A stretch of 63,874 nucleotides of DNA, counting the filler, from Stramenopiles sp. TOSAG23-2 (taxonomy: Eukaryota), in assembly GCA_900128395.1 (NCBI GenBank). It is 7 parts of 7 records of this genome, joined end to end, with 100 filler letters (N's around TTAATTAATTAA, not from the genome) between each part and the next. Parts side by side here need not be neighbours in the genome. Positions count along the whole stretch, not along the records: positions 27,490 to 36,529 come from LT650131.1; 6 more parts are not named here. One strand, written 5' to 3'. Positions within the stretch are counted from its first letter, which is position 1. Each line of letters begins with the position of its first letter. A model generated the notes under the pieces. The model ran no database searches. It was given only the letters and a program-made list of their open reading frames with translations, and had not been told where the DNA came from. Below are positions 1 to 63,874 of this stretch, in pieces. The position numbers and the translations under genes were made by a program.

Positions 1-1
1 T

Positions 2-1231
2 GGTAAAACAGATCATGGGAAAAAAATTATACAAAATATTCAACAAGAATTAAAAAATGTAAATCAAATGTTGAAAAAAGAACAAAATGAAAATAAAACT
101 TTAAAAGAAGAAATATCAAGATTAAATGAAGAAATGGAGCTATTGCAACAACGTCAACAGCAGCAACAAGAACAAGAATATTCCAAAACGCCACCATTAT
201 CAATCAATAATCATTTACAACATCCACGCCAACAATTTTTGTCACAGCTACAAGAACATGAATATAATGGTTCACCAATACCATCGCCAGTAAGAAATAA
301 ATTGAAAACACCAACAAATCAAATTAAAAGATACTCAAATAATGGAGGTAGTAATAATATCATGTTCAATACTAATAATAATAGTGTAAATAGTGAAGTT
401 AAATATGATGGTAGTAGTATTATAAACTCCTCTTTAACAACAACGACGACGAAAAATTTGGATGCTGTATCGCCAACGGAAGTGAAAGAATTAAGAGAAG
501 AAGTAAAATTATTACGAATGTTTATATCTGAACAAAATCCAAAAGCATGGAAAGAAATTTTTGGAAGTGGTAGCATCACCAGCAACGTTGGTAGTTTAAT
601 AAATAGCAGCAGTATGCGTAGTAGTCATGATAATATCGTTGCAACACCAGAAAATGACTCATCAAATAGTCACATTAGCACTGGTAGTGATGGTAATGGT
701 AGTGGTAGATTATTAAATACACCACCAAATAGAGATTTAAATGACACTGTTTTTATTGATGAACACAAGAGCAACAATAACAATAAACTCAGTCAAGAAC
801 GATTAAAATTACATCATCGTTTTACATCAAATACACTAAGTAATAATAACAATAGTTGGGAAAATATTGGTGAGTTGGATGGCGCACGTTTAGGTAGTAG
901 TGGTGGAGGTGGTGGCAAATTTAAAAGCAGGCCATTACTAAATATACCCGAAGGGCAATCAATTGGTACGCATGGGTCTTTACTCCCGTTAACAAATATA
1001 CCGGAGGAAGAATATTTATCCGAAACCTCTCGTAGTGTTATGACAGATCGATCAATTCGAAGCGTATTAAGCGATGCTTCTTCAATGGCATTGTCACCTC
1101 GCTTGAATTTTGGGAAAGAATTATCGCGTCCCTCTGATGTCCCGTCATTAGAATTAAACCACTTGGCTGATTTAAAAGATGAAACCAGTGAAAGCGATGT
1201 CGAAAGCACTAGTAGTTATGGTGGAAAGTAG
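2..1231 (+). CDS. 5'-partial coiled-coil/low-complexity protein, unknown function
   Basis: Frame is open from base 2 (GKTDHGKKII...) to TAG at 1229-1231. Coiled-coil heptads, Q/N/S-rich, no recognisable domain. Confidence 0.7.
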   Translation, partial: GKTDHGKKIIQNIQQELKNVNQMLKKEQNENKTLKEEISRLNEEMELLQQRQQQQQEQEYSKTPPLSINNHLQHPRQQFLSQLQEHEYNGSPIPSPVRNKLKTPTNQIKRYSNNGGSNNIMFNTNNNSVNSEVKYDGSSIINSSLTTTTTKNLDAVSPTEVKELREEVKLLRMFISEQNPKAWKEIFGSGSITSNVGSLINSSSMRSSHDNIVATPENDSSNSHISTGSDGNGSGRLLNTPPNRDLNDTVFIDEHKSNNNNKLSQERLKLHHRFTSNTLSNNNNSWENIGELDGARLGSSGGGGGKFKSRPLLNIPEGQSIGTHGSLLPLTNIPEEEYLSETSRSVMTDRSIRSVLSDASSMALSPRLNFGKELSRPSDVPSLELNHLADLKDETSESDVESTSSYGGK

Positions 1232-2872
1232 AGATTTGTGACGACTATTACGTATCATTTTTAGTATTTTTAATTATGTAAAATGATACAGTATGATATG
1301 CGTGTCGTCTGGTAATCGTAGAGCTCCTTGGTGTAAAAAAAAAAAGTTTATAAGAAAATTTTATTTAACCAAACCATAGCAAAAGTTGTTTTCAAGAAAA
1401 AATATTGAATTTTATATGACTAATATAAATACAATATGATGATATAATAAGATACCAAATAAAATATAATGCTATCCATGCTATCGTGCTATCCTATAAC
1501 ATTATCCAGGCTATAAATAAAAAGTTGCAAATCCAGCAAATGCTGTGTACTGCTTGGACCACATTTGCACCGTATTTTCATATATTTTCCGTCTCAACTC
1601 TTTTACGAAATATTCATATTTTACTGATGTATATAACTACACACTATGGATTTCATCACCTCAAAACATTAACATCTCCAAACATAAATAACACCATCAG
1701 CTGTTGGCATCACCACACACACACCACCACATACAGGGAGGAAAAAAATGAATAAATATAGATCCAAAAATAATATGAAGAACTAATAACAAACAACAAA
1801 TGATACGAGTGAATGTTCGAACCATATATATCGGGTCTTGTACATATATATATATATAAATTGAATTGCAGTGAAGTCAAACAAGAAAGTTATATTATTA
1901 TTATTATTTTCTTATCTTAGTATATTGTATAAACAAGTGTTTAATATATATATATATAAACATGACATCGTTATTAAAGTATTTAAATATTAATACAAAA
2001 GATTATTTTTTTAATAATACAGATGAGGAAGAGGAACACTTAGAATTGGCGTTTAGTAATGAAGATTTTCATCCATTGGATTATTCAAAATGGTCTGAGG
2101 TGGAAAAAAAATGGGATGCATTCATAACTACATGTGTTGAAGCTTAACTGTATCATCGAAGATAATCACTAAATATTCCTCTGGAAAATTCTTTGATATT
2201 TCTGATGGTAGATATGGAAGGACACGCACTTAGATTACAGAGACAAGTATAGTGGACTTACATGCTATTCTGATGCTAATATTAGATTATTGTATAAATC
2301 AACGTTGAATGAAAGTCTAGTATTTTCAGTAACACACACACACTTATACCAGTATTTTGTATATATATATATATACATATATACTTTATGCGTATATACA
2401 AGAAGGAATAATCACAAGAAAAGAGTACGAAGAAATATATAATTAAATTGGAAAGAGTTTAAGCCGTGTGAGTTTAAAACTCTTAAGTTATATAATTTGT
2501 TTGTATTGGGAAAGTATTTATATTAAAGTTTATCGATAAATCTCAATCATAAATTTCAACCAGTTAATCAAGTGTTTACCGAGACTCAGACTGGCAGGCT
2601 GGCAGGCTATTCAGAAATTATTCGTCGTTAATATCAAAATAGAATATTAAGGAAATAACAGAATAGGAGTCGACTAAGGTATAACAATTATTAATAATAT
2701 TTTATTATTATTATTATATATTTTATTAAAAAAAAAAATAATTTAAATTATTATTATATTATTGTTTTTCTAGTATTATTATCACATAACTTATATCATC
2801 ATTCGTACACACAGTGTAATACAACCAGAACTGTAATTACTGCGTGAAGGTAAAACAATATCATTGTCAACA

Positions 2873-5800
2873 ATGCCAAAAAAAACAATGAAACAACGAA
2901 AACAATGTGCCAAGAAAAAAATGAATTTTCAACCACCTCCAATGCTAATGATGAACGGGCAACCAATGTTGAATTACCAATTCAATCCTCAACACGCTCT
3001 GATGGCCCAACAACAACAAATGCTGCAAAACCAAGTTTTTGAACATCAACGGTATGTTCACAATACTCAAAACTTTATTCAAAAGCAGTTTCAAGAAATT
3101 CAACAATTAAAAGAAATAATAGCACGAAAAGGGAAAATAGGATCAAACGTTGTTAATTGGTCACAAGAACTACCACCATCCTTACCAAAAAGTTTAAGGC
3201 ATAGAATATTTAATATTTTTATGCGTGATACAAACGAGTTGGAAAACTTGATGAAGCCAAAAAATGGTTTAAAGATATCAAAAAACTTTATCAATTTTGG
3301 CAATCGTAATAGCAAGAAAATACTACGTAATAATAATAATAATAATAGCAACATTAATCAGCCAGAAGATGATATAATAATTGCTAGTGAATCTTTAACA
3401 ATTGATATAGTTGGGGCAGCAACAAGAGGAGAAGGAGGAGGGGAATCAAACATGTTATCTAAGTATTACTTAACTGGAATTACAAAGACAGATAATAATA
3501 AAAATAAAAAGAAGAAACAGATTTTTAAACATAAAATATCGAATGGTGCAAACATGCCATATCTTCTCAATACAAAGAAAGGGCTTATAGAAACGGAGAA
3601 GATTAAGATACAAATTAATTTATGTGTTGACAGCAGTTTTAGCGGGGGGTTGAAATATGAGTTTCTCCTTTTTGAGTTTTGTGAAATAACTTGCACACAA
3701 CAAGGTGTGCAATATAATCATTTTGTAATTGCAACTTTAATGATGGTATATTTTGAATCGTTTAGTTTATCGGATGATACGAAAGATAATAATGATGAGA
3801 AAAATACAAAACTTAATATTCGTGCTCAGAAATATGTTCCTATGGAAAAACGAAAAATATTTTCATTACCAGCATTGTCATTAAACTCATATCCGTTGAG
3901 AACACGATACCATGATCCATTTTTAAACTCTATTTTTCAACAATTAAAAAGGAAATTAAAAAAAAGGTTGTTCGAACAGACACAATCGTTTAATAAAATG
4001 GGAAAATTACCACTAGATTTGATTTGGCCAAACCACCGTTTAATTAATAATATTTTGAATCCAGAACGACTTGTTTACAGTGTTCGAGATGAAATGTTAC
4101 TAGCTGGTCCATATGCAAATACTTGGGCAAGAAATGGAAACGAAGTTCTGACATCTCACCATTATTTATGTCACTGGATTGCATTATTAAATGTAGAAGA
4201 GTTAAGAATCATTGCTGATTTGAAAGAATTAGATATACATAATATTTCATTTTTAAAAGTCAAGTTAATTGAAGAAAAGAATGATACACATGATGATAAA
4301 CAAAAGTTAGATCAAAACCAAATAGTACGTTGCACGTTAAATTTACCGGGTGTCGATGAGCAACGACCTTTTTTGAGCATGGGCATGGAAATTTCCTGTC
4401 GTACATTGTTGAGATTAGATAACAATCAAGCGTATGAATTGATTGGATATATTGTTCGCCGAAATTCAACTTTTGTGACAGCTGAATTTTTAGTATCCGA
4501 TGTTGTAAAATATATTATGACAACTAAAACTAATCCAAATATTGATAATTCAACATTAACAATGGCATATAAAGAGAAATTAATAAGTGATATACAAGGA
4601 ACGAAATTCCATTTACGATATACGTATCAAACAGATTATTACGAAGCGATGCGATTGGCATTATTTTTAATGGTAGATAAGGATGGTAGAGATCCGAATA
4701 AAATGAAAACGTTGTTTCCCTCAGGAAAAGAATCCTTATTGAAATCTTTGCCAATTGATATAAAAGAGAGTATACACGAATCAAAAATTATGAAACAATG
4801 GAAAGATCGTAATGATATTTGTAATCAATTAGATGAACGACAAATGTGGGTGGATGATACGGTTAATTTGCATCAAAAAATTTCTATTAGTATGATTTTG
4901 AGTAAAGAAAATGGATTAGCCCCAATAGTAATTCATGGTCCACCTGGCACTGGAAAAACGAAAACGGTTGTAGAAGCAGTAAATCAGATCATAAATTTGA
5001 ACCTCGAAAATGCATATACAAACAAATCAAAAAAAGAGAGAGACAAAAGCAAAACTTCAACACGAATTTTATTGACTGCACCATCAGATATCGCATGCGA
5101 TGTTTTGTGTTCACGTTTGACGAAAACATTACATGGAAAATACAATATGCTACGCATGAATTTACCGCAACGACAAGTCAATGAAATTGTATTGATGGAT
5201 GTATTAAATCACTGCCATATATCTAAAACAACGGGTTCGTTTGAAATACCTGAAGTGACTGAATTAAAGAAATATAAAGTAATCGTTTGCACGTGTGCAG
5301 CAGCTGCATTATTTTTAGCCAATCACCATGGTTTAATTGATCTGTTTTCGAATCATTTTCAATATATATTCATTGATGAAGCTGGACAAGCATTGGAGCC
5401 AGAGGCTCTTATTCCAATTTCAATCGGGCGTTTAAACAAAGGAATTGCATCAATAGTATTGAGCGGGGATCCAAAACAGCTTGAAGCACAAGTACGTTCA
5501 CCAATAGCTGGTGCCTTTCGCTTTGGAAAATCTTTACAAGAACGTTTGATGTCAATGCCATTGTACAATCCAAAAAATATACAACAATCAAAATTTTGTT
5601 TTATCCAATTAAATTTAAATTATCGATCACATATTGATATATTGAATTTCTCATCAACTGAATTTTACGATGGAAGTTTACATCCAAAGGCAAATGATGC
5701 CAAAGCAAATAAGTTTTTGAATTGGGAAGGTGTACGTATAAGCAAAGCCTCTGGAAAACCATTTCCTCTCATTATATATGATATTGCAGGGGAAGAACGA

Positions 5801-6556
5801 TTAGATCAAGGCAGTATTTCATTTTACAACATAGAAGAAGCAAATGCTATTGTTAAAATAATACAAGATTTACTTAAATCAGAAAAAGTGCAATGCACGG
5901 CAAGTGACATAGCAGTTCTATGTGCCTACTGGCAACAAGTCCGGCTCGTGCGTAAATATCTTAGACAGAGGGGATTAGGCGCAATACGTGTTGGTGTAGT
6001 TGATGATTATCAAGGCCAAGAATCCCCAATTACAATTGTATCATGTGTACTAACGCAACCACGGCAACAAGTTGATGTTTTAAGTCCTTTGACGGGTTTA
6101 CTTGGTAATGTAAAACGAGTTAATGTTGCTTTGACACGTGCAATGGGATTAAGCATAGTAGTTGCATCAGCATCTTTTTTAAAAAGCGACATGTACTTTC
6201 AACGTTTATTAAAATATTGTTGGAAAAATAACTCTGTATATACGGATAGAAATTTGAATGAATTCATTGTTGCAGAAGATGATATTGATGATGAAACGAA
6301 TAATATTCATATGACTACTGCTACTGCTACTAATGATAAAAATAATAATAAGAAGAAAGAAACTTTGAAAGATTATGATGATTATGAAGATGATGAAGAT
6401 TTAATATTAAACCATTTAAAAGATTTTGCTGTGTTAAATTTAAATGATGTCAATAATGCATTTGGGACCTCTGATTTGAATGGTAGTTCCTACGTGGCAT
6501 TGGAATTTGATGCATTCTATAAAGAGGAAAAACCATTCAAAGGTAATTCATTGTGA
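2873..6556 (+). CDS. MOV10: MOV10/SDE3/Armitage-like SF1 (UPF1-like) RNA helicase
   Basis: IHGPPGTGKT (Walker A), ILLTAPSDIACD, IFIDEAGQALEPE (Walker B), LSGDPKQL, NYRSH, VDDYQGQE, KRVNVALTRA. The upstream LPGVDEQRPFL segment is typical of MOV10/SDE3. First in-frame ATG is 2873 (the track's 2864 is TTG). Confidence 0.85.
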   Translation: MPKKTMKQRKQCAKKKMNFQPPPMLMMNGQPMLNYQFNPQHALMAQQQQMLQNQVFEHQRYVHNTQNFIQKQFQEIQQLKEIIARKGKIGSNVVNWSQELPPSLPKSLRHRIFNIFMRDTNELENLMKPKNGLKISKNFINFGNRNSKKILRNNNNNNSNINQPEDDIIIASESLTIDIVGAATRGEGGGESNMLSKYYLTGITKTDNNKNKKKKQIFKHKISNGANMPYLLNTKKGLIETEKIKIQINLCVDSSFSGGLKYEFLLFEFCEITCTQQGVQYNHFVIATLMMVYFESFSLSDDTKDNNDEKNTKLNIRAQKYVPMEKRKIFSLPALSLNSYPLRTRYHDPFLNSIFQQLKRKLKKRLFEQTQSFNKMGKLPLDLIWPNHRLINNILNPERLVYSVRDEMLLAGPYANTWARNGNEVLTSHHYLCHWIALLNVEELRIIADLKELDIHNISFLKVKLIEEKNDTHDDKQKLDQNQIVRCTLNLPGVDEQRPFLSMGMEISCRTLLRLDNNQAYELIGYIVRRNSTFVTAEFLVSDVVKYIMTTKTNPNIDNSTLTMAYKEKLISDIQGTKFHLRYTYQTDYYEAMRLALFLMVDKDGRDPNKMKTLFPSGKESLLKSLPIDIKESIHESKIMKQWKDRNDICNQLDERQMWVDDTVNLHQKISISMILSKENGLAPIVIHGPPGTGKTKTVVEAVNQIINLNLENAYTNKSKKERDKSKTSTRILLTAPSDIACDVLCSRLTKTLHGKYNMLRMNLPQRQVNEIVLMDVLNHCHISKTTGSFEIPEVTELKKYKVIVCTCAAAALFLANHHGLIDLFSNHFQYIFIDEAGQALEPEALIPISIGRLNKGIASIVLSGDPKQLEAQVRSPIAGAFRFGKSLQERLMSMPLYNPKNIQQSKFCFIQLNLNYRSHIDILNFSSTEFYDGSLHPKANDAKANKFLNWEGVRISKASGKPFPLIIYDIAGEERLDQGSISFYNIEEANAIVKIIQDLLKSEKVQCTASDIAVLCAYWQQVRLVRKYLRQRGLGAIRVGVVDDYQGQESPITIVSCVLTQPRQQVDVLSPLTGLLGNVKRVNVALTRAMGLSIVVASASFLKSDMYFQRLLKYCWKNNSVYTDRNLNEFIVAEDDIDDETNNIHMTTATATNDKNNNKKKETLKDYDDYEDDEDLILNHLKDFAVLNLNDVNNAFGTSDLNGSSYVALEFDAFYKEEKPFKGNSL

Positions 6557-6925
6557 TTTTATTTATGAACGTATTTACCACAGTAGTATGTATCATAATA
6601 CTCATCATGTAATATAAAATTTATTAATTTTTACAGCATTATTATCATTATTCTAATTATAGTACTATACTCAACATAGTATTTTTTAAGGAAAACATAG
6701 AAAATAACTTTTTATCATATAAATATAATATTAAAATATTATAAAGTCCTTAAATGAAATAAAAAGTGCCATCCATCAATTCAATAATATATATATAAAA
6801 AAACACCAAATAGAAGTTTTTAATAATAGTAATTATAATAACATACGATAACATATTTTTTTTAAAAAAATATATATACAAACTCTTGATCCATTGGTGA
6901 TAATAGTATATATATATATATATAT

Positions 6926-7388
6926 ATGTATACAAGAAAAAAAAAAACGAAAATTAATATAATAAAAATGAAAAAATTTGTATGTGAGCGTTGTGGTAGG
7001 GATGATTTTAAAAATGGAAGAGCAAAGGGTGGCCATAAAGGACAATGCAAAGGTATACCTTATTACCCTAAAAATCAAACTGCCGGTAAAGATTTAGTTA
7101 CTACAGCTATTAATCATGGTAGTAGTGGAATACCTCTGTATGTCTGTGATCGTTGTGGTAAAAATGATTTTCCAAATGGACATGCTCTTGGTGGACGTAA
7201 AAGATATTGCGGAAAACCACAATATTATTCCAGTGTTACGAAGGATAATAATAATGCAGGTCTACAGCCACAGAAAAAACGTAAAATAATTAGAAAAAGA
7301 AAACTCCCTTCTAAGCCTAAAAAAAGAACCAACACCAGTAATACAACCATTTCAAAAAGAACTCATGTGTTGTTCCAAGGTCGTAGTA

Positions 7389-7419
<31 letters not shown>

Positions 7420-9068
7420 TGCAAGTAGTCAAGCAACTAATCGAAAAAAAACTAAAAAAACTATTCAATTATCTCAATATGATCAATATTATGAGGAAGT
7501 ACGTAATACTATGAAAGAGTGTGGTAATGATGTTATTGACTTTGTCAAAGTTCGTGGAACAAAAACCAAAATATATAATGGAATCTGGGAAAATGATAAT
7601 GATGATCCACTAACAGGTAAAAACAATAATATTCGATATTCGAGGAATAATATTATTGGCAATAACAATGATAATAATAATGATGATGGTGCTGATAATA
7701 ATAATAACAAAAACAACAACAACGACACGAAGAACAATAAATTGGAAAACTTTGATGATAATAATGAAATGAAGATTTTAAGACGATTGCGGAAAGTGGT
7801 GCATAAAGACACAGTAACTGCATTCCAGATGAGTCATGTACGACTAATATTTATTACAACAAGACGGAATCAATTAATTGAAAAAATGAGAAGAGTCGTA
7901 TTGGGTGATCAAGTCAATGATAATACGATTATGTTTGACTCGAATTTTACATGGGATATTATTGCTTCGTATGATCTTTTTCAACATAATTTCCGACATG
8001 CAAATGATTGGTCATATAAATTTGATTTGATATTTGCATTTACTGCCATTATTAATATGTATGATAGTTGGAAACATGATCCTGAATTTGGATGGAGAAA
8101 TGAAAATAATTTTTTAAAATCGTTAGGTAAGAAATGGCAAAAAGTATTAACAAAAAGTAAAGAAAATTTAGGCATTCATGAAAAAGATATTTATACACAT
8201 GATGGAATTTTAACATTTTTGGAAGAATTTCAAAAGTCATTAGACCAAATATATAGCGACACTACGATGATAACTGTACGCGAAAAGCATTTTCGTGAGA
8301 ATATGAAATTTCACTACCTTGCAAGTCAGAAAAAAAAAATTAAAAACAAAAGAAAACAACGTAAGAAAGACGATAATAATGAATCAAGTGGTGAGGAATT
8401 ATCATCGTACGAAGGTTATGATGAATATATGCCATTTACTGAAGATGATGCAAATATATTTAGATTTCATAAAGAAAATAATAATGGTCATCATATAAAG
8501 AACATGACAGGTTGCATACCTGAAACCATACCAGATTCGTTTATTGGTCAAACACCTCGTGTGAAAGATAAGTCAATTAATGAAAGTGAATTGTTAAAGG
8601 AAAAAATAAAGGAAGAACTTATGGAAGATTTTTTACACTTGATAACTACATTACCAGCGACGCATCCAAAAATCCTTCGTATCAATATGTTAATTCAACA
8701 ATTTAACTTGACGGAATATGTAAAAAAAGAATTGATTGAAAAAAAAGAAAAAGAATTAGAGGAAGAAAGAATGAAGGGTCGCCGAGCATTACCACCTAAA
8801 AAGAAAATATTAAATCGACGTATAACATTAGCTGATCAGGAGGGAGCGATGTTTCCTGGTAAAGTGATTAGTGTGAGAAAAGGTACATCAAAGGAGGGCG
8901 TGAAACATGTAACTTTAGTACGTGTTTTATATGATGATGGAGAAACGGATACAGATTTAGATTTGGCGATTGAAGAATTTGAATGGTTAGAAGATACCCC
9001 AAATGCTAGCGCGGCAGAGGATAAAGTTGATGGAGATGATGAAGACAGCGAGGAGGAATCGGAATCGG
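6926..9068 (+). CDS. 3'-partial protein with two N-terminal C2H2-like zinc fingers and a C-terminal Tudor-like domain
   Basis: CERC...RAKGGHKGQC and CDRC...HALGGRKRYC; basic NLS-like tracts; FPGKVISV...VRVLYDDGETD Tudor-like motif. Runs into the linker. Alternative ATG at 6968. Confidence 0.7.
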
Positions 9069-9168
9069 NNNNNNNNNNNNNNNNNNNNNNNNNNNNNNNN
9101 NNNNNNNNNNNNTTAATTAATTAANNNNNNNNNNNNNNNNNNNNNNNNNNNNNNNNNNNNNNNNNNNN
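9069..9168. other. Artificial contig linker
   Basis: 44 N + TTAATTAATTAA + 44 N. Confidence 0.98.
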
Positions 9169-12100
9169 CACACGTTAATAAATCTTTTGCTGGAATTCTA
9201 CCGGTGTAATCAGGCTGAGATGGTGTTGATGGGATAGAAGAATTTGATGTCGCATTATCGATTGGGATATATATATATTCAGTAATGTTAATATTACTGC
9301 TAGTGCTAGTGCTTTTCGTAGGATCACCCAATAAAGCAGGTTGTAATAAATTAGCACAGATAGATATATAACAAAATTCATATATCCACGATGCAATATT
9401 TCTGTATCCAGACGATTCTTGCACACGTTTCCGCTTCTCGTGATCTTTAATCGCTAGTGGCACAGTTACCAAGTAAATCCATGCTACAATAAGAAATAGC
9501 GCAATGATAGTGCCAGTTGGAGGATAAATCATGCGTTCATCATATGCAAACAATCCTTTGGTGCCACAGATAGATATATAACAAAATTCATATATCCACG
9601 ATGCAATATTTCTGTATCCAGACGATTCTTGCACACGTTTCCGCTTCTCGTGATCTTTAATCGCTAGTGGCACAGTTACCAAGTAAATCCATGCTACAAT
9701 AAGAAATAGCGCAATGATAGTGCCAGTTGGAGGATAAATCATGCGTTCATCATATGCAAACAATCCTTTGGTGCGACATAGATCATTGTCCAAGACATTG
9801 CGTGTGTTTGATAAGAACAAAACTGTAGTTATAATCCCTTTGGGGAAGTAACCATAAGTTGTCATGCCAACTGTTGTTTTCGTAATCAATAATGCAAAAG
9901 CTAATAACATCTGAAAGGGGGCGAAAAAAATATGAATTAGACTAATAAGATTTGGCAATGTTAGTCTGACAATTGGACTTCTCCAAGTACGCTCCGAAAA
10001 TTCTTGCCGCTGCTTATTTGTAAAATGAAAACCTACATTAAATGCAATGATGCCAAATATAATAACTAAGATCGCTATGAATGAATTTATACGAGTATTT
10101 GCGTCTGGAAAAAAAACATTGTCCCCTTGCAACGTGATAATAGGTATTATCAAGCACGTAAGCCATAATCCACCACTTAATAAAAAACGTGGAGTCGTTC
10201 CCAACACTTTTCGAAATAATAAATGTAATAGCGTAGCAAATGAAGCTGCTGGTACAAATATGGCATAAAAAATTACGCGTATTATCACTACATACGTTTC
10301 CCAGATAAAAAGTAACGAAAATAGCTGCCAAATCTCTCTAAGTGAGTGAGATAAATGTATTTCAGCGACTTCTACTGCTTCGGTTAATGATTGAAATGAC
10401 GGTATATCGCCAATCAAACGCGGTAACCTTATCAACGTTATTGCAACCAGGGTGAACAATATTATAAACTGCATTATATTCCACATATCGTAGCACATCT
10501 TCACAAGTTCCATCCGCAATACGAGTCGCAAACGTTTTGAATTCAAGCCACCTCTTTTCGTTTCTTTCAACACACGTGAAATAAAATTTGGAAATCGATA
10601 TATTGTAAATATTATTATCATAAGTAAAACAATAGTCAGGACATCCATGATTGCATATTTCAATGCTGTAAGACAATATTTTCGCAAATCCTGTTCTTTT
10701 CTACGCCAAATACCAGGCTTATAGGCACTACCACCATTTAAAGGTGGGTGGTTTGCATCGTGCAGCAGTTCATTGAATCGTTTCGTCAATTCCTTTAAAG
10801 TCTGTTCTAAGTTGGTATCTGCCTTTATTCGCTCCGCATTATTTAATTCTAACATCATAGGTCCTTCATACTCTTGATCGTAGATGCACTCTTGGACTGA
10901 TAAATTGACATTTGCGTGTATTACTGGCAATTGAGATTTTCGAATAGCTTCTCGTTCAAATTGTTTACATAGCGATTTAAATTTAATATCATCAACATAC
11001 GAATTGTTTTCATTCAAATTTTTTATTAGTGCAGACAATTTATGGTGAAACTCATTGATTGATTTTTGAGATTTTCGTCTTAAAGCTGTATCTATCGTCT
11101 TCACCCAGTGTAGTTTCGTGTTACTACTCTTTCCACTTTCGTTAATGAAGGCATACATATATTCCATATGATTATGTAAAGTAATGTCAATATCATATAT
11201 TTCTTGCAAGAAATATTTAGTTTCTTCAACAACATTATGTTTTGAAGATAAATTCATTAACCAGATTGCGTGGAAAAAACGCCATGGCATGAGTACAGAA
11301 AGTAACAAGCATGTAAGATGTAGAAGATCAACTATAATGTTAAATATGCATAAGAGGACAATATGCCACATGGAATCACGAAAACCAGGACCTTTGTTCC
11401 AAAATGGTAACAATTTTTCTTGTGTCATATCCTCTTCTACAATGTTTGTATTGTAAATCGCATCACTTCCAACTGTAAAAGCATTATCAACTACATCGTA
11501 CAAATCAATTAGAGGCAACTTAGCATTGCAGATATTAATCGTCTTTTTCTTTTTGTCCATGGTTGTACCTTCAACTTGTAGCATGATATCAAAAATATCG
11601 TGTATATCTTGAGCCGATGTTGTCTCGTTTGGTTTTGTTGTACTGCTTTTTAACATCAAACTTGCTAAATGTTTTTTAACGTTTTTCACATGTGCTTTAT
11701 GTGTTGTTTTAACAACAATTAATATTTCATGTCCTTCCGGTCCTTTCGGCGGTTCATGTTTTGGATCCATTATATCACAAGTAACTTTTAAAGGCTGGAC
11801 ACTTTTAGCAATTTGGACAACAAGGCCACCAAATATTTCTTCGATGTTTTCCCAAAATTTACCTTTGCCTAATATGCGCATTTGAGTGACTTGGAATTGA
11901 TTGCAAAAATCGACAGTATTACGGATATTAGTGTTAGTTACTCCGTGCAAATGAAACTCGATTACTCCTTTGATCTTCGGAATATGCATTTCAAGTCTAT
12001 TCATTTTTACTTTTCCAATTTCAGTAACTGGTTGGCTAGCACTTGACATGAAACTTAAAATACATGATGGTAATCTATAAAGCGTAAATGCAATTACCAG

Positions 12101-12361
12101 AAAAAAAGGTGCAACAACCATATCACGAATTAATTTTAAAAATTCCATTCCAATAAGTTTCTTTCTTTTTGCAAAAGATTCATTTCCGTTACGTAATATT
12201 TGAAATATTATATCTGCTCTAAAAATTGTTATGACAACTACCAATCCTATGATACCAACAAATATATCTGAAATACATAATATAAATTGAAATAAAACGA
12301 TACAATGATACGATATAGAACTTCGTTTGGTGTTATTGTTGTTTTGAATGCTTCCATTATT

Positions 12362-12397
<36 letters not shown>

Positions 12398-15300
12398 ATC
12401 TTCATTTTGGACTCTGATATCTGCAACATGTGGTGGTGCTGGTGGTGGTGCTATTGCTGCAACCGTCACAAATTTCCATCTATGATGAAATACGAATACA
12501 AATCCAACAAATGGTAACACTAGAAGATCAAGAAGAATCAACAATGTAGTTATAATGACGATACGAACACGATTATTTGAATTTACGTAATAAAAGTCAC
12601 TTGGACCAACAAATGATAAATAAATTTCTTGCTCCTGTTCCCTATGCTGCTCCTGTTGCTCATACTCGTAACCTTGTCTTTGCAAGTCAGTCAAGTCATT
12701 TTGAGCAATATGTTCATCTACAACTTTCGCTGCTGGCGTTACAGCTATTGTATTATTATTATCTCCACGATTATCGTTATCGTTTGTATTGACTGCTATG
12801 GCAGTAATTTGCACATCTTCCATTTTTTTTGCTGTCGAAAAACGTCGTAAATACTGAATCAAATTGCGGAAATTCTTTCTTAAATCTTCACCTCTATACG
12901 TACTTACACAAATAATGAGTATAAATGGCAAACTTAATAAATCAATGAGGAAATGAAAAAAATGCAAAAATACCTGAAAAACTCTAGTGCAACTTTTCCG
13001 ACATTCTAAATGATATAACTCATTTTTAGCAAAGTAAAGATGGTACACTGGTCCAGAGCGGTATATAGAAAGTAACAAAATTAATGTAAATGGCAATGTC
13101 ATTATGTCTATTATCAACAATACTACATTGAGGATTGTTATTATGTAGCGTTCCATAGAATCTTCAAAGCTAAAGCCATGGTTTTTGAATGAATTAATTA
13201 TTGGTTCACTACGCCATATGGTGACTACTAACAATAGCTGAAATGGTAACATGATTATATCTAAAATAATCAATACAAGTGAAACTATTAAAAAGATATG
13301 TCGTTCCATAGTTTCTTTGCATTTAAACTTGTTTTCTCCTTGTTTGTTTATTAGATCTTTTAGCAGCCCATTCCGATAGCATGTAAGACATACTATTATC
13401 AACAATGGCAAAAAAATAATATCTAATATAATCAAAATGAAGTTCGTCAAAACAAGTTTTTTAGTTTTCCAATTGAAATCATGCTTCATTTCCTTGGATA
13501 CATTTTGGAAACGATACCATGTAACTAAAATAAGTAAAATAGCTGGGACAAAAACAATATCAATGATGGTTAAAAAACCTTGCTTAATTATTTGCTCTCG
13601 TGTTTCATACATATAATATTTTTCAAATGCATATCCATCGTATTTATTATCTTCCACATTTACAGGATGTGAACGTAGAGCATCCTCTCCAAAATGATTC
13701 TCCTCTTGCCCTACTAATTGAGTTGGTATCCTGGTACGATTTTCTTTTGGAATAATTTTCCGTATATTTTGTATGCGTTTATAATGATTGTATAATATTC
13801 TAACACGAATAACAAAAGCACATGTAATTATTAAAAATGGTACAGCGAGTATATCTAATAACGAAAACAAACCAAAGTAAATTGCAGCCTTACGTGCTTG
13901 AACATTATAAGATCTATGTACATATATCTTATTTCCTTGGTATTTGCAATAATAATACGGTTGCAGAATACCGAAATCAACCCTTTTCCCCACAAAATCT
14001 TGAGCTTCGCGACGTGTTCCAGATCGAAATGCTTGCAGCCTTACGTGCTTGAACATTATAAGATCTATGTACATATATCTTATTTCCTTGGTATTTGCAA
14101 TAATAATACGGTTGCAGAATACCGAAATCAACCCTTTTCCCCACAAAATCTTGAGCTTCGCGACGTGTTCCAGATCGAAATGCTTCTACTAACTCTTTTG
14201 TTAATTGTTTTCCGTGCATACCACAGAACAAACCAATTAGTCCCAATGGTATTGCAAAAATATCGATTATTGAGCCGAAACAATTAAACAAGCAAATAAA
14301 TCTGAAATTGATGCGAGAATGTTTCATTTCTACACTTTCATTATCTTCATTATTATGTAATTCGTAATCATACGAACGTTCGTTTATCGGGTTTAAAATT
14401 TGACATTTGTCACTATTTATATGAATAATTTCTTTGATGGTATCAAATAAAATGAAAAGTATACGGTGTGGTGCTATGAGGCTAACAATGAAACAAGGAA
14501 GTGCTGAAAATGTATCCCCTATACTATTTCCAGCGAAAACAAAAGCCATACGACAAAAATGTAAACTTCGAAAAAATTGAAACTTTCCATAAGTTGTACA
14601 TTCATTCTTATATAGATTTTTTACTTCGTTTCACAATGAAACAAGGAAGTGCTGAAAATGTATCCCCTATACTATTTCCAGCGAAAACAAAAGCCATACG
14701 ACAAAAATGTAAACTTCGAAAAAATTGAAACTTTCCATAAGTTGTACATTCATTCTTATATAGATTTTTTACTTCGTTTCTATCTAATTTTTTTAAACTA
14801 TAATATTGATATGTAAATGTGAAAAAAATAGGATATACACTGCGAAAATATGCAATGGCAAACCATGGTGATAAAAATAAGCTTAACACAAATAAAAAAA
14901 TACCAAAGATATCAATTAAAGCCCTGCCAAAGTTGCGTGCAACTGTGAGACGCAATAATACATTGTACGAGTGTTTTATTTCAATGTCTTCATCTAGTTT
15001 GCGCTTGCATGTCATTGCTAAATACATTTCTTTTAAAAATGGTAATGTTCTAGTTGGGACACAAATGGAAAATGCCGCTGCAACCACTAGAAATATATCT
15101 AAAATAGCCAAACAAAATGATACAAAACCTGACCAAATAGCTCCACCACGATGTTTCCCAACTTTCTTATACAACGACATTTGTTGTAGTTCTTCTTGAC
15201 TATAAAAATAATTTTTATTCGATTTTAAAGGTACAAACAATGCATAGAAATAGACATATGGTGATATAAACGTTCGGGATGGACATATGCAACTAGCAAG

Positions 15301-15477
15301 CATAAATGCAAGCCCTATTATATCCAAAATGATATAAAAAATTTCTCTAATTAAATACCAAGTATATTCCACTACGACACTAATAATATATTGCAAGGTA
15401 TGAATGAACTCTGTAAACGCATCATGTGGTGGTTGTTGGTTGTTATTATTAGTGGTAGTCGTAGTTGTCGCGCTCAT
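9169..15477 (-). CDS. Large polytopic membrane repeat protein (>1900 aa, 3'-partial), split into three track ORFs by exact tandem duplications
   Basis: ORFs 14608-15477, 13977-14549 and 9113-14146 join in frame once the 148-bp and 151-bp duplications are removed. About 16 hydrophobic D-x4-P-x10-R-type repeats. Confidence 0.75.
9355..9774. repeat. Exact 210-bp tandem duplication (in frame)
   Basis: 9355-9564 repeated at 9565-9774. Confidence 0.95.
13882..14185. repeat. Exact 151-bp tandem duplication (frameshifting)
   Basis: TTGCAGCCTTACG... starts at 13882 and 14033. Confidence 0.95.
14485..14780. repeat. Exact 148-bp tandem duplication (frameshifting)
   Basis: ACAATGAAACAAGG... starts at 14485 and 14633. 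Confidence 0.95.
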
Positions 15478-15582
15478 ATTGTGTATATAGTAGAAATTAA
15501 ATAATGTAAGATAATGTAGTAGTCGTAGTTGTCGCGCTCATATTGTGTATATAGTAGAAATTAAATAATGTAAGATAATGTA
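15455..15582. repeat. 64-bp tandem duplication spanning the start codon
   Basis: GTAGTCGTAGTTGTCGCGCTCAT... at 15455 and 15519. Confidence 0.9.
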
Positions 15583-16417
15583 AGATATTTGTTGGCAATA
15601 ATCCTCTTCTTTGTTGTTGTTGTTGTTGTTTCTTTTTGGTTATAACTTGATTATTATATATATATATATCGATTTGTAAGTTGTGAACCCTCTCTGATGA
15701 TCTTTATCATTTCAATATTATTCTAATTATAATAATCATTTCAATAATAATAGAACAAAACAAAAAGATAAAGAAGCAACAACAAAATAATATTATTAAT
15801 AATCATCGGGTCGCTGCCATACTATGCGAATAGCATAGCGGGGTTTCCTGAGTAGGGTTCGATGTGCGTGTTGATGATTTGTGAAATATAACAAGAAGTG
15901 GTGTTCAATAAATTGATATAATGCTATGTGTATATTATCTTCGAATACAATGCTATATACCTGCTATTTTTAAAAATCAATAGTGTATCGTTTTAATTAG
16001 GTGACAGGATCGGTGGTTCAATATTCAGGGAGGATATAAATTGAACTAAATGCTCTTTTTGTATAATAAGGTTTTATCATCATGATAAAAAATAATAATA
16101 TAATAAAATTAGAATAATAGGTGCAATAAATACATATATTTCGTTGATTCATTTTATTTTTATTTTATAAGTATAAATAAATGAAATAAAAGGCGTGTGT
16201 GTGTGTGATGTATATAAGAAACAAATTGAAGAAAGTGAAAATATCGTATATTGTTAAATAGCATTCAGGAGAAACAAAGTTAGTTGATATTGTATCGATA
16301 TATTTTCGTGGTATACATACAGTATATATATTGTTACAATTTATTTATTTTTTTCATATTATTAATAATTAATTATATAACTTTTTTTTTTTTAATTGAA
16401 ACTTTTTATTAAAAAAG

Positions 16418-17107
16418 ATGATGATGGTAAAACCAAAAAAAAAGTTATTATCTAGTGTAAGTAAACGTCAGCAAAATAAATATAATGTAAAAAACATAAA
16501 TGATAAAAACATTATTGAGAGTAGTAGTAGTAGTAGTACACATTACAATCCATCTAAATTATTGTATCAAATGCGGTTAAGTTCTAATGATGATGATAAA
16601 ATTGATCAAAGGAATAAAAAAATACTAGTTCGTGAAGCACGTCGTAGACAATCACAAGTATTAGATGCTTCTTTGAATGATACTTTTGACAATAATCTTG
16701 GAAATATAAATGATAGTGGCCATAATATTCATTTTTATAAACATGATAATAGTCCAAATAAAGATCATAAGCATCATCATCGTAAACATCACAATCAACA
16801 TAAACATCATCACCACCACCACCAAAATATGTCACAACAAAATGTTAATGCAACATCAACAACAAATGATAATATGAATATTGATGCATTAAAGACAATG
16901 GTATTTCAACAGGCCGCACGAATTGCTGAATTAGAAACAGAAAATAGATTTTTAAAAAATGTAATACTTGAACAACAACATCAACAACAACATTTAAGTC
17001 CAATCAAAAATAATGACGATGGTACTGTTAATAATAACAATAATAATATTACAAATCATCCACGTAAACATAATAAACAACATGAAGCTTTGAGTTATGA
17101 ACAATAA
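16418..17107 (+). CDS. His/Asn-rich protein with a short coiled coil, unknown function
   Basis: 229-aa ATG ORF; poly-His tract; QAARIAELETENRFLK coiled coil. Confidence 0.6.
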   Translation: MMMVKPKKKLLSSVSKRQQNKYNVKNINDKNIIESSSSSSTHYNPSKLLYQMRLSSNDDDKIDQRNKKILVREARRRQSQVLDASLNDTFDNNLGNINDSGHNIHFYKHDNSPNKDHKHHHRKHHNQHKHHHHHHQNMSQQNVNATSTTNDNMNIDALKTMVFQQAARIAELETENRFLKNVILEQQHQQQHLSPIKNNDDGTVNNNNNNITNHPRKHNKQHEALSYEQ

Positions 17108-17682
17108 AAATAGTAGAAAATAAAAAAGAAGGGGGCGACATTTCTAACATATTTGATCGCACGCGTGTGTGTGTGTAGCTAACGTTTCATTAAAATGTTA
17201 TTGAACAAAGGATGATTATATATACTCGTATATATATATAATATATATATATATGCATGTGTTATAAATGTGATAAAGAGAGAGAGAGAGAGAGAGACAA
17301 AAGTGAAAAAAATAATAAAATGCATGTGGTGTCTACGCCAGTACGGTCAACCTGGTCTCTACATACAAAAAAATTTCTTTTCAAATACCTTAATCAATTT
17401 CTTAAATTATAATAAATACCTTAATATATTAGCTAGAGAGAGACGTTAAATATATAAATTTCAATATCATCAATTAATAATAATGAAAAGGTGAATAATC
17501 CATGATGTCATTGATTGTCGTCATGTTTATATTTTAATCTGACATTACAGTTATCTATCCATTTTTTTTCTTTTTAATCTTATTATATTTTTATTACTGT
17601 GTGCGTGTGTCTGTGTGTGTGGATCACTTGTTTTTTTCAGTATTTGAAACGGTGTTTTTTTTTGTGTTTTTTTGCGTTAGAA

Positions 17683-18232
17683 ATGTCAAGAAAAAATAAT
17701 AACAATCATGCAAAATCATGGTTTTGGGGAAATACAAATAATAATAATAATGCAAATAATAAACCAACTACATTACCTTTACAACCACATCGTACATATC
17801 AATCGTTACTTGGAAAATCACAACCAGATTTGTCTCGTCATCAACGTGCATTAGAAACACCTGATACTAACCGATATAGTGCAACCCCATCGTCAAGTCG
17901 TCGTCCTTTACATTCACGTACACATTCACGAAGAACCATTTCTACTGCTGGTTCTATTTTGTCCAATTATACAGAAACGGAAGTGGGAGATGATGGTCCT
18001 ATAGCTCATAGGGATAAGATTACCCTTCGTAAAGTATTAACAATATTGACTGAAATTATTAAACGTGAATTATCCAAACCACAAGTTTATTCCAAAGTAT
18101 TTTTGCCACCGAAACGTATTACTGATAGTTATTATCCAAAAACTGTATATTCAGAAACACGAGATTTTTTCGTAGAGAAAGAACATGCTCAACGACGGAA
18201 GGAAGATAAGCGTGCGGAAGAATTAGTTTCTA
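17683..18232 (+). CDS. 3'-partial hypothetical protein
   Basis: ATG at 17683 (MSRKNNNNH...); frame open to the linker. Confidence 0.6.
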
Positions 18233-18332
18233 NNNNNNNNNNNNNNNNNNNNNNNNNNNNNNNNNNNNNNNNNNNNTTAATTAATTAANNNNNNNNNNNN
18301 NNNNNNNNNNNNNNNNNNNNNNNNNNNNNNNN
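18233..18332. other. Artificial contig linker
   Basis: N-run + TTAATTAATTAA + N-run. Confidence 0.98.
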
Positions 18333-20642
18333 AATAATAAAGATCCAGCTACGCTTGCTCCTCCACCTTCCGTTCGATCAAACCATGCATCGTGTATGGT
18401 CGGAGATCGATATATTGTTGTCATTGCTGGTAGTGGAAAGGATAGGGCTGATCAAGAAACGGTACGCTATGGTGATATACATGTTCTTGATACTTATAAT
18501 GCAAGTTTTGGTTGGTTAAAATGTGACATAAAAAGTGCGCATGGAAACAGGGCTTTAACGCCGCGTACATACCATGCTGCCTGCACGTTACCTGGTGGTG
18601 TAGTAGCAATTTTTGGTGGTTATACCGGAACAGTAGATGTTCAAGATGTCATTTTAGTATCTATGAATCAAGTCTTGCAACGATTAAATAATGAAAATGT
18701 AGATTTACATCCACAAGTAAATACTGTTGAAGGCGCATTGTCCTCTGTAATGGAACCACGACCATTTGCTAGAAGATTCCATACGCTTGAAGCGATGGAA
18801 GATGGCAGAGCAGGTATATTATTTGGTGGTTGTGCTGGGAAAAAGTATGATTGTTTTAATGATGTTTGGGTTCTGCGCCATACGCCAAAATCGACAAACA
18901 TATCGTGGACAGAGATTCATCCTGATGGACCAAAACCACGAAAACGCTGGGGGCACAGCGCAACTGTTGTTGGCTTGCATATGGTAATTGTTGGAGGTCG
19001 TTCGAAAGCGGATATGATGGATTGCAATGTACTCTCATTTACAGATGCATCGTTAAGTAAGGCTGTATGGATTAAAATTGAATTGCAAGGCACAAATATT
19101 CCTTCTGCCCGCCGCCGTCATACGTGCTGTTTATATAAAGAAAAAATCATATTATTTGGTGGATTTGATGGGAAAACATTTTTAAATGATATGCACTCTA
19201 TACAACTTACAGATGAAATTCTTTCCGGCCAAAAAAATATGAAATCAAATCAAACTTTACTTAAACAACACACTTTGTCCTCTTCGAATCAAGAGCCAGT
19301 ACCATTAAAACGTTTGTCTGTGTCTGAAGCATTTGCATTTGTAGATGAGGATCATAATGTTAATAATGATGATAATAATAATACGAAATCCAATGATAAT
19401 ATTGGACTTGCTGCATTGAAAATTGGAAATAAAAAGCAGGAATCACCACCACCACCACCACCATCAAACCCATTTGTTGTTAATCACGCATTTCCACCTC
19501 CTCCACCACCATCAACAACTGCTTCTTCAAAAAAATCTCCCAATAATAGCAATAAACGTTTTAAAATTAATAATAGCCAGAAGGTGGGAGTGCCTCCTAA
19601 TAACAACAATGCCATGTTAACAAATGCTAAACAAATTGGTTTGAATAGCAATATTGTATGCAAAGATGGATATGCATTAGATGGTTTGACTAAAGAAGAT
19701 CGCGATTTAGTACGTTTTTTTTGTCCATATTTTAAATTTATGAATTACGAAGTGATCATGCAGCAATTAGTTCGTTTGAAAGCTGAATTGGGAGAGAAAG
19801 AAATGGCTGAACAGGTCACCCAACGATTGCTTCCAACTGCCATGTGTTTAACAATATCTAAAGAAAATGCTGTTAAATTGATTTATATGTTAATATTAAG
19901 TGAAGGAATTTACCCCATTTTGTCCCTTGGCTTACCAGGGCATGAAAATGATTTGCTGGTGAAATTAAAAACTCTCGCTAAAGCCAAAGGTTTAATTAGT
20001 GAAACAGCTAATGAAAATTTATCTAAAGAAATTGTTGATACTCGATCAATGCTGGAATATGCAGCTAATCAAGGTTGGAATCAAGTCAACTCAGAGATGA
20101 TACAACAAATGATGCAAATGGGATATAGTGAAAATCAAGTATATAAATGTTATCAATATGTATCTAGCTTTTTAAAGAAAAGCGTTGAGCTAGAGTCGCT
20201 GCTGGATAATATTGAAAAAGCATCACAAATGGAGATTAAACAACTATTTCACGGTATCATTTTATCTCCAAGCCAATCTTCTCAAATATCACGTCCTAAA
20301 TCTATGTCCGTGGATACTGGCAGTAATAATTTGAATGCAATTCAAAAAAAACAATCGTCATCATATGCATTGGCCCAGCAAGTTCGTGAACAAGAAATCA
20401 AAATCGATGCAATGGAAGATGTACTTGAAGAAGTATTAACATGTTGTATAACGCAAGAAATCATGATTGACCCAGTTGCAACGAAAGATGGAAATGTATA
20501 TGAAAGGAAGCAAATAGAAGAATGGTTGTTAAAAAGTGGCGGGACAGATCCATTGACAAGAAAAAAAGTTAAAGTGAGTGAATTAATTCCGTTGCGCAAT
20601 GTGAGAGATGCAGCTGAGAAATTTAGAAAAATGCAAATGTAA
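18333..20642 (+). CDS. 5'-partial Kelch-repeat / UBA-like / U-box E3 ubiquitin ligase
   Basis: Kelch repeats (PSVRSNHAS, PRTYHAAC..IFGG, ARRFHTL..LFGG, RWGHSA..VGG, RRRHTC..LFGG). UBA-like QMMQMGYS. U-box CCITQEIMIDPVATKDGNVYERKQIEEWL...DPLTR. Frame is open from the contig start. Confidence 0.85.
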   Translation, partial: NNKDPATLAPPPSVRSNHASCMVGDRYIVVIAGSGKDRADQETVRYGDIHVLDTYNASFGWLKCDIKSAHGNRALTPRTYHAACTLPGGVVAIFGGYTGTVDVQDVILVSMNQVLQRLNNENVDLHPQVNTVEGALSSVMEPRPFARRFHTLEAMEDGRAGILFGGCAGKKYDCFNDVWVLRHTPKSTNISWTEIHPDGPKPRKRWGHSATVVGLHMVIVGGRSKADMMDCNVLSFTDASLSKAVWIKIELQGTNIPSARRRHTCCLYKEKIILFGGFDGKTFLNDMHSIQLTDEILSGQKNMKSNQTLLKQHTLSSSNQEPVPLKRLSVSEAFAFVDEDHNVNNDDNNNTKSNDNIGLAALKIGNKKQESPPPPPPSNPFVVNHAFPPPPPPSTTASSKKSPNNSNKRFKINNSQKVGVPPNNNNAMLTNAKQIGLNSNIVCKDGYALDGLTKEDRDLVRFFCPYFKFMNYEVIMQQLVRLKAELGEKEMAEQVTQRLLPTAMCLTISKENAVKLIYMLILSEGIYPILSLGLPGHENDLLVKLKTLAKAKGLISETANENLSKEIVDTRSMLEYAANQGWNQVNSEMIQQMMQMGYSENQVYKCYQYVSSFLKKSVELESLLDNIEKASQMEIKQLFHGIILSPSQSSQISRPKSMSVDTGSNNLNAIQKKQSSSYALAQQVREQEIKIDAMEDVLEEVLTCCITQEIMIDPVATKDGNVYERKQIEEWLLKSGGTDPLTRKKVKVSELIPLRNVRDAAEKFRKMQM

Positions 20643-20712
20643 TTAAACTTGAATTATATGATACTTCGTTCGTTGTACGTAATTAAATTTAAATAAATTA
20701 ATACGCGTATAA

Positions 20713-20875
20713 ACCTTCATTTGGTATTCTCCTTTTTAATTAACGATAATATCAACACCCTAGTATGCATAGTGTGAGATAGATTATTTATTGCCTCAGC
20801 TAATTGTATCATATTCTTTTGAAGAGTACTCGGAATTACGATTCGTATCACACTCTGAGTAAATTTAAAAAATAA
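20713..20875 (+). repeat. Dispersed repeat family A copy (A2 flank)
   Basis: Core GTGAGATAGAT..ATTGCCTCAG..TTGTAT..TTCTTTTG.AGAGTA is shared with 29171, 45763, 45935, 56555, 60310 and 60553. Confidence 0.85.
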
Positions 20876-21010
20876 AAATACAATATGCGTACGTAAAATT
20901 TAAATATTATAAAATACGTAATACATAAAATATATTATATGTAAAAATTAGAATATCATATAATACGAAGTAATATGTAACACGGTTCATACGAGTTAAG
21001 AAAGACAAAA

Positions 21011-22123
21011 TCATTTCAACACTTTGCTCTCCAATAAGTCACTAACCATTTTCATTATATAATTATCAGAAGAAATCCAATTTGGTACTGGCAAACCACG
21101 ACTATTTAAAAATTCACGATTATACAATTTCGTTGCATATCGATCTGCACGATCACACAATACAGTAACAATTGTATGCCCAGGACCCAAGTTTTGGGCA
21201 ACTTTAATTGCACCGGCAACATTAACACCAGCAGAGCCACCGATTGCTAAACCTTCCGTTTCTTGCAAATCTTGTAAAATTGGCATCATTTCCTGATCTT
21301 CAACTTCAATAAACATGTCAGGCGTAAAATTACCTGCACCCATATTACCAGTAATACGTCCTTGGCCAATGCCTTCTGATATAGAGCTACCAACACTACG
21401 CAAAGTACCTTCGGTGAAATAGCGCAAAACAGCGGCACCTTCTGGGTCTGTTAATGCAATTTTTATATTTCTATTCATTGTACGTAAATAAGTGCCAACA
21501 CCTGTAATTGTTCCTCCCGTACCAGTAGCACATGAAAATGCATCAATTTTACCACCGGTCTGTTCCCATATTTCTGGTCCAGTCCCATCAATATGAGCTT
21601 GTCGGTTGCTTAAATTATCCCATTGGTTTGCATAAAAAACATGATCGTATTCACCACTTTTTCTAATCTCCTCTGATAATCGCTCTGCTACATGCACGTA
21701 ATTATTTGGATCTTTAAATGGTACAGCAGGAACTTCAATTAATTGTGCACCAGCTTGTCTTAAAGCATCTTTTTTTTCCGGTGATTGAGTATCAGCTAAA
21801 CAAATAATAACATCGTATCCAAATGCTTTTCCACATAATGCCAATCCAATCCCTGTATTTCCCGCAGTTCCTTCAATGATAATACCTTTTTGCCCGCGTA
21901 TTAATTGTTTTTTTTTCTCTGCATCTTTTACCATCCATAAAGCAGCTCGATCTTTAATAGACGAACCAGGATTTTCCCATTCACATTTTCCATAAATCTC
22001 ACAACCTGTTAATTCACTTGGACCAGCTAATCGTATAAGACGTGTATTACCAACCAATTGTTCATACCCAGTGCCGTTTTTCGTTAGATTTTTAGTTGCT
22101 ACAGTTGTAAGAAATCGTTTCAT
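21011..22123 (-). CDS. cysK: Cysteine synthase (O-acetylserine thiol-lyase, PLP-dependent)
   Basis: KCEWENPGSSIKDR (PLP lysine), EGTAGNTGIGLA, NQWDN, GTGGTITG, EGIG, IVTVLCD. Confidence 0.93.
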   Translation of the reverse strand: MKRFLTTVATKNLTKNGTGYEQLVGNTRLIRLAGPSELTGCEIYGKCEWENPGSSIKDRAALWMVKDAEKKKQLIRGQKGIIIEGTAGNTGIGLALCGKAFGYDVIICLADTQSPEKKDALRQAGAQLIEVPAVPFKDPNNYVHVAERLSEEIRKSGEYDHVFYANQWDNLSNRQAHIDGTGPEIWEQTGGKIDAFSCATGTGGTITGVGTYLRTMNRNIKIALTDPEGAAVLRYFTEGTLRSVGSSISEGIGQGRITGNMGAGNFTPDMFIEVEDQEMMPILQDLQETEGLAIGGSAGVNVAGAIKVAQNLGPGHTIVTVLCDRADRYATKLYNREFLNSRGLPVPNWISSDNYIMKMVSDLLESKVLK

Positions 22124-22604
22124 AGGTGATTTGAAATGGTACTGATGTTTTGTTTGAATAAATGCATTTATATAACTTATATTTCAAGAAAGTGCTGATG
22201 GAGTGATTCATTCAAAAATAATAGATATCAAAATTATAACATTGTATGTAATAATAATGAATGCATCATCATCATCACGTGTCTTTTAGGATGTGGTTGG
22301 ATCGAGGTGTGGTTGTTGTTATATATTTAAGGGTAATTAAGGGATGTCAGTATTTTTAATTTGGACTAATCATCATTCTATGGATGGGTGCTCTACTATA
22401 ATAGATAAAAATATACAGAATATATGTATATGTAGAAGAGTGGATCCTCTCTACAATGTATGTGTGTATATATAGTAAATACATATATATAGATAGAAGA
22501 TATAATATTGGATAAATCATTCGAATAAACAAAAAATAATTCATATATATAAACATATATACATATATATAAATACACACAACCACAATACACTTATAGT
22601 TATC

Positions 22605-23123
22605 ATGGAAAAACCACCTATTATAGATGAGCGATTAAATGAAGTTGGTCGAGGTGCAGCGTCTAAAATTGCAAAAAGAATGGGATATTTAAAATTATTT
22701 ACATATGGTAGTGCCATCGGTTTAGGTGTATATTTTGCTTTAGTACATGAATACAATCATCCATTAACAGGTAAACCATATGAACATGTTTTTTCACCAC
22801 TTCGTCGCGTTTTTTGGCGGAATATGGATGGTTTATTGGGTGTAAATAATGGTGACGACGATAATACAGAGGATCGTTACGAGGCAGAGAAAAAACAGAT
22901 AATAAAAAATCATATAGAGCATATGAAGGCAAGAAACCCTGCTATAGGGAAAGTAAAAGATACAAGATTTACTCCAGAAGACTTGAAAAAAATGAAAGAA
23001 AGTGGGATGACTGTTCCTGAAATACAGAAAATAGCGCAAGAAAGATATGATAAATTTAGAATGGATGTAAGAATAGCACAGCAAGCGCGTGATGATGCAT
23101 ATAATAATCAAAAGAAAGAATGA
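22605..23123 (+). CDS. Small single-pass membrane protein, unknown function
   Basis: 172-aa ATG ORF; one hydrophobic helix followed by EHVFSPLRR. Confidence 0.65.
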   Translation: MEKPPIIDERLNEVGRGAASKIAKRMGYLKLFTYGSAIGLGVYFALVHEYNHPLTGKPYEHVFSPLRRVFWRNMDGLLGVNNGDDDNTEDRYEAEKKQIIKNHIEHMKARNPAIGKVKDTRFTPEDLKKMKESGMTVPEIQKIAQERYDKFRMDVRIAQQARDDAYNNQKKE

Positions 23124-23466
23124 AGGAGTATCACATACAATCACCCTTGTAAAAAATATCATTTTGTAAACTTATCTGTGGAGGACGGATAATACAGTAT
23201 AATTTTTAAAAATAATTCTCTGTGCTTTTATTTATACTCGTACGTATAATTTAATTTTCAACACGACGCACATAATTTATTTTTTATTTAAGTTCGTATT
23301 ATATATTGAATATAATATTATGATACTATAATACGCACCACACAAAAATATACTGCTATGATACACGCGTTCATTTTTCTTCATCGGTGTATCATATATA
23401 ATAAATCTATCAAGACATAAAAAAGCTTTTTACATTATTACCAGGTATGATCACATGCATCATATT

Positions 23467-24600
23467 CTACAAAAATACATTGCCACAAACAATACTACTA
23501 AATATTACACCACCCAATATATTATTTGAACGAAATTTATTATTTAAATTTATTCGATCATCTAAATCAGCAGTAGAAATTTGCCAAGCTAAATGTCCAA
23601 TAGTTGTTAATAATCCAACATGAAATGGTATGGATTCACCTAAACCAGCATTATAACCGGCTATGCCCAGACCAGCAACCATTGTAGTTGAATATAACAT
23701 TGCAATTTTTTTCGTATCATTCCCCCATGCAATTGCAGTTGATTTTAATCCTAATTTTTTATCATCTTCTTTATCTTGGTGTGCATACCATGTATCATAT
23801 ATCATTGTCCATGAAATACCTGCTGTATATAATGGCAAAACAACGGACCAATCGCATGATTCATGTACAGCTGCCCATCCCAATAATGCTCCCCAATTAA
23901 ATGCTAATCCTAATACAGCTTGTGGATAATGTGTAATTCGTTTAAAATATGGATATGACCCTACTAAAATTAAAGAGGATGCACCTAGTAATAAACAATA
24001 ATTATTCAATTGCAATAAGACGCCTAATCCTAATGAAAGTTGACCACCTAAAAAAGTCAATGCTTGAAATGGTGCAATTCGTCCGGATGCTAACGGTCTA
24101 TTTTTTGTTCTTTCAACATCCTTATCAAAATCTTTATCCCACATATCGTTAATAGTACAACCAGCACCTCTCATTACAAAAGCACCAATTCCAAAAATAG
24201 CCATTAATTTCAAATCAGGCAAAGTATGTGATTGCGTTGCAGCAAGCGATATACTCCAAGTACATGGCCACAACAAAAGCATTGTTCCAATTGGTCTATC
24301 AATTCGTATTAATTTTAAATATGGTATTGTTTGATCAGGCATATGTTTGTCTACCCATGTATGATCTTGATCTTTGTATATTTCACGTGAAGATGATTCA
24401 TTGATTGATTCCAACGTACAAGCAGTTGTACAAATATTCTTTTTGTTCTTTTTGAAAGTAATTAGTTGATTATAATAATGCATATTACTATTATTATTAC
24501 CACCACCACTTACATATTTAAATATATTGCATGTTGCTCGTTTTTGAATAGATTGGCGTGGTATGGTATTTATTGTTCTTACTACTATTGTGGCAATCAT
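23467..24600 (-). CDS. COQ2: 4-hydroxybenzoate polyprenyltransferase (UbiA family), with mitochondrial-type N-terminal extension
   Basis: RIDRPIGTMLL, RGAGCTINDMWDKDFDKDVERTKNRPLASG, YDTWYAHQDKEDD..GLKSTA. Confidence 0.95.
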   Translation of the reverse strand: MIATIVVRTINTIPRQSIQKRATCNIFKYVSGGGNNNSNMHYYNQLITFKKNKKNICTTACTLESINESSSREIYKDQDHTWVDKHMPDQTIPYLKLIRIDRPIGTMLLLWPCTWSISLAATQSHTLPDLKLMAIFGIGAFVMRGAGCTINDMWDKDFDKDVERTKNRPLASGRIAPFQALTFLGGQLSLGLGVLLQLNNYCLLLGASSLILVGSYPYFKRITHYPQAVLGLAFNWGALLGWAAVHESCDWSVVLPLYTAGISWTMIYDTWYAHQDKEDDKKLGLKSTAIAWGNDTKKIAMLYSTTMVAGLGIAGYNAGLGESIPFHVGLLTTIGHLAWQISTADLDDRINLNNKFRSNNILGGVIFSSIVCGNVFL

Positions 24601-24699
24601 GATATATTTTATCTTGTAGATTGCTTATTTATTGTCATGATGGTTCATACATATATATATGAATAATTTTTTGTATCTGAAATATATATATGTTGTTTT

Positions 24700-24945
24700 T
24701 CTGAACGGGCAGCAAAAGCCCAAGCTACTGGCAAGGAAAATCTCTGGTGTCCAGAGTAGCTAAGCCCAAGCCCTAAGGCAAGCCGGCAAGCCAGCAAGCC
24801 CAGCAAGCCCAGCAAGCCTTATTTCCTTAAAATCCAAACTTTGTCGTAGAATCGTAGAATCTAAATCTGTATTTTTGAATTGAAGCCAGAATAATATTAT
24901 ATATGCTGGAATGCCGGAATGCTGGAATGCCAAAATGCCATCCAA
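24700..24945. promoter_or_regulatory. GC-rich short-motif cluster in a divergent intergenic region (putative promoter)
   Basis: (CCAGCAAGC)n and (GCTGGAATGCC)n runs between the divergent COQ2 and kinase genes. Related motifs occur at 2591, 54575, 58149 and 61843-61906. Confidence 0.4.
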
Positions 24946-25349
24946 TTTTTACTATACACGGTGGTAGTCAGTATAGTGGGGCACGCTCGTAAAATAGCAC
25001 CAACATACCACTAAGAAGGCAAAATTGATGATGATGATGCACCGTATTTATAATTCACTACTAACACGTAGGATATCATATACACATAGATATTTGAACC
25101 ATATGACATATATACTATATTTTTTCGAAGACCGTTTTTGATATATCATTTTCATTTATTTCATCTACATCTCTATTTTACACACTCACACACATACAGT
25201 AGCATAAAATTTATTTTTGTACAACGAATATATCCACACAATTTTTTCTGTTAAACTAGTTGTGGTTCGTTTTTTTCAATTTTTGTTTCATTATATTTTG
25301 CTACTGTTAGATTTTTGCTCTATTACTAATAAATTAAAGAGAGAGAGAG

Positions 25350-27212
25350 ATGATATCAGAATTACTTTCACCAAGAGGAAATTATAATAGGTATTCCCCT
25401 AAAAATGTAAGTCCTTCGTATGCAAAAAGTATTATATGTTATATAAATGGGAAACCATCTAATTATGGCAATAGTGGCATCTCAATCGATTTGCATTCTA
25501 CTTCCACATCGATGTACCACTTATTGCAAGCAGCAGGGAAACGGTTGCAAATACAAGCCAAAAGAGTTTTTAATGTAGAAGGAAGGGAACTGGATGAAGT
25601 TAGTATGATAGGGCAAGGAGATGCTTTGTTTTTCTCGGAAGGTGAGAATTTCGTTCGACCATCACGTGTTCGCAATGATATTGATAATAATGGCAACGAA
25701 AAGCGCCAAAAGCAACGTAGTATATATAATAATTACGAATTGCTAAAACAACTTGGAGCTGGTTCCTTCGGTATGGTGTTTTATACAAAACATATTTTAA
25801 CACACAAAGAAGCTGCGCTGAAATTTATCCAAAAAAGTTATACTTCCAAATTCACTGAAACAGTCTTTTCCGAAATACATTGTTTAGAGCGATTAAAGCA
25901 TAATAATATTATAAATTTAGATAGTGTTATTAATGCAAAAGATCATATGATATTGGTTATGGAATATGCAAAGGGTGGTGATTTAAAAAATTATATCAAA
26001 GATCGCAAAGCTGTAAATGAAGAAGTCATATGTAAAATATTTAACCAAATAGTAGATGCGATTCGATATTGTCATAAGCAACGAATATTGCATCATGATT
26101 TAAAACTTCAAAACATTTTATTGATGGAAAAAATTTCACCTCCAGAGAACGAATCTGATGAATTGGCAAATATGAATTACATCGATAACATTTGTGTTAA
26201 AATTGCTGATTTTGGATTATCAACTACGTTTAATGATGATAATAGTTTTAAAGGGGGAAGCTTAGCATATTTATCCCCGGAAGTTTTAAATAAAAGTAAA
26301 GATTGTGATTCAACTGCACGTGACATATGGGCGATAGGAATTATTTTATTTGCATTATGTACTGGGCATTTACCATGGGGAAGAGGGACAAATGATGATG
26401 TCAAACGAAAAATATTAAAATATGATGGCACAAGAAGACATTTTTCAGAAATACTAGATAAAGTTAAAAAAAAACAAGCGAAAAGAAGACAATCACATAT
26501 TATTGCATTGGAGAAGCTGAAAATTGTTGATGATATTTCTACAACCAGCAGCAGCAATAGCAGTCCTAGCACGAATGTTGCTGATGATGTGGATAATCAT
26601 GGAAATGATAATGATGAAGGAAAGAATACTAAAAAAATGGAGCCACCAATTTTAATGAATGATGAAATACGAGATCTTTCTTGCAAAATTTTGAGACCAT
26701 CATGGAATGAACGTGCAACAATAGCAACTATATCAAACCATACATGGCTTTTCAAATTTGATAAACATACAAGAGCAACTATTAAATCACCAAAGCGATC
26801 ATCGCCACCATCACCATTTTTCCGTCGTATTACAAGCCCAAAAAGTGCTAAAAGCGAAGTTGGTGACAAAGGATTCAAACCATCAAATAATCATAATAAT
26901 AATAATGATAATAATAATGATAACAATCATAAAAAGAAAACATCAAATAGTAATTATGTTATTACAACATCAATGGACAAAAAATATACATGCGAAAAAC
27001 CAATTGCAGAAAACAGCAAGCTTGCTTTTAGACGCTCTATGAAAATACCAACTATTACAACAAAAAAACGTGCATCTCCGTATAAAATAATGTCACCTCG
27101 ATCAGGATCAATTATGACAAACAGTGAATCATCCACAGGTGATAGTAAAAATGAAGGTAGCATGCGAAAAAACAAATCAATGCCAGATTTATTCAATTAT
27201 AAGAAAGGTTAA
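25350..27212 (+). CDS. CAMK-group Ser/Thr kinase with an N-terminal doublecortin/KHA-like domain
   Basis: LGAGSFGMV, AALK, HHDLKLQN, DFG, GSLAYLSPE, DIWAIG. N-terminal AKRVFNVEGRELDEVSMIGQGDALFFSEGENF is DCX-like. Confidence 0.88.
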   Translation: MISELLSPRGNYNRYSPKNVSPSYAKSIICYINGKPSNYGNSGISIDLHSTSTSMYHLLQAAGKRLQIQAKRVFNVEGRELDEVSMIGQGDALFFSEGENFVRPSRVRNDIDNNGNEKRQKQRSIYNNYELLKQLGAGSFGMVFYTKHILTHKEAALKFIQKSYTSKFTETVFSEIHCLERLKHNNIINLDSVINAKDHMILVMEYAKGGDLKNYIKDRKAVNEEVICKIFNQIVDAIRYCHKQRILHHDLKLQNILLMEKISPPENESDELANMNYIDNICVKIADFGLSTTFNDDNSFKGGSLAYLSPEVLNKSKDCDSTARDIWAIGIILFALCTGHLPWGRGTNDDVKRKILKYDGTRRHFSEILDKVKKKQAKRRQSHIIALEKLKIVDDISTTSSSNSSPSTNVADDVDNHGNDNDEGKNTKKMEPPILMNDEIRDLSCKILRPSWNERATIATISNHTWLFKFDKHTRATIKSPKRSSPPSPFFRRITSPKSAKSEVGDKGFKPSNNHNNNNDNNNDNNHKKKTSNSNYVITTSMDKKYTCEKPIAENSKLAFRRSMKIPTITTKKRASPYKIMSPRSGSIMTNSESSTGDSKNEGSMRKNKSMPDLFNYKKG

Positions 27213-27329
27213 AAAATGTTTTATAATATATATATATATATATATATATGATAAGCATTAAAAATATAAAAAGAACTACTCGTAATATTTTAAAAATATT
27301 TGATACGAAGCCGTATGATGTATATTTGT

Positions 27330-27389
27330 TCTATAATAGGATAGCATATTATTCTTGCGATCGAGTATTGAGCATATAATATATAACAT
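27330..27389 (+). repeat. Dispersed repeat family B copy at a contig end
   Basis: TAGGATAGCATATTATTCTTGCGATCGAGTATTGAGCATA matches the family B copies at 30555-30702 and 43710-43896. Confidence 0.8.
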
Positions 27390-27489
27390 NNNNNNNNNNN
27401 NNNNNNNNNNNNNNNNNNNNNNNNNNNNNNNNNTTAATTAATTAANNNNNNNNNNNNNNNNNNNNNNNNNNNNNNNNNNNNNNNNNNNN
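27390..27489. other. Artificial contig linker
   Basis: N-run + TTAATTAATTAA + N-run. Confidence 0.98.
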
Positions 27490-27863
27490 GTTTCGAGGCA
27501 GTAATTATCCTACCATGGGCTTAGCATTAAATTAACACGTATAACAAGATAAATCGACAGCTTTAATAACAGTTGCAATAATAATAAATTAATATATATA
27601 GTAAATTTAAATTATAAAAAAGGCCTTATATATCCAATGGAATGTTCCCAAATTTGTTTTAATGGTGAGTTTCTTCATGGCCATCACAACGTAAAAAACG
27701 CAAGCATTTCCGACATAGTAACAAAGACAAATATTTGAGAATACTGCACAACTGTTTTTCATTATTATTTGGGTTAGTAAAGAAGCGTTATAGGTAGCAA
27801 AACATGATAGAATAAAAATTGAAAAGTCAACTTATAGTAATATTTACTAGATGCTTTATTGTG

Positions 27864-28970
27864 ATGTCATTATATGCTTTTTTCTTTGTGATATTCAAAA
27901 TTGGCGTTGTTGCTATTCTTACACAAAGTGCATTCAACACAGAAGATGTGGCGTTCTTCTTTTTCCTCTCTGTTATTATATTCTTAACTTTGTATAGTTT
28001 GTACACGAGTCTTGAAGTACATAGTGGTGGCATAGAAGAAAACAGGGGGAAATATGGATTGAATTCTCTTTTTCTTGCAATTGCCGGAATTGGTCTTGTT
28101 GCTAGTCTCGTACAAAGTGCATTCAACACAGATGATTTGTCGTTCTTCTTTTTTGGCTTCTATGTCATATTAATACTCTTGATTTTGTATAGATGCCTAG
28201 AAGAAACCATTGGCGATACACAGAAAACGGGGGATCTGCTTGGAATTAACAGGCAGATAAGTAGGTCTAAGAAGAAAAGAAAGATAAAATTAAAAAAAGC
28301 AAAACAGAAAAAACCTGTTAAAAAATTAAACAAGAAAGTCTTACCATCTGCAAATAATGTAGAGGCGACTACAGTAAGCAACGCCGGCCCAGTAGAACAG
28401 GAATCATTTAAAAATTTGAAAAACAACGGGTTTTCGACAAGGAACTCGAAAGATTTATTTCAAAGTTCCCGAGAAAAAATTTCAGGGGACATTGGTCAAA
28501 ATGAAGCCGACGAGTTGAAATATCGACTTTCTCCAGGTATAGTGACCCAGAGAAAGAATTTACGTCCTGCCCCTCTGGTTGATAAAGTAGAAGATGAGGC
28601 AGAAAGAGAAGCAGAGGATGAGGCAAAAAGAGAAGCAGAGGATGAGGCAAAAAGAGAAGCAGGAGAGGAGGCAAAAAGAAAAGCAGAAGAGGAGGCAAAA
28701 AGAAAAGCAGAAGAGGAGGCAAAAAGAAAAGCAGAAGAGGAGGCAAAAAGAAAAGCAGAGGAGGAGGAGGCAAAAAGAAAAGCAGAAGAGGAGGCAAAAA
28801 GATTAGCGTCTCGACTTCGAGAGATCGGGCTTTGTCCGCAAAGTTTTAAGTGGCGGCATATTAGCAATGCTCATACCCAGTGTCAAAAGTGTGGTAAATC
28901 ATTTTCATCGGGGTATCGATGTGAAGGTGGAAGCCATTATGTTTGTGAAGATTGCGTAAACTACAATTGA
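27864..28970 (+). CDS. Membrane protein with an (EEEAKRKA)n stalk and a C-terminal Cys/His metal-binding domain
   Basis: Duplicated TM hairpin (QSAFNTEDVAFFFF / QSAFNTDDLSFFFF); 24-bp repeats; C-terminal LREIGLCPQSFKW..CQKC..GYRCEGGSHYVCEDC. First ATG is 27864. Confidence 0.75.
   Translation: MSLYAFFFVIFKIGVVAILTQSAFNTEDVAFFFFLSVIIFLTLYSLYTSLEVHSGGIEENRGKYGLNSLFLAIAGIGLVASLVQSAFNTDDLSFFFFGFYVILILLILYRCLEETIGDTQKTGDLLGINRQISRSKKKRKIKLKKAKQKKPVKKLNKKVLPSANNVEATTVSNAGPVEQESFKNLKNNGFSTRNSKDLFQSSREKISGDIGQNEADELKYRLSPGIVTQRKNLRPAPLVDKVEDEAEREAEDEAKREAEDEAKREAGEEAKRKAEEEAKRKAEEEAKRKAEEEAKRKAEEEEAKRKAEEEAKRLASRLREIGLCPQSFKWRHISNAHTQCQKCGKSFSSGYRCEGGSHYVCEDCVNYN
28590..28802 (+). repeat. Coding 24-bp minisatellite (EEEAKRKA, ~9 units)
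   Basis: GAGGAGGCAAAAAGAAAAGCAGAA units. Confidence 0.9.
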
Positions 28971-29170
28971 CCATTTGTATTTTTAAAAAAAGACAATTTT
29001 TTTATTGGTAGAAAAGTAGAAAAGTAGTATATATATATAATATATACGTGTACTATCACACGAGCGTACGCTTTAGGTAATTAGAAATACGATTCGTATA
29101 AAAACTTCATGATGAACGATCGTAACCACGGTTTATATTTTACCATAATAATATAATATATGATACGCGT

Positions 29171-29350
29171 AATATCTTGGCACACTCTGCGTGGATTACA
29201 ATGAACTCTATTGCGATGTTACGATTCATTGTCCGTTGTCCCATCTTTCAGTTTAGTGAGATAGATTATTGCCTCAGTTATTGTATGATATTCTTTTGGA
29301 GATTAGGAATTATCATGAGTATCATATATCACATAAATTAAAAATAAATT
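29171..29350 (+). repeat. Dispersed repeat family A copy (A1 flank)
   Basis: Reverse complement of 45763-45872, plus the family A core. Confidence 0.85.
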
Positions 29351-29440
29351 ATAATTTATGCACGTACAATTATACTACTTCGTACGAGGTAATAATCATA
29401 TTTTAAATTTAAAATTCTCTTTTTTTTTACCAAATAAAAC

Positions 29441-29549
29441 GATGGTTAAAATCTAAGTTATAATAATTTTACACTTCTCGTGATTCTCTTATTTATCATA
29501 TTATATAAAATGTTCTCTTACTCATATATTATATAAATTTCTTTTACTC
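29441..29549. repeat. Family B 3' part (reverse strand) followed by family C
   Basis: GATGGTTAAAATCTAAGTTATAATAATTTTACACTTCTCGTG is the reverse complement of ~43856-43897. AAAATGTTCTCTTACTCATATA.. matches 51001. Confidence 0.8.
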
Positions 29550-29956
29550 CCGTTCATTAACATCTCAAATCAAAAATGATTTTTATAAAGTCCATATAAT
29601 TATTTATAAAGTTTAGTAAAAATTATTTAGTATTCAAAAGATTGTTCCTCTGTCTGTGATTCAGAGTTAAATGAAAGAGCTACTCCTTCATAAAGTTGTG
29701 TATCATATTATATATATATATATAATATATATATTATATAATTTCAATAATATATTGTTAATAATTTTATAAATTGTGTGTGTAGAACTATGTGTGCATA
29801 TAAACTCTCTCAATTTTTTTTTTAAATCATATTTTAATATTGGCTCAAACACTGTATTCTCTTTAGAGTAGGAATTGTCATTCATGGGTAGAGAAATAAA
29901 AAATTAAAAAATACGATCGTACGCGTTACTTTTATTTATTTTTATATAATATAAAA

Positions 29957-30597
29957 CTTCAGATGGGAAGAATTTACCTCCAGACGTGCAGACTAACCAA
30001 CAAAACAACACCGGCATTCTATCAAATTGTTATGAGCAGCATGATATTAGGAATAATGACAATAACTCTTTTGATGAAAAGGCCAAACCAGACGTTCTTT
30101 ATTACGTAAACACAAATACCAAGAATGTGCAACAGAATGAGATTCACCATGTGAATACTGTATGCTGCAAAAAACTATTATCCAAAGAGGATATCATTCA
30201 AAATCATAGTCACCGGGCGATCACTTTAAAATTTAACCAGGCTAGGCTCTATGATGTATACAATGATAAATCAACTTTGGAAACAGTTCCTTTTGTAGTA
30301 GACTCTTCAGATGGGAAGAATTTACCTCCAGACGTGCAGACTAACCAATAAAACATCAAGGAGCAAAAACCCGAGATTCATCACTTGTCAACGTTACCAA
30401 CTCGTGATAATTTTGTGCATTGCAACCACAACCTATTGTCATCCAAGACAATGGTTGCTATGAATCCACCCCTGGGGAATTCAAAACCACCAAACTTTGG
30501 AAAACCTATGGACTATTCACATCACTTTCATCGAGTGTGTTATACTGGATTCAGACCTACTTGTGCTTATAGAGTATTAGCTTGCGGCGGCGCATGA
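29957..30597 (+). pseudogene. Decayed ORF with an internal duplication, running into repeat family B (possible mobile-element relic)
   Basis: 44-bp direct repeat CTTCAGATGGGAAGAATTTACCTCCAGACGTGCAGACTAACCAA at 29957 and 30305; in-frame stop at 30349; ORF ends ...RVLACGGA* inside family B. Confidence 0.4.
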
Positions 30598-30702
30598 GAG
30601 CTTTAATAATAATAGGATAGAATATTTATTCTCGAGATTGAGTATTGAGCATATTATTTAACATGAGAAGTAAAATTATTATAACTTTTAGATTTTAACC
30701 AT
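30555..30702 (+). repeat. Dispersed repeat family B, longest copy
   Basis: ACCTACTTGTGCTT.TAGAGTATTAG...TAGATTTTAACCAT is shared with 43710-43896. Confidence 0.85.
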
Positions 30703-30817
30703 TTTATAATATTAAAAGTAACCCGTATTTTTCAAATTAGAACACAGTATACGTACACAAATTCGTACTGACCACTGAAATTTATTTACGAAGAGAGTAT
30801 CATATAAGTACCACTTT

Positions 30818-33800
30818 TTACAAATCGTCTGGTTCCTCATCTGTTTCTTTAGATTCCGTAGTATTATAGTTTTCGGCACGGTCATCTGGTAACTTCAGAT
30901 TAGCTTTTAACTCTTCTTCTTCTGTGCTATACCATACATGGATCACATCATCTTCATTCTGAACCATCTCCTCATCCTCAAGTTCCTCTACGTATTCATT
31001 TATTGCAATTTTTAACTTGTTTCGAAATTGTTTAAATACTCTATAGCCACTCGATGGAGATTTAGCGTACTCAGATTTGCCATATTCGACTACTGACCTA
31101 TGAAAAGAAATATTTTTTTTGCATTCATCATTGTATTTTCTTAAAATTGTATCAATTATTGCAGCAACCTCCTTCTCTATAAATTTTCCATAGGGGCATA
31201 AGCAGCTTGGTTTAACAAATCTACTAGTAAATGCATCGTTATTCATCCGAGTAAATTCCATTGATAAGTTTTTCTTTAATGTCTTCTTCATTGACTCAAA
31301 CGCCTTTTTATTCTTCTTTCTTGAATCAGACAAAAAATCATCACCTTTGCATTCTTTTAATATATCATGTTGCCCAAAATTTCCACAGAAAACAAATATA
31401 GTGTATCTAATAGAAACTTGGATGGCTTGTCCTTGAGCAGCTACATTGGATAACATACCCTCTTCTAACATATCATAAAATTGGGATAGTATGTCCCGCA
31501 TTGGTTTAGATTGTCTATCGTTAGCGCCTCTGTCAGAAATCATGGCTTTTTCAAACTCATCAATTATAGCAACATTTACTTTGTCTTTCCAATGCTTATT
31601 CCCACTATTACACTTCGTCAAAAATTGTACAAATTTCGACCCCTGCGAATTACCGCCACACCATTTTGCACCAACACCCCAAATATCATCTTTGGTCGTA
31701 CTTGTTTTAAATTGTATGTTAAAGGTTCGTGTTGGATCACCACTAGACAAAGCATGACCTAGCTGTCTTGCCATGTTACTTTTTCCACTACCAGGCATCC
31801 CAGTCAATATAATAATAAGCGGGTTCTTATCAGCAGCTTGACCCTTCATTTCTTCATCATGCCAACTTTGAAACTTAGCAATAACTCTACGTGCAATTTT
31901 AGTTGCAGCTATAGAATGACCAACAGTGACATATTGTAGACTTGGTAATAGTTGTAAACCTAGAGTTTCATTTTTTTGTTTTCTTCTTAGATTAATTTTT
32001 GGTAACTGTAGCGCACGTTTAAGAAAATACATTGCCTCTAAATTTCCAGAGGCATGCACATATTCCTGTATATTTATTCCATGGAAAGTAATTCTAGGAT
32101 TAGCTCCCTGTGATAACAGATATTTGAATATTTCAGTTTCAACGTATGTCGGGAATTTTTCTATCACAACTTCCTTCAAATCTGTTGGTAACATTTCCAA
32201 AAGCGCGTCGGTTTTTCTTCCCATAAGCAGTGCATACAGAAGCGGGGGCACCTTATATGTAACATTACATAAATTTGGATTTGCACCATGTTTAAACAGC
32301 TCATCAATCAAAGTAACATGTCTGTATATACCTTCCCCGCCTCTTATAACAATTGGATTTTGTCGTATAGCATAGAACAAAGGTGTGTCCCCAAGCTGGT
32401 CTTTTTTGTCTTTTCTCTTACTTAAAAGTGCCAGATTTATCAACTTGTCGTTTTGACTGCATTGCTTATCTATTGCATCTACTTTTTGCAACACTTCTAT
32501 AAATTTACCCCAAACGCTGTGTCCATCATACAGACCTTCCTTTATTCTTGATCTTTTATTAGTATTTTCTATATGTTTACACATATTGTAGAGCGACTGG
32601 AAAACACTTTTATTTTCTCTTCCATTTTTCTTGTAAAATTTTGCAATCTCGTTATTGGAATCATTATTATTAATACCTCCAGATTCTTCCCTATCAGATT
32701 CTTCTCTCGCCTCAGAATCCCCAATTCCCTCTGCATATGTACCATCACTATTAATATAATGATCGTCACTCCCATCTTTGAGTTCATCATCACTTTCACG
32801 ACCCGATTTTTCTTCGTTATTATTATTCTTTGTTTTAAATGACTTTTGCTTCTTGGGTTTCACCTCTCCTGTTGTGATTTTCTTGTTTTCTTTCTTAAAC
32901 ATTAAACTCTTGCATCTCTTGCATAGCGAATAATTAAGTATCGTCGAATAATTAAGTGTTAAAAATATTAACAATATTGTTGCAAAGCCTTGGAATGCAC
33001 GTTGTGCGTATTCTTCAGAATGATCAATATGGTAATTCTTGAAATAGTACATGTGCGGTTTGTGCTTTTCGATATATGTTACAACTTTAAAACAATAGTA
33101 TAACAAAAAGCTTACCAAGAAACTTAGAATTATCGCTTTCAATATATTTATTACTCCTAATTTAAAACATTCGCGTATCAAATAGCACGTAAATGACTGT
33201 GGGAATTTTCGTTTCTTTTTTGGAACGGAATCCGTTCCCGTATCGTTTTTCTGCCCCTCTCTGGTATCATCCAAATTAGCTCTATCAGTTAATCGATAAT
33301 CTGCATCGTTTCTCCGATTCCTACTTCTGGAACGCACACCAGTGACAGCTTCCTCTACGATCTCTGGGGGTTTAAAAGGGAATAGGAAATCCCAGATGGT
33401 GTGAAGTGTTGCTTTGGCAAAAGTAGTACCCGACAACGCATCCTTGCTTACACATTTCAAACACTTATAAACAGCCAATAATAAAAGAACAAGAACAGGA
33501 AGAATTATTAACGGTAACAACAAGAAACGCGACGGGTCATTCCATATACCAACTGGCCAAACAAGGACTAACGAAGGCACCATTCCAACAGCCACATTTC
33601 GGCACATTGTCCAATTTACTTCGTGAAATGATAATTCTATCGCAAATAGAGCTGCCCACAACAAAAACGCATATGCACCATTTTCAAAGTAATTCATGTA
33701 CCAAATTATAACATATATAGTGCTAGAAAAGCATGAAAGACCCATCAAAGTCGCATGCACTACAAAGCGAGCTTTTATTTTTTTCACTATCGGAGTGTCT

Positions 33801-34291
33801 TCTAGCTCTTCTACTTCTCCCGCTGCTTCTGATGGGTTTTCTTTCTCTTTCATCAAATGTTCTTTAGCATCCTTCACTTTATTTGCATCGTAGTCGACAG
33901 CTTCATTTCTATATTTGCCGGAGTCGGAGTGATAGAAACGGCTTACTTTTTGAAACCTATCCTTTACATCGTCTTTACTCAATTTAGAGAAATCATCTGG
34001 TACTTTGGTGTTTTCATTATTTGCAAGTTCGCAATTTATCATATCTGGAGCCCACAGCGTTTGAAGTGCTTCATCTATAACATTCGCTGTCGTCACCCTT
34101 CTCGTAAATATATTTGAGCAAAATGCACCCAGGATCCTTGCAATAATCCATAAAATTAAGAATATAAATGCGCAGATTAAATATATCTCATGCAAGCAGT
34201 TCCATAGGTATATTAATATAAGTATGACAGCTAATATTTGTTCAAGCCGGGCAAGTTTTACATCCACTTGATTAATCACCTCTTTACACAT
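30818..34291 (-). CDS. Multi-TM / J-domain-like / ankyrin / ClpB(Skd3)-type AAA+ ATPase fusion protein
   Basis: J-like DVKDRFQKVSRFYHSDSG. Ankyrin motifs GDTPLFYA, LFKHGANPN, LLSQGANP. Walker A GMPGSGKS, Walker B AIIDEFEK, DMLEEG, sensor-1-like IFVFCGN. First ATG is 34291 (the track's 34390 is TTG). Confidence 0.8.
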   Translation of the reverse strand: MCKEVINQVDVKLARLEQILAVILILIYLWNCLHEIYLICAFIFLILWIIARILGAFCSNIFTRRVTTANVIDEALQTLWAPDMINCELANNENTKVPDDFSKLSKDDVKDRFQKVSRFYHSDSGKYRNEAVDYDANKVKDAKEHLMKEKENPSEAAGEVEELEDTPIVKKIKARFVVHATLMGLSCFSSTIYVIIWYMNYFENGAYAFLLWAALFAIELSFHEVNWTMCRNVAVGMVPSLVLVWPVGIWNDPSRFLLLPLIILPVLVLLLLAVYKCLKCVSKDALSGTTFAKATLHTIWDFLFPFKPPEIVEEAVTGVRSRSRNRRNDADYRLTDRANLDDTREGQKNDTGTDSVPKKKRKFPQSFTCYLIRECFKLGVINILKAIILSFLVSFLLYYCFKVVTYIEKHKPHMYYFKNYHIDHSEEYAQRAFQGFATILLIFLTLNYSTILNYSLCKRCKSLMFKKENKKITTGEVKPKKQKSFKTKNNNNEEKSGRESDDELKDGSDDHYINSDGTYAEGIGDSEAREESDREESGGINNNDSNNEIAKFYKKNGRENKSVFQSLYNMCKHIENTNKRSRIKEGLYDGHSVWGKFIEVLQKVDAIDKQCSQNDKLINLALLSKRKDKKDQLGDTPLFYAIRQNPIVIRGGEGIYRHVTLIDELFKHGANPNLCNVTYKVPPLLYALLMGRKTDALLEMLPTDLKEVVIEKFPTYVETEIFKYLLSQGANPRITFHGINIQEYVHASGNLEAMYFLKRALQLPKINLRRKQKNETLGLQLLPSLQYVTVGHSIAATKIARRVIAKFQSWHDEEMKGQAADKNPLIIILTGMPGSGKSNMARQLGHALSSGDPTRTFNIQFKTSTTKDDIWGVGAKWCGGNSQGSKFVQFLTKCNSGNKHWKDKVNVAIIDEFEKAMISDRGANDRQSKPMRDILSQFYDMLEEGMLSNVAAQGQAIQVSIRYTIFVFCGNFGQHDILKECKGDDFLSDSRKKNKKAFESMKKTLKKNLSMEFTRMNNDAFTSRFVKPSCLCPYGKFIEKEVAAIIDTILRKYNDECKKNISFHRSVVEYGKSEYAKSPSSGYRVFKQFRNKLKIAINEYVEELEDEEMVQNEDDVIHVWYSTEEEELKANLKLPDDRAENYNTTESKETDEEPDDL

Positions 34292-34973
34292 TATTTCAAT
34301 TGCAAGTGATAAGTGATAAGTACAATATCTTTTTAGAAATATAGTCCAGAAAAACGACCGGTATAATCTATAAAGTATAAATGTATACAATTATTTAGTA
34401 ATTTCGTATTTTGATTTAGGCTGTTGCTTAGCCTTTAGACAGATGTTAGTGATTAGCACATATATTTATAGTATTATAATAATACAATGTATTTAATTTA
34501 GTTTTAGATATTAATATGATGCACATATTAATATAATAAAAAAAAATTGCCGTACGGCGAGAGCCCTGCATTAGGTCTGGATTGGGGGTTGTGGCACAGC
34601 GATGGAATTCGTTGGAGTTAAGGAGGGTTTTGGCAGTTTGATATCAATTGCTTAATATCATAGGGGATATTGGTTTTCTGATTGTAGTCGAGGCGTAGTG
34701 TAATATCGTATGCGTTGTTGTACAGTATTAAGTATAGTACTACTGTACTATCCATTCATATATAGTGTGTGATAGTGTTGTGCTGTATCGATGTATACGA
34801 TATTGTGTATTGGCTGTCGCAAACGTTATTTTAATCGTAAATTAAAATATAAATGTAGGCCAGTAGGGCAAGTGGGAAAAATAAAAAAAAAAATAATACA
34901 TCAGCGCAATGCATCGGTTCTATATATACAAGTGTGTACAATCTCATTTTATATATTTCTCTTAGTGAAACAG

Positions 34974-35225
34974 TCATTTTGTATTTAATTTTTTGTTGCA
35001 TGTATTTATATTCTCAAGTGTTTTATTTAAGCAAGGCAGTGGTTTGCCCTGATCAACTTGCACAGAATATGCTAAATTATAATAGTTTAAAGCATTGTTG
35101 TAGTCTTCCTCGACTTTGTATGCTTCAGCAATTTTGATGTAAGAGGTTGAAAGTGTTGGGTTCTTGCTGCCCAGTAGCGTTTTCTTTAAGTCTGTTAACG
35201 CAATGCGAGTCTTGATGGCCCGCAT
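34974..35225 (-). pseudogene. Degenerate TPR gene fragment
   Basis: LLGSKNPTLSTSYIKIAEAYKVEEDYNNALNYYNLAY resembles kinesin-light-chain-type TPR (LG..HP..A.SY.NIG..Y...GDY..AL.YY). Confidence 0.5.
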
Positions 35226-35354
35226 CTTTTCACCAGTCTTTTCATATAAGATTACTAAAATCTATGGGTATAGTACTATTGCTAAAATCATATGGCAGCA
35301 TGATACAGCATGCCTTATTAGGGCATGGCAACTATCTCTAGTGTTGCCCTGCCC

Positions 35355-35735
35355 GGCCTGCTATGTTCATATGCGGCAGGACGAAAAGGCCCCTGCTATG
35401 TTGATATAACAGGAAACGGATTTAGGCCCTGCTGTATTCATATGAAACAGGCGACGGATGTAGCCCCTGCTGTGTTCATAACGAAAGAGACGAAAAGGAC
35501 CTGCTGTGTTCATATTAAAAAAACGAAAAGGCCCCTGCTGTGTTCATATAACAGGAACGGATTTAGCCCCTGCTGTGTTGGTATGCAAAAGTGAAAAAAG
35601 CCCCTGCTGTGTTCATATTAAAAAAACGAAAAGGCCCCTGCTGTGTTCATATAACAGGAACGGATTTAGCCCCTGCTGTGTCGGTATGCAAAAGTGAAAA
35701 AAGCCCCTGCTGTGTTCATATTAAAAAAAAGGAAA
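35355..35735 (+). repeat. 11-unit array: ~19-bp conserved GCCCCTGCTGTGTTCATAT plus 14-19-bp A-rich spacers; 103-bp higher-order repeat
   Basis: Units start at ~35355, 35388, 35425, 35463, 35497, 35530, 35566, 35600, 35633, 35669 and 35703. Confidence 0.92.
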
Positions 35736-36264
35736 AGCATAAAATACTTAGTACTGTGCTTATGCTAATATTAAGGTGAAATGTAATAAAAATAACAGAC
35801 TCCCAATTAGAGTACCCCAATACCACCCCCTTAGTACTACTTACAACTTAACTATACTACTCTTTCGTACTACAACTAAAAATAATAATTTAAATTCCTT
35901 ATTTACTTTTTTTAACGACTTTTATGCTCTTTTTCTCTTCCTCTCTGGACAGCCCCAATGCACTCTAATGCAGGGGATATATAATAATACATTCAGGTAA
36001 TGTGCTAATATTAATATTATTATTAATACCAGGTATTTATATTATATAATTCCCTGCCCTGAAGTGTGTGGGTGTCAATAATGTATCTTGGTTTCTATAT
36101 GTTGTTTTTAATATTATAAGGATCTATTTATGTGTAATCTTGTAGTATAATATCTTATAGTGTTTATAGTGTAAAAGTATCTATTAATGTAGTTAAATTT
36201 CACTTAGCAGCTGAGTGTTGAGTGTGTACACTTCAAAGGGTGTGGCAAGATTATAGCGAAGTGC

Positions 36265-36453
36265 GAAAGGCATTTCATCCTTAAACCATTGCCATCTCAT
36301 AGGATAATTCCAACATCCTATACTAAGACATATAACTACTACTCTCTCAGTATCACCATGAAATCCTATTCCTGTCTTTTTAAGGTCATAATATCTATTT
36401 CCTTCAACTACATTAATTAATACTTTAGTTTTACTATCTATAGCTATCAAACC
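36265..36453 (-). pseudogene. Fragment of a giant-virus-like 2OG-Fe(II)/AlkB-fold gene
   Basis: INVVEGNRYYDLKKTGIGFHGDTERVVVICLSIG..YPMRWQWFKD, with an HxD motif. I recall this motif from NCLDV proteins but have not verified it. No ATG start and no full-length ORF. Confidence 0.6.
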
Positions 36454-36474
36454 AACGTCAAATGTAACGCGGAG

Positions 36475-36529
36475 AGGCCGTACACACCAGGGGTTATTCT
36501 TCCGTTTTTAGGCCGTACACACCAGGGGT
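36475..36529 (-). repeat. Start of a second, inverted 35-bp-period array, cut by the contig end
   Basis: AGGCCGTACACACCAGGGGT at 36475 and 36510. Its reverse complement CCCCTGGTGTGT resembles the array unit CCCCTGCTGTGT. Confidence 0.75.
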
Positions 36530-36629
36530 NNNNNNNNNNNNNNNNNNNNNNNNNNNNNNNNNNNNNNNNNNNNTTAATTAATTAANNNNNNNNNNNNNNN
36601 NNNNNNNNNNNNNNNNNNNNNNNNNNNNN
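36530..36629. other. Artificial contig linker
   Basis: N-run + TTAATTAATTAA + N-run. Confidence 0.98.
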
Positions 36630-36631
36630 TT

Positions 36632-36838
36632 AATGATTTAAGATATACGATTAATAGTACAAAATTGAAAGAGTTAGGGTGGAAAGAAGGTATTTCTTGG
36701 ATGGATGGATTGACCGAGACTATTGATTGGTATAAAATCAATAGTGGAAATTGGGGAGATATTTCAAATTGTTTAGTTGCCCATCCTCGGTTAGGTTCGC
36801 CAACTGTAAAAAGTTTTAATAACAACGCAGATTTTTGA
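36632..36838 (+). CDS. RHM: C-terminus of a UDP/dTDP-glucose 4,6-dehydratase (rhamnose biosynthesis), 5'-partial; not in the ORF track
   Basis: Translated by hand: NDLRYTINSTKLKELGWKEGISWMDGLTETIDWYKINSGNWGDISNCLVAHPRLG...*. This matches the eukaryotic RHM/RmlB dehydratase C-terminus (ND.RY..D..KL..LGW...W.EGL..T..WY...WGD....L.PHPR). Confidence 0.8.
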   Translation, partial: NDLRYTINSTKLKELGWKEGISWMDGLTETIDWYKINSGNWGDISNCLVAHPRLGSPTVKSFNNNADF

Positions 36839-37025
36839 AAGGGGCGGGGGGGTGATTTTGGTGCGGTGTGGTGTTTATTGGATTTAAAATTTTCTCTCTC
36901 GAGGTGAAAATGTGTTTTTATGAAATTTTGTGCGCGTGTAGTATATAAAATAAACTTAAGATTTTTAAAACCACACACGCCATAATACGTATATATACTT
37001 CGTAGTTACGAATTTAATACAAATT

Positions 37026-40000
37026 TTACTCCAACTGACCACCATCAAAACTTCCTCTTGTTTTCCTATTTTCAATATCACGTTTGTATTGTGCACATAA
37101 TTGCAAGATCCGTGATCTCCATTCACCATCTAAATTCAATACCTTTGCTTGACGTTCTACATTATCTAATTTAGAATATAGAGATGGCATTAATGATTCA
37201 TTTCCATTGATAACTTGCGGTTTAATATCTTCTAATAAAGATAAGATTTCATTCAACGCAAATGCTGTACTTTGCCTTTTTTTATCAACATTCATCCAAA
37301 TCTGTAACAATTCAGTGATGTTTGATACTTGCTGTTTCAATTCTGCAACTTTATCATGTGTAAATGGATAATTAGTTGAATGCACTAATTGTGTAATAGA
37401 ACTTATAATATGTAAATTATTTCGTACGGTTGTTCTCAGGTTATCTTCCGTTAATTGCAATAAATTTTCGTTGTAAAACAATGTTCGTGGTGATTTCTCC
37501 CAACGATGCATGATACGTATCAATTGATCATTCAATGCATCCCATTTTTCCCCAATCATTTCTTTGATTTTCTTTTTTAAAGATGAACGAAATGTTTCCA
37601 TTGCTTTTTGTAACAATGTAATATGATTTTGACCTTGCATATGCGATGAACCATCCAATCTACTTAAACTTTCCGGGAAACCGAGTTTGACATCTTCCGA
37701 TAGTAATTTAATATATAACATATAAGCTTGTACCATCACATTCACACGTCGTCGTTCCACACTATTAGATATGCCTAATGTCGATACCAACGCTTGTGTT
37801 AAATCAATCACTTTGTCTTCACCAACACCTTTTGCAGAACTTTCATACCATACCGTTTGCCAATCTGGATTAATGATTGGTGGTACAGGAGGCATATCTT
37901 GCACAGTTTCCTCCCGCTCGCTAATTTTAATATTTTTCGGTCTCCAAGATGCATACATAATAATATTGCGTAATAATGCATATAAACGAAACAATAAGCA
38001 AAGTGTTCGGTAAAATGGAAAAATAATCAACGTTCGTTTTGTCGCTTGTAAATCTGGTCGATGGCGTAAAACTACGTAATTAAAAATGATCAATTCAAAA
38101 TACAATATGGCATAGAAGACTACAAAGCACATGAATAACGAGAAAATATCATATACTGCTAAGCCAACGACTAAATATAAACGCATCCAATCCAACATAA
38201 TATTTACTACTTCTTGTGCCATGAATGGTTTTAAAATCCATGTTTTATTATTCACTACCCAGCCAGATAGAAATTCACGAACAAATGTCATAAATTTACG
38301 CTGCGCACATAAATCCCAACTAGTAACACGTTGTCGAAATAAAATCAATAATCGTTCTGGTGCAAATGTAGGTACAACTGCTGATGCACTTACTGCTATG
38401 ACGTAATTTTTTTGAATTCGGTGTAACAATAGACCCATATATAAATCTTCCCCATGGAAAACAGTATCATGATCCCATAAAATTTTACTACCGAGAACAT
38501 CTCTACGCCATAATGCAATAGCACCATGACAACATGCGGTAGTACCACCTAAATATTGAAATTGTTTAACAAACCCAGCCATTTTATATTCTAAATCTTG
38601 ACAATTTACTAATTGATTATCATACCCTGTTTCCGTAGCTGCTTCAATCACATATGCAACTGCTTTTATATCTGGATAACGATTCAATGTATTATTAGGA
38701 ATATGTAAATCTGGTGGCAATGGGACATCATCATCAATCATCATTGCATATAAAAAATCCGGCGATTCCCCACGCCGTACTAATTCAGGGATCCAATATT
38801 CCGTTGCCCAATACATTGCATGGCTTTTATTTCCTTCTGGGACATATAAATAATTTATTTTTGATCTACCAGTAGGATCATGCTTTAAACTGACTTCTAA
38901 ACATACATCTTCCGTACGATCAATTGGGTGTCGAATTGGTGCATTATCACATACGAATATAGCATTTGGTGGAAATACAACTAAAGCGCTTTGCAAGGTA
39001 CGAGTAAATGTTGCTCTTCGTTCCTCCGTAATAGTAGATTTATGACATGCAATTAATAAGCATGTATCTTGTACTAATCCACCATGTTCATCATCTAATA
39101 AATTAACAATACCAGTTGGGTCTTTAAAAAATTCACGTGGTTTAATCGTAAGCGTAGCATCTTTTTTCGATACCCCAACTTGGTCATAATATTTTGGATT
39201 TGCTCTTCCACGAATTAAAGCTGGTTTTGGCCATTGTACAGTTGCCGCAGCGCAAAAAAATAACCCAGCTTCCAAGATAACAACTAATAAAATTAACCAA
39301 TTATATAAACCAGTTTGTGTTTTGGTTAATAATTTCGCAAAATCAAGTAAAAGATCTTCATAAAATTTCAATTTCCCCCAATCTTCACTTGTATAATAAT
39401 TTTTAGGGGAGACAGTTAATACCCACCAAAAATTGAATGTTCCAATTAGAAAAAACAATGCATAAAATGAATATGCACGTCTTGATAATCCATATTTTGA
39501 ACGTTTTGATTGTAATTTTTTACGTTCTTGCCAACCTTTCAATGCTTGGTTCCATTCTGGGGAATGATGTATATTTTTCCTTCGATCTTCCCCAATTTCA
39601 ATACCTTTTGCACGTTCTTTCCTATCCATTACTTTTTGTTGCCGATCCCCTTCTTTTAATTCAGCACCAATTTCAAGATCAAAACTTTTAATTAACCATT
39701 CACCAATAAACCAATATAACCATAAAAAAGTATTACAGCCTAGCATAACTTTGAAAAATAAATATGATAAAGGTGAACAACGCTTGTAACAAAATGGATG
39801 TCCAGTCCCATTTAACATTTCAAAATTATCACGACCACATGAGAAAAAATACAGCAAGGGGCCTGGAATATTCCATAAACCAAAAAATCCATTGCAAAAA
39901 ATACTTAATGCGATAATTTGACAAATGTATAACGATGAACCAAGTAATAAAGTACGACGACAGACAAAATACATAAATGATGGTGTTTTTTTCTTTTTTA

Positions 40001-40139
40001 CTACTGGTTCTTTTTTTACTTGTTGTTGTGCTCGCGGTGGTGGTGGCTGTTGTTGTTGTGGTGGTGGAACCAAACGTCGTTGTGGTTCAGGTGGGATAAA
40101 ATTATCGTTATTTAATAGATTTACTTTTGTTTCCTCCAT
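37026..40139 (-). CDS. Membrane-embedded processive GT2 glycosyltransferase (hyaluronan/chitin-synthase-like architecture)
   Basis: N-terminal TMs; LLIACH, IFVCDN, GNKSHA, MIDDDV (DxD), QDLEY, HGAIALWRR, GEDL, FRQRVTSW (QxxRW variant); C-terminal TMs. Confidence 0.82.
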   Translation of the reverse strand: MEETKVNLLNNDNFIPPEPQRRLVPPPQQQQPPPPRAQQQVKKEPVVKKKKTPSFMYFVCRRTLLLGSSLYICQIIALSIFCNGFFGLWNIPGPLLYFFSCGRDNFEMLNGTGHPFCYKRCSPLSYLFFKVMLGCNTFLWLYWFIGEWLIKSFDLEIGAELKEGDRQQKVMDRKERAKGIEIGEDRRKNIHHSPEWNQALKGWQERKKLQSKRSKYGLSRRAYSFYALFFLIGTFNFWWVLTVSPKNYYTSEDWGKLKFYEDLLLDFAKLLTKTQTGLYNWLILLVVILEAGLFFCAAATVQWPKPALIRGRANPKYYDQVGVSKKDATLTIKPREFFKDPTGIVNLLDDEHGGLVQDTCLLIACHKSTITEERRATFTRTLQSALVVFPPNAIFVCDNAPIRHPIDRTEDVCLEVSLKHDPTGRSKINYLYVPEGNKSHAMYWATEYWIPELVRRGESPDFLYAMMIDDDVPLPPDLHIPNNTLNRYPDIKAVAYVIEAATETGYDNQLVNCQDLEYKMAGFVKQFQYLGGTTACCHGAIALWRRDVLGSKILWDHDTVFHGEDLYMGLLLHRIQKNYVIAVSASAVVPTFAPERLLILFRQRVTSWDLCAQRKFMTFVREFLSGWVVNNKTWILKPFMAQEVVNIMLDWMRLYLVVGLAVYDIFSLFMCFVVFYAILYFELIIFNYVVLRHRPDLQATKRTLIIFPFYRTLCLLFRLYALLRNIIMYASWRPKNIKISEREETVQDMPPVPPIINPDWQTVWYESSAKGVGEDKVIDLTQALVSTLGISNSVERRRVNVMVQAYMLYIKLLSEDVKLGFPESLSRLDGSSHMQGQNHITLLQKAMETFRSSLKKKIKEMIGEKWDALNDQLIRIMHRWEKSPRTLFYNENLLQLTEDNLRTTVRNNLHIISSITQLVHSTNYPFTHDKVAELKQQVSNITELLQIWMNVDKKRQSTAFALNEILSLLEDIKPQVINGNESLMPSLYSKLDNVERQAKVLNLDGEWRSRILQLCAQYKRDIENRKTRGSFDGGQLE

Positions 40140-41040
40140 AGTGTGTGTATATGTATGTGCTTCTTTTTTTTATATTCTTACTATATATATCAAATTTGTA
40201 TTACTTTATCACTTCTGCACTATCTAATTATGCACTTATATAAGCAATATATATAGACTTTACACAATCAATGTTTTCTTACACAATAGTGATGTATTTC
40301 ATATATATATACATATATAACCAAATATATAAAGAAACGTTCTTGCTTTTTTCGACTTTCCTAATTTCAAACTGCTGATACTACTAGAAATAGATATTTA
40401 TTGTTTATTCATTTATTGCAAGTGGGTGAATTTGTGCTGAATTTGATGATTAAGATTTTTAGGCACTTCTTTGATCTCAGCTGGATGTGGATTTCCATCA
40501 GGATTTTTTTCCTTGGCTTGACAACTACATTGGAGATGAAATCGATATTATTATCGGATATTTTCTACTCTCGTATCCCAATATAATAACATATGAATAC
40601 TGTGTCTATAATATTGTTATTCAATTATTTCACTCGTTTTTGGTCAAATCGGGCGAGAATAAAAGATAATGAGATAGGAAAAAAGGGCACACTTTCTTCC
40701 TACTCCGTAAAATAATAATATCTTTTTTTTGGAGATATATATAGATAATAAATGATGCATTGTGGATAGAGATAGATAGATACCATCACTTTCTTCTTCA
40801 AAATCAAATACCATTTATTTAAGACAGTAGAATATATTGTTTACATAAAAAGAGAGACAAGATATAAATACAAACGATAAGCGATATATATATATATATA
40901 AAATTACAGAGGGAATACAAGAAAAGAAAATTATTTTCACATTATTCAAATTATTATTAGCCACTTTTTTTTTTATTCATTTTTTCTCGGAATATTGTGA
41001 AATATAAGAGCAAACCATTTATATAAACTTACAAACAAAT

Positions 41041-43638
41041 ATGACATCTATTGCAAATGATGATAACAATAGCAATGATAATCAGAAAAATTTTGAATCA
41101 AATATTGATATCTCCAAATTAACGATTGGTGAAATGATAGGCCAAGGCAATTTTGCATCTGTCCATAAAGGTACATATGGAGATGATAAAGAGTTAGTTG
41201 CTGTTAAGAAACAATCTTTAGAAGACCCAGAATTATTGAAATATGTCCATTCTGAAATTGATATATTAAAGACGATTAAACATCCAAATGTTTTACATTA
41301 TATTGGAATATGTTTCTTGCCAAAAGAAAATAGCTTATATATAGTAACGGAATATTTAAATGGTGGTGATTTGCGAGATTTTATTATTAAAGAATCAACT
41401 AAAGTAACAGATGGAGTGGGGAACATTGATTGGAGATTACGGACAAAAATTGTCATGGATATTGGAAATGCTATTTATTATTTACATTCGCATAATCTAA
41501 TGCATCGTGATATCAAAACAGATAATGTGATTTTATCAAGCGATCAACGTTTCGTTTTGTGTGATTTTGGCTTTGCAACGTTTGTAGATAAAGCTAAACG
41601 CAGAAAAACATTAACCTCTGCAGAAGTTGAACGTCGACCACAACGTACAATGTCTTTTTGCGGTACAGATGAATTTATGAGTCCAGAACAAATGTTTGGA
41701 ATCAGATATGGTTTTCCATCCGATGTATTTTCATATGGTATATTTATTGCAGAAGTTGTATCAGGAAAAGCACCAGGTGTAGATGGGCATTTGTTACGAT
41801 ATCCACAAAATGGATTCTGTTTTGAAGATGATGAAGAATTACGAAAGATGATGCCAAAAACAGCGCCTTATTCTTTGGTAGAACTATGTGTTCAATGTTG
41901 TGCAGCAGAACCAGATGATAGACCAACTGCATATGATGTATATGAATGGGCACGAGAATTATATGATGAATTAAAAGGTAGTAGTATAATAAATCCCGGG
42001 GATAACCAAGAGGATGCAGTAGATGAAAATTACAATGAGAAGAAAAGCAATGTTAGTAATGTTACGGATATTGATGGAAACAATACATTACTAGAAAAAG
42101 AAACGCAAAATGATGGAAACAATGAAACAAGCGATAGTAATAGTAATAATACACAAGAAGAAAATAAAACCAATACAAACAATAATAATAATAATGATAC
42201 TTCATCACCATCTAATAAAGGAAAACATAAAAACAAACGAATGGGCAATAAAAGAAGGTCCTCCATAATTAACGCAGAATTTGACGATAGAACCTTTAAT
42301 TTAGATTTAAATGCATTAGAATTCAATACAGTAGTAAAAAAAACAGATGTTATAACTGCTCAAATAGGCACATACAATGATAATGTCGTATTTGTGAAAA
42401 CAATAAAATTTGATACAAATAATTTCGCAAATGATACAACTCCGTTTAAAGAAGAGTTAGATGTCTTAAAAAATCTATTCCATACAAACGTAGTGAAATA
42501 CATTGGTGCAACTGTTAATGTTGATGAAGGCAATGTATATCTTTGTATGGAATATTTAAGTGGGGGCACATTGCATGATTTTTTGATTTCAAAACATGGT
42601 GGATTGAATAATACTTTTCCATGGACTTTAAAATTGCATTTTGCTACTGAACTGTGCAGTGCATTGAAGCATTTGCACAATCGAAATATTGTACATGGAG
42701 ATTTACGCAGTAGTAAGATTATGTTGTCAAAAGGTATGCGGCTTGTTCTAAATTACTCTAGCATTTGGGACAACAGTAGCAATAGACGTAGTTCTGATAA
42801 TGATCAAGGTCGAAAATTGTTCTGTGCTCCTGAGATATACGAGGAAAAAAATAGATTAACAAAAGATAAATTTACATGGGCTACTGATATGTTTAGTTTG
42901 GGATTGATTTTGTTGGAAATTGGATGTGGAAAATCAATATCAAAAACATTTCCAAAACGTGATGTTAATAATAATTATAGTATTTACAATACAGAATTTT
43001 TAGAGCAACATCTTTTAACAGAGAATGATAAAATAGAGGAAATATCGCAAAAATATTATGGAATTTGTACAGATGCGTGCCATTTCAATCCTTCGAATCG
43101 ACCAACTAGTTATGAATTGCATGATAAACTTACTGATTTATCCCATGCAAGTCATAAAGCTACTGCTAGAAATGCTACTAATAATATTGTAAGAAAGAAA
43201 GAATTTGAAAGTAAAAAAATGTATCGTGGTAAAACATATAAAAGCTTAAAAACTATTACAGGAAAGCAACAAACCGTTGATGTGGATTCGTTAACATTTA
43301 TGAAAACTGGAGAGTATGAATTTGCTGGAATATTGCAAAAGCGTGGTAGATGGAATCCACAATGGAAATCACGCGCGTTTGCAATACGAAAAAGTGCAAT
43401 TGATTACTTTCGATGTGATAATAATAAAACCCAACAAATCGGTAGTATACCATTTGATAGTTTAATGGTATTTGAGAAAAATCAAGTTGCAACTGCTGTA
43501 CCAAAAAAAAATAGATTGTTTAAGTTATGTACTCAACGAAGGACATATTATTTACAAGGAAAAGATGAAAAAGAACGTGATCAATGGATACAAGAAATAA
43601 ATAAAGTTTCGGAAACATGGAGAGCATCCATGCAATGA
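41041..43638 (+). CDS. TKL (LISK-like) kinase + pseudokinase + PH domain
   Basis: Domain 1: IGQGNFASV, VAVK, HRDIKTDN, DFG, GTDEFMSPE, DVFSYG. Domain 2: HGDLRSSK, no DFG, no Gly loop. C-terminal PH: GILQKRG..WKSR..RTYYLQ..ERDQWIQEI. Confidence 0.88.
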   Translation: MTSIANDDNNSNDNQKNFESNIDISKLTIGEMIGQGNFASVHKGTYGDDKELVAVKKQSLEDPELLKYVHSEIDILKTIKHPNVLHYIGICFLPKENSLYIVTEYLNGGDLRDFIIKESTKVTDGVGNIDWRLRTKIVMDIGNAIYYLHSHNLMHRDIKTDNVILSSDQRFVLCDFGFATFVDKAKRRKTLTSAEVERRPQRTMSFCGTDEFMSPEQMFGIRYGFPSDVFSYGIFIAEVVSGKAPGVDGHLLRYPQNGFCFEDDEELRKMMPKTAPYSLVELCVQCCAAEPDDRPTAYDVYEWARELYDELKGSSIINPGDNQEDAVDENYNEKKSNVSNVTDIDGNNTLLEKETQNDGNNETSDSNSNNTQEENKTNTNNNNNNDTSSPSNKGKHKNKRMGNKRRSSIINAEFDDRTFNLDLNALEFNTVVKKTDVITAQIGTYNDNVVFVKTIKFDTNNFANDTTPFKEELDVLKNLFHTNVVKYIGATVNVDEGNVYLCMEYLSGGTLHDFLISKHGGLNNTFPWTLKLHFATELCSALKHLHNRNIVHGDLRSSKIMLSKGMRLVLNYSSIWDNSSNRRSSDNDQGRKLFCAPEIYEEKNRLTKDKFTWATDMFSLGLILLEIGCGKSISKTFPKRDVNNNYSIYNTEFLEQHLLTENDKIEEISQKYYGICTDACHFNPSNRPTSYELHDKLTDLSHASHKATARNATNNIVRKKEFESKKMYRGKTYKSLKTITGKQQTVDVDSLTFMKTGEYEFAGILQKRGRWNPQWKSRAFAIRKSAIDYFRCDNNKTQQIGSIPFDSLMVFEKNQVATAVPKKNRLFKLCTQRRTYYLQGKDEKERDQWIQEINKVSETWRASMQ

Positions 43639-43709
43639 GTATTAATATGTACATATTTTCTGTATATATATATAATATTTCTATATATAACGCGCATGGA
43701 AGGATAGAA

Positions 43710-43896
43710 ACCTACTTGTGCTTGTAGAGTATTAGTTTGCAGAGGTGCATTAGAGCTTTACTATAGTAGGATAACATATTATTCTTGCGATTGACNNNNN
43801 NNNNNNNNNNNNNNNNNNNNNNNNNNNNNNNNNNNNNNNNNNNNNNNNTACTTAACACGAGAAGTGTAAAATTATTATAACTTAGATTTTAACCAT
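43710..43896 (+). repeat. Dispersed repeat family B copy containing a scaffold gap (43796-43848)
   Basis: Matches 30555-30702 on both sides of a 53-N gap that has no linker. Confidence 0.85.
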
Positions 43897-44226
43897 CATT
43901 ATTATATACCATTTAATCATTTTTCATTATTTTGTGTGTTATTAATTTTTATTTCTTCTTTCTTTTATGTGTTGTTTTAAAGTGCCACGTGTTATAAGTA
44001 CCTTTATATAATGATATTTACCTGCTAGTATAATAAGAAAAAAAATATTTATAATTATAGCGTTAGTATTATATATATATACTATTACATCTATAGAGCT
44101 ACACCAAACATAACATGTATATATATATGTATATTATTATATCAAGATCCCATATATCATCATTACAAAGTACATGTAAAATACCATACAGATTCAATAT
44201 ACAATTTGCTAATAATATATACAAAT

Positions 44227-45516
44227 ATGGAACAATCAAATCTAATGATTGCTGTATTCATAGTAGTTATCGCATATTTATGTTCAACTTTTAGTAATCT
44301 GGAAGAATTTAATGAGATTCAAAAAATTTCAAGATTTTGGTTAAACTTAACAGAAATTGTAAACCGTTCCTCAACTTTTCAAACAAAATACGACTTGCTT
44401 CGATCATTGCCAACAGGAGATGAAAGCTGGAGGAATTATCGGCGTGTAGAAGTTCAATTGTTAAAATGGCATTATGAAATGTACTCGATACAAACATCAT
44501 TGTCTAACGATATGGATACCGCTCATACTAAACTATTATTAAGCGCACTGGCAAATGAAAAAATGAAAAACAATGTTAACAAGAAAAAATATAATAATAA
44601 TAAATATGATAATAATAATGATAATAATAAAAAATATGATAAATATGGCGGCAGGAACTTGTATGATGATGATGATGATGATGATGATAATTATGATGCT
44701 AATATTTACAATGAACGCAAAAGAAGTAAAAAATATTTGTATGTCAATAATAAAAAATATGCAAAATATGGTGATGAAAATGATCGACGTAATAATCTCC
44801 ACAACAATGAGAAGAACAAGCTAAACAAACAACAACAACAACAGCAACAACATCCATCATTATCATCTCCAAGTCAATATGAAAATAATGGCAACAATGA
44901 TGAACATATGAATACAATGACTAATAATGAGATCGATGTTCAATTATCGAGTGGGACATTAAAATGGCTTACGCATATATTGACTATTTACACTATTATA
45001 TGTGTAATTACGTCTGTTTCGCAAAATTCAGGGTTGATTATTTTAACTCTTGCATTAACTTTAATTTTAATGCCAATGGTGTTTAAAGGAAAACAAATCA
45101 ACGATAATTTGACAGATGCCATTGTAAATTTACGATTAAGACAAGTACAATTAGCTGGTGTTTTTCCATCCTCTAGTAAATCAGAAATGATTGCACAACA
45201 TTTAATATTACAAAAAATTGATGTAATAGCAGATTATTGGGAAACGCAAACACTTGGTTTAAAATTTAAAATTCCATTTATTGAATATGAAATATCATTG
45301 GAAGATGAAGTCTTAGGAGGTATGATAATTGCAAATATTTTAAAATTACTAGAAATTTTCGTATTTCCTTCTTTTGGTGGTGATAATAATGGTACTACAA
45401 AATCTGATAATAATGATGTTGTGGATATTAATGATAACAGTACATATACCAGTAACAATAATTTAGTTGGTAATACAAGAAGAAATACAGTTACACCTGC
45501 ATCATTCAGTAGATGA
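44227..45516 (+). CDS. Membrane protein with an Asn/Asp-rich insert, unknown function
   Basis: ATG at 44227; several hydrophobic helices; long ORF. Confidence 0.65.
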   Translation: MEQSNLMIAVFIVVIAYLCSTFSNLEEFNEIQKISRFWLNLTEIVNRSSTFQTKYDLLRSLPTGDESWRNYRRVEVQLLKWHYEMYSIQTSLSNDMDTAHTKLLLSALANEKMKNNVNKKKYNNNKYDNNNDNNKKYDKYGGRNLYDDDDDDDDNYDANIYNERKRSKKYLYVNNKKYAKYGDENDRRNNLHNNEKNKLNKQQQQQQQHPSLSSPSQYENNGNNDEHMNTMTNNEIDVQLSSGTLKWLTHILTIYTIICVITSVSQNSGLIILTLALTLILMPMVFKGKQINDNLTDAIVNLRLRQVQLAGVFPSSSKSEMIAQHLILQKIDVIADYWETQTLGLKFKIPFIEYEISLEDEVLGGMIIANILKLLEIFVFPSFGGDNNGTTKSDNNDVVDINDNSTYTSNNNLVGNTRRNTVTPASFSR

Positions 45517-45662
45517 TTTTGATTTATAAAAAAATATCTCTCTATGCATAGAGAAAATATTTTAACTCGATATAAAATACAACAAAAAAACATGTATAAT
45601 GTTTTTGTGATTTAATTAAAAAAAAAAAAAGCTTAGTGGTGATATTCCAAATAAATGTGTAT

Positions 45663-45762
45663 NNNNNNNNNNNNNNNNNNNNNNNNNNNNNNNNNNNNNN
45701 NNNNNNTTAATTAATTAANNNNNNNNNNNNNNNNNNNNNNNNNNNNNNNNNNNNNNNNNNNN
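45663..45762. other. Artificial contig linker
   Basis: N-run + TTAATTAATTAA + N-run. Confidence 0.98.
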
Positions 45763-46027
45763 CAAAGAATACAATAACTGAGACAAATCTATCTCACTAA
45801 ACTGAAAGATGGACAATAAATCGTAACATTGCGATAGAGTTCATTGAAATCCACAGAGTGTGTCAATATTATACGTTCGTATATTATATATTAAAAATGA
45901 TATGATATGATATCATATCATATTATAATGGGAACAGTTTAGTGAGATAGATATTACTGTCTCAGTTATTATATTCTTTCTGGAGAGTAGGAATTATCAT
46001 GAGTAAATTAAAAAATAAGTTATGCAT
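45763..46027. repeat. Two inverted family A copies (reverse 45763-45872, forward 45935-46027)
   Basis: ATAACTGAGACAAATCTATCTCACTAAACTG versus CAGTTTAGTGAGATAGATATTACTGTCTCAGTTAT. Confidence 0.85.
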
Positions 46028-46120
46028 TAATTATAATATTATAATATGTACATGATATCCAATACTTTAATTTATTTATTTATTTATTTTATTATTTCAT
46101 GAAGTTCAATCCGGCCATTC

Positions 46121-46322
46121 ACCGATTTTCGGTACAAATTTTAGTATACTTAAAAAATATATTATCTATCAAATACACAAATTAATCCAAAACGCACTAA
46201 CATACAGTACTACACATTAGGCCGATACCAGGTAAAATCTAACTCGAGACTAATTTCTAATTTGTGTATTTGATAGGTAATATAGTGTTTAAGTATAATA
46301 AAAATTTGTACCGAAAATCTGT
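46121..46322. mobile_element. MITE-like element with ~60-bp imperfect terminal inverted repeats
   Basis: GATTTTCGGTACAAATTTT..TATACTTAAA..TATCAAATACACAAATTA (46124-46184) is inverted at 46258-46319. The right end reads CTG|TA, as in Tc1/mariner. Confidence 0.7.
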
Positions 46323-46729
46323 AACAATTATATCGGGTCTCGCTACTTGTACATTCAGCAACGACAATTCAATGCTATGTTCATAGTCCTATTCAAATTT
46401 TCAAACAATGCTATCCCCTGGTCCTATTTTAAGGACTGAGCTTCGTGCGTAAAGAAAACTTTTTAATGCTATTTTATGCTATATAGACATAATGTTTATA
46501 TGATGTGACAAACAAAACATAGTATTACTATGGTGCTATGAGACAAACACACAAAATATACGAGGCGTAGATATATAGATACAAATACACAAATACAAAA
46601 TCGCTTACGCGTAAAGATACAATAAAATATATAAAAACAAAATAAAAATAAAAAGTAAACAAAAAGAATCTAACAATATTAAAACATCGTTAAAAAAAAA
46701 GCTGTATAATTTACATTAATCGAACGACT

Positions 46730-47857
46730 ATGAAATTGGCATTAATCTTCATTGCCTTAACAGTTCATTCTGTGTTTTGTTTTCCATTTAAAGAAGAATT
46801 GGTAAACCCATCATTGTTAGCATCGCTGCATGGGCGAGAACTTAATGGTGCTCTTGCAGTGTTACAAGAAGATACCACATTAGCTATCGGTCCATGTACA
46901 ACTGATGAATATGGCTCCTTGAGTAACTACAACCAATATTCCGAAAATGATGCGAAAGTTACACATGCAGTGGATCGAGGAAACGTCAACATCACCTTGC
47001 AAAGCCCAAATCCAATTGTGGGAATAAAATCTACTCCATCTTGTTCTCAATTAAACATTGAAAACTGGGAGAAATCATCGAATAGTAGGTCATTGACATT
47101 CACTGACTCACTTGATAATTTAGCGCCATGTTTCGAAGTTGTTCAAGGAGATGGTTGTGGATACGATTCAATCTTTAATTCAATTAAATTTACTGAATTG
47201 GTAAAAACGGATGGGCATTACCATCAATGTTTTCCCATACATGACGGTACAAAACAAGTACAAATCACCTCAGGAGATCAAGTATTCGAGTACCTTACTC
47301 CAAACTGTGCGAACAATGAAGGTGAAAATTTCCGAGTCGATCTTCAAGCTAATCTTACGAAATTCGCGAAGGGAAATTTATTGTCGGCGGAGCATTTTCC
47401 TTTGCTGAGTATAATGAAAGTACACGTTGCAATGGATTGCACCGCCCCATACGTATGTGATGCAATTTTAGTTGAAAAAGCTGGAAACAAGTTACTGTTT
47501 TTTAACGCGGGGCGCCAAAACTGGCAACATGACGATATTACAACAAGTGTGACTGAGCTATTAATAAAAGCAAATGAAAAATGCCAAGTGGAAGGAAATT
47601 TGGTCGTGCATTACCAAGCCACATGTCGAAATGACGTGCCAAAATGCGCTGAGCCATTCAAGAACATATTTCAACAACAAATTCTGTTGGAGTTAAATTC
47701 ATATCATTCAATTTACTTTCTAAATCTTTCATTGTTCGTTTTTCATAATCTTCCCTGTCTTTCATTTGCTTTTGTACTTCCTCTCTCTTTTTGTTATATT
47801 CATCGTTCCTTTCTGAACGCGCATTTTTTTCTCTTTGTATCTTTTTTTGGACTTTAA
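46730..47857 (+). CDS. Secreted Cys-containing protein, unknown function; true 3' end uncertain beyond ~47660
   Basis: Signal peptide MKLALIFIALTVHSVFC. The last ~65 codons are antisense to the neighbouring gene. Confidence 0.6.
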   Translation: MKLALIFIALTVHSVFCFPFKEELVNPSLLASLHGRELNGALAVLQEDTTLAIGPCTTDEYGSLSNYNQYSENDAKVTHAVDRGNVNITLQSPNPIVGIKSTPSCSQLNIENWEKSSNSRSLTFTDSLDNLAPCFEVVQGDGCGYDSIFNSIKFTELVKTDGHYHQCFPIHDGTKQVQITSGDQVFEYLTPNCANNEGENFRVDLQANLTKFAKGNLLSAEHFPLLSIMKVHVAMDCTAPYVCDAILVEKAGNKLLFFNAGRQNWQHDDITTSVTELLIKANEKCQVEGNLVVHYQATCRNDVPKCAEPFKNIFQQQILLELNSYHSIYFLNLSLFVFHNLPCLSFAFVLPLSFCYIHRSFLNAHFFLFVSFFGL

Positions 47858-49742
47858 TTTCACGTTCAACTTGATCGATATTTTTAATTGTAACCCCATA
47901 TGTTTCTAAATTTTCCTCCTCAAATTTAATTCCAAATTCTTTGGCTTCTTTTTTAATTCGTTGAACACGTTCAGCATTTAAATGATCTCTACGTTTTTGT
48001 GCTGCTGCAAAATCATGATCTCGTTGCACTTTATCAGCTTTTTCTTTCTCTTTTTTCTCCGCTTCCAATTGTTCTTCTTCTGATAATTTAGACATCTTCC
48101 ATTCTTTTATTTTTCGTTTGTTTTCTTCAAAATATTCTTTTTTCTCCTGTGCTTTTCTTTCCCTTCTTTCTTTTCGCATTTGGATTTTTTTCTTACGTTC
48201 CTCTTCTTTTTTCGCTTTCTCATCTTCCTTTTCCTTTCGTTTGATGCTTAACTCCGCCTTTAATTGCTTTTCACGTGCTTTGCGAATACGCTCTTTTTTT
48301 CTTAGTAATTCTTCATATGCACGATCTTCTTGCTTTTTCCTGATCTTGAATTTCGATTTTTGTTTAAGTGCTTGATATTCACCGTCTACTTTTTTTCTTG
48401 GAATATTTTCAAAAAATCTTAGATATATGAATTTTTTAGAATCGCGTTGTTTTGGCTCGTATATAGACAAATCAGCCTCTGTTCTCAAATTTTTTGGATA
48501 CGATTTATTTAAACGAGTTAATCGTCCTTGTGCTCTTCCGTCACAACACGCATCAGCGATTTCGCGCAAAATGTCAATCATACCACGGGCTAGATTCATA
48601 TCTTTTAATGGAATATTAGCCATGGCACTATATCCAAATGCAGGTCGTTTCTTTTTACCACTGTACTTATTTTTATGTGATAATTCATTTTCCAAATCTC
48701 TCCCGGTATGCAATGCATGTCCACTATTGTACATTTTCCCACTTTTAGTATCTAATAATTTGGTATTTCCACTTCGTACGGGGCCGAAGCGAGGTGTTTG
48801 CGTATTAAATGGACGCTTAACACCTTCAAGATATGCCTTTTCTTTCCTTAAAATCTTTTTCACAGGAGTAGGAACTTCTTTTTTTGGCACATATAAACGA
48901 TCAATTGTGACTTTTGTTTTTGCATCTGGTTCACGCAATTGTTTTTTTGGCTTTAAATGTAAATGTTTAATGTTTTTACTAGCACCGTAAATCGCTTTTT
49001 TATCTGCTATTATCAAACACTCACGTACCAATGGATTTTGAGTAACAATTCGAGTTTGCAATTCACTTTGCTTTGCCCTTCGCATTGCAACTAACATTTT
49101 CTGAGCTTGTGAAAATGCTAATAAATCATCAAAGTATTCATCTTCATTTTGCTGACTTTTTAAAAGATCATTCACAATTTTAGCACCAAACGTTTCATCC
49201 ATCGTGGCGTGTTTTGGTCGTTTAACTTCGCGAGGCGTTAATGTATGTCCAGCACATCCCAGCAAAGATCGAATCCATCGTAATACATCTGCACCTTTGC
49301 CATTATCCGCACCCCAAGACATACCACGTGATAATGCACCTGGTGTACGTAAAAGTGTAATTGCTTGTTGTGGTGCAATTTTCAATGCTTGTACTAATAT
49401 GATTAACCAAATCTCCCCAAATGTTTCCACAGATGATAGTGTTATATTTGGATCTTGCGTTAATAATGCTGCTGTTTGTTCTAATATATCCCCACCTTGT
49501 TGTTGTTGTTGTTGACCTTGTTGCATCATCATTTGTGGTGGTTGCATGGGTGGTGGACCACCTTGTTGCATCATCATTTGTGGTGGTGGACCTCCTTGTT
49601 GCATCATTTGTTGTTGTTGTTGTTGTTGTTGCATCATCATCATTTGTTGTTGTTGTTGTTGTTGTTGCTGTTGAGGAGTTAAATTTGGTGCCATCATTTG
49701 CGGTGGTTGGTTTGTATTTTGCATCATCATTTGTTGATTCAT
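47658..49742 (-). CDS. Gln/Met-rich N-terminus + K/E coiled-coil protein, unknown function
   Basis: 694-aa ATG ORF; poly-Q, QQGGPPPQMMM repeats, long charged helix. Confidence 0.75.
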   Translation of the reverse strand: MNQQMMMQNTNQPPQMMAPNLTPQQQQQQQQQQMMMMQQQQQQQQMMQQGGPPPQMMMQQGGPPPMQPPQMMMQQGQQQQQQGGDILEQTAALLTQDPNITLSSVETFGEIWLIILVQALKIAPQQAITLLRTPGALSRGMSWGADNGKGADVLRWIRSLLGCAGHTLTPREVKRPKHATMDETFGAKIVNDLLKSQQNEDEYFDDLLAFSQAQKMLVAMRRAKQSELQTRIVTQNPLVRECLIIADKKAIYGASKNIKHLHLKPKKQLREPDAKTKVTIDRLYVPKKEVPTPVKKILRKEKAYLEGVKRPFNTQTPRFGPVRSGNTKLLDTKSGKMYNSGHALHTGRDLENELSHKNKYSGKKKRPAFGYSAMANIPLKDMNLARGMIDILREIADACCDGRAQGRLTRLNKSYPKNLRTEADLSIYEPKQRDSKKFIYLRFFENIPRKKVDGEYQALKQKSKFKIRKKQEDRAYEELLRKKERIRKAREKQLKAELSIKRKEKEDEKAKKEEERKKKIQMRKERRERKAQEKKEYFEENKRKIKEWKMSKLSEEEQLEAEKKEKEKADKVQRDHDFAAAQKRRDHLNAERVQRIKKEAKEFGIKFEEENLETYGVTIKNIDQVEREIKVQKKIQREKNARSERNDEYNKKREEVQKQMKDREDYEKRTMKDLESKLNDMNLTPTEFVVEICS

Positions 49743-49802
49743 ATTTATATATATTATGAGGAAGAATCTACTCCAGCAGCGGTCGAAATATGTGAATACA
49801 TT

Positions 49803-50807
49803 ATGTCTATGGCAAGTGATGATGATACGTCGGTGGAAGATTTGACATCAGTTATTGTTGGTTTAGATATTTCATCGCATTTTAATGAAATGGATTTAAA
49901 TAAACAAACCCAATTAGTTGAAAATTTAAAACAACGTATTAAAAATAAAGATAATAATAATAATAATAATAATACAACAACGACAAAGGTAGAAGAAGTT
50001 ACCAACATTGATAAAAATATTGATAACGCTTTAGCCACTTCAACAAATAAGAAATCATCAAGTAGACGTAATAGAAGAAGAAATAAAAAGAAAATTATAT
50101 TACGAAAAGTTACGTCAGATGATTCAAAACCAGAAACAAAAAAAGATGATTTAGATTCAAATCATCATCAAAATAATAATAATAATAATAATAATACTGT
50201 ACATAATAATAATAAATCTTCATCGACGACGAAAATAAATGATGGCTTATCTTCATCTTCTACCAATGGAATAAAAACGGCAACAATAACAAAACAATGG
50301 ACTTCAAACAATTTAAAAACATTATCTGAATTAGCACCAGAAAATACAAATGAAGAACTTTTATCTTATATATTATATAAAGAATGCAATGGTAATTTAC
50401 AAGAAGCGGCATTGTTTTTAACTATGAATGATATGAATGTAATTTCCAAAAAAATGAGTACAGCAAAGAAAAAACAACTAGAAAAAGAAACGTTGGAAAA
50501 AGAAAAATTAGCTGCAATCGAAAAGAAAGAACATCGAATGATGTTAGATAAATTTTTAGTGGTGAATGATAATAATAATAATAGCAATGCTAAAAAAAAT
50601 AAAACAAAAGTCGCAAAATCAATCCGTCGTGAACAACGTAAAGCGCAAGAATTAAAAAAAAATAAACCAATGATGTACTTAAATGGACAAAAAATGGGTA
50701 ATGGCGTGAAAACAGTTGATGTGAAAAAGAAAAATGAATGGGTCAATCCAAATCCATCAAGTGGTATGATTTATCGTAAATCACAACGATTAAATTCAAG
50801 AAGGTAG
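49803..50807 (+). CDS. CUE-domain protein (CUEDC2-like), N-terminus possibly truncated
   Basis: EICEYIMSM..VEDL helix; CUE-like LSELAPEN..LLSYILYKECNGNLQEAALFL; basic C-terminus. Confidence 0.6.
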   Translation: MSMASDDDTSVEDLTSVIVGLDISSHFNEMDLNKQTQLVENLKQRIKNKDNNNNNNNTTTTKVEEVTNIDKNIDNALATSTNKKSSSRRNRRRNKKKIILRKVTSDDSKPETKKDDLDSNHHQNNNNNNNNTVHNNNKSSSTTKINDGLSSSSTNGIKTATITKQWTSNNLKTLSELAPENTNEELLSYILYKECNGNLQEAALFLTMNDMNVISKKMSTAKKKQLEKETLEKEKLAAIEKKEHRMMLDKFLVVNDNNNNSNAKKNKTKVAKSIRREQRKAQELKKNKPMMYLNGQKMGNGVKTVDVKKKNEWVNPNPSSGMIYRKSQRLNSRR

Positions 50808-50997
50808 TGTGTACCAGTGTGTGTGTGGTGTTCGGTAGTGATTTTTCCCATTATTTGTTGTACGACACTAATTTAGGTTTTTTAAAAATTAATTTTAAAT
50901 ATTATAATGAATATTTTATAAAAAGGTTTTTTGCAGGAATTTTATCATATTTTAATTTAAAGATATATATATATATATTATATATATATATATATAT

Positions 50998-51046
50998 AAT
51001 AAAATGTTCTCTTACTCATATATCATATATATTATATAAATTTCTT
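50998..51046 (+). repeat. Dispersed repeat family C
   Basis: AAAATGTTCTCTTACTCATAT..TATATAAATTTCTT as at ~29507; reverse copy at ~60156-60203. Confidence 0.7.
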
Positions 51047-51211
51047 ATATAATATGTCATTATCATATATCATTACCAAAAATAGTAAAAATTGATCCTC
51101 CTGCATATGCATACTACCAGTATCATTACTCTTTTTTTGAAATACATATACGAGTATTATATGTGCGTGTTCATTTTAATACACTGATTAATATATAAAG
51201 CATCTAATATC

Positions 51212-52867
51212 TCAAACACCAACGACGGGACCTCTATTTTTATTAAATAACAATGACACTTTTTTACGCTTTTCTTCTTCTTTACTATCATTATATTCAC
51301 CACCTTTGCCTTCTTTCACACGATCATCATTCATTTTACTACTACTACTACTATTACTAGTACGTCCTAATTTATATGCACCACCTGCATCTAATAATTC
51401 ATATGCTTCAATTAAATCACATATTTTATCATTTGCTGCAACAAATTTTTCTTCTTCCATAAATTTTGTATAATGGTGTACATGTGCTTTACGTTTATAG
51501 GAACGATAAAAATCTTTCTGTATACCACGAAATGTATCTGCAATTGCACAATTATTTGCTAAACATAATGCAGATGGTGCAGATGGATTCATAATCGATG
51601 CAGTGGAACACATACCAGTTTTAAATCCATCTAAATTCCATGGTGCCATTTTTATTTTACTTTTAATATGTTCAATATTATTTTGCATCCCGGAAACGGA
51701 AATATTTGGTCCACGTACTATAACGGCACATGCTAAATACATATGCATACGTGGATCAGCACATATAAGTTGTGTTTTTCGCGAAAATGAATCACGAAAT
51801 ACACGATCTAAACTTTTATTATTTGCTACATTATTATTTTTTTTACGTATTCTATTTTTATTATTTCTATTGTTGTTATTATTATTATGACGGAAACCAC
51901 CACCACCATAATGATCATTAAATGTTGCAACAACTGGGCTTAAACTGGGCATTAAAAAATGTAATCCAGGAAATGGTACTAAATTTGTTGTAATTTCATT
52001 TAAATCAACATTTAATGAACCAGGAAATCTCATACTACATGTTAAATTAGTCAATACATGTGCAGCAATAGTATTCATTGCATCAAATCCATCCCCAGCT
52101 TTTTGTTTATTATTACGATTATTATTATCACTTAAAGTTGATGTAACTACTTTACCACCACCTAATTGTGCACCACGTTTTTTCATCGTACCAGCTTCTT
52201 CACATATATCTATTAATGCTTGATTTTCAATTGGTAATACACAATCAGCATGATTTGCTAATTCATTTAAACTTAACATACTATTATATGGAGATGTAAT
52301 GACATCATCATTACGTGATGGTATGACTGCAGTAGTAAAACGATAGACGTCTTGAAAATCATCTTCTAACATGTTTAATATATATGTACCTAAACCACTA
52401 CCTGTACCACCACCTAATGAATGTATAAAGAAAAACGATTGCAAACTATCGCATAGTTCCGTTGCTTGCCTGACTGCATTGTAAATTTTATCATGATATT
52501 TGGGACCATAAACACAATGTCCATGTGCCCAATTATTTCCACTACCAGATACATCTTTAATTAATTGCCTTCCATCAAATAATTCACCTAAAGGTCCATT
52601 TAATGTTTCATTTAATACACCTTCCTCCATATCAACTAATACAGCACGTGCACGCAACCATTCTAACGGTGTATCGCCTCTGCCCAGTGGTATTTCCAAA
52701 GCATCTTCGCCTCTTGTCGATACATGTCGAAAAAAAGAAGACATAGATTCATCATATACATTATTAGTTGAATATGCAGCATGTTCTGATAATGCCATAT
52801 CCCAAAAACGACAACCTAATTGATTTCCTGCTTGTCCAATTTGTATGGTAATTAATTCACGTGGCAT
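51212..52867 (-). CDS. TUBE1: Epsilon-tubulin
   Basis: MPRELITIQIGQAGNQLGCRFW, RAVLVDMEEGV, DVSGSGNNWA, GGGTGSGLGT, DDVITSPYNS, SMRFPGSLNVDLNEI. Confidence 0.95.
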   Translation of the reverse strand: MPRELITIQIGQAGNQLGCRFWDMALSEHAAYSTNNVYDESMSSFFRHVSTRGEDALEIPLGRGDTPLEWLRARAVLVDMEEGVLNETLNGPLGELFDGRQLIKDVSGSGNNWAHGHCVYGPKYHDKIYNAVRQATELCDSLQSFFFIHSLGGGTGSGLGTYILNMLEDDFQDVYRFTTAVIPSRNDDVITSPYNSMLSLNELANHADCVLPIENQALIDICEEAGTMKKRGAQLGGGKVVTSTLSDNNNRNNKQKAGDGFDAMNTIAAHVLTNLTCSMRFPGSLNVDLNEITTNLVPFPGLHFLMPSLSPVVATFNDHYGGGGFRHNNNNNNRNNKNRIRKKNNNVANNKSLDRVFRDSFSRKTQLICADPRMHMYLACAVIVRGPNISVSGMQNNIEHIKSKIKMAPWNLDGFKTGMCSTASIMNPSAPSALCLANNCAIADTFRGIQKDFYRSYKRKAHVHHYTKFMEEEKFVAANDKICDLIEAYELLDAGGAYKLGRTSNSSSSSKMNDDRVKEGKGGEYNDSKEEEKRKKVSLLFNKNRGPVVGV

Positions 52868-53055
52868 GTTACTTATTATTTCTCTATTTGTCGTTTATTG
52901 TTATTATTCTTATTATTTGTTATTTATACAATTAAATCACATATTTTATCATTTGCTGCAACAAATTTTTCTTCATTAATTCACGTGGCATGTTACTTAT
53001 TATTTCTCTATTTGTCGTTTATTGTTATTATTCTTATTATTTGTTATTTATACAA
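52851..53055. repeat. Duplicated tubulin 5' end with a 46-bp insert copied from the gene's 3' region
   Basis: 52851-52931 is repeated at 52975-53055; 52929-52974 equals 51409-51454. Confidence 0.9.
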
Positions 53056-53347
53056 ATGAGATAATTGATAATTTAATTTAATGAAAAAGAAATATATATA
53101 TACTCGTATATATATATATAAGTTACTTTTTCTTCTGATGTATTTACCACACTTCGTCGATCTATTTTAATTTGTAATTTGATTTTGATTGTTTATTAAG
53201 AAATTAATTTATTTGTTGTTGTTGTAGTTGTGCCGTTGTGCCTACTGTAATGATGTTAATGTGCTAATTTGAATTTTACACTGGCACACCATTATTATAA
53301 TAAAAAAAAATATTTTTTTTAGGGAAAAACTCACACACTAATTAGAC

Positions 53348-54540
53348 CTATCCACCACGTCCACCAAAATAAATATCTTGGTTTGGACTACCGTTGTCGT
53401 ACATATTGTATTTCATATTGATGTAACATCTCTTATCGTTTTGCCAGTTGCATTCACCAATCCATTTATTCGTCATCCAATCGTTTTTATCGCATTGTTT
53501 CCAACTGGCACCCCAACATACAAAGGCCCATATATATTTTTGGTCTGTTTTTACCATGTGTTTCAAACATTTATTATTCGATCCCTTTACCCAATTTCTT
53601 ATATTTTCATTTACAGGCAACGTAATCATTCCTAAGGTTTTATTCTTTAACAAAGTTGTTGGGGGTATCTGGGGTATTTTAACCTTTGTATTGTGTAAAA
53701 ATATACATGTTACGCTCACTTCTTTCGGCAAAGTTCCTCTTACCCCAGTGTTATTTGCCAGCGAAACATACTTTAGTTTTGGAAAGTCTTTGATAAAATC
53801 AAAATTATCTAATGTAATATCATTATAAGAAAGTGATAAAACTTCAATTTTCTTCATATTTTTGATAATATTCATAGGTTCCGGTCCATGTAAATCACAG
53901 TTATGTAAACTTAAATGTTTCATTTTTGTCAACCTTTTCCATGATTGTGGAATTTCATTTGTAAGGTCACTATTTTTAAAATTCAATCTTCAAATTTGAC
54001 AACGATTTAAACTATCAAACAATTGGTTGCCTGGGTTTGATTTGAAACACTTCCGTCACATATTACATCAGCATTTGAGCATGTTACAAGAATTGAAATA
54101 AATAATTCTAAAACAGCATTGGAAGCAATGCAATCTGCGTTAGTAAAGGTGCAAAAGATTTTAGGGCATCATACTTCTGGAACAACTTTGTATTACATAG
54201 ATCCAAGAATTATTTATATATTATCAGTATCCAAGATTTCTTGGTATCCAAATACCACTTCCATGCCTCCTTATCTAAATTTCTAACATTACTTTTCAAT
54301 AACCATAGACCAATGAATAATGATATTAGATTGATGTTGATCATTGGATTAGAATAAGCAAATACTGGATATTTATTGTTCAACGATCAATGAAGTATTT
54401 TTACCATTTACTTCTTGTTTAGTCCATGTAACAATTGATAATTTTAAAGTATTAACAAAATTAACAATCAGAGAATGTTACTGTGGGCATAGTAGGCGCT
54501 ATAATATATTAACATATGAATAGCACTAATAAAATATCAT
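53348..54540 (-). pseudogene. Leucine-rich-repeat (plant RLP-type) pseudogene
   Basis: LTNEIPQSWKRLTKMKHLSLHNCDLHG, IEVLSLSYNDIT, LKYVSLANNTGVRGTLP. The track ORF begins at TTG; the coding-like sequence upstream has stops and frameshifts. Confidence 0.6.
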
Positions 54541-54771
54541 TTTGATGTATTTTTGTTGTGTCCAATCCTCAATCGCCAGCTGGCCAGGCAATCATTGGCA
54601 ATCCAGCAATGCACAAATTAAAATCACTATAAAAAGAATCATAAAAATCATGCATACCATACCACCAGTGGTAGACGACTATACACTAGTCAAATAATAG
54701 CATATATATACATAATATATACATATTTATATTTATATTTATACCAACGCATCATGGCAAATATTATATTT

Positions 54772-54871
54772 NNNNNNNNNNNNNNNNNNNNNNNNNNNNN
54801 NNNNNNNNNNNNNNNTTAATTAATTAANNNNNNNNNNNNNNNNNNNNNNNNNNNNNNNNNNNNNNNNNNNN
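54772..54871. other. Artificial contig linker
   Basis: N-run + TTAATTAATTAA + N-run. Confidence 0.98.
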
Positions 54872-55335
54872 TGATATTGAACAAATGAAATATATGCAAA
54901 TGGAATTTCAAATTGTATCCATGGAAGAATAATATACATCTGTATATGATACTGTTGATTCATATTCGATAATAGTAGCTATACTACGAGTAATAGAACT
55001 ATTCCTATTTGATCAAAACAAACATCCACCAAGGTAAGGTTTTAAGGTGCGTCTCGCTAAAACTAATAAAAAACTCCTTTTTACAGGTTACAGGTAGCTC
55101 TAGGACCTAGATTAAGGTAGCTCTACTATTATAAACAAAGTATAATAAAAGCCAGAAAGCAATAACAAATAATACGACGTGAAACAAAACAACTTCAACA
55201 CTTCTTCTTCAAAAATCAATAAATAAAAAATAAATAGAAAATATTATTAGTCTACATGAGTCCAATGAGGAAAAGTATGTATATATAGTAGACCTCTTGG
55301 AAAGATAGATAGAGAAAGAATAGACATCATACCAA

Positions 55336-56478
55336 ATGTTTGGTGCACATAGATCGTTTGAGAAAACGATGGGACATATATTCCCATCAGCGGTGGAGAA
55401 TCGTCAACAAGAACAAACCATTGGAACGATAATACGTAAAAAAATATTTAGTGCATATAATAAACTGAAAGACGCTTTTATTGCATTTGATTTAAATAAT
55501 GATGGTTATGTAAGTAAAGAAGAATTTATTTCTGGTATTACTACATTGGTTGGAAACAAAATTATCATAACAGATGAGGATATAAACAACCTATTTCAAT
55601 TATTTTCAGATGTTGGAAATAACGTAACAAATAAAATCCAATATTTTCAATTTTGTATTGTTTTACAAAAATTAAGTGATAATAATATTCAACGACAACA
55701 ACTATTAACTCCAGTTTTAGTATCTAATAGTAATAAGAATAATAATAACGATAATAATTCAAGTCCATATTTAGTGTATAATAATAATTCGCCAATAGAA
55801 CAAAGTCCTTCGTCAAATAATTATATGAGTCCTATTAGTACAAGTGATTTATATACATCCTTCGATTCAACATCTACTATTGATCTGTATACAAATGATA
55901 AGGATAAAAATATGTTAATGTTTGATACTTTTGTTGACGATAATAAGAATTGGAATAAGAATGATACAACGTTATCATCAACAATGTCTTATTATGATGG
56001 TAATAATTATAACAATGATGATGAATTTGATAATAATTTTAATACTATAATAAATACAAACGATACGTTAGATACTAATAATTTCAGAAATGAGTTTGAT
56101 ATTAGTTATTCTGAAAGTTTATCGTATGTAGAAATGCCTATACCAGATATTATGGTAAGGATTGCTGATTTTGTTTTTTCTACTTCAAAAAAATTACGAG
56201 AAATTTTTAAATCATTTGATCTAAATAATGATGGTTATATAAGTAAAACAGAATTAATTAATGGACTTGCATCCATTGGCATCGATATAAACATGAGTCA
56301 AGCTGTGGACCTAATTAATGAATATTCTACAGAAAGTGTAGCTAATAATATGTACAAGGTATATGAAAATACTGGAAAGTTAAAGTATTATCAATTTTGC
56401 AATTTATTGACTGATAGTAAAAATACATTATCAAACCGCTTAACGATGTTACAACGTGATGATGGAACAATCTTTTAG
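55336..56478 (+). CDS. EF-hand calcium-binding protein with two separated lobes
   Basis: AFIAFDLNNDGYVSKEEF and IFKSFDLNNDGYISKTEL, each followed by a degenerate partner (KIQYFQFC / KLKYYQFC). Confidence 0.85.
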   Translation: MFGAHRSFEKTMGHIFPSAVENRQQEQTIGTIIRKKIFSAYNKLKDAFIAFDLNNDGYVSKEEFISGITTLVGNKIIITDEDINNLFQLFSDVGNNVTNKIQYFQFCIVLQKLSDNNIQRQQLLTPVLVSNSNKNNNNDNNSSPYLVYNNNSPIEQSPSSNNYMSPISTSDLYTSFDSTSTIDLYTNDKDKNMLMFDTFVDDNKNWNKNDTTLSSTMSYYDGNNYNNDDEFDNNFNTIINTNDTLDTNNFRNEFDISYSESLSYVEMPIPDIMVRIADFVFSTSKKLREIFKSFDLNNDGYISKTELINGLASIGIDINMSQAVDLINEYSTESVANNMYKVYENTGKLKYYQFCNLLTDSKNTLSNRLTMLQRDDGTIF

Positions 56479-56554
56479 ATATAAATATGATATGTGCATT
56501 TGGCAAGTCGTATGATGAGTTGTACCCAGCCTTAGGCCAGCACTCCAATTAATT

Positions 56555-56720
56555 CTCGGCCTTCCTATGATACCGATTTTTCATCAACTGCAAGTTGATT
56601 ACTATCTATTTACCTTCATTGGTATTCTCTTTTATTGAGAATATCAACACCCTATTATATAGTGTGAGAATAGATATTATTGCCTCAGTGTTATTGTATT
56701 ATTTTTGGAAGAGTAAGAGA
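56555..56720 (+). repeat. Dispersed repeat family A copy (A2 flank)
   Basis: TTTTTCATCAACTGCAAGTTGAT..CCTTCATTGGTATTCTC..ATATCAACACCCTA..GTGTGAGA plus the core. Confidence 0.85.
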
Positions 56721-56857
56721 AGTACATGTATTTTTACGAACAGTGTGTATTTTTTAAATCCCGGTATAAAAAAATAAGAAAATATCATATATAAATACGT
56801 GTGTCATTGTTTTTAAAATTAGAGAGAAAGAGTGTATAATATACGTGTGCAAATTTT

Positions 56858-57889
56858 TTATTTTTTATTTTTATTCAAATCATACACTACATCTCTTGTA
56901 ACACGTCTCATTGGATGAATTTTTGCATCTTCACCTACTACTGCTTCTGGGATTTCAACAAGTGCATTTCCTAATTGGGCCAATTTTTTGTTTCGAAATA
57001 ATCCTCCCATAGTTCCTTTATTCTCATTGTCTTTTTCCATAACATGTGCAGGGACACCACCAGCAAACGTTCCCAAAGTACCATATGAAAACAATCCCAA
57101 TCTTGCCTTTACCTTATCAGATGCTTCATTGAAAACCTCTTTTAATGTTGTAATTCCCCAATTTTCTTGTTGTCGCATCCAAGGTAAGCAAAAGTTTGTA
57201 TCAATGACACGTCTTGGTTCACCATTTGTATTGACACCAGCACCGTGCCACACACGCCCATCCCACACGAAACAAGTTCCGGCTGGAGCAGCTAATCTTG
57301 CAACAAGATCTCGAGATGGTGCTTTTATTTGAAATTCAGCTGGCCAGCGATGAGAACCTGGTACCACGTGTGTTCCACCATTTTCCTCTTTAAAATCATC
57401 CAACATCCAAAACATATTGCATACCGCTGGGAAATCAGCCGTAGCTGGTACAAATCCTTGATCACGATGTAATATTTGTGGTGTTAAGGATTGTCCATTG
57501 TAGTAATGCCCAGTTAAAGATGACAATAAAAAATTTCGACCTAAGACATATGAGCATAATTCATCAACTACAGGGTGTTCAATTAATTCCAAGAAGACTT
57601 GTCCTTTGTTTGTCATGTTACCCATCACATTCTTGCCTTTCGTTTTAATATTAAATGCTTCTCTTTCCGCTTTAGCTTGTCGATCAAATTTTTTTCTTAA
57701 ACGCTCCAATAACTCTGGATTCAATGCATTTTCAAGTAAGCACATTCCATACTCAGACAAATCGCGTTTAGCTTGTTCAATATCACTAGTTATTTCTGGT
57801 AGTGGTAAAACAGTTGGATTGTTGAATGGTTGTGATGGGACATATTTAGTTTGACGATGTGCAGCTGGTTTTAAATTCACACGTGACAT
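56858..57889 (-). CDS. Phytanoyl-CoA dioxygenase (PhyH) family 2OG-Fe(II) oxygenase
   Basis: QILHRDQ (HxD), NGGTHVVPGSH, WDGRVWHGAG, PWMRQQEN. Confidence 0.88.
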   Translation of the reverse strand: MSRVNLKPAAHRQTKYVPSQPFNNPTVLPLPEITSDIEQAKRDLSEYGMCLLENALNPELLERLRKKFDRQAKAEREAFNIKTKGKNVMGNMTNKGQVFLELIEHPVVDELCSYVLGRNFLLSSLTGHYYNGQSLTPQILHRDQGFVPATADFPAVCNMFWMLDDFKEENGGTHVVPGSHRWPAEFQIKAPSRDLVARLAAPAGTCFVWDGRVWHGAGVNTNGEPRRVIDTNFCLPWMRQQENWGITTLKEVFNEASDKVKARLGLFSYGTLGTFAGGVPAHVMEKDNENKGTMGGLFRNKKLAQLGNALVEIPEAVVGEDAKIHPMRRVTRDVVYDLNKNKK

Positions 57890-58407
57890 CTTGAGTGTGC
57901 AAATTCTTCTTCTTAATTTCTTCTTTTACTAATAATTATGTTATGCTACTATTATACTACTCTGTATTATTCAAAAGTGAAAATTTGTCTAGATAATGTA
58001 ATGTTGTGTTTTAGCCGTCTTCTATACTACTATATATAGTATATATTGTTGTGTATATGATTTACTTTTACTCCTCTATCCACTACTAGTATAATACTAC
58101 TATACATATTTTGTTCAGTACTTTGTGCCTTTTATTTAATTACATCACCAGGTACAGGCATAGACTAAGCGACAGGTAAGCCAGTAAGCAGGTAAGACGG
58201 ATAAAATAATATTAATAGAGCTAATATTAGCCTCGCCGCTTTGTGCAATTATTTTGCACCAAAATAAATAAAAAGAATCTTTTTGATTGCACACACTTAC
58301 ACTACATATTATTCCAAAAGATACGAATTTAAAATAAATAACAAAAAGCATGCTATACGTAGATACGACATTCATATCATACCACGCAACAAATATAATA
58401 TACCGTA

Positions 58408-60099
58408 ATGAATAAAATGCATGATAGTAAGGGAAAAAAATATAATGTTATTATTTATAATCCAGATGAATTTCGTGGAGATGCTTTAAATAATACTTTA
58501 TTGCACCCTAATTCAAAGATCAAAACAGTAACGCCAAATTTTGATAAATTAGCAAGTGAAGGCGTGACTTTTAAAAATTGCCATACCGCGCATACAGTAT
58601 GTACACAAAGTAGAACGTCGTTTATGACAGGTTGGTATACACATGTATATGGAAAACGAACATTATGGAATATGCTTGATGAGAATGAACCAAATTTATT
58701 AAAAAGTTTTTTACGTGAGGGATATAATGTGCAATGGTGGGGAAAGAATGACTTACTGGCACCAAATGCATTTCCTGTCTCCGTAACAAACGCTACATCA
58801 AACGGTTCTGCGATGAAAAATATGAAACCATTGTTCAATTTTGATACGGATCCAGGTAAATATATGTCCTTCTTATTTCAAACACAAGGAGATGAAATGA
58901 AACATCAAACATCTGATTATCAAAATGTTCAAGCAGCATGTAACTTTTTAAAAACTCATCGTCGCAATAATAAGAACAACAATGGTAATGATATTGATGA
59001 TGCAACGAAACCTTTTTTATTATATTTGCCTTTATTTTATCCACATCCTCCTTACACATGCCCGGAACCATTTTATAGTATGTTTGATAAAGATAAAGAT
59101 ATTGCTCCATTGCGAAAGTTAAAAGAATGTAGAAACAAACCTGATTTTTACCATTTAATTAGAAAATATCGATACTTAGAAGAAATTGAAGATGAAGATG
59201 AATTGTTAAAACAAATACGATCGGTGTACTTAGGTGCATGTGCATATAGTGATTATTGTTTTGGGGAATTAATGAAAGGATTAAAAGAAAGTGGCCATGA
59301 AGATGATACAATTGTAGTAGTCTTTTCTGATCATGGTGATTGGGCTGGTGATTATGGTTTAGTAGAGAAATGGCCAAGTGGTCTAGACAATGTCTTGACA
59401 CATGTACCACTTATTGTTAAAACACCTCCAGGATGCACATCTTTCCAGGCAAAAGGTCATGTTGTCGAAGAGTTAGTTCAATTGTTTGATATTGTACCAA
59501 CCTTATATGAATTAAATAGTATTGATAATGAAGCATCGCAATATGTGCATTTTGGAAAAAGTTTATCGGCTCAATTAAATGGTAACTCTGGAGATTTGCA
59601 ACGACATATATATGCAGAAGGTGGCTTTAGCACAAATGAACCAAAAACGTTTGAAGGCCAAAGTTTGCCTCCAGAGCATCCATTATATTTTAACCATATA
59701 GGTGGAAATAAGACAAATATCTATGGTCCAAAAGGACAACAACAACAGGATAATCCATTATCTGTTTGTCGTGCAGTTATGGTTAGAAATTTGAAATACA
59801 AATTAGTCTTGCGTTCCGATCCTTCTTTGATTAATAACGATGGTAGCACAATAAATCATAGTTGTGAACTTTATGATTATCGTAATGATCCGTTTGAATT
59901 AAAAAATATTTATGGTGATAAAGATTATCGAGATGTGCAAAATCAATTAGAAAAACATTTATTGACATGGTTTTTAAATACAAGTGATGTGACGAAAGGT
60001 AATGAAGATCCACGTCAATTACCATATGCTGCAAAGGCATTGGAAAAACGACGTTTGAAACTAATTGAAAAAAGGGCACGTGTTACTAGTCGTTTGTGA
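58408..60099 (+). CDS. Formylglycine-type sulfatase (choline-sulfatase-like)
   Basis: NVIIYNPDEFRGD, VCTQSRTSFMTG, PHPPY, SDHGDWAGDYGLVEK, VPLIV, ELYDYRNDPFELKN. Confidence 0.9.
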   Translation: MNKMHDSKGKKYNVIIYNPDEFRGDALNNTLLHPNSKIKTVTPNFDKLASEGVTFKNCHTAHTVCTQSRTSFMTGWYTHVYGKRTLWNMLDENEPNLLKSFLREGYNVQWWGKNDLLAPNAFPVSVTNATSNGSAMKNMKPLFNFDTDPGKYMSFLFQTQGDEMKHQTSDYQNVQAACNFLKTHRRNNKNNNGNDIDDATKPFLLYLPLFYPHPPYTCPEPFYSMFDKDKDIAPLRKLKECRNKPDFYHLIRKYRYLEEIEDEDELLKQIRSVYLGACAYSDYCFGELMKGLKESGHEDDTIVVVFSDHGDWAGDYGLVEKWPSGLDNVLTHVPLIVKTPPGCTSFQAKGHVVEELVQLFDIVPTLYELNSIDNEASQYVHFGKSLSAQLNGNSGDLQRHIYAEGGFSTNEPKTFEGQSLPPEHPLYFNHIGGNKTNIYGPKGQQQQDNPLSVCRAVMVRNLKYKLVLRSDPSLINNDGSTINHSCELYDYRNDPFELKNIYGDKDYRDVQNQLEKHLLTWFLNTSDVTKGNEDPRQLPYAAKALEKRRLKLIEKRARVTSRL

Positions 60100-60309
60100 A
60101 TAAATAAAAATGTACGAAGTTCATATACTCCCTCTGTAAGATATATATATGATGTGAGTAAAAGAATTCTATATAACATACGTATGAGTAAGAGAAAAAC
60201 ACATATATTATATATCATATGATGCCTGTAAGATTAAATAAAAAAATATAATATTTTTTTTAAAATTTACTCGCGTATGTATAATTTATTTTTTAAAATT
60301 TTATACACT

Positions 60310-60625
60310 TCATGATAATATTCTTACTCTTCAAAAGAATTTATACACAAGATAACTGTGGCAACAATTATCTATCTCTGCACACCAGGGTGTAGATATT
60401 CTCATAAAAGAGAATATAGGCGTAATACCAATATTGAAGGTCAATACGATGTAGATGGTATCAACTTGCAGTGTTGATGAAAAACAGATATCATATACTT
60501 CGTCAAGGAAGGCGGAGTATAAATTGTACGACTTCGTACGATATTTTTTTTCAATTTACTCCCATGAAAATTCTTACTCTTCAAAAGAATACAAATAACT
60601 GAGGCAATAATATATCTATCTATCT
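60310..60625 (-). repeat. Two tandem reverse-strand family A copies
   Basis: TTCTTACTCTTCAAAAGAAT at 60321 and 60571. 60380-60515 is the reverse complement of the A2 flank. Confidence 0.85.
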
Positions 60626-60746
60626 AGATCTATTAAAAATATATTCTCTCCATATAATGCATAATATGATATGATATATGTGATGTACATATACAGTATT
60701 ATCATATTTTATAGCACTAAACATATCACAGAATATATAAATCATA

Positions 60747-61487
60747 TCATATCATACTCTGTGCATACTTTTCATTTCGCTGTTCTTGTCTTAATTTTCT
60801 TTCCTTACTTTCTCTTTCTCTTTGTTTTCTATCTTCTTTCCTTTGTTCACTTTGTTGCATTAATTGCCATTCTCGTCTCTTTTCTTTTTCAACTTGTTCT
60901 CGTTGCATACGTTCATAATTTTCCCGATCTTCACGTTCTTTTTTTCTTCTTGCCCATGCTTCTTTCATTTGTTCTGCCTTTTTCTTTTGCATATCTTCTT
61001 TATCTCGTTGTGCTTCCTCCCGTCGTTTTGCCAAGACTTCTTTTTCATATTGAACTTTTTTCACTGCTTCTTCTGCATCGTTGACTCTCCTTTCTTGGCT
61101 TGTATTTTGCAAATACTTTCTCTCATGCTTGAAAAATGTATTTGCATTTGAATATGCACTACGTGTATCTTTCAATCTTTGTGAACGACGTTTCTCTTCT
61201 TCCAATATATGTTGCTGCAAATACTCTAATTCTTTCATAAATTTTTGCTCTTCTTTCTTTCGTCTTCTTTCCATGGCTTTTTGCAACAATCGAGCATGTC
61301 GAAACGGATTTGAATATATTTTATTATCATCAAGCTTTTGCATACTTTTGCTTTTTTTTCTCATTCCTTTTCTTTTTTTTTTTGATTGTTTCATTCTATT
61401 GTTATTATTATTTCTCGTATGATTGTTCAATGTTGTTGTCTTACTTTTGTTTTTATTATATGTACGAATGCTTTTCCTAACAACCAT
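60747..61487 (-). CDS. K/E/R-rich coiled-coil protein
   Basis: 246-aa ATG ORF, charged helix; no family recognised. Confidence 0.65.
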   Translation of the reverse strand: MVVRKSIRTYNKNKSKTTTLNNHTRNNNNNRMKQSKKKRKGMRKKSKSMQKLDDNKIYSNPFRHARLLQKAMERRRKKEEQKFMKELEYLQQHILEEEKRRSQRLKDTRSAYSNANTFFKHERKYLQNTSQERRVNDAEEAVKKVQYEKEVLAKRREEAQRDKEDMQKKKAEQMKEAWARRKKEREDRENYERMQREQVEKEKRREWQLMQQSEQRKEDRKQRERESKERKLRQEQRNEKYAQSMI

Positions 61488-62313
61488 TGATATTGGTGAT
61501 TGTGGTTCAATTTTATGGTTGTTATTATTATCATTGGTGGTGGTATTAGAATTTGTATATCATACAAATGCCTAACTATTTAATAATTATGTGAACAGAA
61601 TAACTTGTAATTTTTTTTTATTGTTATTTGATAGAATGATTATATTCCATATTTGACAAAAGTAATAATGTTTTTTAAATTATATATTACTAAAAGTGCA
61701 AAACATATGCTACATTATATTAATATAATAAATGTGTACTGATGTGCTCTCTTCTTATACTTTTAACAGTATTATTTCTTCTCTCAAAATTATACCGTAC
61801 TTGGTATATATACAAATACCTTAAATATCGGATACGATTTTAGATGCTGGATGATGCGATCCCTTATAGATTGCACCATTCCGGCATTCAAACCTCGTAG
61901 ACGACTGTGATAGGCACATACGAGGAGGGCTGTTTTCAAAATGTTATTTATATTACTTTTTAACATTTTACCTTTACCTTGCCTTATGCCCGCTTGTGGT
62001 ATTTTCTGTAAAACCAGAGAGGAGATTAAACCCAGCCATTATTATTATTACGGTAGTGTACAATACCTGATATAGTAATACAGGTACACTACTACTACAG
62101 GTAATATATTAATACCAGCAGGACTAGAACAATATATACTTTATGCCATTTGCAGCTTTATTATATTTCAACGTTTTTTATTTTAATAAGAACAATATGA
62201 AATTAAGCTGTCATAACACATTTTTATAAAAGGAACACCACTTTTGTAAATGTAAAACACAAATAAAGAACATATGTAAAGAAATATATGGTTAATGTCA
62301 CTGTATTATAACA

Positions 62314-63399
62314 ATGTGTAACAAGAAGAAGGGTGGAAAGAATGAAAAAAACACTGTTTATCTTACATCATGTGCTTCTCTATTTTTGACTTTTTTATGG
62401 TACTTTACAGAATTTTGGTATGTAAAATGGATGGTGGAGATTTTTATGCCATGTGTCTGCGCACAGACTTCTGAAATACCAGAATGGGTGACTCGTAGAA
62501 TGGCAAGTGATAATATTACCACAACAAATGTAAACAATTCAACTGGAAACTGCCTTACGTATAACGATATAATTTTTCCACAATTTACAGTTTCAAACGC
62601 GGTAAGACGGTTAAATGTTATTGACCCACCCACAACGACAGATGTCTACACAGTCAGTTGCTGGGTTAGCAAAACTTCCACTGGTTTATCTGCAATAATA
62701 ATTCGATCTGTTATGCTTGTCTCGGGACTCATGTACATTGTTATTTTATTCGGGCAATGTTGTAAAAAAAAAGAATGTTGTTTCCAAAATGAAAAAATCA
62801 AAAATATTGTTGGATGTTACAGTGTTTTTTTACTTATATTTACGTTATTATGTATAACTCGAACATCTTTTTTTATTCCATTTCTTGGGTATATTAAAGA
62901 TATGGAGGTAGGTGCTTTAGAGGAGGATCCAGATTCAAGAAAATTATTTGCAATAGAATTACAATTACGTCAACTTGTCCTACTTGTAGTCCAAAGCTTA
63001 TCTTTTTTTTGTTACATTACGTGTTGCTGTTATATGCGTTCGATGAGCCGGCAGCAAAGAGATGGTGTTGAAGAAGAAAAAGACGAGACGACGCTGCTAG
63101 AAGAAGAAAAGAAGAATATAAAAGCGTCTACAAAAACAGCTTCGTCGAAATATGTAGTTTCACAGAAGGAGGAAGAAGATGATAATGATGATGATGAAGA
63201 CGATAGTAATATTGAAGAAGATGACGAAGAAAAAAAAATCCAAGAGGAAGATATGATGCAAATTAAAGAACTGGAATCACAACTTCACAAAATAATTTCT
63301 GTTGATAATGATCAAGAATCAGAAGAAGATCTTTCTATTGAATGGATTCATCCTTTTCATGATGAACAGTCATCAGTGGATACAGATGATTGGATTTAA
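62314..63399 (+). CDS. Multi-pass membrane protein with an acidic tail, unknown function
   Basis: 361-aa ORF; about 4 hydrophobic helices; Cys clusters; D/E-rich C-terminus. Confidence 0.7.
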   Translation: MCNKKKGGKNEKNTVYLTSCASLFLTFLWYFTEFWYVKWMVEIFMPCVCAQTSEIPEWVTRRMASDNITTTNVNNSTGNCLTYNDIIFPQFTVSNAVRRLNVIDPPTTTDVYTVSCWVSKTSTGLSAIIIRSVMLVSGLMYIVILFGQCCKKKECCFQNEKIKNIVGCYSVFLLIFTLLCITRTSFFIPFLGYIKDMEVGALEEDPDSRKLFAIELQLRQLVLLVVQSLSFFCYITCCCYMRSMSRQQRDGVEEEKDETTLLEEEKKNIKASTKTASSKYVVSQKEEEDDNDDDEDDSNIEEDDEEKKIQEEDMMQIKELESQLHKIISVDNDQESEEDLSIEWIHPFHDEQSSVDTDDWI

Positions 63400-63601
63400 T
63401 AAAAAGGCAATACGCACGAATATTGTGTTATATTCTCTCTTATATGAATTATATATATATAAGGTATAAAATATTTCATAAAATAAATTTTAAATATTGA
63501 ACATAGATCCCGTTTAGTATCTTCAATATAAAAACGTGTAATATTAATAGTGTACATGTACACAGAAAAGCCTTTATTGGTGTCTCTAACAAATCAAAAT
63601 T

Positions 63602-63874
63602 TTAATCATCTTTTTTCTTGTCATCATCCTCTATCTTTGGTGGACCTTTACGTAACAAATTCAAATACCAAATACATAATGCAATATGTAATATACGAGC
63701 CAAGATAATCATAAACAAACTTGCTGGATCATGTAATGCCAAACCCGCTTGAAGAGTAGTGGAAAACCATGCAAGCCATCCCAGGTAAACTGGGCGGTTC
63801 AATCCATACCCCACTACGACCATCCAATAACGTATTTGTGAACTAGGCTTTCGTTTCCAGTGATTCAGGAAAAG
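63602..63874 (-). CDS. 5'-partial membrane protein, possibly the C-terminus of a TLC domain
   Basis: Frame open to the window edge: LFLNHWKR...GLNRPVYLGW...IALCIWYLNLLRK, resembling the TLC FLN..R / W...I.K pattern. Confidence 0.5.
   Translation of the reverse strand, partial: LFLNHWKRKPSSQIRYWMVVVGYGLNRPVYLGWLAWFSTTLQAGLALHDPASLFMIILARILHIALCIWYLNLLRKGPPKIEDDDKKKDD

Follow-up and report, generated by a model that had tools for sequence, protein, structure and literature searches.

Does the reading frame at 30818..34291 encode one protein and, if so, what kind of machine would it be? The frame lies in a stretch of 63,874 nucleotides, filler included, from Stramenopiles sp. TOSAG23-2 (hereafter the window). 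An earlier note had read it as a membrane protein that combines N-terminal transmembrane (TM) helices and about six more with a J-like segment, ankyrin repeats and a single AAA+ module, a combination it knew of in no other polytopic membrane protein and took for either a quality-control machine or a defense ATPase.

The reading frame and its rival gene structures

The window is AT-rich (~35% GC), eukaryotic and intron-poor, and its other large genes read as single ORFs. The overall layout of the gene is as follows:

30818..34291, minus strand: whole coding sequence, 1157 codons plus stop counted from the first ATG, with no interruption
32567..32920, minus strand: linker (residues 458–575), low-complexity and rich in K, N, E, D and S, between the membrane part and the ankyrin-AAA+ part

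This ORF is real. It contains no run of N, its frame is still open 5' of the ATG up to a TTG at 34390, and most of its length has a positive in-frame coding signal, with weak codon scores at residues 1–60 and 361–450. In the linker, the in-frame codon signal is strong at residues 481–570, the strongest of the N-terminal half, and there are no in-frame stops compared with 3 and 23 in the off-frames (0 of 5000 shuffles stop-free). GC and GC3 are alike on both sides of the join between the membrane and ankyrin-AAA+ parts. A public eukaryotic protein set holds the same gene as an unnamed 959-aa model, which also joins the two parts. The single stop-free frame, the codon signal of the linker, the lack of an N run and this public model together argue for the membrane and ankyrin-AAA+ parts being one polypeptide.

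We weighed these observations against the possibility that the cell does not make the fusion, either because the sequence is an assembly join or because the ankyrin-AAA+ part is produced alone from an internal start (e.g., Met568), giving a soluble protein of the Skd3 type, as in the relatives. The match to the best relative, P0002, does start at residue 578, just past an internal Met, the N-terminal domain occurs in 0 of 29 relatives (see below), and the exact 1157-aa and 1190-aa sequences are absent from a collection of 15 billion proteins. However, neither a stop nor an N run separates the parts, and the linker signal, the even base composition and the public model that spans the join all argue for continuity, and we consider both versions of this possibility improbable.

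The public model differs from our reading in structure; the presence of the gene in that set partly answers to the refuting case, named in the earlier note, of an architecture already annotated. It starts at Met84 and removes residues 356–470 as a 345-nt intron (32882-33226), with the loss of four of the eight predicted helices. If it were correct, only TM3–TM6 would remain and the HSD segment described below would sit at the very N-terminus, giving a protein still anchored in a membrane but with another topology. Besides its presence in the public set, this structure has GT and AG at the intron borders, and the in-frame codon score is lowest in precisely the two stretches that it omits. The donor, GTTCCA, however, fits the usual consensus GTAAGT poorly, and the other large genes of the window read without introns. 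Both omitted stretches encode clean hydrophobic helices with K/R flanks. The putative intron is in frame and free of stops, compared with 12 and 7 stops off-frame, and none of 5000 shuffles was stop-free; residues 1–83 likewise have no stop in frame, the off-frames having 8 and 5, and 10 of 5000 shuffles did as well. These stop-codon statistics argue that residues 1–83 and 356–470 are probably coding, and we regard the 959-aa structure as unlikely, although it is the least improbable of the alternatives considered here. Our reading cautions against the existing automatic gene model.

The ankyrin-AAA+ module and its relatives

The C-terminal half of the protein contains the following features:

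31997..32404, minus strand: ankyrin-type repeats (residues ~630–765), two recognizable repeats and a capping repeat, with an insertion in each
30992..31924, minus strand: single AAA+ domain of the Clp/Hsp100 NBD2 type (residues ~790–1100), with a large and a small subdomain
31778-31801, minus strand: Walker A motif GMPGSGKS (residues 831–838)
31652-31678, minus strand: pore loop GVGAKWCGG (residues 872–880), with aromatic W877
31547-31573, minus strand: Walker B (residues 907–915), with IIDE at 909–912
within the AAA+ domain, minus strand: sensor-1 N971, Arg-finger candidate R1024 and sensor-2 candidate R1084, from alignment and known Clp motifs
30821..30991, minus strand: C-terminal extension (residues 1101–1157), a short beta-hairpin, then an acidic tail whose last residues are ...EEPDDL

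A single AAA+ domain with intact Walker A and B motifs, as originally described, was recovered by Pfam AAA_2 (E=2.3e-9; 38 bits, cut-off 27). In a BLASTP comparison with E. coli ClpB, the best segment fell in NBD2 (592–731, E=8e-4), with W877 facing the Tyr of GYVG, and the match to NBD1 was no larger than Walker A. The pore-loop position reads KWCG instead of GYVG, such that the aromatic residue is kept as Trp but the motif is not. ClpB/Hsp104 proper was rejected as an identity because the protein has one Walker A and, beyond the P-loop, only NBD2 aligns. An FtsH-type membrane AAA protease, which carries an M41 peptidase behind its AAA domain, was rejected as well, as no peptidase family appeared among Pfam matches at E<=1.

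Ankyrin repeats are less easily seen by Pfam, in which Ank_4, Ank and Ank_2 all stayed below threshold (Ank_4 at E=5e-4; 20.7 bits, cut-off 22.7). The region nevertheless aligns with the ankyrin repeats of relatives in the family profile, forms helix pairs in an AlphaFold2 (AF2) model, and has Skd3 chains that include ANK as its top Foldseek matches. The ankyrin domain, of two to three repeats, lies directly N-terminal to the NBD and in cis.

The AF2 model of the ankyrin-AAA+ part had a pLDDT of 81.4 and a pTM of 0.84, with the AAA+ domain mostly above 85; the C-terminal extension formed strands at model positions 542–548 and 553–557, followed by a tail with pLDDT below 50. The best PDB matches of this model by Foldseek were chains of the Skd3 hexamer 7tts (E=1.4e-13), followed by ClpC and the NBD2 of ClpB. 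TM-scores by target length were 0.76 for 7ttr_C (Skd3, AAA+ only) and 0.73 for ClpB NBD2, and Skd3 chains had 14–16% sequence identity in the structural alignment. The nearest ESM-Atlas clusters were AAA_2 proteins (0.90–0.91) and ankyrin-CLPB-like proteins (0.85–0.86). Searching the PDB by phmmer with the protein alone gave nothing significant (best McrB, E=0.046). A profile built from the protein and 25 of its matches found human CLPB chains at 3.8e-65 to 8e-63, with ClpC1, ClpB and Hsp104 NBD2 ranking lower, and its best AAA+ matches were 8zr0 and 7ttr. The link to CLPB rests on family profile, fold and motifs, and the Skd3/CLPB architecture named in the earlier note is borne out by Pfam, this profile, the AF2 model, Foldseek and the BLASTP alignment to ClpB NBD2. 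Residues ~578–1110 are a divergent member of the ankyrin plus single NBD2-type AAA+ architecture typified by human CLPB/Skd3.

Relatives were sought by phmmer among 1,835,955,588 cluster representatives, which gave 29 matches, all of them on residues 656–1112 and the best at 37% identity. Pfam scans of 19 matches found AAA_2 in 18 and ankyrin families at E<=0.001 in 13. These protist and fungal ankyrin plus AAA_2 proteins, which include the Seminavis robusta 'Caseinolytic peptidase B protein homolog', Andalucia godoyi 'ClpB', a Biecheleria cincta transcript, P0002 and P0004, are homologous over ~578–1110 but all 29 lack a multi-pass membrane domain; in one of them, P0008, there is one N-terminal hydrophobic stretch. 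The two closest, P0002 and P0004, are possibly 5'-incomplete. In a tree of 24 rows, our protein, P0002 and P0004 formed a clade with 100/99 support and a long stem. The backbone was a polytomy that included E. coli ClpB NBD2, and there was no holozoan sequence among the 24 rows; the literature consulted traces the ANK-Clp fusion back to stem holozoans (PMC4339202; PMC7343390).

Several relatives bear other N-terminal modules. By eye, we saw a Cys-pair pattern of the RanBP2-type zinc finger in relatives (Pfam E=0.055 in P0015), and P0021 has a UBA_4 match (Pfam E=6.9e-4). Relatives also gave weak matches to Torsin, mostly under the cut-off; for our protein Torsin was rejected, as its profile had no match at E<=1.

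According to PMC7343390, Skd3 acts alone as a disaggregase, requires ANK and NBD in cis and relies on a pore-loop Tyr; it has a mitochondrial targeting signal, one short hydrophobic stretch removed by PARL, four ankyrin repeats, GYVG and a basic C-terminal domain. Like human CLPB/Skd3 ('ANKCLP', of the mitochondrial intermembrane space), our protein has ankyrin repeats followed by one NBD2-type AAA+ domain of the HCLR clade and then a small domain at the C-terminus, and shares Walker A and B, the aromatic pore-loop residue, the Arg finger and sensor-2. Unlike Skd3, it has a multi-pass domain of ~457 residues, a 115-residue linker, two to three interrupted repeats, KWCG and an acidic tail; in place of a Skd3-type targeting signal and a single cleavable stretch, its N-terminus has eight hydropathy peaks from residue 18. 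Its AAA+ domain resembles those of ClpB/Hsp104/Hsp78 and ClpC in matching NBD2 (E. coli ClpB in sequence, ClpB and ClpC in structure), but the protein differs from that group in having no NBD1, middle domain or N-domain.

Could the module instead belong to a fast-evolving immune or defense NTPase, with its AAA+ domain acting as a switch and not as an unfoldase? Rarity and divergence speak for this (29 matches, 37% best identity and a long stem), as do weak, sub-threshold Pfam matches to STAND/NACHT P-loops, which are confined to the Walker A region. However, fold and motifs (pore loop, Arg finger, sensor-2) are those of Clp NBD2 and not of STAND; PADLOC yielded only TRIP13 (E=0.0094, 13.4 bits), and no stretch passed alone; the neighbors are housekeeping-type eukaryotic genes; and the window contains no paralogue. 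Such a role is very improbable, and the proposal of a defense ATPase found no footing here. That proposal had drawn on a setting rich in repeats and virus fragments. Tandem repeats are present in the window; no viral family was found in limited Pfam scans of 26 and 13 window ORFs, which instead revealed ordinary eukaryotic genes.

The membrane region and the HSD segment

Kyte-Doolittle hydropathy in 19-residue windows gave about eight hydrophobic helices in residues 1–457, arranged as 2 + 6, in agreement with the initial count of N-terminal and further TMs. The peaks lie at 18–63 (room for two helices), 178–196, 205–223, 232–250, 256–274, 378–397 and 439–457; the C-terminal half has no comparable peak (maximum 0.99). 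The region contains:

34112..34237, minus strand: TM1-TM2 hairpin in our reading (residues ~19–60), a very hydrophobic 46-residue stretch with a Kyte-Doolittle peak of 2.72
33764..34102, minus strand: charged soluble segment (residues 64–176), containing the 'J-like' stretch and HSD
33833-34000, minus strand: 'J-like' stretch (residues 98–153), as read in the earlier note
33923-33931, minus strand: HSD (residues 121–123), between two predicted helices
33461..33763, minus strand: TM3–TM6 (residues 177–277), four hydrophobic helices with Kyte-Doolittle peaks of 1.57, 1.42, 1.63 and 3.21
33176..33460, minus strand: basic loop (residues 278–372), 18 K+R
33203-33223, minus strand: PKKKRKF (residues 357–363), inside the basic loop
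32921..33175, minus strand: TM7 and TM8 (residues 373–457), Kyte-Doolittle peaks of 2.28 and 1.53, separated by a 32-residue His-rich loop

With eight helices, the positive-inside rule would place both ends and all large loops on the same side of the membrane: loops on one assigned side carry 3, 20, 1, 18 and 24 K+R, and those on the other 0, 1 and 5. This topology fails if the second helix of TM3–TM6 (205–223) does not span the membrane, as this is the weakest of the helices (1.42). The PKKKRKF motif presumably resembles the SV40 nuclear localization signal; runs of at least five K/R residues occur in 3 of 27 window ORFs. No homologue of residues 1–457 was detectable, and by these searches the membrane part appears to be an orphan.

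At residues 121–123, the HPD tripeptide of J domains is replaced by HSD. Soluble segments of this kind have precedents among membrane proteins: CPP1 has a J or J-like domain, and Sec63 carries a J domain between TM2 and TM3. Like these and CJD1, our protein has, among its TM helices, a helical soluble segment in which H-x-D is degenerate, but unlike them, with their recognizable J folds, its segment matches no J profile and yielded no confident fold. Pfam DnaJ had no match in the whole protein at E<=1 or in residues 64–175 at E<=10. A Smith-Waterman alignment to the J domain of E. coli DnaJ was in the expected register (helix II, HPD, helix III, with the H and D of the tripeptide matched), but its score was equaled by 133 of 2000 shuffles and is not significant. 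The J domain of E. coli DjlA aligned out of register, and 326 of 2000 shuffles scored as high. A single-sequence AF2 model of the segment showed a helix, an HSD-bearing loop and a helix at low confidence (pLDDT 45.9, pTM 0.20) and had no Foldseek match in the PDB. The ESM-Atlas cluster nearest to residues 1–470 is a 447-aa 'J domain-containing protein' with PF00226 in 100% of members; its score of 0.76 (118 of 256 features in common) is below a meaningful level, in a range often reached by shuffled proteins.

We considered whether the segment is nonetheless a J or J-like domain, working or regulatory, that would recruit Hsp70 to a membrane-anchored Skd3-like motor, making a self-contained Hsp70-Hsp100 bi-chaperone at the membrane. 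The register of the DnaJ alignment, the helix-loop-helix of the model and the Atlas cluster point in this direction, and HPD-less J-like domains are known in membrane proteins, such as CJD1 (PMC3196505, in its available part). The same part of that source reports, however, that the CJD1 domain without HPD showed no binding to Hsp70 and did not complement an E. coli dnaJ/cbpA mutant, and PMC7343390 states that Skd3 does not require Hsp70 or Hsp40. With the profile silent, HPD absent, the alignment not significant and the model of low confidence without a fold match, a J domain (PF00226) is not supported, and a bi-chaperone of this type is improbable. Of the original J-like reading, the HSD itself stands and the likeness to a J domain is no better than chance. 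We prefer to regard the segment as a charged helical loop with no assigned role, a warning against calling J domains on an H-x-D motif alone.

A possible membrane-tethered unfoldase

We favor, with somewhat better than even confidence, a single polypeptide in which an orphan membrane domain of ~8 helices (residues 1–457), a disordered linker of ~115 residues, and an ankyrin and Clp/Hsp100 NBD2-type AAA+ part (~578–1110) make up a membrane-tethered Skd3-like unfoldase/disaggregase. The novelty claimed for the combination holds for the polytopic region joined to ankyrin-AAA+, which has no counterpart in the 29 relatives; the J component drops out of it. From the features above we infer ring formation, topology, location and clients as follows. 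Both ends and the large loops would face the ATP-containing side, cytosol or nucleoplasm, where the AAA+ domains may assemble into a Skd3-like ring. Clients would be bound by the ankyrin domain and threaded by the Trp pore loop, so that the protein could work on its own, tethered to the membrane, to unfold, disaggregate or extract proteins located at or within it.

Msp1/ATAD1, FtsH/Yme1 and Bcs1 belong to the classical clade of AAA proteins and have one or two TM helices each, to which FtsH adds a protease domain. The likeness to them is in proposed principle only, an ATP-driven ring at the membrane that pulls on membrane-associated proteins, and is an analogy, not membership. The motor here is instead of the Clp NBD2 (HCLR) clade, with an anchor of ~8 helices and no protease domain by Pfam.

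A bolder version, which we consider a long shot, is a self-contained 'dislocase' of the membrane in which six copies would set 48 helices round a Skd3-like ring, the degenerate J-like loop would recruit or regulate Hsp70, and the SV40-like PKKKRKF loop would target the complex to the ER or inner nuclear membrane. Membrane proteins would then be pulled out or disaggregated by the Trp pore loop, bypassing the Cdc48/ubiquitin route. If true, this would be a membrane quality-control machine of a kind not known from any eukaryote.

Known Skd3/CLPB-type motors are soluble disaggregases that act alone in the mitochondrial intermembrane space of animals. Here, the same module occurs in a distant, poorly sampled protist lineage, fused to a multi-pass domain absent from its detectable relatives. 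If the fusion is expressed, it would be an experiment of nature in which an HCLR-clade unfoldase is tethered to a membrane, and would offer a simple system in which to ask whether such motors extract membrane proteins.

The reading frame and its surroundings

The gene occupies positions 30818..34291 on the minus strand and comprises 1157 codons counted from the first ATG, with the open frame continuing up to 34390. The frame is real: it is uninterrupted and has no N runs inside it. Elsewhere in the window, most N runs are paired 44-base stretches set 12 bases apart, recurring every ~9.1 kb, and the gene lies wholly between two of the runs; the pattern looks more like the product of masking or chunking than like normal scaffold gaps. 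The window has a GC content of ~31%, yielded no tRNA genes and holds long single ORFs in either orientation. Pfam identified in it a Upf1-like helicase, a Kelch/U-box protein, two protein kinases (one with a PH domain), epsilon-tubulin, an EF-hand protein, a sulfatase, PhyH, a UbiA prenyltransferase and a PLP enzyme. Because these are ordinary eukaryotic genes, we regard the source as an intron-poor, AT-rich eukaryote and not a virus or bacterium. A tblastn search with the protein found no paralogue in the window.

Features of the window
9355-9778: two-copy tandem duplication, 210 bp
13882-14185: two-copy tandem duplication, 151 bp
14485-14780: two-copy tandem duplication, 148 bp
15455-15582: two-copy tandem duplication, 64 bp
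34974-35225, minus strand: short ORF, TPR-like
35384-35738: tandem array, nested periods of 34, 69 and 103 bp, core GCCCCTGCTGTGTTCATAT
37026-40139, minus strand: upstream neighbour, 1037 aa, many hydrophobic stretches in its translation
51212-52867, minus strand: epsilon-tubulin, 551 aa

The four exact or near-exact duplications (99-100% identical) sit in and beside a 1677-aa ORF without a Pfam match; they may have arisen very recently or be a product of the assembly. The tandem array begins ~1.1 kb upstream of the query start and adjoins the TPR-like ORF, whose sub-threshold hit was the sole Pfam match among the small ORFs next to the gene. A chitin- or cellulose-synthase-like enzyme is a candidate identity for the 1037-aa neighbour, judging from a weak match to Glyco_tranf_2_3 (family-2 glycosyltransferase; E=1e-5, under the Pfam cut-off). 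The epsilon-tubulin falls in a 90% cluster with 30 near-identical environmental sequences, and its closest named relatives, ~50% identical, are scattered over oomycetes, green algae and animals; for the AAA+ gene, by contrast, the only near-identical sequence is one 75-aa fragment. By these matches, the source organism seems to be common in environmental data, yet from a poorly sampled lineage.

A public automatic model describes the gene differently. This 959-aa protein, identical to ours at residues 84-355 and 687/689 (99%) identical at residues 469-1157, starts at Met84 and treats the 345 nt that encode residues 356-470 as a GT..AG intron. In-frame codon scores are lowest exactly at residues 1-60 and 361-450, as the shorter model would have it, but both of the stretches it drops are devoid of in-frame stops to a degree rarely or never reached by shuffles, and both encode hydrophobic helices with basic flanks. 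We consider the 959-aa model improbable and favour the 1157-codon frame.

Stop codons in three stretches of the frame
83 codons before Met84: in-frame 0; off-frame 8 and 5; stop-free shuffles 10/5000
Residues 356-470 (proposed intron): in-frame 0; off-frame 12 and 7; stop-free shuffles 0/5000
Residues 458-575 (linker): in-frame 0; off-frame 3 and 23; stop-free shuffles 0/5000

The frame could also join two genes by chance read-through. Within the N-terminal half, the in-frame codon signal is strongest in the linker that connects the membrane part to the motor, which makes such a join unlikely on sequence grounds. The exact 1157-aa sequence was absent from a collection of 15 billion proteins.

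An ankyrin-AAA+ motor resembling Skd3

The earlier note had proposed a single ClpB-type AAA+ module in the C-terminal half, and the searches agreed. Pfam AAA_2 matched above its cut-off (E=2.3e-9, 38 bits against 27), with weaker matches to AAA_5 and AAA and sub-threshold ankyrin matches, and BLASTP against E. coli ClpB chose NBD2 (residues 592-731, E=8e-4). AlphaFold2, given residues 575-1157 with a family alignment, produced a confident model (pLDDT 81.4, pTM 0.84), for which Foldseek returned Skd3 hexamer chains at the top (7tts_C, E=1.4e-13), with ClpC and ClpB NBD2 ranking next; for 7ttr_C, a Skd3 chain limited to the AAA+ part, the TM was 0.76 by target length. The alignment with ClpB NBD2 pairs Walker A, Walker B, the 'EEG' helix and the sensor-1 Asn; in the pore loop, W877 stands where ClpB has the Tyr of GYVG. 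R1024 occupies the '..SRI/F' position of the family alignment and R1084 the 'GAR/GYR' position; by comparison with Clp motifs, we take these to be the Arg finger and sensor-2. Sequence and model together show the domain content, the intact catalytic and pore-loop motifs and the predicted fold.

The protein ends in an acidic tail, ...EEPDDL (window 30821-30850). In yeast Hsp104, an acidic C-terminal DDLD motif binds TPR co-chaperones.

A HMMER scan of 1,835,955,588 cluster representatives recovered 29 proteins at E<=0.001, every one with its best stretch within query residues 656-1112. Similarity to the best match, the 707-aa P0002, spans query residues 578-1102 by BLASTP. Among the 19 relatives scanned with Pfam (E<=0.001), 18 carry AAA_2 and 13 carry ankyrin families; the named relatives are a diatom 'Caseinolytic peptidase B protein homolog', a jakobid 'ClpB' and a dinoflagellate transcript. 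The family alignment comprises the C-terminal part of the query and 25 of these relatives; the short P0003, P0007, P0022 and P0028 were omitted. The resulting profile matches ankyrin proteins and, as its best AAA+ hits, human CLPB/Skd3 chains (3.8e-65 to 8e-63), then ClpC1, ClpB NBD2 and Hsp104. With single-sequence queries, the whole protein gave 0 matches in a word-indexed homologue search and no significant phmmer match in the PDB (McrB P-loop only, E=0.046-0.093), so the link to Skd3 comes from profile, fold and motifs rather than plain pairwise similarity. The sole NCBIfam match was to ClpV1, far below threshold (E=0.0024; 16 bits, cut-off 885).

For the tree, we dropped P0015, P0021, P0027 and P0029, which are short in the NBD columns, and added both NBDs of E. 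coli ClpB (24 rows). The query groups with the relatives P0002 and P0004 on a long stem (support 100/99), and the backbone is unresolved. P0007, a 164-aa fragment belonging to the same subgroup as the query, no longer has the Walker A GK[ST] motif (it reads '...LSGVHEQGQVAL...') and may by its sequence be an inactive paralogue.

Other identities were considered for the query and rejected: an FtsH-like protease (peptidase domain absent from the Pfam matches), a Torsin (no match to its Pfam profile) and a true ClpB/Hsp104 (single NBD only). The suggestion of a defence ATPase found no backing in PADLOC, whose defence-system profiles gave nothing meaningful for the query.

The predicted membrane part and the HSD segment

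Hydropathy gave eight peaks over residues 18-457, in line with the N-terminal transmembrane segments and about six more noted earlier; in the C-terminal half, no peak exceeds 1.0.

Hydrophobic segments of the membrane part
Residues 18-63: hydrophobic stretch of 46 residues, hairpin-length
Residues 178-274: four helices by hydropathy, the second (205-223) weak, 1.42
Residues 378-457: two helices by hydropathy

If all eight span the membrane, K+R counts by loop side are 3, 20, 1, 18 and 24 versus 0, 1 and 5, a distribution that would place the ankyrin-AAA+ part, the basic loop and the HSD segment on one face of the membrane, together with the N- and C-termini. The basic loop includes PKKKRKF, which we take to resemble the SV40 nuclear localisation signal; K/R runs of at least five occur in 3/27 window ORFs, and the resemblance is a lead, not evidence. 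Residues 1-470 had 0 homologues in the word-indexed search at E<=10, the whole-library scan (1,835,955,588 representatives) found none for the membrane part, and its sole Pfam match was a sub-threshold HXXEE. Hydropathy peaks of at least 1.6 occur no more than once in any of the 29 relatives, and only P0008 has such a peak at its N-terminus.

The HSD tripeptide reported earlier is present at residues 121-123, but its reading as part of a J domain found no support. The segment has no Pfam DnaJ match at E<=10. The best local alignment with the J domain of E. coli DnaJ has the helix II-HPD-helix III register, but 133/2000 shuffles reach at least its score, and the alignment to the DjlA J domain, likewise not significant, is out of register. 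Single-sequence AlphaFold gave a poor model of residues 61-176 (pLDDT 45.9), with 0 PDB matches in Foldseek; neither outcome counts as evidence against a J fold. The nearest ESM Atlas entry to residues 1-470 is a J-domain protein cluster at 0.76, a level that, according to the tool, shuffled proteins often reach. J domains without HPD are termed J-like, and one of them, CJD1, showed no Hsp70 binding and no dnaJ/cbpA complementation (PMC3196505, available portion). Given the missing profile match, non-significant alignment, weak Atlas lead and CJD1 precedent, we treat the J-domain reading as unsupported and improbable.

Proposed action and origin of the fusion

By analogy with its family, the motor would form a ring, bind clients through its ankyrin domain and thread them through the pore. 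The protein's anatomy suggests that a flexible tether of ~115 residues would hold the motor at the membrane, where it could act on proteins of that membrane. In Skd3, the ankyrin and NBD parts are required in cis, the pore-loop Tyr is used, and Hsp70/Hsp40 are not needed (PMC7343390, available portion).

The ankyrin-NBD2 architecture is already known. According to the available portions of two papers, the 'ANKCLP' fusion arose in stem holozoans (PMC4339202) and the earliest Skd3 is that of choanoflagellates (PMC7343390). The relatives recovered here come from diatoms, dinoflagellates and jakobids (P0006, P0010 and P0011 among them) and from environmental eukaryotes, and the ESM Atlas holds fungal, diatom and plant clusters with ankyrin and AAA_2 Pfam content; the architecture is therefore wider than those portions state, by shared descent or repeated fusion, either of which fits the tree. 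A targeted literature search of limited range found no description of a multi-pass-membrane-anchored ankyrin-ClpB protein. What is new here, as predicted from sequence, is the permanent fusion of an ankyrin-NBD2 motor to a multi-pass membrane domain. How the motor works is understood; the predicted anchor is an orphan seen in a single genome.

Among the ankyrin-AAA_2 relatives P0005, P0009, P0012, P0015, P0023 and P0021, several start with a W-x-C-x2-C ... C-x2-C pattern, and one has a UBA-like match. The pattern looks like a RanBP2-type zinc finger, with weak backing from Pfam (E=0.055, P0015), and the UBA_4 match has E=6.9e-4 (P0021). If these zinc-finger and UBA-like starts are real, the family would exchange targeting modules at the N-terminus, ubiquitin-binding ones included.

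Follow-up and report, generated by a model that had tools for sequence, protein, structure and literature searches.

Two related, probably Helitron-like group 2 transposons with captured gene fragments, one of them from a giant virus, in an uncultured marine protist

What kind of element holds a piece of giant-virus gene beside an array of short repeats in the DNA of a marine protist, and how might the piece have come to be there? The question is raised by a window (the whole stretch of DNA analysed, 63,874 nt, from Stramenopiles sp. TOSAG23-2) that is made of seven ~9-kb contigs with N/TTAATTAATTAA linkers between them; the locus studied lies in the contig at 27490-36529. An earlier note had described repeat arrays, inverted CCCTG motifs and two gene fragments here, all of which are real, and had assigned them to a Pack-CACTA-like family. 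Our analysis corrects the element class: the ends resemble the rolling-circle HLE2 type, not CACTA. On balance, the locus probably consists of two related non-autonomous Helitron-like group 2 (Helentron/Helitron2, 'HINE'-like) transposons, elements A and B, which face each other head to head in intergenic DNA, with 72 bp between them, and carry the gene pieces as passengers. They would form a new family from an uncultured marine protist, with a central array built of copies of the terminal motif.

Copies of both elements were compared in marine metagenome contigs (L-numbered loci) and in the organism's own runs, X1 and X2. A search by array pattern found 31 metagenome loci, of which eight related ones were kept; the other 23, which are GC-richer (38-69%) and have other periods, were set aside as probably unrelated or as chance sharers of a 12-mer.

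The boundaries are clearest for element B (36050-36529, plus strand), which is represented in the window by its 5' 480 bp and is cut by the contig end. In an alignment of seven copies, each in a different flanking context, homology ends exactly at TTCCCTGCCCTGAAGTG on the TT + repeat side in 7/7. The genes that flank these copies are ordinary, unrelated eukaryotic ones (phytochelatin synthase, a thioredoxin-domain protein, phosphatidylserine synthase, IFT20 and an acyltransferase). The 5' terminus (36050-36066, plus strand) is made up of TT plus the inverted repeat CCCTGCCCTGAAGTG, and all seven copies read TT + CCCTGCCCTGAA(G/A)T(G/A)T; the CCCTG noticed earlier at 36052 is the start of this repeat. 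Three relatives are complete (L013, L018 and L019; 807-966 bp). In each of them, the complement of the 5' repeat sits 25 nt inside the opposite end, which reads repeat + TCCTT + GCCTG-G-CAGGC + GAATGTTGT; the 25 conserved nucleotides outside the repeat are thus spacer, palindrome and GAATGTTGT, and ~9 T-rich bases close the end after the palindrome. The array of element B (36475-36529, minus strand) is interrupted by the contig end after two AGGCCGTACACACCAGGGGT units 35 bp apart (unit AACCCCTGGTGTGTACGGCCTAAAAACGGAAGAAT on the minus strand), and related copies have about 4-9 units. The closest copy, L007, is 95% identical to that of the window. In the organism's own runs, the summed contig depth of the 5' part is 5803-6078 (X1) and 8558-8658 (X2), as compared to 556 and 1153 for a single-copy neighbour. 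This ratio of ~7-10x indicates that element B is multi-copy there.

Element A is a complete non-autonomous element of ~1.44 kb (about 34538-35977, minus strand) that runs from a 5' end at 35977 to a 3' end at ~34538. An AT-rich spacer of 72 bp (35978-36049) separates the 5' ends of the two elements. A second copy, at metagenome locus L005 (273-1320), is 88-90% identical over 34541-35953, and its flanks are unrelated to those in the window on both sides. Element A is therefore seen in two contexts and element B in seven; the elements are dispersed, in support of this part of the earlier reading. The depth of element A in the organism's runs is about that of a single-copy sequence. Unique unitigs stop at 34567 (X1) and 34564 (X2), which places their ends ~30 nt (k-1) into a repeat with its start near 34535-34538.

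The 3' terminal segment of element A (34538-34563, minus strand), which is kept in L005 outside the inverted repeat, follows the same plan as the 3' end of element B. On the element strand it reads spacer CTCTC, the perfect palindrome GCCGTACGGC (34549-34558), AA and a T-run whose length varies between copies. Next to it lies the subterminal inverted repeat (34564-34587, minus strand), with an exact 11-nt core at 34564-34574 and an imperfect extension ending ATTGGGG. The core is an inverted 11-mer, CCCTGCATTAG, with its complement at 35965-35975, and ATTGGGG recurs in both arms after a gap of 5/6 nt. On its own this pair is weak evidence: when the contig was simulated 300 times with a Markov model, 12.7% of the simulations contained a G+C-rich inverted 11-mer pair (at least 6 G/C) within 2 kb. 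It gains meaning because it is placed at the repeat boundaries. The 5' terminus (35965-35977, minus strand), a T and then the inverted repeat CCCCTGCATTAG, is known from one copy only, since the L005 copy ends 22-24 nt short of it. The GAG/GAT flanks once proposed as a target duplication fall inside the conserved element, as the shared segment extends ~23 nt past the left CCCTG. The array of element A (35355-35721, plus strand) has the 11 units first counted, with a period of 34/35 bp; motif matching (at most 3 mismatches to the core CCCCTGCTGTGTTCATAT) gives 11 matches, where 0.06 are expected from shuffles and 0/100 shuffles reach 11. Their sequence on the element strand is ...ACAGCAGGGG, which has the orientation of the 3' subterminal repeat. 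The L005 array has ~7 units.

The two elements thus have one layout. On the 5' side, T or TT is followed by an inverted repeat of 12-17 nt (11-nt exact core in A); the centre is an array of 35-bp period in which the CAGGGG core of that repeat recurs from unit to unit; and on the 3' side the inverted repeat returns, with a spacer of 5 nt, a short palindrome and a tail rich in T after it. The ends are asymmetric, with 25 (B, 3/3) or about 23-26 (A, 2/2 copies) conserved nucleotides beyond the inverted repeat at one end. No target-site duplication (TSD) of 2-9 bp fits all three complete B copies at any offset of +/-3. Both junctions have a T, within A/T-rich flanks, which is compatible with putative insertion between T and T without duplication of the target. 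The 3' palindromes are present by sequence, but they are short, with folding energies not better than those of shuffles (z +0.78 to -1.26). Stop-to-stop ORFs were listed for the eight related loci (36, at least 110 aa) and the window (27, at least 150 aa); 50 of these and one more, the 1190-aa ORF, were scanned, and none contains a Helitron Rep (Helitron_like_N), a PIF1 helicase or a DDE transposase. A gathering-threshold Rfam scan of L019 and L005 gave no match. These findings support the part of the earlier reading that called for transposase-less mobile elements with internal or subterminal arrays.

As described in three reports (PMC4067079, PMC7492417, PMC11417382), the HINE/HLE2 plan comprises subTIRs of 12-15 bp that lie 2-4 nt in from the 5' end, a palindrome of 5-10 bp at a distance of 8-35 bp from the 3' end, a TT target, absence of a TSD and tandem repeats in the centre. 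Elements A and B are placed with HLE2 because their end layout, missing TSD and central arrays match this plan; membership is structural only, as neither an empty site nor a Rep/helicase partner sharing these ends was found in the sequences analysed. The likeness to the HINE/DINE-1-like Helentrons described by Thomas, Vadnagara & Pritham 2014 (PMC4067079) includes a T-rich boundary with a 12-17-nt 5' inverted repeat within 1-2 nt, a second, 3' subterminal copy of the repeat, a short palindrome with a 5-bp stem ~9 nt from the 3' terminus, A/T-rich targets without a TSD, central tandem repeats in variable number and no coding capacity. Unlike the HINEs of the same account, A and B reside in an uncultured marine protist and have short array units (34-35 bp), each of which includes CAGGGG, the core of the repeat; a DINE-1-type 5' internal IR or microsatellite was not recognised in them. 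A and B could be of either the Helentron or the Helitron2 type. A report on Cg_HINE of the Pacific oyster (PMC7492417) likewise describes related families with a common flank architecture and different central tandem arrays, in which array orientation is fixed relative to the flanks and copy number varies. The oyster monomers were selected at 100-500 bp, in contrast to the 35-bp units of A and B, and the passages on Cg_HINE considered here make no mention of foreign gene fragments, which A and B carry.

If this assignment is correct, a Rep/helicase encoded elsewhere would nick at the T-rich ends, and one strand would be peeled off and re-inserted at T-rich sites without target duplication. Another or an undescribed mobile class with asymmetric, hairpin-bearing ends, such as a single-strand HUH (Y1), tyrosine-recombinase or Fanzor/TnpB-linked element, is unlikely but deserves some weight. 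Helitron-like elements are not alone in having asymmetric ends, a palindrome close to one end and no TSD, and no partner protein was found in the ORFs scanned. However, TT + subTIR and subTIR + palindrome, when they occur together with tandem repeats in the centre, specifically make up the published HINE/HLE2 plan, and nothing in the locus indicates another enzyme.

The original proposal, a cut-and-paste family with terminal inverted repeats (Pack-CACTA/CMC-like or another DDE superfamily) in which the arrays would be subterminal transposase-binding sites, fares less well, and we regard it as distinctly unlikely. CACTA/CMC transposons have CACTA/CMCWR inverted repeats at both extreme ends, a 2-3-bp TSD and a DDE transposase. 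Elements A and B share with CACTA/En-Spm (CMC) and Pack-type elements the inverted repeats, arrays of a terminus-related motif, gene-fragment cargo and non-autonomous copies. However, their termini (TT/CCCTG, not CACTA), end symmetry and TSD do not fit: one end has about 23-26 conserved nucleotides outside the inverted repeat in every copy that preserves it (3/3 B, 2/2 A), no duplication suits the three complete B copies, and each array is single, central and in one orientation rather than at both ends.

A third reading, that nothing here is mobile and that dispersed minisatellite arrays have been carried by segmentally duplicated flanks, with inverted motifs arising by chance, is very unlikely. 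The 11-mer pair of element A is not significant alone, its depth is near single copy, and the 12-mer core is also found in arrays of unrelated contigs with a higher GC content. Against these points stand the seven B copies with sharp, identical boundaries in unrelated flanks, an inverted repeat exactly at those boundaries and the ~10-fold depth of element B in the organism's own runs.

The passengers are pieces of two genes. In element A, the piece at 34974-35248 (minus strand; tblastn) is the captured 3' end of a RING/U-box+TPR gene, ~codons 378-468 + stop. The earlier note had called this TPR fragment decayed. The fragment is real and hardly decayed: about 90-94 codons + stop align at 91% identity with residues 375-468, the C-terminus, of the 468-aa protein P0202. 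The L005 copy holds only the last 20-21 TPR codons and lacks 35045-35267. A gene disrupted in place by insertion is rejected, since L005 has both sides of the junction and lacks only the internal 223 bp. Uptake of this 3' end from a cellular RING+TPR gene would predate the split between the two known copies of element A, and some of the element A sequence past the TPR stop may be 3' flank of the parent gene itself. A search for close relatives of the fragment and of full-length P0202 found none in viral contigs. Contigs from RNA libraries cover 34667-35248; the parent TPR gene or library DNA are possible sources, so transcription of the element is not demonstrated.

In element B, the fragment of ~190 bp seen earlier is a 186-bp internal piece of a giant-virus gene (36268-36453, minus strand; 62 open codons), identified by nucleotide comparison with viral contigs. 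Over its 186 nt it is 91.9% identical to L037, a contig of a giant-virus MAG, and 78-87% identical to 13 other IMG/VR giant-virus contigs. The gene belongs to a weak 2OG-Fe(II)-oxygenase-like family, and in L034 its homologue adjoins NCLDV capsid and VLTF3 genes. A tree of the cassette and its 14 viral homologues is poorly resolved and shows only that L037 is nearest. Outside the 186 bp, the 9-kb contig has only low-score matches of 31-55 nt to the 14 viral loci; a large EVE/GEVE is rejected, as a contiguous multi-gene viral region is absent and viral similarity is confined to the cassette. Searches of the viral contigs with the element B 3' end and with the array pair pattern gave 0 matches each. 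The element B 5' 18-mer has one match there, in L046 (46% GC), which appears from its sequence to be a phage-like contig; it has no blastn match to the elements, and the hit is taken as chance.

The viral fragment stands in place of ~30 bp that are present in six sibling B copies, and is preceded by a filler of 4-6 nt (36264-36269). Viral DNA is found in 1/7 element B copies, that of the window. Foreign pieces are present as first proposed, one of them from a giant virus, but the copies give no support to a general habit of capturing host and viral fragments. The codon differences from L037 are 11 synonymous and 3 non-synonymous. Together with the 95%-identical sibling without the insert, the 11/14 synonymous differences point to an insertion that was probably recent. 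The window's copy would have recently swapped ~30 bp beside its array for 186 bp copied from giant-virus DNA, possibly by break repair or template switching, a route suggested by the filler at one junction.

Canonical Helitrons, such as those of maize and bats, capture gene fragments. Elements A and B are like them in being non-autonomous copies with internal pieces of unrelated genes and in differing from their siblings in cargo. They are unlike them in having HLE2-type ends rather than TC...hairpin-CTRR, and in that one captured piece, in B, comes from a giant virus. Among the titles and opening lines of abstracts of the 12 best matches out of 165 papers, no case of capture of a giant-virus gene fragment by a Helitron was found. 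By its presence in a host transposon, the 186-bp piece gives physical evidence of an encounter between the protist genome and DNA of this virus lineage, or of a close relative. A giant-virus lineage is linked in this way to an uncultured host, because a 92%-identical gene piece sits in the host's transposon. To our knowledge, host links for marine giant viruses are rare, and the cargo is a more useful point than the element class.

Whether the arrays have a part in the capture is a more speculative matter. The 35-bp arrays might be break-prone spots that patch themselves with available DNA, including giant-virus DNA during infection, after which the elements would spread the inserts as possible antisense or small-RNA templates. 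We give this idea very little credence; if true, it would amount to a transposon-borne, EVE-like infection memory in a protist. A slimmer chance still attaches to the suggestion that the transposon also keeps viral sequence in store as a source of antiviral small RNAs, as in a piRNA cluster or EVE-like immunity. A recent, 92%-identical viral fragment does adjoin a repeat array in a multi-copy element, and metatranscriptome-library contigs (X8 records 31 and 32) match element B and the cassette. However, the other B copies carry no viral DNA, no close relative of the TPR cassette turned up among the viral contigs searched, and the two cassettes have opposite orientations relative to their elements. 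The RNA-library contigs cover 36142-36419, where viral mRNA or DNA, which RNA libraries can contain, are possible sources, so that transcription of the element is not demonstrated.

An assembly chimera, or a co-assembled virus such as the earlier note had considered for the contig end, would place the viral piece physically outside the protist genome and is barely credible: in its favour, the assembly is of the single-cell type and 76 bp separate the piece from a contig end, but viral homology is limited to 186 bp with element B sequence on both sides, and the neighbouring 1190-aa ORF encodes a eukaryote-type Ank+AAA_2 ATPase. An X1 unitig (36234-36469) without mismatch spans the cassette into the element by 30 nt on one side and 16 nt on the other, the latter being below the 31-nt threshold for counting as bridging. 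Loose ends in X1 show the ~30-bp sibling form within the same run. X2 contigs cover 35950-36075 and none lies over the viral cassette, a contig gap that is no evidence of absence. A further X1 unitig (record 7, 35950-36076) joins element A, the spacer and element B.

Two head-to-head elements close the contig at 27490-36529, one of the seven contigs of about 9 kb that make up the window with artificial N/TTAATTAATTAA linkers between them. Element A lies on the minus strand at about 34538-35977, and element B lies on the plus strand from 36050 to the contig end at 36529. Their structure suggests that both are non-autonomous elements with Helentron/Helitron2-type ends, each carrying a passenger gene fragment. 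They constitute a new family in an uncultured protist. An ORF domain scan places ordinary eukaryotic genes around the elements and their related copies, including kinases, tubulin, IFT20, phosphatidylserine synthase, and phytochelatin synthase. The immediate neighbor is an intron-less 1190-aa ORF (30818-34390, minus strand), about 150 bp upstream of which element A ends. It combines a long multi-pass membrane-like N-terminus, ankyrin repeats, and a ClpB/Skd3-like AAA_2 ATPase domain, and its nearest protein-atlas clusters are eukaryotic Ank-AAA (Skd3/CLPB-like) proteins. The same contig holds an in-frame coding repeat of the EEAKRKAE type (24 bp x 9, 28584-28802) within a 384-aa ORF that has a Cys-rich motif at its end. 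Another 9-kb contig contains four tandem two-copy duplications at 9355-9778, 13882-14185, 14485-14780, and 15455-15582 (210, 151, 148, and 64 bp; 99-100% identity), which may have arisen very recently or may be artifacts of assembling an amplified single-cell library.

The inverted termini described in the earlier note are found in element A, with the 11-mer CCCTGCATTAG at 34564 and its complement at 35965-35975. By itself, this pair is weak evidence, since 12.7% of 300 simulated contigs contain a G+C-rich inverted 11-mer pair no more than 2 kb apart. A second copy of A lies on metagenome contig L005; it is 88-90% identical over 34541-35953 and has unrelated flanks. Missing from this copy are 35045-35267 and, at the 35977 end, the final 22-24 nt. 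The 3' end of A reads ...CTAATGCAGGG-CTCTC-GCCGTACGGC-AA-T-run; the segment beyond the inverted repeat is kept in L005, and the length of the T-run varies between the two copies. Four sequencing runs were examined as Logan contigs: two small DNA runs of the organism (X1, X2), a seawater metagenome (X3), and a metatranscriptome (X8). Unique unitigs stop at 34567 (X1) and 34564 (X2), which puts the start of the repeat, about k-1 nt farther out, near 34535-34538, in agreement with the L005 boundary. At 34712, 35840, and 35843, X1 and X2 contigs carry a base that differs from the window, and unitigs break several times within A, pointing to an additional, slightly divergent copy or allele of A in the organism.

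Relatives of both elements came from a single metagenome-collection scan for a pattern of two array units, which returned 31 loci. Eight share the AT-richness of the window and are truly related; the other 23 were set aside because of their 38-69% GC, different periods, and different flanks. Copies of B occur at L006, L007, L011, L013, L018, and L019, while L022 has the array alone in common. The seven-copy alignment has sharp boundaries, with similarity ending at TTCCCTGCCCTGAAGTG (36050) in all seven. The three complete copies (L013, L018, and L019) measure 807, 966, and 827 bp and share the far end ...TTCAGGGCAGGGG-TCCTT-GCCTGGCAGGC-GAATGTTGT. At this end the inverted repeat is thus subterminal: a spacer, a palindrome of 11 nt, and nine further conserved bases lie beyond it, a plan shared with A. 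The flanks are A/T-rich with a T at both junctions, and no target-site duplication (TSD) 2-9 bp long is compatible with all three complete copies at offsets of up to +/-3.

These features do not bear out the Pack-CACTA-like family proposed in the earlier note; neither of the CACTA hallmarks examined, terminal CACTA repeats at the two extreme ends or a 2-3-bp TSD, is present. The layout of A and B instead corresponds to the plan published for non-autonomous Helentron/Helitron2 elements (HLE2, HINE, DINE-1-like) (PMC4067079, PMC7492417, PMC11417382). In non-autonomous Helentrons, subterminal inverted repeats of 12-15 bp are reported to be set back 2-4 nt from the 5' end and 38-60 bp from the 3' end, with a 5-10-bp palindrome at a distance of 8-35 bp from the latter; these elements have T-rich boundaries at a TT target without TSD, and tandem repeats occur in some copies (PMC4067079). 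The oyster Cg_HINE families are reported to have common flanks and satellite-like central arrays of fixed orientation (PMC7492417), and canonical HLE2 elements to have short 12-16-nt terminal inverted repeats, a stem-loop after the right repeat, and insertion between T and T (PMC11417382). Membership in HLE2 is structural only, because no Rep/helicase occurs among the 50 scanned ORFs and the 1190-aa ORF (listed ORFs: 36 in the eight related loci and 27 in the window), the 3' palindromes, being short, fold no better than shuffled sequence, and an Rfam scan gave no match.

Both arrays noted earlier are present, as are all the other features that the earlier note lists. Array A comprises 11 units at 35355-35721 with a period of 34/35 (11 matches versus 0.06 expected), and two 35-bp-spaced units of a related motif close the contig in B. 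Read on the element strand, both arrays have one common orientation, ...ACAC[A/C][G/C]CAGGGG..., and their units reiterate the CAGGGG core of the 3' subterminal repeat. The arrays may be reiterated pseudo-ends or putative transposase binding sites. Tandem arrays whose units open with the same (A/G/T)NCCCCTG(C/G)TGTGT core also occur on GC-richer metagenome contigs, with periods of 32 bp (L008, L020, L021, L028, L002, L012, L015, L026), 31 bp (L016, L023), and 40 bp (L031, L014, L027); L001 bears the core as well. The 32-bp family agrees with array A at 17 of 19 positions around the core, which may reflect a widespread motif or chance, as the search pattern selected for the core.

The passenger in element A is the TPR fragment recognized previously. 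The minus strand of 35258-34977 is 91% identical to C-terminal residues 375-468 of P0202, a 468-aa RING/U-box+TPR protein, with convincing similarity from near residue 378 through the stop codon. Only the last 20-21 codons are retained in L005, indicating that the capture predates the split of the two A copies and that L005 lost 223 bp later. A close-relative search of the viral contigs returned none for this piece. One contig of the metatranscriptome follows 35146-35248 with a single mismatch before diverging from the window; it probably represents the intact parent TPR gene.

The giant-virus-like fragment in element B is confirmed and can be placed precisely at 36268-36453. The 104-aa ORF spanning it has 391 protein matches, the best being P0001 (79% identity over 72 aligned residues, 9-80 of the ORF); close similarity begins only at residue 19, the cassette start. 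The P0001 family is represented in 14 giant-virus contigs from IMG/VR, the longest of 336 kb, and has a weak 2OG-Fe(II) oxygenase score with a retained H-x-D motif. In L034, an NCLDV major capsid gene and VLTF3 lie within 6 kb of the P0001 homologue, and L037 encodes thymidylate synthase and PCNA. On the giant-virus contigs with the donor-like gene, ORFs beside the homologue (L037:9455-10681 and others) further encode an M16 peptidase pair, a cupin, a RING protein, and an RNB exoribonuclease. The cassette is 91.9% identical at the DNA level to L037 versus 78-87% for the other 13 viral contigs, and this similarity ends at the cassette borders. Since 11 of the 14 codons differing from L037 are synonymous (three are not), most of the divergence arose while the sequence was part of functional viral genes, which makes the insert young.

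The six other B copies, including L007 (95% identical to the window copy), have about 30 bp (GTCCCTATTGCTTAGAGTATGGTTTGGTA) at the cassette site and no viral similarity, which marks the viral piece as a recent and derived replacement. In X1, a unitig at 36234-36469 links the cassette without mismatch to element sequence on either side, extending 30 nt into B at one border and 16 nt at the opposite one, below the 31-nt bridging criterion. Loose ends at 36263 and 36453 carry the ~30-bp sibling sequence, so both forms of B are present in this run. The junctions have 4-6 nt of filler at one border and a 0-1-nt overlap at the other, which points to repair of a break or to template switching, not to capture by read-through at an element end. 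A small-RNA role for the locus, also raised in the earlier note, is unlikely; the main value of the recent insert is as a host-virus link. Among the 12 best-ranked of 165 matching papers, no title or opening of an abstract describes a viral fragment within a Helitron-like element, which is no proof of absence.

Summed contig depth, a rough guide only, is 556 in X1 and 1153 in X2 for a single-copy ORF, 471-886 and 588-980 for the body of A, 5803-6078 and 8558-8658 for the 5' part of B, and 15565 and 22425 for the B array bin. A separate repeat of about 1.26 kb at 29442-30702 has an imperfect inverted repeat of 41 nt at its ends, 18 nt of it exact, and holds a 54-nt direct repeat; its ORFs have no Pfam match. 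A related piece (83% identity) adjoins the truncated end of element A in L005. The right part of this repeat (30436-30871) has the highest summed depth of the stretch in X1, 15544 versus 556 for the single-copy ORF.
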